Below are positions 1 to 64,000 of a stretch of DNA of 64,000 nucleotides, in pieces. The notes under the pieces are model-generated. The model was given only the letters and a program-made list of their open reading frames with translations, was not told the origin of the DNA and searched no databases. Origin of the DNA: Ascidiella aspersa. Taxonomy: Eukaryota. The DNA is taken from NCBI GenBank assembly GCA_963924565.1, contig OZ004615.1, forward strand, positions 14,508,001-14,572,000. The letters run 5' to 3'. The first letter of the stretch is position 1; every line of letters starts with the position of its first letter. The translations under genes were made by a program, and so were the position numbers.

Positions 1-251
1 TGTCAGATACACTTAACATTTTAAACATTCTACCTTGGTCTTAAAAGGGTTTATTTAGCAATAATTTACATAAAGTTTGAGCAACGCAAATCACTCGCGT
101 GAAGAACCGACTAATTTTGTGCATCCCGCTTGTATATTCCTCTTTTGATAAAATTGACAATTAAATCCGACAAAAGTTTGTACAGTATATGTAATAACAA
201 AATTGTAGGACATTTTAAATTCGTTTTAAAGGACTACATTTTGCTCGACAG

Positions 252-3200
252 CTTACATCGAACAGTCTTCAGGTGTGTTCGCTTGAAGAGTCCTTGGAGA
301 GTTGCAAAAGCGAACTTTCGGTATACGTCAACCAGCTTGGCCAGACTCACACCAGCTTCCAACAACAGGTCGCCGCAAAATGCTCGCAGGTGCGTATTGC
401 CTTTAGGAACTTTATTATTACTAAATACATTTGTTTTTTGTATCGATTTTCGGGTAGCATTCATTAAAGTCGAGACTTTAAATCCGAGCAACTGTACACC
501 GAAAGCCATCGCAGACTCACCGAATCTGTTGATCTATGATGCAAGCAGAGCAGACTAGAAAAACAACTAGCCTGCAGTGAGGTTCGAACTCACGACCTCC
601 GGTCAAGCCGGGACCGTCGCTCTACCAACTGAGCTATACAGGCTCAGAAGGGAACGAGTCGAGAAACAACCATACGCTAATGCTTGCTCAATCTGTTAGT
701 ACAAGCAACCTCATTGAAGGGGATCCACAGTACCATATCATTTATTCTATGAAACATTCACACAAATGTGAAGGGCTTCGAAGGGCTAGATCTCAGCTAT
801 TAACACACATTTGTGTGAATGTTTCAACGAGCAACTGTTTAGATTTTGTCGAAATTGGTTGCAATAATCTCACTGGTCTGTGACTCCAGAGTGAAAAAAA
901 TATATGAAAGTTTAGGTAAAATTATGGTATTAGTCTCTATTTACCTCTATTTACTTTGTTTTATTGAGTATATTTAAGAACCCATAATCATCAACACTAA
1001 TTCATGCTCCCTTAAAAATATATTTTTGTCAATTGAAGACAAATCTGCACAAACTTTCGCTTCGTGCTAAACTTGTTTGGCTTTATGGTAGCATATGTTT
1101 CAGGACGCTTTGTTTTTTAAATTTGTTTTATCATGATTGCACTTCAAATTTAAAATGTTTGTCGATTTAAATTAGATTTTTATTTTCTTTCCAAGCGCCA
1201 AATTTGTTAAACCCTCGACGTAAATTTATTTAAACTACATTTAAGTTGCTCAGTTTATGTCGTGATTTTCCAAAGCCATATTTTATAGTTGTTATGCCGT
1301 CTCCCAACAAGCATCTTAAATCAAACCCCTGTTCTGTTGTAACATCGGGAGCGTTTAAAAAATCTGTCGACCCAAAAGGGGCGCTAGTACAAAGGTTGGG
1401 AAACGCTGTTTAAAAAGTAATTTTTGAAACATGATTGTAAATTTTTAAGGTATGAAGATCGTTCAGATTGTGTTTTAAAGCTGTGTATAACAAAATCACA
1501 CGGAAAAGTCATTAGTCTTTGCGATGGTTATTATGTGTAATTTTATCCTTGTTATGCGTCATTTTAAAATCAGACCTACAATCACAGCTATCCTCCATTT
1601 TTTTCTTTTTTTTGGAACACACAAAAAGATCAAAAATCGTTTAAATAAGATCTAAAGCTGTCGAAATGTAAATTATTTGGAATAAGGCCTAAATGGCTCA
1701 AATAACCCCGAATGCTGTAGGTAGAGGGTATTGGACAATTAGGGGACACCTGTATAGCATCGACCGTTTTTGTGTTGATCTTTGGACGCCCTAGTTTGGC
1801 CGGCGCAGTTGGGGTGCCGGATTGTTTGTCTCTGTTTGTTTGGGGTTAGTGGGTTGAGGGGAATGGTAGGGGTTAGAAATTGGGTTAGGGTTAAAATTAT
1901 TAGGGAAGTTAGTGTTGTCGTAAGTGGTAGGGTTTGGGGTAGGTAAATAGTTGTATAGGCCTGATGCTGACCATTTAAGTCTTATTCCGACGGATTTGGG
2001 ACCTATTCCGATTCAGACGGTTATTACAACTATTATGGGTATTAGGCCTATTTTAGTCGATGTTGTTTTTATTTCGGTTAATGGTTGAAGTTTGATCTAG
2101 ACGTTATTACAAGTAATACATTTATCGTTACGTTATAATTTGTGTTAATGTATAGGGGTGTTCTGTAACAAGTTAAAGACATAAATAATGCTGCGTTCAG
2201 TGACTAAAAGGAAATAATATTATACTGTACCTAATTTACCAAGCAGGTGTTATAGTTTACATATTTTATTAGAATATATAGTGAATTTGTATTATCACAG
2301 ATTGCTCGTCTGGAAAGCGAGGCTAAACTCGCACAGAGCGCTATTCTGGAGGAGAGTAGGAAAAGAGTGCAACTCGAAGGAGCACTCCAGGAGCGCCACG
2401 TGATGATAGAGCAGGCTGCATCACGCATCGCTGAGCTCGAGGAGTCCCAGACGACACTTCAATCTAAGGTAAGTCTGACCATCAACTTTATGCGTAAAAT
2501 TAAATAAATTCAAAAATGTAGGAAGTTTTAAAATCTATTGGTTGTTTAAAAAAAAGATGAGTCAAAATCGGCAAATAATCGGTACCTTAGGCGTACGAAA
2601 GCGACGTTGTGCTTGTACTTTAAAAACTTGAATAGAACAAGAAGTAGGAGCTGCATCAAATAGGGAAAAAGAGCCGCACAAGGCTTGTGTTACCCACCGG
2701 TTGGCCACCCCCACTGCAGTACACTAAAAATAAGGATGAAATCTCTTAACCTTATAGATAGTGTTTTATAACGTGTACGATCGAGTAGAACTGAAAATTA
2801 CTGGACCCGATCCGACACTAAACTTTTATCAGTGTACAATAATTTATTAATAACACAGTGGCTTCAAGGTTGGGCTTAAGCGCTCGCCCGCTCGCCAATG
2901 CGAGTGCAAATCGCTCCTGGCGAGTGCTGATTGACACCCACTCGCCCGACTGGCGAGTGGCTTCGGCGAGATATTTAATTAGTTGGTGTAGGTAGGACAA
3001 CTTGTGTTAAGCACCACTAAAGCAAAATATTACTTATCGCCAGTTATAATACGGTTAATCGAAGTCAGTCACATTCGAAACTCGCAAAAAAAACTCTTTG
3101 TCCCGTTTTAAATAATCGTTTACCGGCAAACAATCAAAGACGTCATTGCTGCAGTGTTAGATAGTTATGAGGTTGATTGTTTAACTTAAACGTTGTTAAT

Positions 3201-6200
3201 TTTTAAATGTTTAACCGCATCGTTGACGCCTTTGAAAAAGTTTATTGGACTTACGATGTACCCAGCGATAATAATCTTACTTTATTGTATTGATTGAATT
3301 GTTTGTATACGAAAATTATAAGCAATTGCTGCAGTTTTGGTAACAATAAGTTCTAATAATAGTTGTAAGCAGTGTGTTTTAAAATATTGCCTACTTGCGC
3401 AACTATAGCTTAGAATTGGCAAATAGTCTACTCTACGTAAGTTCATGTGGGACGTCCGCTAGCCAAAGCTTAAAATAAACTGTCTGTAAATCATTTATTT
3501 TGCAATTACTGTATGTTTAGATACGAATCGAAAGCATTGCGGACGTCCTTGGAAAATTGAAACGACCCACTTTGGGGCGTCGCGTAGCACAGAACCTCTT
3601 GTGCATATGGTTGTGAACTTTGCGAATAAATGGTTTAGTTAGAAATTTACAATTATTTTCAACCAGTAACTTAGTGTTGGGAGAAATGTGGTGTTTTGTT
3701 TGTGGCGCGAAGTAACCTGCGGTGGAACGTCCTTTAGACACAGAAAAACCAGAATATGAAAACCAGAAAGCGCGAGGATTTAAAAAAAATGGAAAACAGG
3801 GAAGCCGTGGCTACTAAATTGTCAGTATTATTTTTTTCACTAAATACTGTAAAAATACTAAAAAACATTGTTTTAGGCGTAAACTGCTTTACGGGTCTTT
3901 AATTTGTTCATCCATGCATGGAAATAAACGACCAGACACTTGTAGAAACTGTAAGACAGGTTATTGATAACCCAAGAAATGACCGCGCTAGGACGTAAAT
4001 TTGCAGACGGCGTGCCAACAAATTTGGCGAGTGTTATTCCAACCGGGCGAGTGCTGATTGATAGCCGCTCGCCAGGCTGGCGAGTGTAAATTTTTGCTTA
4101 GGAACAACCCTGGGCTTACTCGAATGGCATTTATATCTTAATTCGAATAAATAAGAAAAAAAAGTAAACAAAGGTCGGCTTCTTTCGGGGTAGTAACACC
4201 AACTGCCGTGAGGGCAACTACAATGTCAAGGCATCTCGTGCTTGGTTAGCTTCGACTGCAAGTAATAGAATGATTACATCAACAAAATAATGTTAATACA
4301 TTTTCATAGAAACCTTAGTGTATGTCGCTGGCGTACGTGCTGAAAATAAATGACTGAACATTGTAATGCAAACCTGTATTGTAATTATATTAGTCTTCAA
4401 AAGAATTGTAAAACCTCTCTGGTTTGTAATGTTCGAGAAGATTTTACCAATGTAAAGTTGTGCTGTGGCCTACAAGTAATACAATAAGTTCCCTGACAAC
4501 AACTCTAAACATTAAACATGAAGCTCGATGTCCATTACTTTCTGGCTCGAACTAAACACAAATATTGTTGAAAGCTTGTGTTCAATGTGCCACCATAGGT
4601 CATTTGCTTACACGAACATCGTACATACTGCTGGTTCATTTTACCCCAATATCTCGCATTTCATAAGAAAGATCATAGAGTTTTAAAAACCTCAACTTGG
4701 CTCGCTTGAAGTTTGAATAATTTTCGAAACCTAAACAATATGAATGCCATGATCAACACATTAACAAAACGTTTGCCCTTTGATTGTTAATTTATCATGC
4801 GACAGCCTTTAGGGATGTCAGCATATTCACCGAAAATTGGTTTGATTTAAGTGACGAGGCGCCTTGTTTCGCGATTTCATGCCGCTGCAAGTTGTATTTG
4901 TTATCCACAAAAAGGTCGGAACGCTGGAGCAGCGTCTGTCGCGCGAAGATGCGAGCAACAAGTGCCTCGTGCAGGAAATGGATGATAAACTGCGCATCGC
5001 CTGCCACGAGCTTGACAGCAAGAAGAACGAGTTCCGGGAGCTAAACGAGGCACTCAAGTCAGTTCCAAAGCGTTTTTACTTTGTTTTTTTTTCTTTCCCG
5101 AAAATCACATCGCCAGCGACAACGTTAAACTTTTTTTTCTGTTTGTTAGCTGTTTAATCAGATAATATAATCATACCCTATGGTGTATGTTCCATTTCGT
5201 GTATTTTTCTAATCCGCAATTAAAAGCAGAACGTAGGCCAAACATTTTCCAAAATACCCAATTTGTATTACAAATAGGCATACAGCTAAGCACAAATACC
5301 CGAGTGTACACTATCGCTAAATCAGTAAACCGATAAAATTATGGTTACTAGGGCGATTATTTTTTTACTTGATGAAAAAAGTCAATTTTGTCAAACTTTA
5401 TACGTTAGGTCAAAATTCTAAGCGTTTAAGTGACAAAAACTATAGTGGGCTCTTTGAAATTCTTGGTTGAAACGTTATTAACAAATAACAAACGACGCCA
5501 AGAGTTTAATGATATGCGATGCTTCATACAACAACGTGTTGTTTAAATCAGTGTTTTCCCAAAAGGTCACAACATTGACAAAATAAATTATTTTCAAGTC
5601 AAAATTTGTCAAAATTGGAATTTAATATGTCTAAATTTCATTTTTGTTTTAAAAAATAACCGCCCTAGTTATTACATAACACCTTGCCGTGTGGATAGGT
5701 TAATTGTTAAGCTATAACTGTGAGAACCACTGCTTTAAAGCCGCCGATGTTTTTAGGACAGTGGACGAGGAGTTTGAGCAATGCAAGGAGCAGCTCGTCT
5801 CTATCGAAGATCACGTGACCGAATTGACGCGGGAAAACAATGACAAGTCAAATGAACTCGAGCGTGTCCAGTTCGAGTGGAAGGAAATGAAGGGAAAGTT
5901 GGAAGAAAAAATTGAACAGGGTTAGTAGTGGTTTTTCTTTGTCCATCATGAAAAAATCTTTTTAGATTGATATCGATGTTTCAATTTCAACCGATAGATT
6001 TATAATTTATATGTGGAATTATCTCATCATTAAAATATAAGCTGCTACACTACAAACTGTAAACGTTAGGCTGGTTGTATGTGAATAGCGTCACTTCTCT
6101 CTTCTGCCAATTCATTTAATTGTGCCTAGGATGGCAAATATATTATATATACAAGAAACATAGATAGAAAAATAAAATTTAGCTAATAAAGAACGAACCT

Positions 6201-9200
6201 GTAACGTACCCATTTATCGTCACTTAAGTATGGTCAAATAACGATTTGCGCCCATTTCTTTCCTTGCAGTAAAACATTTTTTTAATATTTTACTTTGGTG
6301 ACCGCCGTTTTTAAGAGACCGCAACGAACCTCTTACAAATACTAACTGTTAATTCTCTGCTGCAGTTAGGCAATATTTTAGGGCTAAATTTTCGTTATTT
6401 TAAGGCCCCAAAATACTGTTGTTAATTAATATTTTAGACTTGGACTTTGTAGGCATTAGAAGGTAATTTTGGTCACAATGCTTTACAGTATACGTTGCTT
6501 AGAGCAATACTTTATTATGGAATGTGTCGCTTTCTTTCGCCCAACGACCTTCTTTGGTATTACTTACTCGGCACATTTTTGTAGGGCACCAGAATATGTT
6601 CAGATCAAGCGACCTTCTCCGGCACGATTATTTCGAACATATTAGAGCCTAATTCTTTCTGCAACAATTTGCAAAACTCGTATCGTATCTTGTCCGACAG
6701 GATACTTTTGCTGGCGAACACATTCCAGAGTTCACTGACTCAAAGATCGGACGCGGATTACATATTTTCTCTCCTTGCCGACTCTCGGCCTTATCTGTCA
6801 CTTACACTGCCTTTTAATTGCTCGAACAAGATTGGAACCTTGTCCAACCGAATGACTTGTAGCGATTTCGTGTTAAACAGCCATGAACAACTAGTACTGC
6901 CCGTGTGTCAGCAGTATATGCTGGTAAAAAACTTCGATTTAATATAATCGCAAAAATGTCACATTAAAGCTTAGTAGGACTGTAAAAAAATGAGCGCATA
7001 ACAAAAGTATTCATTGAGTAATGCAACTCAATAACTGGTCATTGTTATTCCTCAATTATTTACCTACCGCCCATACTCTTGTGTAACACCACGCATTTTA
7101 AGTGTATTAAAAAGGCTACTCAGGTATGTTTTTTTTATCATGTGGCCCAATTTGCACGAATGTAGCAATAGTAGACATTTATTTTTTTTCTAAGATTTTT
7201 TGCTGTGAGATATACCTTTTTCAAGAATGAATCGAAATGAATTGTTTTTGCGGTTAATGTTATTAGTAAAACATACTTAACATGATATCATTTGATTTTC
7301 TTCTCCCAGTGTCTACAATAGAAGAGAGGCTGGCAAGCACTGAACGAGAACTGAATAAATCTCAAGATAAATGTTGCGACTTGGAAGAAGAACTTACGCA
7401 ACAGAAGATCGAGTTCGGGGTCAGTGAAGAAAATGTTTAACTACTATTTCAAGAAATCAGTGCATTTATTTTGTTTAATACGAATTAACTTTTTTTTAGT
7501 ATAGCTTTACATTTTTAAGTCGCGATTCGAGAAACACTAAAAAAATGTGTTTCTAAGAATTAAATAAAACTCTGACTGTCTAGCTTGTGTTTATGCACAA
7601 ATTTACATAATCATGAGCATTGCGTTTTGTACGAATTAAATTATATTTTGAACTTCCGATTCTGTTAACTTTTACGTACTTCACAAGGACGAAAGTCGTC
7701 GATTAGAAGAACTTCAAAGCGAACTTGAAACTTGTCTGGGCGAGTCCAGAGAAATGGAGCACGCAATCAAACACCTGCACGAAACAAAAAGGTCGGTTGC
7801 TGTTTAGCTATAGTTGGCAAAATATCGTTAGAATATATCAGTATATTCGCATTGTTTCGAGTATTTCACTTTCTCTCACAACGCTGTTTTTTTTTATGTG
7901 GGAACAAAAAAACGCCTTTGTTATTTTGCGGGCTGAATTGTTTCCTCGCGAGAATGGAACGAGTTCCGTGCAAAGGAAAGACGCGTCTCCGCTACAGATC
8001 ACTGCTCTTGATTAAGTGCGAACCCGGCAGTTTGACTTGCGCAAAGATTTTTCATACGCCCGACAAACATTGTTTGGCTGGATTAGTTTGAGACTTGTAT
8101 TATTAATAAAGGATTTTTTTTCATAAAAATTGGAATAATTATTTTAGGCATCAGGTAAATCTGAGTTATACACATTTAGAAACGTCAAGTGTGATTTCTT
8201 TGATGTAATTGCCTATAAGGCAGGGGTTCTCAAAATAATTTGAGCTGCGTACCCTTTCGATTTATCTGCATGTATGGCGCACCCCTTAAAATTAATGAAT
8301 TTAAAACAGATAAGTTGAAATTCACTACAGCAGATAAGTTCAAATTCACTACAGTTATTGTAGTCGCGGCCAGTAAAGCAATGTAACAGCTCATTCGTTA
8401 CGAAGCATACGACAGGACTCTTAAGGGTTAGAAATGTCAAAAAACAAAACAAATGTCCAACGTCGAACAAAACGATGTTTAAAGTGAGGAGATTTGATTG
8501 CCTGCTACCTATGATAGCGTTCCAATTGCAGTAATCGTCTGCTATACTTATAGTAGCATTCTAATAACAGTGAAGTACGCTGCACTTTGTAAGCTTACAC
8601 TTTTCTTACGCTCGTCATACAAGCGTTCGCAACGATTGCATCAAATTACTAGTAATATATGTGTCGCAATATATTTTTCCAGCATGAATTTTAAGACGTA
8701 AATTTACCTATCTTTACCCGAGTCTGTTACTTTTTTTTAGCTACTGGTAAACAATATGGCTGCAACAAAAATAGCGTAACTTGTCATTGTTGGAACAGTA
8801 CAAACGGTACTAAAATAAACAGCTGCCTAAATTGTTGTTTTAGAATTATGAAACGCGATTTACAGCAGTGTCCAGACTGATTTGTGATTTAATAGGCCCG
8901 CTCCACGATAAAACTTAATCGGAACCGCGTGCTTGTAGTGTAGGCGTTCATTGCCTATTAACGCATTAAAACTTTTGATTGCAGTTCGGTTGGCAAACTG
9001 TAGATGCAGTAGTAAAAACAGATGCATCTAGCGCAAAATACAAAGTTATAACTACTTCTGGCAGACACTGGTTTATAAAAATCGTAATTCAAAAACGTAT
9101 TTTCGAATAATTATAAAACGCATCTTCTGCCAAATGAGAATGCGTAAATGCGTATTCACTACTTTAATCAGTTAGAAAATCGGTCTTGCGTGTGAACATT

Positions 9201-12200
9201 TAAAAATATTCCAATGTAGGTTTCTAAATGCCTCAAAAAACTTTTTTCATGACGGGGCCTGTAGTCCTCGGAAAGTTTATCTTAGTTTAACTGTATCGAG
9301 TTATTTTAGAATACCGCGCATTTTCGTTTCGCTTAATTTTTGCATTTGACGTCATCAATTTTTATTACGAAATTACGATTTGCGTCTTTACGTATAGTTC
9401 GATGCACTTTAAACTTATAAAGCACACGACTTAAAAAGCTTCACATAACTTTATAACTTTTTTGAATGGGGAAAACATCAATCGCTTTTATGCCGACCTG
9501 TACAATTTGATTTTTTGTTTTGTTTAAGTGGTAATATAAAATTCATCATTAAACAGTAAAAGTGTAATGCTTCATTAATGCAAACTGTACTAGTGCATAT
9601 TAACGTTTTCAATTAAAAATCCGTAAGTTTCAAATTGGAAACCAAGACCTCTGCGCTGTTTGAGGATTCGACGCAGGCACGCAGCTGCAAACTTTCCCTG
9701 TCAGGAAATCCTGGATTTTGTGACGAATTATTCATCGAGGCCACAATTCAAAGCAAGTAAAAACACATGTGTGTTTAAAATTTGTCTACCCTTTTTCCGA
9801 GCGGAAATCGAAAAGTCTTCGTAAGGTTGTGAGACGACAACAGAGCATTTCAGAGTGCCGCTCGCGTGTTGCTCAGCTTGCGAAGAAGGCAGAATAGGGG
9901 TTGTGGTGTTTGTGTGCGCCGACGTCTGCTAGTTACCAGGCTCATCTGATAGTATAAATACCCCCAGTGTTCAGATTTTGTTAGAGTGCCTCTGGATTGG
10001 CTGTGAGGGTTAGGAAGATTACTGGAATTTTTCGTGAAGGTAAACAGCGAAAGTTTTAAAATTATTTTTTATATTATAGCTTACATTTTGTTAAACATTT
10101 TTGCAATAAATTAACACTTGCTTTTTTTAATTTACAATTTTGTACAGAAATTGTTTTTATTTTATTTTAACACCCTTCATGGGGGTTGTAAAATATAGTT
10201 TGCGAGTCGGTCGTTTTTGTGATATTAAGTTGACATCTAATTTTGTAGCGATTGGTTGGATCATATTTATCTTCCCCTTTTACTTTATTTGGTGTTGTTT
10301 TACTTTCCATTGGTGTTTTTGTGATGTTAAATTAACCGTGACTAAACTTAACATGGCAGACCATATAATATGCCATCTTGAACAGTATCAAGATTTGTAA
10401 CGTAATTAACAACAGGGGAAATGGTCATAATATTAAGTTCCACTAATCCGAATTTTACAATCAAAATAATTTGTTTACAACTAACTAACCGTTGCATAGT
10501 TACTTAAATACCTCTCTCGCTCGTTAACTACGTTCACGCCTACAATGTTAGTGGCAATATGCGAACGTTCAGCGAGAAAACGCATCGTCAGCGTTCCGCC
10601 GGTTCTGCGACAAAAATGTGCCTGCTCATCACACCTATTGAAGCAAAGCCTCGCGAACAGAAGGCGTTGCAGGCCGTCTGAAGTGGCGTGGTCCATTGGA
10701 CAATACCCGTGGCGTAAAGACTGGTCTAATTTGTCACTCGGCTTTTTTATAGCTTTCTATTTTGTGTTTTCTTCACAGTTAATTACACTGTGGCCAACTA
10801 AACGTTGTTAAATTATGAGTGTTGAAAAAGTAACCTTCGTTTTTTATTGAACTGACGTTTGGTTGCTTTGCGTGTTTGTTTTGACACTGTTTTGTTAATG
10901 TTTAGATCGTTAGAATCGGAAGTGGAATGGAAGTCGGCAGAGGTTACGCGACTTGAAAGAATCGTCGAGGAACGCCAGCGTCAACTACATCAGCGTGCCC
11001 AGCAGGTAAAACGCACACGAGAGTTTCTCTGTTCCCATTTGTCGGCGAAAAATCTTGCTGACTGGAGTTGTCGAAAATTTGACCGCGTCAGCATTTTTCT
11101 GAAGACGAGCTGCAGGCCCCACTCGTTCTGAGCGTCGCCCTTGGTGCTCCGGTTTCTTATTTAAACGTAACCGGCGGGTTTGTGAGTGGCTGAATAATTT
11201 GCATTTAAGTCTCCTCGCACTGCGTTGTTGGCAGGGCGTGTAAAGGCATAATAATTCACATATGCCTGATTTAAAGTCACTGTTTTAAAATTACCGCGGT
11301 TGAACATGACTTATTACATGGACTAAAAAACTGTGCCTCTTTAAAAATCTCAAAGTTCCATTTTTTGTTTTGACAGCTTTCCCACATTGACGTTCAAGTC
11401 CAGAACTTCCGCAGCGATGTCGAAAAACGAAATCTCGACTTGGCTGCCAAGCTTGAAACTGCCGAGAATCAACTCAAGGAAAGGAATGGACAGGTGACCT
11501 TCAAATAACCTTTTGCCTGTAAAACAAATCATTAAAGTATGATTTTAGTGAAATTCCCTAGGTTGCGTTTGGCCACTTTACAATTACATTTCCGATTTTC
11601 GGAAAATCTAGCTTTTTAAACCTACGAGAAATTATTTATTCGTTTCGCACAAATTCGTTTTCTAAAAAACTATAAAAATTGTATCTTGATAAGGTGGCGC
11701 ATCTGGACGAGCAACTCGGGACAATGCGTGACGAAATGAGTGAGATACGTCACAAGCTCGATCAAGAGCTGCAAGTGGCGGGCAAGTTGCACAAGGACCT
11801 GGAGAAAAGCGAGACCAGGGTTGCCGAACTGGAGCAGGTACATCACTATCTTGATATGTATATTCAAGTAAAGAAACGAAAGTTGGTGAGGTGTGAAAAG
11901 CAAATCGAGCAAATCAAGTCTGAGCTCAACCAGTTAAATGCGTTAAATGGGGAAAAGGTAAGCATTCCAGCAATGGTCTAAACAGAATATGCAGTTAATT
12001 TAAATCCAATAATTACTTATTCTGACATAAAAATACCAATATTAATTTAATTTCGCGATGTATTTATTGTATTATACAAATTCGCAAAGTTGCATCTCCT
12101 CAGCCTGAAATACCCATAAAGAAATGCTTTGTTTATGAGTCATCCAGTTATTAGCTATGTTGCATTTAGCTTTGCCGCGAAATGCGCAGCATCGACGCTA

Positions 12201-15200
12201 ATATGTAACCAGTTGTGTTCAGCGACTGACAGTTAGCTTGTTACCGGAAACTATGGGTTTCCAGCTTGTTGTGGCATCTACATACAAGCTGTCGATCTTC
12301 TGCGCCTATGAATGTCGCCACTGTTTCGCCGAAATCCGCAAAGCTGCTGACACTGGACGCGGTCCGTCTACAGCGAGCTGAACAGCCTCGTGTACCCCCA
12401 TGTCACAGGATGTTTGACTTGTTGTGAGCGTGCTTGTGTACATGCAACCCCTACATGCGTTTCTTAATCGCCATCTTGTTGCGTTTCAACGAGGAACGCT
12501 TAAATATAAGAAGCCTTTCTATCTTAGAAGCCAGTTGGGGATGACAGAGCATATGTGAATAATCTGTCTCGTTTCTTAGGTAATGTTATGCTTTATTCCG
12601 CCTAGTTGCTAATGTATTTTATGTCTTTAAATTTAAGTATTTTTGTTACAAGCGCGTGGTAATAACTGTCTCTTTACTTGTTATCAAACCCGCCTTGCTT
12701 TTCTGGGTGTGTCGTGTTCCTCATGTTGCTTCTTAACACGTCATCAGTAACACGAATACGTCCTGGAAAGCGGAGCGAACACACGTCGTTATATGTGCAA
12801 CAGGGTGCGTTATCGCAATAGAATTAAGATAAAGGACTTGTATTTTTGCTTTAGAATAGATTAGTTAGACCTCTGGTATAAATCCTGTCTAACAGTTAGT
12901 GATTATCTGTTTCATCTACTCAAGTTCCCTATTTGATCATATATTCAAGCAACTGACCGAAGTACAAATATAGCTCCTATTTAAACTACTTCTAATTTTA
13001 TTGATAAATCATAACCCATTAGCTCTGTAAGACTCTACACAGCAATTTTGGTATCGCCGTAACCGTAATTCACCATAAAGCAGAATGTCACTTAACATAG
13101 TTTTCCCTCCCGTCTTATTCGTATGATGGAAACCGTACTGCTTAACCTTGTTTGTCGTCCAAAACCATATTTAGTGGCCAATTTTAAATAAAAGCCTAAC
13201 GTGGATAAAAGTAGGCCGGATAAACCACGTCCTGTGTTGACCTAAGCACTAAAACAACCTGTTGACTTATCTCACAGTTGTTTATACTACCTGAATATTG
13301 CCTGATCGAAACGCTCAGGTGCAAACTCGTAAAAACGAAATTTCGCCCAGCAAATTTTCATGTTTGGTATTTGAAAAAAATTACGTTTATACGTTGAGTT
13401 TTATAAATATGATTTTATACGAATCAATTTTTGATAAGCCAGGGAAATGATGCAACAATAGTTTTGCACAACCATTTTTGACTATCCGAACAGATTTTTT
13501 CCCGAAAATCCACGATTTCCTTTAAGGTAAACCTGACTTCATAAAAGTAACAAATCTGCTTGTTTTGACGACGTCCAGGACCAGAGGATCGGCAATCTTG
13601 CGCAACAACTCTCTTCCTCAACGTCGTCCAAGATCTCGGTGGAGTCCCGTTTCGAGAATGAATTTGATAAGATGCACGGGGAGCTTATGAGGCTCAATAA
13701 GCAACACACAGACGAGGTGCGTCTACACTTGTGCTTTACTCGCTTTTCACAATGTATAGACACTGTTCGCAGTTTCACGCCAATCGATACTACGCTATAC
13801 TTATCTATTTTAGTAGTTTTAATGGTAGTTTTATTCTTATTCTTTAGACTGATATGATGGTAGGTTAGTCTTGATTTTGTTTCCCGTCTTTTTTTGACTA
13901 ACATCTTTTTCTGGCAGTTTAATATTCTAAACTGAGCGGTACTTTTTGGTTTGTACGTATAAGGGTTAACTTGTATTGCCATGCATAATTTACTTAGCTT
14001 TGCAACACTTTTCTATGTTGCGAACTGTTAGTATATTTTGTTAATTTTTTGATTCGGTGCCTAGGATGGTTGATTTTAACTGCCGTCACACATATGTGCA
14101 ACCTCCCGACTTAATATATTCACTAATTTTTTTCTTAGTTATGCGAAAAGCCCGCAAATCCACCCATGCTTATTTCTATAAAGTATGTGAATCCAAATCC
14201 TTATTGTGTGATCTTCGTTAGGTCGAATCACTTAAAGCAACTAACCAAGAGCTCGAGCGACACCTTGCGGAACTAAGCGATCGTAATAATAAGCCGCTGG
14301 ACGACGCTGCAGAGCGATATGCTAAGCTAGAAGAAGAAGCTAAATCAACGAGAGAGGTCGTAATTGAGCTGGAACAGGAGCTACTTGCAAGAAAACAAGT
14401 TATAGAAGCCGCCAACGACACCATTATTGTTAAGGTGCACCTTCATTTTATTGATGTTTTGCTTTGATATTTGCCAAAGACAACATTTACTCAGGTCAAC
14501 AATTATTTTGGCTTTCATCGAATAAACAGTCTATAGTGTGTATGTTTCAATGCTTGTTAGTTCCATCCTCGCAATTATTCTAATTATCTTTTTGTCACAG
14601 CCTAATACTTGAACCTTACTTTACAGGATTCGCAAATAGCTCGATTACAAGCAAAGCTATCAGGCATGGAGCGAAACAAGACCATGTCGTCATCCACGAT
14701 AGGTTTGACTTAAAAATATAACCATTGAACTGTAGTTGAAGCACTCTGTTTCGTGAATTAAAATTTTAAAAACAAATACGTACCTATAGAAAAAATATTT
14801 AAGTTAAAAAAAATATTTTCATTTTTTAAAATCGTGATAAACTTTAGTTCAAAATTAATAAGAACAACTACTAAAAACATAAAATAAAGCATATATGAGC
14901 TTTGCTGTTGTACTCACATTATTTTCATTTCAATTGAGAATAAGTCATTTCATACTATCTTTATATTTTACTTAGTCAAGTACTGTACCGTTATTTACAT
15001 TAGATCATCGCCCAATCGATACCGATTCTACACTGGGATCATTTCTCAGAAGTCCAGAACGCCAACACACACCACCCTGCAACCAGTGGGGATCTCCATA
15101 TAAGGAGGGCAGCACAGTGACGTCACTTTTTACAGGAATCGACTCGGAACTGGACTCTCTTGCTCAAAGGTTATTTCACTTATTAAGCCATAGAATACAA

Positions 15201-16317
15201 CATAACATCTCTTTTTTTGTTAGTGTGTGTTTCGCTTACTGGTTTTCCTTCGTTATAGTTACGTCCCGATCGCCCCAAGGTCTGGTAACATTAAGGAGAT
15301 GGGCAAGAAAGACGACAATGATGTCAGTGGGGTGTTTTTCATGACGTCATCTCCAACCCGTCGCAACCCGCACCAGACAGGCGGCGATTTGGCTGACGAG
15401 GATTCACTCTATCGAAGGTCGGTGCTGCTACAAGGGCTTGGGAATTTATTAACAGGCCAAAGCATTGTCGAGTCGAGCGTTTCCAAAACTTTTTCGCCCT
15501 AGGGAAAATGATGGGCTACCCTCCATCTTTATCTCTACATTCATTTAGCCTGCAATGTATATAAAACAAAATTAAATTAGCTGTTCTAAAGTAACCGTTA
15601 AAGAATATTTTTGGCAGGCACTTAACTATTATATGATATAACCGAAGCAAAACTATAAAATATTTTGGATAACGCAGGGTGTTCGCCGACTCTCTCCAGG
15701 CTTCAATGCTGGAAAAGAACCCGGACTTGGAGACGCCAATGGACCACCATGGCGGTATCAGAAGTTTTGAGAGAAGCGAGCTGGACTCAGTGTGTCCTGA
15801 TAAATGGTATGCGTTTGCGTCTCTTTTCCAAAAAAAAACACTTTACTCAAACTTAAAACCATTAATCAGTTTACAATAATACCTTACCGTAGGCCAGTGT
15901 TTCGCAGCCTTTAACGTTACAATAAACGAGATTGAAACAGCACATAAACTGTTCAACAAGGTGGACAAATCTTTTTTACTTTTTTGCACTGTTATCGCAC
16001 ACAAACAATTGTATCAAGAAGCTCACCAATAGAGCCAAAATTGAAATCCCAAAGAATTTAGAATATCTCTCGGCTCCCTTGAGCGTTAAAAATGGCACCC
16101 TAGAGTGCCGCGGCACTCCGGTTGAGAACCACTGCTATAGGCTTTGAGTTGTTTTCTGCTATAGGCTTTGAGTTTTCGTTAAATTAACTCTTGACAATGT
16201 CTTTTTTGTGTACTTTTTAGCGTATCTGACTTACAAGAGAAGTTGCGCTTGAGCGAGCGCAGGCGCCAATGCATTACGGCCAAGTTGAATAACCTCACCA
16301 GCTTCACGGGATCCTGA
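252..16317 (+). CDS. CCDC18: Coiled-coil domain-containing protein 18-like, 3' part (5' exons lie upstream of the window)
   Basis: Phase-consistent GT-AG exon chain: 252(or 273)-389, 2301-2468, 4915-5057, 5757-5920, 7310-7419, 7688-7791, 10906-11005, 11377-11493, 11694-11957 (alternative donor after 11837), 13579-13716, 14222-14434, 14627-14702, 15004-15169, 15259-15417, 15678-15806, 16221-16317 (TGA). Product is E/K/L/Q-rich coiled coil. The segment QVIEAANDTIIVKDSQIARLQAKLSGME matches the CCDC18 C-terminal motif as I recall it ([28 protein letters not shown]). AATAAA at 16356. Confidence 0.8.
496..827 (-). mobile_element. 332-bp non-autonomous element with internal tRNA-like unit and terminal hairpin
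   Basis: Flanked by the 11-bp direct repeat CGAGCAACTGT (485-495, 828-838). Perfect 21-bp inverted repeat at 750-770 / 806-826. Confidence 0.7.
569..643 (-). ncRNA. tRNA-like unit (pseudo-tRNA with aberrant anticodon loop) inside a small mobile element
   Basis: Minus strand reads GCCTGTA-TA-GCTC-AGTTGGTA-GAGC-GA-CGGTC-CCGGCTT-GACCG-GAGGTC-GTGAG-TTCGAAC-CTCAC-TGCAGGC-T. All four stems pair and A and B boxes are intact, but the loop lacks U33 and purine 37. A T5 run follows 5 nt downstream. Confidence 0.75.
1780..1950. repeat. Degenerate GGTTAG/TTAGGG-like core element (Helentron/HINE-like)
   Basis: Imperfect GGGTTA runs at about 1840-1945. The flanking motif GCCCTAGTTTGGCCG resembles the reverse complement of CGGCCAAATTAGGAC at 62142. 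Confidence 0.4.
2865..4112 (+). mobile_element. Non-autonomous hAT-like DNA transposon with 5-bp TSD (hAT5-type)
   Basis: Imperfect TIRs CAAGGTTGGGCTTAAGC / reverse complement CAGGGTTGTTCCTAAGC. TSD GGCTT (2860-2864, 4113-4117). Subterminal GGCGAGTG/CTCGCC motif clusters at both ends. Confidence 0.75.
5349..5667. mobile_element. hAT-like MITE with TAGGG termini
   Basis: TIR TAGGGCGATTATTTTTT / AAAAAATAACCGCCCTA (one mismatch). The TSD is degraded (5/8). Confidence 0.6.
6568..6920 (-). pseudogene. Possible decayed exon antisense within a CCDC18 intron
   Basis: Minus-strand acceptor TTTTTTACCAG and donor A|GTAAGT bracket a protein-like frame (RLDKVPILFEQLK...ELWNVFASKSILSDKIRYEFCKLLQKELG) interrupted by 5 stop codons. 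Confidence 0.3.
15895..16134. mobile_element. hAT (Buster/Charlie-type) MITE
   Basis: Ends CAGTGTTTCGCAGCC ... GGTTGAGAACCACTG. Near-TSD CCGTAGGC / CTATAGGC. Confidence 0.6.
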
Positions 16318-16355
16318 CTTTTAAGCGGTCACCGTTCCTCAGTTGTTGCAATTAT

Positions 16356-16361
16356 AATAAA
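16356..16361 (+). terminator. Candidate polyadenylation signal of the CCDC18-like gene
   Basis: AATAAA about 40 nt after the TGA, followed by T/GT-rich sequence. Confidence 0.45.
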
Positions 16362-17978
16362 TATTTTTGGAGATATCACTGTTTTTACGTTTTTGGACAG
16401 TTACTGCTTCTTTACATTGCGTTGCTTGTTGAAAACGCCTGTTTCGTATAAATGGCATATATAAGGTTTCCCTCCTGATGTGCTTAAAATTCTTTATTTT
16501 ATAGTAAATCCTACGAATGAACTTTGTCTATGTTGTATTTTGGATTTTGCCAGTGTTTTGTATGAGATTTTTAGGTTACGAAACATAAAGAATTTTTGTA
16601 GTTTAAATGGTCACATATTTTGCGCGATATTAACTCACACTTGGCAATTGAAATCGAGAATCAGTACTTCTAACAGGATAGCGCCTTTTTTAATATGACG
16701 CATGCATACAAAAAAAGAGCGTAGCCTAGAACATTGAAAAATTGGTTTGTAAAAGCGTCCACGCGTATCCAGACTATGGTCATTTAAAAAAAATTATAAA
16801 AATAATTACGGAACTCTCTAAATTTTAATGTTTTCTTAGGTTAAGTTGACAAAATAAATCAATTGTGACGTTATAATCTTGATATTTATATTTTAAAGAG
16901 ATTTTATTAAATAAATGCTTTCGCAAAGTTTTTTGGGGGCACCCCTTGGGAATTTTCGAGAAATCGTAAATTTTGTTTATTTATTAAGGCATAAGCTAAA
17001 ATATAATAATTTATTGAATCTAGGAGGTGTATAAATTCAATTAACTTTAGCCATTTACTTTTATTATAATATCGGCCTGTAATTACCAAAAAGTGTACAA
17101 GGAGTCCACCACACAAATTCTAAAGAAAATATGTACCACTCTTCTCTATTAGGTTGGCCCAACTTTTATTTTATAGAGTCTCATGATAAATGTCTAACTT
17201 TCAGACTGAAATTTTCTCTCGAAATAGGTAAAACATACAATTTAGATAAATAAAACTGAAAATACTAGTATCTAACTATGTGTGCATGAGGTATATAGTT
17301 CAGGTGGGCAGGGTATCAAATTCCTCTAGAACCGCGCTGCCTAGATTTTTTCTAACCCGAGTCTTCAAACACTTAGTGAACAAATGTTGTAAAAAGTCAA
17401 ACATAATTTCAAACCCATTTCTAAAATGCAATTCAGCACCTTATCCGAAACAGAGGGCAAATATGTTTCGTTTTTTCCAAATTTATGTATCATCCACATA
17501 ATTGAGTTGTCACGTCAATGTTATGCATTTTTGAATTCAAAGCGTCGCTTATGTTGACTTTCAGTCTCAAGCATATTTACCTTTGACCTTCTAGCTAGAA
17601 AAGTATGTTTGGAGACCGGGATACATCAGACAAGGCGTTTCATGATACAATAAGGTAACATGTTATCAATTAAAACAACCTCCTGTAGTCTACTGTGTTT
17701 GGTTCACGCATCAGCGGCTATAAAATTTCTTATTATAATTTCATGCTACAACTTGCGCCTATTTAACCCGTCGCCTACAAGCCTAAAATTAGTGGCTTAT
17801 GTGAATTTCGTTTCTATTTGGTTATTCTGTTGAACAAACAGAATGTATTTTACGTCACAAGCAAGGTTCCCGGGATAACCCCGAGCATGTCCGAACTTAA
17901 CTCGGTGTGGGTATAACTTCGGACATTTGGGTGCCCTTCGGTTGAGTCGTTTTTGGCGTATTTGTGATTTATTTAAAG

Positions 17979-18473
17979 CAGTGGTTCTCAACCTTTTTTT
18001 TACTGGGTACCACCTCGAGCTTCTATGATCTTGTTGCGTACCAACAAATTGTCGAAAAAATCAACTTTACTCAAAATGTAGGCTATATAGGATTATTGAA
18101 AAGGGTGGATTAGCTAATTATAATTAGGCCGAAAATTTCAAAACAAATGCGGCCCTCTACTCTCCAAAAAGTTTCCCTTTTTTAACTTACAAGATACTGG
18201 TCAAGTCTTGTGATTCTTTGTTGTTTTGTTATGATGTCATAACATAAATTTGCATAGATGTTCCAGAAAGATAATAGTTCCTATCGTTAAATAAGCATAA
18301 AATATTTAACTATATAATCATTATAATGAATGTATAGCGTATTACAATAAAATAAATGCTTAACCTTTTGGTAAAACTGCAATTTTACTTAAAAACATAC
18401 TGCGTATAGCGTACCACCCAAAATGACTTCGCGTACCACTAGTGGTACGCGTACCACAGGTTGAGAACCACTG
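17979..18473. mobile_element. hAT (Buster/Charlie-type) MITE, intact
   Basis: Perfect TIR CAGTGGTTCTCAACC / GGTTGAGAACCACTG and perfect 8-bp TSD ATTTAAAG. Subterminal GTACCAC repeats. Confidence 0.9.
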
Positions 18474-18779
18474 ATTTAAAGGCACCATAACCGTACTACT
18501 TTTCGGCAAAGGATTGGCCTGAATCAAATCAAGCAAAATGTATACAACTTGTCTATATTAAGTTATAGACAATTAGAAAGAACCGTACGAGTAATCCACA
18601 GTCGCCCCGAAGCTAAAACGCATAATGCACACTCGCAAAGAAAGATTTTAGCGATGCTTTTTTCGAATGCCCGGCAACGGCTGAAAGATTTTTGTCACTG
18701 TTGCATTTACCTAAATCACCCTGTGACCGAAAAAAAGAAACATATTGCCAAGTACGAACTCAAGAGAGCTTTATGTAAC

Positions 18780-19170
18780 ACAAGGGCAATAATGGCTCCC
18801 GCTGATAAAAGCAGCCACAACACACCGTGGCTGTCGCGGTAATCGATTGCCGTTCCTCGGCGCTACTGAAAGCGCCAAAGCGACATGCCGATGGATGGCT
18901 CCGTCACGTGACTCAAGTGAAAAGGTGTCAATCGATGGTCTCTTCGAGCACGCGACAGTTCATTCCGATTGACACGAGTCGAGATAAAGCTGCTCGCTTC
19001 TCGTGGGAATTGCGCGCATCCGTTTATCTTTCGGCCGGTTCCGCGTCCAGTCTCACGTGCGATTTGCGAGCGCCGATCAAACGATTACCGTATAGAAGGG
19101 GACCTGTCCAACGCTATTTTCGATCATCAAGCTATATTTTATTAAACGAATTTCAACGGCTGCTCTACTG
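18780..19170. promoter_or_regulatory. CpG-rich candidate Lhx3 enhancer
   Basis: Non-coding CpG-rich island containing Su(H) CGTGGGAA (19002), Onecut-type AATCGAT (18841, 18930), CACGTG (18905, 19034), CACGCG and CACGAG (18949, 18973), and T-box AGGTGTCA (18923). Confidence 0.45.
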
Positions 19171-19789
19171 ACAGAACATCTCCAAAATGCAAAAAATGCT
19201 CATTATTGGTTTAACTTAATACTAATATTGCAATAAACAATATTCAACAGCTATTTTACCAAAAAACTTGTTCGGCACCATGTTTTGACAAAATATAGAT
19301 GTGTCATTCTACCTGGCGAACTTTAAACACTTCTTGGTGCATAAACGACGCTTTGATTACGTTTTTGTTACAAATTTGTATCGTGTTTTCAGGGGTCAGA
19401 TGACCGTATAAAAAATTCATGCCGAGAAAGCTGTGACCTTCTTATCGAAGTGACCTCGGATGTATCGTCGTGTTGCCAAAGAAAATGGGGTCACAATTTT
19501 GGCTTCAAAAACGCAATTTTGAATATACCTTTTACGTCATAAGGACAACCTTAATGAAAATCAGGAACAATCGGTATACATACTGCAAAATAGACGCTTT
19601 GACGACTATTCTGCTGTTAGAAATTAGATAGTTTGTTAAAAAAAATTGTCTATTCCAATGCCGAAAAAAATATTTAACAATGCAAAACTATTTCTAGATC
19701 GACATTGATGTTAATGTATAACATTTCTCAGCCTTTTTTCGCGGCGACCCAAATACTAGGCGTAAATGTTGTAATAAACAAGTTTTTTG

Positions 19790-20130
19790 AAATGACTCAA
19801 GTTCCAGTCAAGTCATTATTGAAGCCAATCAACTCCTAGTCTAATCACTGATATGAAAATAAAACGATAAACCATTAAATTGGTGAACTCGACCGTTTAT
19901 GAGCAATATTTCAACTAAAACAACCTAAAAAACAGCATCTAATTGTTTTACGTTTAAAAATTAAGATTACTGCCTTAATTTTATAATAAAATGTTATATG
20001 AATACACTTAATTACGACCCAATTCATTTGAATCTATGGCTTAATTCCAAGTCAAGTCATCTTACCAAAACGAGTCAAGTCAAGTCACTTGAAAAAACAG
20101 GGACTCAAGTGCAATTAAGTCGAGTCGTTG
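19790..20130. repeat. Degenerate MITE with (C/G)AAGTC / GAGTC subterminal repeats
   Basis: Clusters of GACTCAAGT / GTCAAGTCA at about 19794-19816 and 20047-20128. Confidence 0.4.
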
Positions 20131-23100
20131 TCAAATCAAAACATAAGACATTACCATAAATAAGAAAATTTATTAATATGAGCCATGTCTTTGTGTTTCT
20201 TCCACAATTTTCTCAAGTAATATAGAAATCTTTCTCAAACAAATCAGAATAAGTCTAACCATGTGAACAACTACAGTGTGCGACTCAACCAAATAAAAAT
20301 GACTCCCAAATTTTTGGTGGAAAATCACAGACTGAGAAACGCCGATCAAAACGTTGAGGGAAAATAATGAAAGAGCACTGCAAACTTTCCAATTAATTAC
20401 TGTCCGCAGGAACCCAACAGAGGTTTCCAAGGCTACAACCCGGTTACCAGATTGTTTTTAAAATTTTGTGATTAGAAAAATCTAATTTAATGCGCAACAT
20501 TGCTCTATTATTTATGCTTTTTAAAAATTGGTTACAAAAATAGGGCAGCTGATTTTTTAAAAGTATAGTGGCCAAATGCGTCATATGCATAAAAGAAATA
20601 CAAACGTCGCAACAGTATATTGAAATGTTTGATAGGCGGCATATGACGTAAATTCGAAGTCCCTCTTAATGAACACGCACAGATAGCCTTGTTGTGTCCA
20701 TTCTGATCATAAAGTATAAATGCAAGCATGTAAGAACAGGCCTAAACAACTCAAAATAGTTAAAGGGAAACAACACAAACAAACATGTTAACGAATGTGT
20801 GTTACCGACGAGAGGAAAAAACAACGTTTTGAATTACTTCGAGAGACGGGCGCATCTCCGAGCAGCACAAAAGTCTTTGTAACTCTTTACCTTTTTGTCT
20901 GATTTCGCAAAAACTGGACGCTTGGCTTTAAAATGTCGTTTTATTTAGAATATACCCATTTAAAACTTTAAGATTACCAATCGCACCCATGTTCTTATAG
21001 ATTTATGTTTACATATATTTTTATCACTTGTTAGGCCGCATGTTGGGCAGGCCTCAACTTCAACGAGTCACAACCAATAAATTTAAATTTGTGTTTATGG
21101 GCTACGTCCGAATGGATAAAAACGAAGCCGTGATAGCAGACATCGATTTGTGCGTTTAACCTGGTTGTGTTTATAAATCAAACCGACCAAGGTAAAATTA
21201 AAAATAAGGTCAGATTTATTATTTAGGAAAGGCAAGCTATTACTTAAACAACGGAAAGCTTTAAATCGTCGTTTCCGATTGTATGTTTAACGAAAAAAGA
21301 CATGCCAGAACAAAAATACCCTTTTACAACTCAATAAGAATTTCGGATTTCATATAACTTTGAATAAAAAAATAACAATAATAAAAAAAAATAATAATAA
21401 AAAACACCGTTAGGGAAAGTTTGTCATGATCTGTGAGCTTCCTTGGATGGAATAACTAATCTTATACAGACAAAATTAGGAAGAGAAGATGCGAATATTC
21501 GTAAACCACAAACTTTACATAATATTAAATCAGAGTAAAAATACTTAGCCAGTTTTATATAAACACCTGAAACACTGTCGGCATTTGTTTTTTATTTTGG
21601 AGAATTAACCTGGCAGGCATTCTGGGGAAGAAACAAACTTACGAAATCGAAAAATGTAGTGTTCGCATGCGCGGTATTGTTAAGGTAAAACACCGGATTG
21701 TTTTTGCAGACGGTTCACTCCCCAACCAGACGAGATCGAGAATGGAAACTGCTTGCAGCGCAGTCGCCAACCTCGGCAGTGTTTCGCATCAGTCGGCCGA
21801 TCGAAGCAAATGGTGCCCGACATAAACCAACTGTTGCGATTTTCCGCCCGCTTGAGCACGGCGCTAAATCTTTTGTTGTAAGGCCGCGGGGTCGATGGCT
21901 TGCCCTTGGACGCCACTCCCAGCGGACCAATCGCTTCCTTGGATCTTGCGATGAGGTGACATGCGCCCGACTTACAACCTTGGACCTTACGCAAACATAG
22001 GGATGCACGTTGTATACTGGGTCTGCGCCTCTGCTGCCGCGTCAGGCGCGAAATTGGTCGTGTCCATGCACAATACAAAGCTACGGGTCTTCTGCTACTA
22101 CAACGGCATCGATTTTGTACATGCGCAAAAGTTTTTTTAAACCTGAAAGTTGTAGTTAAAATATTCTGAATAGCGACATTAGTTTATAACTTTTGGTTCG
22201 CATTGCCCGGCTATGGTAAGAATTATGGATACATTTTACAATTTGCTATAACAAATATTTACAGCTCAAAATGTTGGTGTTTGTCAATCATCGTAATACT
22301 TTTTTATAAATACGCAGTGCTTGCAACTCTATGAGTGCGAACGCTTATATATTACGTTGTAAATTAAGTACAGTTCGTTTAATTTACCTTAACAATAATT
22401 CATATAAAATTAAAAAAACTGCAGCATATGTCATATTAGACTAGTCTTAAATGTACGGAAACCTTATGGTATCAGCATGAATTATCCAGTGTTCTTAAGA
22501 GTTTTCCAAGGAGGAATGAAGCTGGCCTTTATATACCGTATCGAATGCCAAGAAAAGCGCGTTTAGCAATTAGTAGCGTGAAAGCGCTGATGCCAACTCG
22601 TTAAGCATGACACGAGTAATCCCAAGGTCCCTAAAAGACCTTCCGACCAAGCACGAAAAAATATTCGTATAGGTCGCTCGATTCCTTAACATTCCTTTAT
22701 TGCATATGCCGTAAATAAATAATGCTTTCAAAACAGCTTTGGGACAGCAATTTGTTGTCAAGCGCAATTTAAAGCGGCCGAAAAAATAGGAAAAATGTGT
22801 CAACAAGGGCCGAAGTTGTCGCGATAAAGATCGCTGTGAGGCAATGTTGCACTTCCAATAGGGTCTGCGATTCCAGGACCAATTGCGGCGTTACGCCTCA
22901 TGCCAAACTCATTGCTGTCTGTTTGTCGCGGATAAAATGTAGCTCAAATGACTTTCTTTGTTGATTTTATGCACATGTAAGATAACAAGATTAGGGAAAT
23001 GCTGTGCAGCTTTCAAATGACCAATAACTAATATGATAACAACTAAAAAATAACTAAAAATGCAACTCCATTAATGCTGCGCAATAAAACAATTATCCAG

Positions 23101-24239
23101 AAAATGCCTTTGAAGCACTCTATTATTGAAGAGGTTGTGTGTTATGAAACAAGGTCTGGCACAATATTTCTGAACTTGAGTATTTAATTAGTTCGCGGTT
23201 GCCTGGTAAACACCAGGGTTACGCAGAACGCCCAATTGAAGGATCAGTTAGCGTAACACGTAAGCATTATCTTTACGAATCGTTTAAATATCTGTCTGTT
23301 TTGCGTATACTGTTGCGCTTCGAAAGCATGTGTCAACTTACAGTTTACTTAAGGTGACGTACTTCTGTCACCGCCTTCTATGGCGTTAAGCCCGAATTGT
23401 AACACAATATCAACGATGTCACGGCGCCACTGCAGATACCCTCGGTTTCCGGGGGTCAAAAAGCTTTTAAAGCCACTTTCGGTGGAATACTTTCGGTGCC
23501 CGTCGCGTGCCTACAATTAGACACCCTGGTAAGAGTTGGGTGTTGGGTTTCACCCACCTAGCGTAAAGTACCTTAAAATTGGCCGAGCCACGAGAAACAA
23601 ATCGCCAAGTGAATCTACATAGATATCTTAAATAAAGGTAAGTAGATCAGACAAAATGTTAAATCACACTATGATTTCATAGATTATAAAAAGCCAAATT
23701 GAAAAAGGCTTTGATATTTTCTTACATAATTTTTCACGAATGAACTGAATTTGTGCTCTAATGGATTTGTACTCGAAAATTTAATTTTTTATCTGTCAAC
23801 AGAAGCCTTTTGTCACTTCGTTTATCATTACCGAAAACTAATGACTCTTTAAATATTGCTGTTTCTGTATATAAGATTTTTATATGACAAACATTATAAC
23901 AAAAAAGCGATAAAAATATTTTAACCCAATTTAGATGGAGTGGTATATTCTAAAAGTAATAAATATGTTTTAGCCTACCTCGTATGTTTTCTTAAACTCT
24001 GTATAGCCGCACGATGCCACATTTTGATTGGAGATAAAATCGGATGATTTCGACGGAAAATATTGAAAGGCATTAAGTGAAACACTTTTGCCAAACTTTG
24101 TTTGACAGTGCCGCATAATTGCAAGCACTGCACTGCGCTTCGAAACTTTAATGAATATAGTGCTTGATGAAAAATTTAAGTCTTGTCAAAATATTTATCG
24201 TCGGTCCTACTTACCAGCGATTTATGCTTGGTGGGAAAA

Positions 24240-24697
24240 TCGACGAAAGTAACGCGCGGCAAAGAAGGGCGCAGCGCCTGTTCGGTAGCAGATGGCAGGC
24301 CCACAGTAAACCGGGACCCTCCCTTTTCCCTGCGCCGTGCCTTCACGAGGCGCTCTCTGTTAGCTGGTCACTAAATCCTCGGCAATTTCCTTTTTCTCAC
24401 TCGCGTCCGCCGATCGCCACAGCTTCTCGCTTGCTTTCGTATATTGGCCGCCGCTCGTCAGTTGTTGTTTGATTGTTGTTGCTGTCGCCGTCAGTGAACT
24501 TGCGTATTATTGTTGCCGCACGACACCTGCGTCATAGAAAGGCAACGGATCAATTCGGACCTGCTTTATTTGGAATACTTTCAACCTGCTTATAACAGCA
24601 AAAAGTAAAACTATATAGCGTTCAACCTTTAGTTTATTCTAAAACTATCAGAAACTTTAAGTACGCAAGTGAAGAAAAATGCGGAGTGAAAGTGTAG
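24240..24697 (+). promoter_or_regulatory. Candidate distal promoter and non-coding first exon of the long Lhx3 isoform
   Basis: CpG-rich block with Inr-like TCAGTT (24458) and donor AG|GTCAGT (24698). The first coding exon is preceded by an acceptor TGTTGCAG at 26975, 22 nt before the ATG. Confidence 0.35.
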
Positions 24698-26997
24698 GTC
24701 AGTAGATTTATTTAAACGATGCTGCTATATATTAAAAAAACACTGCACCTCTCTAACTTATATATATAAATTACAATGAACGTGTAATACGGCATCATAA
24801 TATAAACAAGGAGCTATACTGTGGCTAACAGTGCGAGTTCATTTTCTTTTTAGTCCTGAGCCGCGCGTAAGTTTTTGATGCGCAAAAACGATGCAATCGC
24901 AAGCGTCGATAACGTCAGGGAGACAGAGATTTGCCGCATATCGCTATGTTCCGCTTTCACCTTTACGAGCACGCGCGCGAGCAGCAATCGCGAATAAGCG
25001 AGCCATTAAACTCATTCGCTTAACCGCCACCCGTCCGCGATTAAGCGGCACGTTGCACACGGAAGGTGCGCCGAGCGTACGCCAAGGACCCAGCCATTAA
25101 CGCGCCATTTTCCTGGTGTTTTCGTTGCAGAATCGGCTGCATTATTTATGCCACTTTCCTTCACGCCTTCCCCGCTTGAATGTTCTAGCGCCATCGTCTG
25201 GGCAAGACGCTAAGGTATAATGTGACACTCGTCCGAAAGTCCATTCTCCGGGCAGGGCAGGTACAAAGTTCAATATTGAACAATTAAAGCAGTGATTAAA
25301 AAGCAAACGCAAGGTTAATATATTTCAACAGTAATATTTACAAATAACGCCACAGGAACGTGCTTTAGTTATATGTACTATTGAGATATTTTATATTAAC
25401 TATTAAGAAGTTACCAAAGATTAATTTAAACAGCCAATATTTTTTACTTTTTTACAAACATTTACTATAACAGTTGTAATTTGCGAATAAGATGAAAGAT
25501 GTTACTTAATAACAACGTGCATCAAAATCTCATCTGACACAATTTACCTATTTTTGTGGAGGTATTTAAATACGGAAGCCTAAAATCATGCAAACGTGAA
25601 TCCCTATAATCGACACGAGCTAATTGAGTTTTGCAGTAAGAGCTTAATTATGTCGAGTAGGATTTTCGTCCAAGTCCATGTTTCCACGGCGTCTTGTCAA
25701 TCTAGATTGCCGCTGTCGCATAATCGCCCGAATCAATCGCGATATGTTGCCACGGAGAAGGGCGAGGCGGGGTCGCGGGCGACGCCGAAAAGTAAATTCG
25801 TCCAAAACTTTTGGCGCAGAGTGCGTAACCGGACACCCCTCCCCTAATGCTCCGATGGCGAAAAATGTGAAGAAAATTCTTGCAAAAGAATCCCAGGCGC
25901 CAGGCGATGCATATCTGTTTAAAGGATAAATAATGTAATAGATGAGCCGGTTTCTGATTGAAAATTCGCCGGAAAAAATTTTACCAAAACGACTGCGATG
26001 CATGGTTAACGATGAATAATGTAATAGTCGATCTAGCTTCTAGCCTATTCCTTTCTGAAGTAATGTTTACGCAACTTTGCGTGGACCATCGCGTTCGGCG
26101 TCTTTAACGCAAGGTGAAATCATATCTTCGATTAAAGTATTCAAGTTTTTTATTAAGATTTCGGCGATAGTCGGCAAATGGATCTCGTATAACCACGTCG
26201 CCCAAAACTATCGATTTGGCGCGAGTGCGCGAATTTTAGTTTTTAACAAAGGCCTTAAAAAACTGCCGAAAATAGAACAAAGTATGTAGTTTACGAAACA
26301 GTGTCAGGTACAGATAAACGTGGGTTATGTACGAATCTAACGCATTTAAACTAGTGCTTTTCCATTTGCGATAGATTAGAGTTGATAGATTAGACCTATG
26401 TCGGTCGCCATTTTGATTTCTGCAATATGGACGATGTTGAAGTCCGTTCAGGAAAGCACTATTAAAGCGCATTTGCTCATTATATCGTTTAATAACAAAA
26501 ATTAATAAATTATGCTAAATTATTTTAATGAACGAATCATTACGATTGCAAAGTTTTCACGGTTTGTAAAAATCCATTAGGTTTCTTTCAAGATTTAAAA
26601 AGTATTAATTCCCGACGATTGACAAAGGTGTTGACTTTTTTGTGAAAATGCACAAAAACATGTACATTGAACTTAAATGTAAAATTGTAGTTTATAATTT
26701 GTAGTTTGGCAGTTACCCAATACAACTGGCTATTTTTGTTATTTCCTTAAAAATTTATTCTTTCATCTAACGCCTGGAGTATTTTTTGTGATACATTTCT
26801 TCTATAATTGAAAACGAGACAATATTGCTATGCTTACAAATTATCCTATCAGGTTTACCCTTGAAAGTTTGTTCCGCCTTCAGCGTGATACCTCTTCGTA
26901 GGAAGTCCAGGATTGGCGCAGGGTTGAAAATTAATGTTTTAGTCCAACGTTATAACACTGCTTTATATGTTGCAGAAATAATAGTTTAAATATCACA

Positions 26998-29900
26998 ATG
27001 GAAAGCAAGACTTTTCATCCGAATCTGTTGAAAGCCAAATTAAAGCAAACCTCGATTCCGATGGCACACCAACTACACAACCTGACGTCATCTTCTGGAT
27101 CCTGGGGAGCAGACGAAAAATTAGGAGGAGACAAATTAGCGTTGCCTACAGAGAGAAACAGCAACAACAATTCACGTCATCACTTGTACAGTGGCCAAAT
27201 TAACAGCAACAACCAGCAGCAGATGTTGGATCGCTGTTTGGATAAGTACGTTGATGTATCTGATGACGATGACTTTGCTTTCCACGAGGAAGATGAAGGA
27301 GACGATGGTGATGATGGCATTGTACTGGACGGCGACCAGGACGACGAGTCTTTGGTCGATCTTGATTTTGGTGCTGACTTTCTGCATGACAACCGGGAAG
27401 ACGATAATCGTGCGGCCCACGGCGGCTTGTCACGGAAAGATTCTAATGCAAAGAGATTTGAGAGAAATGATGACGGCAACTGTCTTAACGATTCCGGCAT
27501 CGGATGCGAACAGAGCAATTCCAGCGGTAACGTCACTGCACTCACACATAATCGTCAAAAAGAACAGGAAAACAACCACATGATGTTCTCTTTTCTATCA
27601 TCGGATGAAAACATTAAAGGTATAGCCTTCTAATTAAAAGTATATAACTGTAAAATGTGTTGTTTATGCTTGAAAGTATTTCACATGACTTAATCTTGAT
27701 AGGAAATTCTAAGTAGCGCTGACTTTATACCATCTTCTAAATAAGTAAGTTATTGTTCTTGCAATAGACTGCGCTAAGCAAACGTCCAATTCCAATGCAA
27801 AACTTGCATCTCTTTCGCCTCTACATTTTCAGAAATAAAACAAGGCTGTTCGCATTTGGTTAGGAAGCAAAAACTCTTTTTCTCGGGCTTTTAGATCGCG
27901 TCATCTAACCTAATTTAAGGGAAATTACGATCAATTTTGCAGTCGGTGCACGCCATAATCCCGTGTGGCAGGCAGTCCACCGAAATCAAATTTGTGTCGA
28001 TGTTTCGAAGCTACCCGAAGAACAAAAATGCACTTACTTGTAGTACATTTTTGATTATAATTGTCAAAGTTAACTTTGGAAAAATTTGTAAACGAATATT
28101 ATTATCAAACCTGTAAATAGTAAATAACCATACGCAACCAGGGACTGATCTAGGATTTTTGTTTGGGAGAGGGAACTTTTTTCAGAGATGACGTCACGAA
28201 TATACGTCATAACGTGACGTCATAAACTAATAATCCTAAAATCATTTGTTGTTCTTAAGCGATGTCGTTCGCTAATACAAAGCTGATATCAGTTCAATCG
28301 CGCACAACGCAAACAACTGCGTACACTTTGCACTGGCAAAATATTTTAATTTAAAAAAATACGCGACCACTTGGCCACATGAAAAGGATACGAATGTTGT
28401 TCAAAATAACGTCGTTGATGGACTAACTTCATGAGACAGAAAAATTGATAATGAACAGGAAAATGAACTTTGTATTCTTTATGAGTCACACGGCGCAACT
28501 TGTCGTATCATTCATAGCGCCTTTGAAAATAGACTTCTTTAAAAGACCAAGCATAGTACAAGGGGATAGAAGTTTTAAACTTTTTGGATTTACATATAGT
28601 AAAGACTGCGACCTCGTGCCTCATGATTTACCCCTATGCTACCCAATGGCGTATGTTTTCGAAAGTAAAAATCTCCCAGCACGCCGCAATTTTTTTAAAA
28701 AGCTATCGCTTGTAACTTTGATTTGTTTTTATTTCTCTAATAGTAATATAACAATAATAGCCCAGTTTACCATAAAAGTACTAGCTAGGAGATAAGTGTA
28801 GTCTTTATAATGACATAAACAGCGACCTCAGCAAATAGGCGGCGCGAGCACTAAGGGGGTATCATGGTGCCAGGTGGACGACTTTCCATTCAATATTAAT
28901 TCGTTGTTTGACCATAAAGAATTCCGAAGATGTGTCGCACACAGAATATCCACCAGCAAGTGGTTGCTAGTTTGCCGGCCAACCGTAAAGTGCCCGGTGT
29001 ATATAAATATTTTATCGGCACGAGCCTGGCCATTGGCTTTTAGTAATCTCGCACATGTTTTCGGTATAAATCTTTGACACACTCGTAGTGTCAGCGTCGT
29101 TGTTTACAGCATAAACGAAAGCGACTTGTAACGATGTAGTGAGACTTATTGCTGTGTATAAAAGTACGTGTAAATAATTAAAATAAACAAAAGCTAAACT
29201 ATGTATATATAAATAACGTTCAACTTATTACTGGGCAACTCTACAACTATAAATGATCGGAATCATAGTTTATATTTCGGATTATTATAACTCGCATGAA
29301 TACATTTGCCACCGACTATTCGCCTTTATCTTTACAACTAAAATATGAATACATGTTTTAAGATGCTACAATGCAGTACTTGAAGGCCATTTTAGATTTC
29401 ATTCGTTCTATCGCCATTTGAACTGTTTTAACATTGATTTTCAAATATTCACATAAATTAAAAAAAATGCATTAATTTATGTAATTTAGTAGGGGTATCC
29501 AAGTTAAACGATAAGCAAACCGTACAAGTACGTGTCATCCTACTACGCCATAGTTATTTTGAAAAATAAAATAAAACCAAGGCCAAGTGCCACGATTCTC
29601 TTTCACTATCCAACAGCGCGGCTTGTCAACTTAATGTACAATCGCAACAAGTTTCGGAAATGTTTCCTTCCCGTTTCGTCTTGTTCTTACATGAGGAGCG
29701 CATTGTTCGGCATGAAAGTCAAGCGTCTACGCAAATAGACTTTCGCTACCCGACTTGTGATCTACGCGAGTCGCTTCGCACCTAGCCCTGCGTGAAAGCA
29801 AAGACGCCGGTCACGGAATCGACGTTTCCGCAAAAGGACGGCTAATGAGAAGAATATTTGTTTACATTGGCCTGTGAGGGAACTCGGCAACCGTTTAATG

Positions 29901-32900
29901 TTTCGCCCGCAACCTTGCGCTTTCTTTCCATGTAAAAAAAGAATCGGTATATATAGGCTTAGGTTCGACACATGACCAACGTATTCGACTTTGAATCGTA
30001 TTGTAAAAGTAAACCTGAAAGTAACATCGCGAAATGATTCTCATCACTGAAAATTTTTCAAGCGAAATGAAACTCGCTAGCAGCACGTATAGCCTATGTA
30101 GTGCGTTGTCAACCAGTGACTTTAGCTGCGACTCTGAAAACAATCTTGCTGGAATTGAAGGAGCACAAAGTTCTCTCCCACTAATCAATAACGAAAGTAA
30201 CGAACTCGGTGTTGGGAGTAACAGCGAGAAATTTCGCAGAATTCTAATTGCCCTGAGTAAGTTTAAAACTGGCATCCCTTCATTAGATTAAGTTTAGTCC
30301 ATGAAATTCAAATTTTGCTTAAACAATCAGTACTGCTTTTGAAACTTTCCGAAATTAAAATAGGTACCGGTATAATTTTTTTTCAAAGACTTATTTTGTG
30401 AGGTGTAATGCACCGAATTGTAACATTAACCCTTTTATTCCAGCCGAAATACCCAAATGCACCGGATGCGACTTGCACATCTTCGACCGCTACATCCTCA
30501 AAGTACAGGAGAAGCCATGGCACGCACAATGCCTAAAGTGCGGCGAATGCGGCTGCCAGCTCACCGACAAATGCTTCTCAAGGGGAAACTATGTCTACTG
30601 CAAGGAGGACTTTTTCAGGTGGGTTTTGTCGTTGGCGAACCACACAAAAATATAGATAAAATGTGGTATCCAATCTAGCAATATGGAGGCTGACACTTTG
30701 GCAATAAAAATGGCAATTTAGAAGTGTGGCCATTTGGAGGCACAACAGAACTTTAACGAACTTGCAATATGCATTCTCACAAAATACTGCAAAATATATT
30801 TACGTCTCAATACACCTTATTGATAAGCTAGTTAGTTGTACCCGGTGTATATAATAGTCCATTAATTTTAAAGCAAATTTATGGAAAACAGACTAACTTC
30901 TTAAAAAATGATATATTTTATGTCTTAATTACAATTTCTCTGACGAGGCGATTAAATCTGTGTAAGGGAGGCTAGTATGTGCAATAAAGAGCAATATAAT
31001 TTATGTATAGAGCGACAGCGTGTTTGCTGTTATACACGCTAGACGAGCAAAGCGACTATACATCGTGTTTATGGCTAATTCATGACCGCGGGCCGTAAGT
31101 TTTTCTGCGCTTATCAGCATTGTCGCGAGCCCAAGGTCTTATCGGTCCGCACAAAATGACCCTTTACCGCCATTTGATCACTATCATATTCTTTCTGCAG
31201 GCGACACGGTACTAAGTGCGCCGGCTGCCAGCAAGGAATTCCGCCCACAGAAGTCGTGCGAAGGGCGCAGGACAATGTTTACCATCTGGACTGCTTCCAA
31301 TGCTTTATGTGCGAACAGGAGCTGGGAACTGGTGACCAATTCTACTTGCTCGATGATAATCGCTTGGTGTGCAAAAAGGATTACGAACAGGCAAAATCCA
31401 GAGGTAAACATCTTAGAATATTTTAAAATACATTACTTTTCGCAAAGTTATTAAAAAACACATTCCTGATTGAACATCCGGTGAGAAACGTATTTATGGC
31501 ATGTTGATCCAACAGGATTCAAAAACCCTGTCGTATTGTTATTTGAAATAAACTAACAACGGAGATAGGATTCTTTGATTATGCTGACGTTTGTCTACAA
31601 ACACAAAAAGGGAACAGTTTTGATATTTAAAACGCCATCGATTTTAACGCACTTTATCTTTAAAAGTATGCCGGCAGTGTTGTCAATAATATCAAAATGA
31701 CGCATTTTGCGAGCTATCCGATACTTTGCAGAGATGCGAATTTGAAATAATGACATGCTCGACAAAACCATTTCCGCATCTCAAGTTGCACTTATTGACG
31801 GCGCGGTAAATTCCACAACGACGCAAATGGGACGTTTAAGTCGTAAATTCGGGACTACGCGAGTCGCCATCGGGCTCGCGAAACCAATATTTCCCCGCGG
31901 AGCGCTTGCCAGCGTTTTCCCGCTGATCGATATGCAAGCCGCTTATCCGATTAGATGAAGGTATATCCGCGTCCAAACGACGTGGCTCCTTTCTCGAAGG
32001 CCGTAGTTGCCCCTAGCTTTGATCGCCTGGATCGATATCGTTGCCAACCATGAAGAAAACGAAATAGCCCATTTCCTGGGATGGTTTTAGCCACGTTACT
32101 GCATTCAAATATGACGTTATTCATTCGTGCGAAGCTTTGCTTCGAGCACAGCCTAATGATGGACAAAAATTAAACGTCAATGGTCGTCTGTCCTTACCGG
32201 CCTGTGGTGATTAACAATTCTGTCTCTGTTCTCAGATCTGGATATGGAAAACGGTTTGAAACGCCCGAGGACGACCATCAGCGCCAAGCAACTCGAAACG
32301 TTAAAGATCGCATACAACCAGAGCCCCAAGCCCGCTCGGCATGTCCGCGAGCAATTAAGCTCCGACACTGGATTAGACATGCGCGTTGTTCAGGTAATAA
32401 AGTTTTCCTTATGTATCGGCAACCCAAAGCAAGAAAATGTTCTTTCGGTATTTCGACTTCGGATTAAGTCTCGGGGTGCTTACACGATGGTGTCGGGTGT
32501 TGCTGGCAGCATGGCTTCTGCAATAAATTCATGCACGATCGTAGTTCTTAAAATGTCGAAGCGCACGAAAATTGCTCGTGTCTAATCTAAGGGATTATTT
32601 TGATCCAGCGTTCTATAATTGATGTTTTAAAAGCAAAATTGTAAACTGTGTATACTGGAAACGGTTGGACTGTAAACATTTTTATATTGGGGTCAAACTT
32701 AGAAATGATTACGCAAGAGGTACCGGTAATAGCATATTGACTTATTTTGGTAGCAAATGCTCCTGGCCGATAACCTTGTACAAGCGTATTCTTATTTTTT
32801 ACTTAACCATTACCGTTTATGCAGGTCTGGTTCCAGAACAGACGGGCAAAGGAGAAAAGACTAAAAAAGGACACGAACCGACAAAAATGGGGCGAGTTTT

Positions 32901-33773
32901 TTCGTAATTCAAACAACAGCACAAGCGGATCGAGTGCGCCACCTGTCGGCGGAAAGAGAATGAGAGGAAATAGTGACAGAAAAGGAGTTTCCCAAGAATC
33001 TACCCTAACCACATCACAACCTCCGTTGGGTGTCAACGGTCTAGTTGAAGGCTCATTTCCAACAAATTCTACCGGTTAGTAAAACTATTGTAAAATATAG
33101 CTTAGACGTAGATGGCGGGGTTGCGATATGTAAGCCTATTTTTAAGTCTTACTTACCTTATAAGAGCAGAAAAGTCGAACGGCTGATCAAAATTCATCTA
33201 CTTTGTTTTGCAGATTTTCACCCGATGGTTACCGAACTAAACAACCCAGCCAACAGAGTAGATACCCTCTCTATTCACGAAGGTACGTTCAGGGCTGGAT
33301 GCGACAATGAACAGGCTAACTTCTTATGCAAAATTGATGATGCGGCGTGTGCTGGTGGTAGCATCGGACAGAACTGTGCCTCCAATCAACCACAAACATT
33401 GCCAATGGATTACCAGGCGGCACCCCGTGCTTACGGAGACGGCCTTTCACCAAACTGCTTTGAGGGACAGACTGAACTAACCACTGGCAATCTGTTTTTT
33501 CCTGGTCGATTAAACGAAATCCTACCTAACCAAAGCAACCATCATAGCCTTCAGCATTCGAATAGTAGGTTGACAGTTGACCCTCGATCGGTCGGTGGTA
33601 TTAACCTGTCAGTTATGAATCACGGCCAGTTTCAAGGCGGTTGTACCGACGCATACCACATAAGGCACAACGAAGACGGAACGTCAAATAGTAGTGGCCA
33701 ATCAAATTTAAGCGACATTTCTTCAAGCCCGAGCTCGTGGTTCGGTGAATTCGATCACATTCCCCATTATTAG
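26998..33773 (+). CDS. Lhx3: LIM-homeobox protein Lhx3/4, long N-terminal isoform (~655 aa)
   Basis: Exons 26998-27619 (acidic N-terminus), 30444-30618 (LIM1, [16 protein letters not shown]...WHAQCLKC), 31201-31403 (LIM2, [30 protein letters not shown]), 32236-32393 and 32825-33074 (homeodomain, [16 protein letters not shown]...[18 protein letters not shown]), 33214-33773 (ends [12 protein letters not shown], like the Lhx3/4 SWLDEVDH tail). All intron phases agree. Confidence 0.93.
29580..30033 (+). promoter_or_regulatory. Candidate proximal promoter of the short Lhx3 isoform
   Basis: CpG-rich, with Fox site TGTTTAC (29859), TATATATA (29948) and Tcf-type CTTTGAA (29989). Confidence 0.45.
30034..30256 (+). 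CDS. Lhx3: Alternative first coding exon of Lhx3/4 (short isoform, ~522 aa)
   Basis: ATG-initiated open frame ending ...KFRRILIAL at a consensus donor (A|GTAAGT, 30257) in phase 1, matching the LIM1 acceptor at 30444. TATATATA at 29948. No phase-compatible acceptor was found that would make it a cassette exon. Confidence 0.75.
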
Positions 33774-34734
33774 CGACATTAATTTATAAGTTTTTATGTG
33801 CTTGTACATATTTATTTGGTTATCTACGGTCTATCACTGCGAAATTTTAAATATTTTGTTTATCTTTATCGACGCAATAGTTAGTGCACGGCACTTTTTT
33901 ATTCCGTTGTTATCCTGTTTGCGAATGCGACGTTCCCTTCAATCCTTTCCATTCATTCCATGTGAAAATGTTTATTTTGTGACCTCTTCATTTCGTGTGA
34001 CCCTCCACAAACAATGATGTAAATGAAGAACTTTTGGTGTGAAATTAGCAGTGTTTCAAATAAGTCAATTTTACACAACTTTACGCAAATTCCTTTTTTA
34101 AATAGCTTTCAGCCCCATGCAAGTCCTAGCCAGCACAACAAATTAGATTCAAGCCGAATTATTTGCATGTAGATTTAATCGTTTAACCCAGTACTTCCTA
34201 ACCCGTTTTATGCCCGGCGTACATAAAACTCGGTGAAGCACAGAAAAGCGTGATTAACACAAAAGTTAAATAATATAGATGTTATCGATTCACGCAAATT
34301 GAAAAACGCCTTTATGTCGGTTGAGCTTGGGTGAAAGTAAGCCGAAGCGGTCCGGAACGGCGTTCCGGTAAAACAACTTTCGCAGGTTTCGCACAGGTAC
34401 GATAAAAACATATATTTTTATAACAGGCCATCCGCCATCTAGTTTAATGTGCTTAAACTATAAGATTTTAGCTGCATCTTGTGCACTCCATCTCACAAAA
34501 ACTCAGATTTAATTGTTTGGACATCCTATTAAGACGTTGCTTTGTGACGTCATCTTGAAAAAAATTCATGCGTTTCGGTAAAGACAATTTTTTTTGCGTT
34601 TCGGTAAGACATTTTTAGAAACATAAAAAAGGTTGGTGCGTAGCGCGTCAATTTTTGTATTTACGTAGGTAAAATAGGCAAAAAAGTGCAGTTTGTGTTG
34701 GGTCGTGCGTTTTATATCAAACCCTGCTCATATT

Positions 34735-36960
34735 TTAGTGTTTTTCAATCTCTAGGTCGCGACCACAAATTGGGTTGCCCTTTGATTCAAATGGGTCGCC
34801 TACTCCGGTAGTTCCCATTTAGAGTTGTTTTTATTGGTTCCGAGCAGATTTTTTTTATTGCGGTAGCAATACGAAGATAGGGTTAACATTAAAAAGTTCC
34901 TTTTTAGAAATTTGAATAGTGTTTTAATATGCCGGCGGCCCACCTAACAACTTTGCATGGCTCATCAGTTGAAGCTCAGGTTTAACTGTTAATTGAGTAA
35001 ACCTATTCGATCCCGAGTAATATTATCAAAAAGATTTCAGTTAAACAATTGAGCGATTGTCTGAAATAGAAATTAGGTCGCTTGTCTAATCTAAATCTAA
35101 ACAGTGGTCAACCCCAATCAACCTTAGTACATAAAAAATATTCTAAAATCAAAATTTCGCAGCACACTTTTGCTATCTTACCAATAATATAATAACTTTA
35201 CAATTCTACTTACCACACGACAAACGAGTTGAAATAGTATAAATTTTGTTTTAAATAGTGTCTTTTTGAAATTTCAAATGTTTGGGTGGTCTGTTTGTAA
35301 TGCAACTAACTTATTTTCCAAAATTTAAAAAGTTTCACGGCACACTTTACAATCTCTCGAAGCACACCAGTGTTCCACTGGACACAGTTGGAGAAACATC
35401 GGTCCAAACTCTAAAACAGAGGTGAACAATCTTTTAGCTGTTGACGGCCACATTGACAGTCTTTGTTTTCTCACGGCCGCCAGTTGAATTTCTTGGATCA
35501 CTCTTTTTTTAGGGATCAGAAATGTCGTTGAATCATGACGTCATAAAATAATCAAACTTATAAACGAACTAGTGGGAATATATGGAACTGAAATGCAGTC
35601 TAATAGCGCTTCGCACGAAAAAAATGTGTTTATTAGGTTTAAATTCGGCAAAACTTTTAATTCAATCGAAAGGGACTTAGGCACAAAGAAAAAATCGCAT
35701 ATTGGTAAAAAAACAGGTATTTATGTTCTAATTAAACAAAAAAATGGATTTTGTTGGTAGTGCGGCGCAACATGCTATGACAGGGGTTTTCAACCTTTTT
35801 TGCTCATGGCCCACTAAATTAGTAAAAAAATGACGTTGGCCCATTATTAATGTTTAATGAAAAACACGAGTTTCAACAATACCGTAAATTAATAAAGCTT
35901 GTACATTATTTCAAATGTGTTAGGTCGCCCCATACTTAATGACGTGGCTTGGGAGCGCCCAGGCGAGTATCTCAATATATAAAGCGGGCATAAAATATTC
36001 TTGGCAGCCAATAGAAAAAAGAGCATGTTATAAAAAAATGCGACGAAGGCGCCGAAAATTTCACGTATTACATTCCTTTAACGTATTACATCTTCAAATT
36101 TTACGTATTACCTCTTTCTGATTTTGCGGTTTTACAGACTTTCTGAAAATTTTTGGAGCCGGCAATAGATGACGGAAAATAGAGAGCTTTTAATAGCATT
36201 TGGAAATGAAATCGGGCAGGCGGGCATTGGTGCTTCGTATCTTGTAGCTTCAGATATTTACTAATTATACTATCACAAAGTGACAATAATATATTTACAA
36301 AGATATTTCATGGGTTTCGAGCGCATGGCTAATCTCCCTTTCAACGTTGGTGTAAAATTTGAAAACAATTGTTGTATTTTTATACTCCTCCTCTGGTGGT
36401 TCCTTATGGTTAAGCCGGTATTCGTTTTTGACGATAGAAGGTAATTTATGACGATAGAAGGTAACATAGGTTTAAAAAAACTTTTAAATATTATTTAAGT
36501 TCTTAAATTTACACCTGGAATATTACATAAGGTCAAAATAGTTACCTTGATGAGATATACATTTTTCGCGTTAATTCGACTTATTAAAAAGTATCCTGAA
36601 ACACAAGTAGGCCTAACACACCTACGGGAACGATGTCACGGCACACCGGTTGCGGAGCAGTAGGAGCACTTTCCTCCTAAACCAGGCAAAATTACTGCTG
36701 GCAAACAAAACAATAAACGTAACAATGAATAATACGTAAACAAGGCGATTATTACGTTTGGACACCTTACCGGCATCCGTACCACACGTTGGGTGGCGAG
36801 AAATCTAACACAATGTAAAAATAAATTGTTACAAACATAACATTAGGTTGAGGTGTTTGTTATTTATCTGTCGCACTCATAATGACATGATTTCTAAAAT
36901 CGCTGTATGCCAAGCTCTGTCGCCCGCAGAAAACACTGACATGGCCCACTGCTGGGCCTA
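34735..36960. mobile_element. Cluster of fragmented or nested hAT-type MITEs between Lhx3 and PKN
   Basis: Several hAT-like termini: TAGTGTTTTTCAATC (~34737), CAGTGGTCAACC (35102), CAGAGGTGAACAATC (~35417), CAGGGGTTTTCAACC (35781), CACGGCACACCGGTTG (~36637). Confidence 0.5.
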
Positions 36961-37909
36961 TGACATAAAAAAACGTCTAATTTTAGAGTTCTAATTTCAG
37001 CACTAGGTAAAACGCAAGTTTGTATCAACTCATACAGTCTGTAGTTTATGCTTTAATCTATTTTGGATTTTGGTATTAACAAAGTACAGATTTTGTTGCG
37101 TTTCTGGCCATTTATTCCTCAATGTACTTTAATAGGTCCTCTTTTGACCGTGCTTACTTGCAATATACAGACACACACATGAAGAAACACTAAAGCTGTA
37201 ATTCCTACAATTTAAAAATAAATAAAATCTTAGCATCGCGTATTTTAAAATATAATGCAAATTTAAAAAATGGTCTTTTAGAAAATAAACTACAATATAA
37301 ATTTACGTTAAAACAGGTATATCCTTGTGGCGCCTTATTATTGCAAAAATAAGGTCCAATTCGTAAGTTGGTATCGTTTTGAACGTTCGATTAACTCTTT
37401 ATTGATTTTCAACATACCTACTTCTGTATGGGCTTTGATATTCTTACCACGTCTTACTTAAGCCTTCAACCATTATGCCCCTAAGTTATAATTCTGAAAT
37501 GTTTAAATTCTCAAATTGCTACTCCTTATGTTAAGCAAACGTGTTTTTAAAACCTATAAATAGGTTTCGCCTTGATCAAAACGGTGCGCTCATCCACCTT
37601 AAAACGTTCTATCGAACAAGAAGTCTTAACGTCGGGCGTTCCTTGTTTAATTTTGTTTAAAATATTGCAGTCTATTGCTCTGTTTGGCACTTATATCAAA
37701 GTAGTACAACATTTTTAGCAAAATATTAAAATATATGTTTTACTGTTTGCCTTTGAAAAAGATATATTCGGTAAATTTAAATCGCCGAAGTGGTCACACC
37801 AGACGGAAAATAAACTTTAGATAATGCGCGGGGGAGTTGTTTATAAAGCCTAAAATTGCGAGGCTGTTAACATTTTGGCGCTGGTCTAGAATTATATCAC
37901 TTTGCTTTA

Positions 37910-38200
37910 CAGTTGTCAAAATTAAAATTACAAGGAAGAAATCCCAATATTTGCGTTATAGGGTACGAGTTAGCGTTTTGGTTGGTCAGGCTAGGTATTA
38001 TATTTATTTTCCCAATCCCAAAGAGATATCTTTCAAGCAATTTTAATTTTAACAACTCGTGTCGTGACTGTAAAAAAGTACAACTTGTTGACAAAGTTCA
38101 AATGACAAGGAAGGCATAAATTTGTAGAAAAAAATACAATAATACCCACTCCAACCCAAACGCCAACTCGCACTGTAACCCAAATATTGTCAGCAATATA
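37910..38200. repeat. Inverted pair of GGTTAG-like core units near the PKN 5' end
   Basis: 37945-38010 is similar to the reverse complement of 38125-38190. There is also an 18/19 inverted repeat at 37911-37929 / 38039-38057. Confidence 0.55.
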
Positions 38201-39277
38201 AACTCCCAGACAAAAATGTGGTAGGATACTAGACTTATGCTGGCCCGCTTCCTTAGGGGGGCGCAAGCTCTATTTAACTTTTATAAATGATTTTGTTATT
38301 TCCATGTTGCGTTTGCTCGTTGTTAATTCTGCAAAAAAAATTGTTCATGAATTTGCTATTTACGAGCTTTTGGTCTGCTATGTTGTAATACTTCACATTA
38401 TAAACAATTTGTTACTTAAAATGTTCAATTTGTTACTAATTATTTTTGTACATTGCGTTTGGTGGGAAACCTGTCATTCTTATATCAAAGTAGGTTAGCG
38501 ACGATGAACTCAGATTTTTTTTCGTGAAGTTTTAATGTAGGCCTATAAACACAATTTTATATCACTTTGTGTGATTAAGATTTCATTTTTTTATTTTGTG
38601 TTGTCTCACTAATGTGTATTCAAAAAATACTTTATAGTATGATAATTTTATTGACTATTAAAGGGGTGGACAAGGCGCAGTGCAATTATTAAAGGGGTTG
38701 TGGGGTGCGTTAAAAAAAGGTTATGAACCACTGCTTTACAAAATTGACATTACAAAAAAGTCTTGCCCAGTATTAGTCAGCAAGCTATTTAAGTTTACAC
38801 AGTATTAATCAGCAAGGTATTGACTTTTCACAGCAGAAAATGGCACAAAAATATACAAACATATTGTTTCAATGAACGCTTATAATACCTTAAGGAATAT
38901 ATACTGAAATGCTATTGTAAATCCAATTCCAGGCTTGCATACTACGAATCCTAACCACATTTCCCAATTATCACTTAAATGTAAATGTATAACATTTAGA
39001 CACCTTATTTTCTGGAAACTACAAATATGCCAGGTTCTATTTCAATTCTATAAAAAAAAAATATATGTATACTATTTATGTTCTAAAAAGCATCCAAAAA
39101 AGTTAACAAAAAGTTTTGATCATAATTTGTGTGACTGGCGTGTAAAAATGTTTGAAACATGGCATCAATTCATAGGCAAAATATATTTTTTACTTTTATC
39201 TGTATTAAGTTAGCTTTTAGACTAAAGATGTTGGTTCTTTGTGATATGATTAGAACATGTATACTCACAAGTCAGAA

Positions 39278-40047
39278 CATAGGCGCCGAACTTTTAAAAA
39301 TCAAGGGCGTTTTTTCAAAATCAGTACAAAATGTTTAGTTGTCAGAAATCACTACCAAAACTTAACAGTATTTGGAAAACCAATTTAGCGCTTCTGTGTT
39401 TTGTTGTTAAAACAATCCCTTGATCTATCGTAATTTTCTTCGTAACGAATAGCAAATGTGGTCTCTAAAATGATGAAGTGTAACATATATTGGCGAACTA
39501 CTCATTTCACAACATAGAAATGACTTTCATGCTGATCTCTGTCAGTGAACAATATAATTTGTCCTCGATTATTTATTTGCACTGCTGAATGTAAACGCTT
39601 TAAGTTATACTTGCTGACAAAGTGGTAACATACATAAAAATGTGGCGAGCGAAGCGAACACAAAATTTTTGTGGTCTACCCGTATTATTTTTAATTGCCT
39701 GCAAGATTTTTTACATAGGTTTCTTTGTTGCGGTATCTTGGGCGTCACAGCCTGTTTTAAGATCGTCACAGCCTGTTTTAAGATTTAGGAATTGTTACGT
39801 CACACAACACAGTGTGTAAAATGGAGTTCGGCAAACTTTTTCTAGACTCGTGTCAATGCTAAACCTAAAATGTCTCGGCGGGCCCGTATTAATTTTAACT
39901 GACTATTTAAAATGGGTCTAATTAAAATAAGAAAAAGCCGTTCAACTCTATTTACAAGTGCGACTTCAAATTCCAGGATGTTTTGACGCCCTGCCAGAAA
40001 TCCAGGGCGTCTAAAAACGCTCTGCACACCCACGTTTGGCACCTATG
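39278..40047. mobile_element. hAT-type MITE with CATAGG termini
   Basis: TIR CATAGGCGCCGAAC / GTTTGGCACCTATG and perfect 8-bp TSD AGTCAGAA. Internal 21-bp tandem duplication at 39743-39784. Confidence 0.85.
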
Positions 40048-40269
40048 AGTCAGAATATTATTTTATAAAGTATCATTTAGATTAACTGCCTAGTTGTTTC
40101 ACTGTGCCTACTACAACATCTGCACTCTGAATTTCCGTTTTTAAACTACATGTCAAATGTTGTTTATTAAAAATAAATAAATGTTCTTTATGTTTTGTAG
40201 AATTTACTATATAAATCTTAGTTAATGCCATTTGACAAATTCATTTCCATTAATCACTGAACACCTGTC

Positions 40270-58007
<17,738 letters not shown>

Positions 58008-59569
58008 TGCTGGCCGATCAGCAAACGTGGCAAACTCGACGTATGCTAAAATTTTGCCGTTGCCCAAAGCCAGAAACTCGATATTGCAAATTGTGTGTTT
58101 TAACGAATCCCAGTAGGCTTTGGTGGTTAAACCAGAGAAAAAAACATCCACGTTTCTAACCCAAATTGTTAGTAGCACGTTACTTACCTTAAACTAAATC
58201 CGAAGTTCGAAACATAAAACTGACAAATCGCGGTTCCTGAATTTCCGTTTTCCTGTACGGACACCTATTCATCCATTGTGGTAGTGACGATCGTGTGCCT
58301 TTTTTGAGCTGATCTATTTTTTCAATTGTTCCCCAGCATTGTGGTTTACTGAACGCCGTTCCATTGTACGCAAAAGACCATGTGCCTACACTGCCTTCGT
58401 TTTTGGAATTGTGAAAATAATAGGCGAAAGTTCAAAACACTTTTAAAACGTGTTTTTTAAAACGCGAACAAAAATCACTTATCTCTCGTTTCTTGCGCAT
58501 ACCAACAGTCCACTGCTCCATATCCTCTTTAAATTTGACGTCCACAATAGGTGCACTCAGCTCTTGCTAACATTTATTTACGAATAAGCCGCCGGTATGC
58601 TCTCTTTAAATGGGAAAAGCAATTTTGTGCCTGAAACGTTTCTGCCAGCAGAACTTTTCCCTTCGCTTTTCGTGCCTCATTTTTGTCGCGTTCGTTCCTC
58701 TTTGTGAATTTCTTTCAAACCGCCGCCGTACGTCGCGTTCTATTACTATTTTCAAGTGTGTAGAAATGTATGAAAAGTGAGTTTTCGCGCCAGTTTCTAG
58801 TGATAGCAGGGTCATTGTTGTTTTTGTCTTTGCTTTTCGATACGAGTGAGTATCGTTATACTCCATGCTTATTGCCTCTTTGTATCTGTCGTTTGAAGCC
58901 TTTATATTCTATATATTACGTAATGCTTACCGATGATGATTTAGTTTGTCGAGTTTTGCTCTTGTCATATACGGCGATTTACACCATCACGTTATGCAAG
59001 CCTGACTCTTGCGCTTTACGTGAGGAATTAAGCAATCGATTGTCTGGCCTGCTATTATTAAACTGTATCGCGCTTTTAGAACACAAACTACTGCCTGTTG
59101 TAAGTCATAGCGATTTTTATCATTACCAAGTAGAACTATATAGGGAAGCATTGCATTAAGATTTCACACGTGTTAGTTACATTGGTGGCGGTACGTAAAC
59201 TTCATTCGTGGGCGCTAAAAATAATCAAAGATATGTAACACTTTTTATTTACCATGCGATAATTGACTAATTAAAATATCATCTCGCGTCGGCCTGTTCC
59301 CTATGATTGGAACCTTCAGGACATAAATGTTTTTCTCTTTATCCGGTATTCTTTTTGTGTATTGCGCGTTCAATCTCTCTATAGTTAACTGATTGGCAGT
59401 ATGAATCAGACCTAGATTTACTACTTTTGCTTTGTTTGTGTGTGTGTATGTTTTCAGCAAAGCCTATTGTACAGGACCGACTTACTCCTAATAGAGTTAG
59501 TTGCTAAATGTATGCTGCTTTTATACGCCAGCGTAAACTAGCGACCCAGCTATTTCTTTCCACGTGACT

Positions 59570-59575
59570 AATAAA
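59570..59575 (+). terminator. Candidate PKN polyadenylation signal (about 1.6-kb 3' UTR)
   Basis: AATAAA followed by GT-rich CGTGTGTTTT about 20 nt downstream. Confidence 0.45.
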
Positions 59576-60084
59576 AACACAGAAGTAGCTTCGTGTGTTT
59601 CATTCGGAATCGTTTATGTGTGAGTGGTTCAAGCATGGCGGGACATAAAATTCTTATATACCGATTATATTAAAAACGTTTGCTATTTATTTTTGGGGGT
59701 TTTGGACGAAAATTATTGGGCATTTAAGCCGTGGTTAACGATCTAACGTAACTTCTACATTGAAAACATACGAAAACGTTTTACGGATACTTTATATTAT
59801 ATATATCCAGGAAAAAGTCGGGTGTTACGGCTAGTGATTATTAAAAAAAGTCGCCGTTGTAAAAATCAATGATTTTGTTTTGTTAGTTTTGACAGATTGA
59901 TTTTACATAACCAAGCTGCTTAACTAGATTGTGGTTGGATCGAAAAAGTAACGAATGTTAAGTAGCAAACACCTGGAAACGCAAAACGTTCCAGACGAGA
60001 GTAGTAGGCCTAGGCTTAATCTGTAGTATTCATACTTAACTATCAACTATATTTCTGAACAGTGGAGTTACGAGTTGCCTTGCT

Positions 60085-61010
60085 AACAACTTAAGCCAAA
60101 TTCGATTCGGTTTAAAATACCTTGGTTAGTTTATATAGTCCGGGAGCTAGCAGAGATTTAAATAGCATGTCGAGTACAAAAGGTTTGACTATTTAGAGCA
60201 GCGGTTCCCAAACTAGGGTCCGCGGACCAAATGGGGTCCGTAAAGCATTTTCAAAGGGTCCGTGAGGAGAGTTAGTCTTTAAGCTGCTCAACATTATAGG
60301 CTTTAGCGAATGTTTTTAAACATTAGTCTAAGTTTTAAACATTGTCTGTCATCATGATTGTCTTTAGATATGCTTAATTATTCGATCATATAGCGTGTTT
60401 TATGATGTCTCTTGTGACATCATAAAGCATCTACTATGCTGTACTATCTGCTATCAGCGAATCGTTCACATTAGTTAGAAAGTTGTTACATTAGAATGAA
60501 TAGTATTGCACTAGTGTACTACAAGAAACATGGGTCAACTGACCCTTGAATTTTTATAGGGCCGCGAAATTTCAAAATAATTGCAACGGGTCCGCCAAGC
60601 AAAATTTTTAGAAAAGTTTGGGAACCGCTGATTTAGAGCATATAAGGGCCCCACATGGACCCCAAAAGGCCGGTCTTAAGTTATGAATTTGGTGCGTTTA
60701 GAAAGGGGGGCTGTTGAAAAAAACCCAAAATTTCGGTTTAAATATCATGTCGAGTACATCGATCAAACCTATCTTAAATGTTGCGCCACATGTCAGTGGT
60801 CAATAAATGGCCGATCTTAAGTGCGGGAATGGTGCAAAACCCATTAAAGACCACCCTTTATGCGGGTCACCATGTCACTTTTAAATATCATTTCGAGTAC
60901 ATTAATTAAACTGGGTGAAAAGAAACTTTATATCCCCCTGTAACAGGAATGGTAAGTCTTAAGTTGAGGCTTTGGTGCAAAATACATTTAAGACCGGGTC
61001 AAATGTAGCA
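60085..61010. repeat. Diverged ~141-bp tandem repeat (3-4 units) interrupted by a MITE
   Basis: TCTTAAGT...TGGTGC recurs at 60674, 60815 and 60957. TAAATA(T/G)CAT(G/T)TCGAGTACA recurs at 60159, 60739 and 60882. Confidence 0.7.
60199..60630. mobile_element. hAT (Buster/Charlie-type) MITE, intact
   Basis: Perfect TIR CAGCGGTTCCCAAACT / AGTTTGGGAACCGCTG and perfect TSD ATTTAGAG. Confidence 0.9.
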
Positions 61011-61255
61011 CATGTAACTTCTCATAAATGCCGATAGAGGGCGCTATGTTTAGTTTTGATAGCGTTAAATATAGGAATCAAACACAAGAAACAGTCATAT
61101 AAATATCATGTACATTCCGATCACTATCTAGTAGTATACATATAATGCATAAATTTATCTGAAGTTATGAATAACCGCATAGTAATTGGCACAAATTGCG
61201 TTATACCTGTAAAACAAATACGTTACAATCACAAACATTGCGTTACTCTGCCATC

Positions 61256-61630
61256 TGTCATCGACCCTTGTGACGTGTTATTCCTATTGTGATATCTTAT
61301 GGTGCGACCAGCTAATCTGTAGTAACCTGTTGTTTTGACGTGAATTTGTGGCAAGGCGTGGTGTAGGATTCTACATAAACTAAGCTAGGAAAAAACATCT
61401 GCAGTCTTTGCTGTACCGTATCAGTTTTAGGTTTGTCATCACAGAAAAGCAACTTTAGGATATCTCACCTAAAAGTTTGTTACAATTGGGGGCTCGTCCG
61501 GGATCTGTTCCATTGAAATGTGTTGGCTGTTGACCTAGTTTTATATGGTGGTGAAGCAAGAAAACGAGATGGAAAAGATTGCTGAAGTTGGTAAGCAACT
61601 GTGCTTGACTGGACCCGATTTCGCGAAGTT
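61256..61630 (+). mobile_element. Gypsy LTR retrotransposon relic: LTR end, tRNA-Pro PBS and gag start
   Basis: ...GTTACA (61484), 2 nt, then TGGGGGCTCGTCCGGGAT (61487-61504), the 18-nt complement of the tRNA-Pro 3' end. ATG at 61569 gives MEKIAEVGKQLCLTGPDFAKF. The LTR start is uncertain. Confidence 0.7.
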
Positions 61631-62159
61631 CAGGATTAGGTTTAGGATTAGGACATTGTTGGTGTGAAATACGGACAAAAATGGGAATTAAAGGAGTTAA
61701 ATGGGGACCGGCCAAAATTCCTTACAAATTTACAAAACGGTTAGTCGTTAACAGCAGTGCAATAATAAAGCTTTCCGTAAATTCTATTTCCTTTTTCCAA
61801 AACTGCAACACCAAAATTTGATTACCGGAATTCTGTGGATGTTTTGCAAAAAGCTATGTAAAAAGTTATGATACCGCTGAAAAGTAGAAATACTTTGCCT
61901 GTAACCTATTGTAAACCTAGCACAAATTTTATTGTAAGTAGGCCTCAATTTTAATTTGGAACTAAAGCGCACTATACTGGTACTACACCTGACGCTTTTG
62001 TGCTGCACATAATTATTGTAGAAATACACATCAAAATATTTTTTTTTTGGATTTACGTTGGTAAAGTTGGTATAAATAAAGTTTGGAGGCCTCGTGAGTC
62101 CGCCGTGGTTTGACTTCATCCCACAATGTTTCAAATAAATACGGCCAAATTAGGACGAC

Positions 62160-62545
62160 ACACAGGTTCCTATCAGCCTATGTGTAACGGGTTGTAGAAA
62201 AATTTAACAGGACCAATTTAACTACTTTACGGATGGACGATTCGCGGTTCAATGTAAAAAAACTAAAGGAAATGTGAACTAACCCAGACACGGATACGAA
62301 AGGTCAAGCTACCAGTGTGTTATTAATCTAAGAAATAAGATTGAGACGACTCTATCACTGGCCAAAGAAGAGCTCAAGGGAGAGATACAAGAGGTATTAT
62401 ACAAAAAGGCCAAACCACGGTGGATGGAAGTCGGTGATAAAACTCTACTGCTGCTGAACAAGTTGCTTCTCTAATGAAATGGCCCATTCACAGTTGTGGA
62501 GAGACGAGGACAGTGTGATTATGTTCTGAATGTGAATGAAAAAAA
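62160..62545 (+). mobile_element. Gypsy integrase pseudogene fragment (core end plus GPY/F region)
   Basis: Frameshifted translation: YQPMCNGL/EKFNRT, LLYGWTIRGSM, SSYQCVINLRNKIETTLSLAKEEL, KKAKPRWMEVGDKTLLLL, NGPFTVVERRGQCDY. Confidence 0.8.
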
Positions 62546-64000
62546 TCGTGGTATTAGTTTAGAACATTGCCTCGATGCGACAGATAAGTCTCCTCGCAGC
62601 CAGCATTCGAGTTCTTTGTCTGTTAGAACGCCTTTTTCAAGCGTTTTCCACGGTGCATTATACTCGTCGTCAAAAAGTTTTGACATCCATTTAATATTCA
62701 GCGACATAATATATGCGTCAACGTCCAACATATTTGCTCCTCCGTGTTCAGTATTTGCGCATATTTTTGTTCGCTTAACTCTCTCCCATCTATACCCCCA
62801 TATAAACTGAAATAATTTCGTTTTTAGTTTACGCATCCATGCTTCGGGCAGGTTGACCGGAAGAACACTAATTTTGTAAATTAGGGTGGGAATCACTAAG
62901 CTTTTTAGGATACAAATTCGTCCCAGAAGAGTTAGCCCCCGAGCGGACCAAATGTTTAAAACTGCACTAATTTTATTTATAACTTCACAAAAGTTAAGCG
63001 GAAACAGTTCCTTTGGGTTTTTTAGTGGAATTTTTACACCTAAGTACTTAAATGAGTGTTCTGGCCACTCGAGGCCTTTGTTCGCGTAAGGCTTTTCTGT
63101 CGAAGAGCGATTGGCTCCTATCATGAAATGCAAGCGATTTTTGCATATTGATTTTACATCCGGACATGTCTCCAAATTTATCTAGCACACCAAATATTCG
63201 TTCGAAATCTTTCTGTTTGTCTCTTAAAAAGACTAACGTATCATCAGCAAGTAGAGATACTTTAAATTCGTCTCCATTAAGTTGTAGTCCTACACATTCG
63301 TCTTTTCGCAACGCCGTTGCTAGACATTCGATACATCGCAAAAAAAGCGTCGGAGATAATGGTCGCCTTGCCTGACACCTCTTTCGATTTTAAATTCGCG
63401 CGACAAAAAGTTATTGTTGGTTATTTTACAGGTAGGTTCCCGCATTTTATCCAGTTTATTAGGTTATGTCCGAAGCCAAAATTTCCTAATGCTGCGTAAA
63501 TAAAATCCCAACCAACAGTGTCAAACGATTTGTAAATGTCCAAAGATAGTATGGAACCCGGAATTTTATAAAAATTGGAGGAATCGATAATATCAAAGAG
63601 CAGGCGAAGATTATCCCCAATATATCTACCCTTCATAAAGCCATTTTGGCCTCGACTGATTAGGAACTCAATATTGGCTTTTAACCTGTTGTTTATAACT
63701 TTTGACTCCACACTAAGCAAAGAGATGGGGCGGTGATTAGTTATCAGCGAAGGATCTTTATGTGCTTTGGGGATCAGTGTTAGGCTACTACACCTTGCGC
63801 TTGAGTTTGACTAAATTTACCGGTTTCTTCAGTATACACCCCAGCGTCGTAAAACAAGGCTTTTATCTCATGCCAAAAAGTCTGAAAAAATTCTGCCGGC
63901 AATCCATCAAGGCTCGGGGACTTATTCCTCGGCATAGTGTTAATTGCCGCTAGAATTTCCTCAAGCGTGATTAGGCGCTCGGTCGATTCTTTCTGCATTG
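62545..64000 (-). mobile_element. Tx1/L1-clade LINE ORF2 reverse transcriptase relic (frameshifted, runs off the window)
   Basis: ORF pieces 63780-63998 (KSPSLDGLPAEFFQTFW), 63421-63720 (QNGFMKGRYIGDN, LDIYKSFDTV), 63048-63341 (SLLADDTLVFL, SGCKIN) and 62519-63175 (FKYLGV, LTLLGRICILKSL). Confidence 0.92.

Follow-up and report, generated by a model that had tools for sequence, protein, structure and literature searches.

The mobile element found at positions 485–838 of the window, that is, the whole 64,000-nt stretch of DNA analysed here, is one truncated, partly inverted copy of a dispersed non-coding tandem element. This element is very probably a passenger of Penelope-like elements (PLEs), borrowing the reverse transcriptase (RT) and the GIY-YIG endonuclease of a Neptune/Nematis-type PLE, and the template from which it is copied would probably be a unit-length (monomer) RNA circle. 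As for the way in which such a circle could arise, a retroelement class hijacking two host machines is tentatively proposed: tRNA splicing (TSEN/RtcB) would replace the hammerhead, and the PLE RT would copy the resulting circle. The probability of the whole modelled chain, TSEN/RtcB circularisation included, is put at roughly 0.38–0.4.

The window stretch matches 137 places (40 of the 2,854 candidates were scored). A 20-mer near the element end had 413 exact matches and a 21-mer of the B box 2,297, vs. none for the reversed control in either case. The element is multi-copy, non-autonomous and mobile, in agreement with the sequence-only reading, with hundreds to thousands of dispersed copies. 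A 345-nt stretch (L011:1433-1777), carrying the tRNA at unit positions 196–270, was taken as the reference unit. The unit occurs head to tail with a length of 345–354 nt, subfamilies being distinguished by unit lengths of 345, 348 and 353–355 nt, and older subfamilies repeat a 140-nt leader-plus-tRNA block. Five older variants (L316, L324, L333, L095 and L106) hold two to four such blocks in tandem, the upstream ones being followed by a T3–T4 run and a linker and not by T5. Duplicate loci were removed before counting (6 in the end-mapping set, 12–14 in later counts). Related units at 90–99% were also found in three sequencing runs labelled as other organisms (X1, X5 and X6), which could reflect either other species or mixed samples.

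In the window, the 11-bp direct repeat CGAGCAACTGT brackets the element on both sides (485–495 and 828–838), and it corresponds to a target-site duplication of 9–11 bp, the final two bases of the repeat doubling as the first two of the element. The complete cloverleaf with A and B boxes, the T5 run five bases after it and the absence of poly(A), all described in the sequence-only reading, were recovered in this copy. The cloverleaf matched the Rfam tRNA model at 53.5 bits (E 5e-10) and was assigned to Ala-GGC by ARAGORN. Two other descriptions stood in part. The 21-bp inverted repeat (750–770/806–826) is perfect, but it is an insertion scar and not a terminal hairpin of the family, having arisen because unit positions 69–89 were copied in both of two opposite arms; a terminal hairpin as a family feature was rejected, the overlaps being variable or missing in other copies. 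Similarly, GAAGGG does occur four times (starting at 647, 716, 770 and 780) but does not represent one repeated motif: at 780 it is the tail motif, carried by the inverted arm; at 716 and 647 it is CCCTTC reversed in the main arm; and at 770 it is a product of the fold-back junction. The parts of this copy are listed in Table 1.

Table 1. Parts of the element copy present in the window, in positions of the whole stretch.
Feature	Positions	Strand	Remarks
Left target-site duplication	485..495		9–11 bp; last 2 nt overlap the element end
Main arm, unit positions 69–345, copied from end1 (494–496)	494..770	-	97% to L011:1433-1777
75-nt 3' module, from tRNA 3' end to end1	494..568	-	Positional likeness to PLE hammerhead-cut spacing; weak sequence likeness
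T5 run, likely Pol III terminator	559..563	-	T5 in 74/86 last units
tRNA-like cloverleaf with A and B boxes and non-canonical anticodon loop CCGGCUU	569..643	-	Acceptor stem varies, pairing kept
Loop 32–38: self-complementary CCGG (608–611) and three bases (605–607)	605..611	-	Predicted part of bulge-helix-bulge
Leader and linker 5' of the tRNA	644..710	-	Co-duplicated with the tRNA in older 140-nt sub-repeats
Long tail hairpin, 3' side, unit positions about 69–135	704..770	-	Predicted fold
Fold-back junction joining the arms, GAAG-GG-CTTC mini-palindrome	770..779		Sequence
Inverted arm, unit positions 38–89, copied from end2	775..827	+	Carries tail motif common to PLE families B and G
Second copy of unit positions 69–89	806..826	+	Pairs with 750–770 as 21-bp inverted repeat
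Right target-site duplication	828..838		Direct repeat

The window is animal DNA, LIM-homeobox and protein-kinase exons having been recognised among its open frames. The former belong to a Lhx3/4-like gene (26956–33773, plus strand) and the latter to a PKN-like kinase (46989–56735, plus strand), both recognised from their translations. Broken non-LTR reverse-transcriptase-like frames were also recognised from translations (62519–63810, minus strand). At the insertion site itself, a contig of sequencing run X3 tracks the left flank to position 484, after which its 190 letters bear no likeness to the window; it could represent a different allele of this site, and it differs from the expected empty site, which was not seen among the junctions listed.

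The outer 3' termini of the copies were mapped in two samples. Among 84 loci selected by a motif near end1, a choice that favours end1 and leaves end2 alone unbiased, 103 of the 124 termini were found at two sites, with 60 at end1 (unit end, position 345) and 43 at end2 (positions 87–99 of the next unit), which are spaced by about 90–99 nt. Two outward 3' ends were present in 39 of 85 insertions of this sample, and 10 of 81 arms exceeded one unit. The figures were lower in the B-box sample, made of 60 loci with many old copies: end1 and end2 accounted for 42 of 81 termini, and two outward ends were seen in 17 of 64 insertions. Target duplications were found at 34 of 58 young insertions (23 of these being 12–15 bp long) vs. 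0 of 58 controls. The element therefore inserts as expected of a non-autonomous EN+ PLE, in partial tandems and with inverted arms and target duplications, and it has two 3' ends delimiting an optional tail, the latter feature being weaker in old copies. This insertion layout is that described for PLEs, which, in the accessible text of two reports, comprises partial tandems, an inverted arm and an optional tail (PMC3846280, PMC8557442); a third report, in its accessible part, shows in vitro that a PLE primes at two internal sites and cleaves both DNA strands (PMC11167929).

Concerning the 5' ends, the copies do not begin at the tRNA, in line with what had been read from the window: 38 of the 44 arms reaching unit position 201 continue past position 182. 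Neither tRNA +1 nor the boundary of the unit is marked by a step of 5' ends, which agrees with the earlier statement that this is not an ordinary head-first SINE. The truncation rate is flat through the tRNA start, and the template is therefore not a transcript starting at the nearest tRNA. Also, no indel hotspot marking an RNA junction, including at either tRNA end, was found in the units.

Many PLE families are present in the genome, with RT, a CxxCxxC-type linker, GIY-YIG and a minimal hammerhead core, and with a two-end layout like that of the element. In five of the six PLE families measured, a putative hammerhead cut lies 65–69 nt before end1, near the 75 nt that separate the tRNA 3' end of the element from its own end1. 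The tails of the local PLEs (families B to G) range from 78 to 98 nt, vs. 87 to 99 nt for the element. By targeted alignment, 25 of 30 nt were found to be identical between the element tail and PLE family B at equal offset from end1, none of 1,000 shuffles being as good; for three subfamilies, the corresponding figures were 1–3 per 1,000. Family G, which ends at TTTCATCAA(T) vs. TTTCATTGAA(T) for the element, has a 98-nt tail with a similar predicted long hairpin and two small hairpins in its loop. Its tail match was significant in young copies (1 and 6 per 1,000 shuffles) and not in the old copy; one old element copy matches family B, not G. A covariance model of the element hairpin retrieved family B at E 0.05 and missed two full family-G hairpins at E 5. 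Target duplications of 13–17 bp were found for 17 of 26 PLE-G and 7 of 9 PLE-B insertions. When the unit was compared directly with 85 PLE loci by BLAST, the matches were limited to inserted element copies, a single weak tRNA-like match and short words attributable to chance. Families A, C, D and F were rejected as partners, with no significant tail match, and family E was set aside after a borderline one (19 per 1,000 shuffles).

The 3' end of the element is similar to that of autonomous PLEs of the same genome, through the 30-nt motif in family B and through the end2 sequence and fold in family G, and on this sequence likeness the tail is assigned to the Neptune/Nematis-type PLE clade of this genome. 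Because 150 of the 456 PLE candidates were scored in the survey, the helper would be B, G or an unseen relative. The partner, left unknown in the sequence-only reading, is very probably a PLE in kind, since the ends, inverted arms and tail match PLEs. A few further observations were made on these families. A short inverted stub of the element tail, with an apparent target duplication, appears to be inserted in the AT-rich palindrome of a family G tail (L290:1411-1485, on G000:C3). Family B forms a tandem array with a period of 3,422 bp (G000:C2:30627000-30642000), the frame of which begins in the tail, 131 nt past the hammerhead region. Bacterial-looking GIY-YIG matches (UvrC-like) at L061 (C35) and L062 (C11) suggest contaminant or symbiont contigs.

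Insertions of the youngest subfamily reach 2.7 kb. At L297, a 16-bp duplication encloses seven full units, identical in all 21 pairwise comparisons, together with one partial unit and one inverted arm, and L298 and L300 hold four identical units each. A private variant was found in all six units read at L297 and was absent elsewhere among nine loci, while another was present in four of four units at L300 only. Units and inverted arms are nearer to their own locus than to others, with ranks of 0.28 and 0.24, respectively, vs. 0.5. Older arrays are heterogeneous, their units differing by 11–59 bases. The identical units and the locus-private variants point to rolling-circle copying, and one monomer copied round repeatedly would most simply explain the young arrays. 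In another seven-unit array (L296, G000:C9:13803341-13805890), the run that follows the tRNA is T4 and not T5 in every unit; the 5' end of this array lies at unit position 3, and L014 and L304 likewise begin within 6 nt of end1.

In the 6% of one RNA run that was read, 983 reads mapped to a unit, about equally on both strands; 85% of them extend into unlike sequence, and neither their starts nor their ends pile up. The window copy gave the same picture. This signal is passenger transcription inside other transcripts. A stand-alone RNA of ~80 nt from a solo copy is possible: with its single tRNA unit, the window copy could yield a short RNA, not a ring. No Rfam ribozyme matched the unit at E 10, and no hammerhead core was found on the tRNA strand, a loose antisense match with a 60-nt gap being the only one.

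The cloverleaf is not a decoding tRNA. The anticodon loop of a tRNA has U33 and a purine at position 37, whereas C33 was found in 84 of 90 units and U37 in 62 of 90, which is not the loop of a functional tRNA-Ala(GGC) gene; the score of the mimic (53 bits) is also below the 61–77 bits of the genuine tRNA genes listed. No source tRNA gene was identified: the D arm is Lys-like, and the search retrieved a Lys/Glu cluster alone. A large tandem cluster of tRNA-Lys(TTT) and tRNA-Glu genes occupies G000:C3:31376000-31615000. An alignment was made of 37 of the 87 distinct units, namely the 40 most diverged, less five with large indels, plus two young ones. Two acceptor pairs shift from U-A/G-C through G-U to C-G/A-U between subfamilies, and double changes in the acceptor stem were counted in 13 cells vs. 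4.5 in shuffles (9/500), an excess inflated by related sequences. To judge from these changes, the cloverleaf pairing has been kept. The tRNA, which had been regarded as cargo, is more likely a working part, i.e. a promoter and processing module.

The CCGG at loop positions 32–35 is self-complementary and is kept in 80–86 of 90 units per position, with positions 36–37 varying between subfamilies; this conservation is carried by two main subfamilies. The unconstrained minimum-energy fold of one natural dimer (L298:1585-2024) is an intron-containing tRNA with a full bulge-helix-bulge (BHB). In the predicted dimer fold, the 5' half of unit 1 and the 3' half of unit 2 form one cloverleaf, the intron is exactly one unit, and in the BHB a CCGG helix of 4 bp is flanked by two bulges of 3 nt each. 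Transposed to the window copy from the folding of natural dimers, the loop would supply the central helix and a bulge of the BHB formed with the next tandem unit, and the predicted cut falls between 606 and 605, this copy being a solo one without a partner unit. The intron-tRNA fold was obtained in 14 of 20 distinct natural dimers with intact arms, most of the 14 being near-identical 353–355-nt copies, vs. 1 of 15 dimers with a mutated arm. By subfamily, the full motif was found in one of four intact dimers of the 345-nt subfamily of the window and in one of two dimers of the third subfamily; none of five old pairs with 140-nt spacing showed it. As a control, a genuine Lys tRNA placed in the same spacer folded locally. 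When 76 loop tetramers were compared in silico, the native one alone formed the central helix in register, two others also favouring swapped stems; the computed probability of the central helix is 0.43.

The predicted fold corresponds to a tricRNA/TSEN site, with a BHB at 37/38, a C32:G pair and a 3-nt bulge, and its geometry, the 5' cut lying 6 nt from C32, agrees with that of Drosophila pre-tRNAs; the C32:G pair and the 3-nt bulge are given as invariants of the latter in the available text of one study (PMC6614914). According to the accessible parts of the corresponding papers, RtcB closes animal tRNA introns into circles (PMC6614914, PMC4536317, PMC10485636), and Xenopus TSEN is reported to cut a BHB inserted in mRNA (PMC10485636). 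Genes for TSEN-domain proteins and RtcB were found in the genome. Several points weigh on the other side. Compared with a canonical tRNA, the anticodon arm has about one extra position in an otherwise intact cloverleaf, and this length could upset the ruler of TSEN. The all-GC central helix may be too rigid, to go by the portion of the Drosophila work available (PMC6614914), and local cloverleaves should fold first during transcription. Also, no peak of 5' ends was found at the predicted cut, with 4 stops among 109 at risk in unit positions 231–235.

The chain proposed here would run as follows. The transcript of a tandem locus would span two units or more; Pol III would probably make it, starting from the first tRNA and reading through one T-run. 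Two tRNA units would then swap anticodon-stem strands, CCGG pairing with CCGG, to give one pre-tRNA, whose intron would be a whole unit closed by a BHB at 37/38. Cutting by TSEN and ligation by RtcB would yield a seamless unit-length circle. The PLE protein would bind the tail hairpin, nick both DNA strands 10–15 bp apart, prime from end1 or end2 and circle the template until drop-off, and priming on both strands would produce inverted arms such as that of the window copy.

Other routes have to be weighed against this one. A PLE passenger could also be copied from a unit-length circle made without tRNA splicing, either through one cut per unit by RNase P or RNase Z or through a Pol III start and stop, followed by a host ligase. 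The identical young arrays fit this route equally well; it would also be consistent with the pairing of the acceptor stem being kept through its changes, and with the position of the tRNA 3' end, which is close to the PLE hammerhead-cut spacing. It is nevertheless considered rather unlikely: both enzymes normally process the same tRNA and would excise it, the indel hotspot is missing at both tRNA ends, and the CCGG loop is left unexplained. A circle could be dispensed with altogether if the template were a linear Pol III read-through RNA of about 430 nt, from one tRNA to the next, and if LTR-like strand transfers, allowed by its repeated ends, produced the multimers. The conserved T5 speaks for such an RNA, as does the transcription of Sm-alpha from the promoter of the upstream unit, described in the part available of one paper (PMC6765202). 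The 5' stops are slightly raised at unit positions 181–200 (16 vs. about 12 expected from the other bins), but not significantly, and seven scarless transfers would be needed at L296 as well as at L297, which makes this reading unlikely.

A passenger carried inside Pol II host transcripts, with arrays homogenised later by local slippage or unequal crossing-over and with the tRNA as passive cargo that may yield a short by-product RNA, would agree with the copies seen within other transcripts on both strands of the RNA run, and PLE ends can mobilise unrelated sequence in trans, according to the text available (PMC3846280). Yet expansion and homogenisation would have been needed at each of five distinct very young loci, between which there are only 0–4 base differences. 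The young arrays also terminate with partial units and with inverted arms, all within target duplications, and the cloverleaf pairing has been retained; this account is judged improbable. The element could also be read as a conventional tRNA SINE that depends on a LINE and has undergone a 5' inversion, or as a DNA element with hairpin ends (recombinase or Helitron). The tRNA-derived A/B boxes, the target duplication and the length below 700 bp fit part of the SINE definition, as given in the accessible text (PMC3531059). The head-first start and the poly(A) or repeat tail are missing, however, and the two fixed 3' ends, the duplicated inverted arms, the tandem units, the PLE tail motif and a hairpin that varies between copies make either version very improbable.

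By definition, SINEs are passengers of LINEs and retrozymes are circles cut by a ribozyme; neither definition covers a PLE passenger that bears a tRNA and has no ribozyme. The element is also a natural minimal substrate for the PLE RT, which suggests that the tail hairpin and the two priming sites are the recognition module, and its very young arrays record single copying events of more than 2.5 kb. If the splicing route holds true, tRNA-intron splicing would be the means by which a selfish element produces its transposition intermediate, and TSEN would gain a non-tRNA mobile substrate in animals. In the literature searched, to which Repbase/Dfam and most subscription journals did not belong, no description was found of a tRNA-bearing, ribozyme-free PLE passenger or of TSEN-made retroelement circles, and no paper proposing a tRNA-splicing route for a retroelement.

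Compared with tRNA SINEs as defined in SINEBase, the element has A and B boxes, a putative internal Pol III promoter, but does not have the tRNA head at its 5' end nor, judging from its PLE-like ends, arms and tail, a LINE partner. The tRNA intronic circular RNAs have the BHB-like TSEN site, closure by RtcB, C32:G pair and 3-nt bulge that are predicted or proposed for the element; in the text available, they are introns of real tRNA genes, of about 40–250 nt at the long end (PMC6614914, PMC4536317, PMC10485636), whereas the predicted 'intron' of the element is a mobile unit of 345–354 nt, inside which lies a second tRNA body. Non-autonomous Chlamys PLEs such as MRC1 also form head-to-tail multicopy insertions with a 3' end like that of an autonomous PLE; they belong to another PLE clade and host, and no tRNA module is described for them in the part of the report available (PMC8557442).

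The EN+ PLEs of Neptune/Nematis type, as portrayed in the accessible text (PMC3846280, PMC8557442, PMC11167929), have in common with the element partial tandems, an inverted 5' arm, an optional tail, two priming sites, an inverted-junction palindrome and target-site duplications of about 8–15 bp. Unlike them, the element has neither an ORF nor a hammerhead, a tRNA-like unit occupying that place, and its tail is about 87–99 nt long vs. the 30–40 nt described. Non-LTR retrozymes, in the available portions of the literature (PMC7229834, PMC7761336, bioRxiv 10.64898/2026.07.22.740005), share the non-coding tandem units of 150–400 nt, a PLE origin and rolling-circle copying, both of these as proposals, and RtcB as the likely ligase. 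They are defined by a monomer-cutting hammerhead in each unit, which the element does not have on its tRNA strand; it carries instead a putative Pol III cassette and a tail motif common to the local PLEs. Sm-alpha and Sj-alpha of schistosomes resemble it in the tRNA-derived Pol III promoter within a tandem unit of similar size and in the need for two units to propagate, as proposed here; Sm-alpha has a hammerhead, and the accessible text mentions neither a PLE tail nor a BHB route for these elements (PMC6765202, PMC2770079). The element is accordingly classified as a non-autonomous PLE variant, neither SINE nor retrozyme, which in its working resembles non-LTR retrozymes and Sm-alpha.
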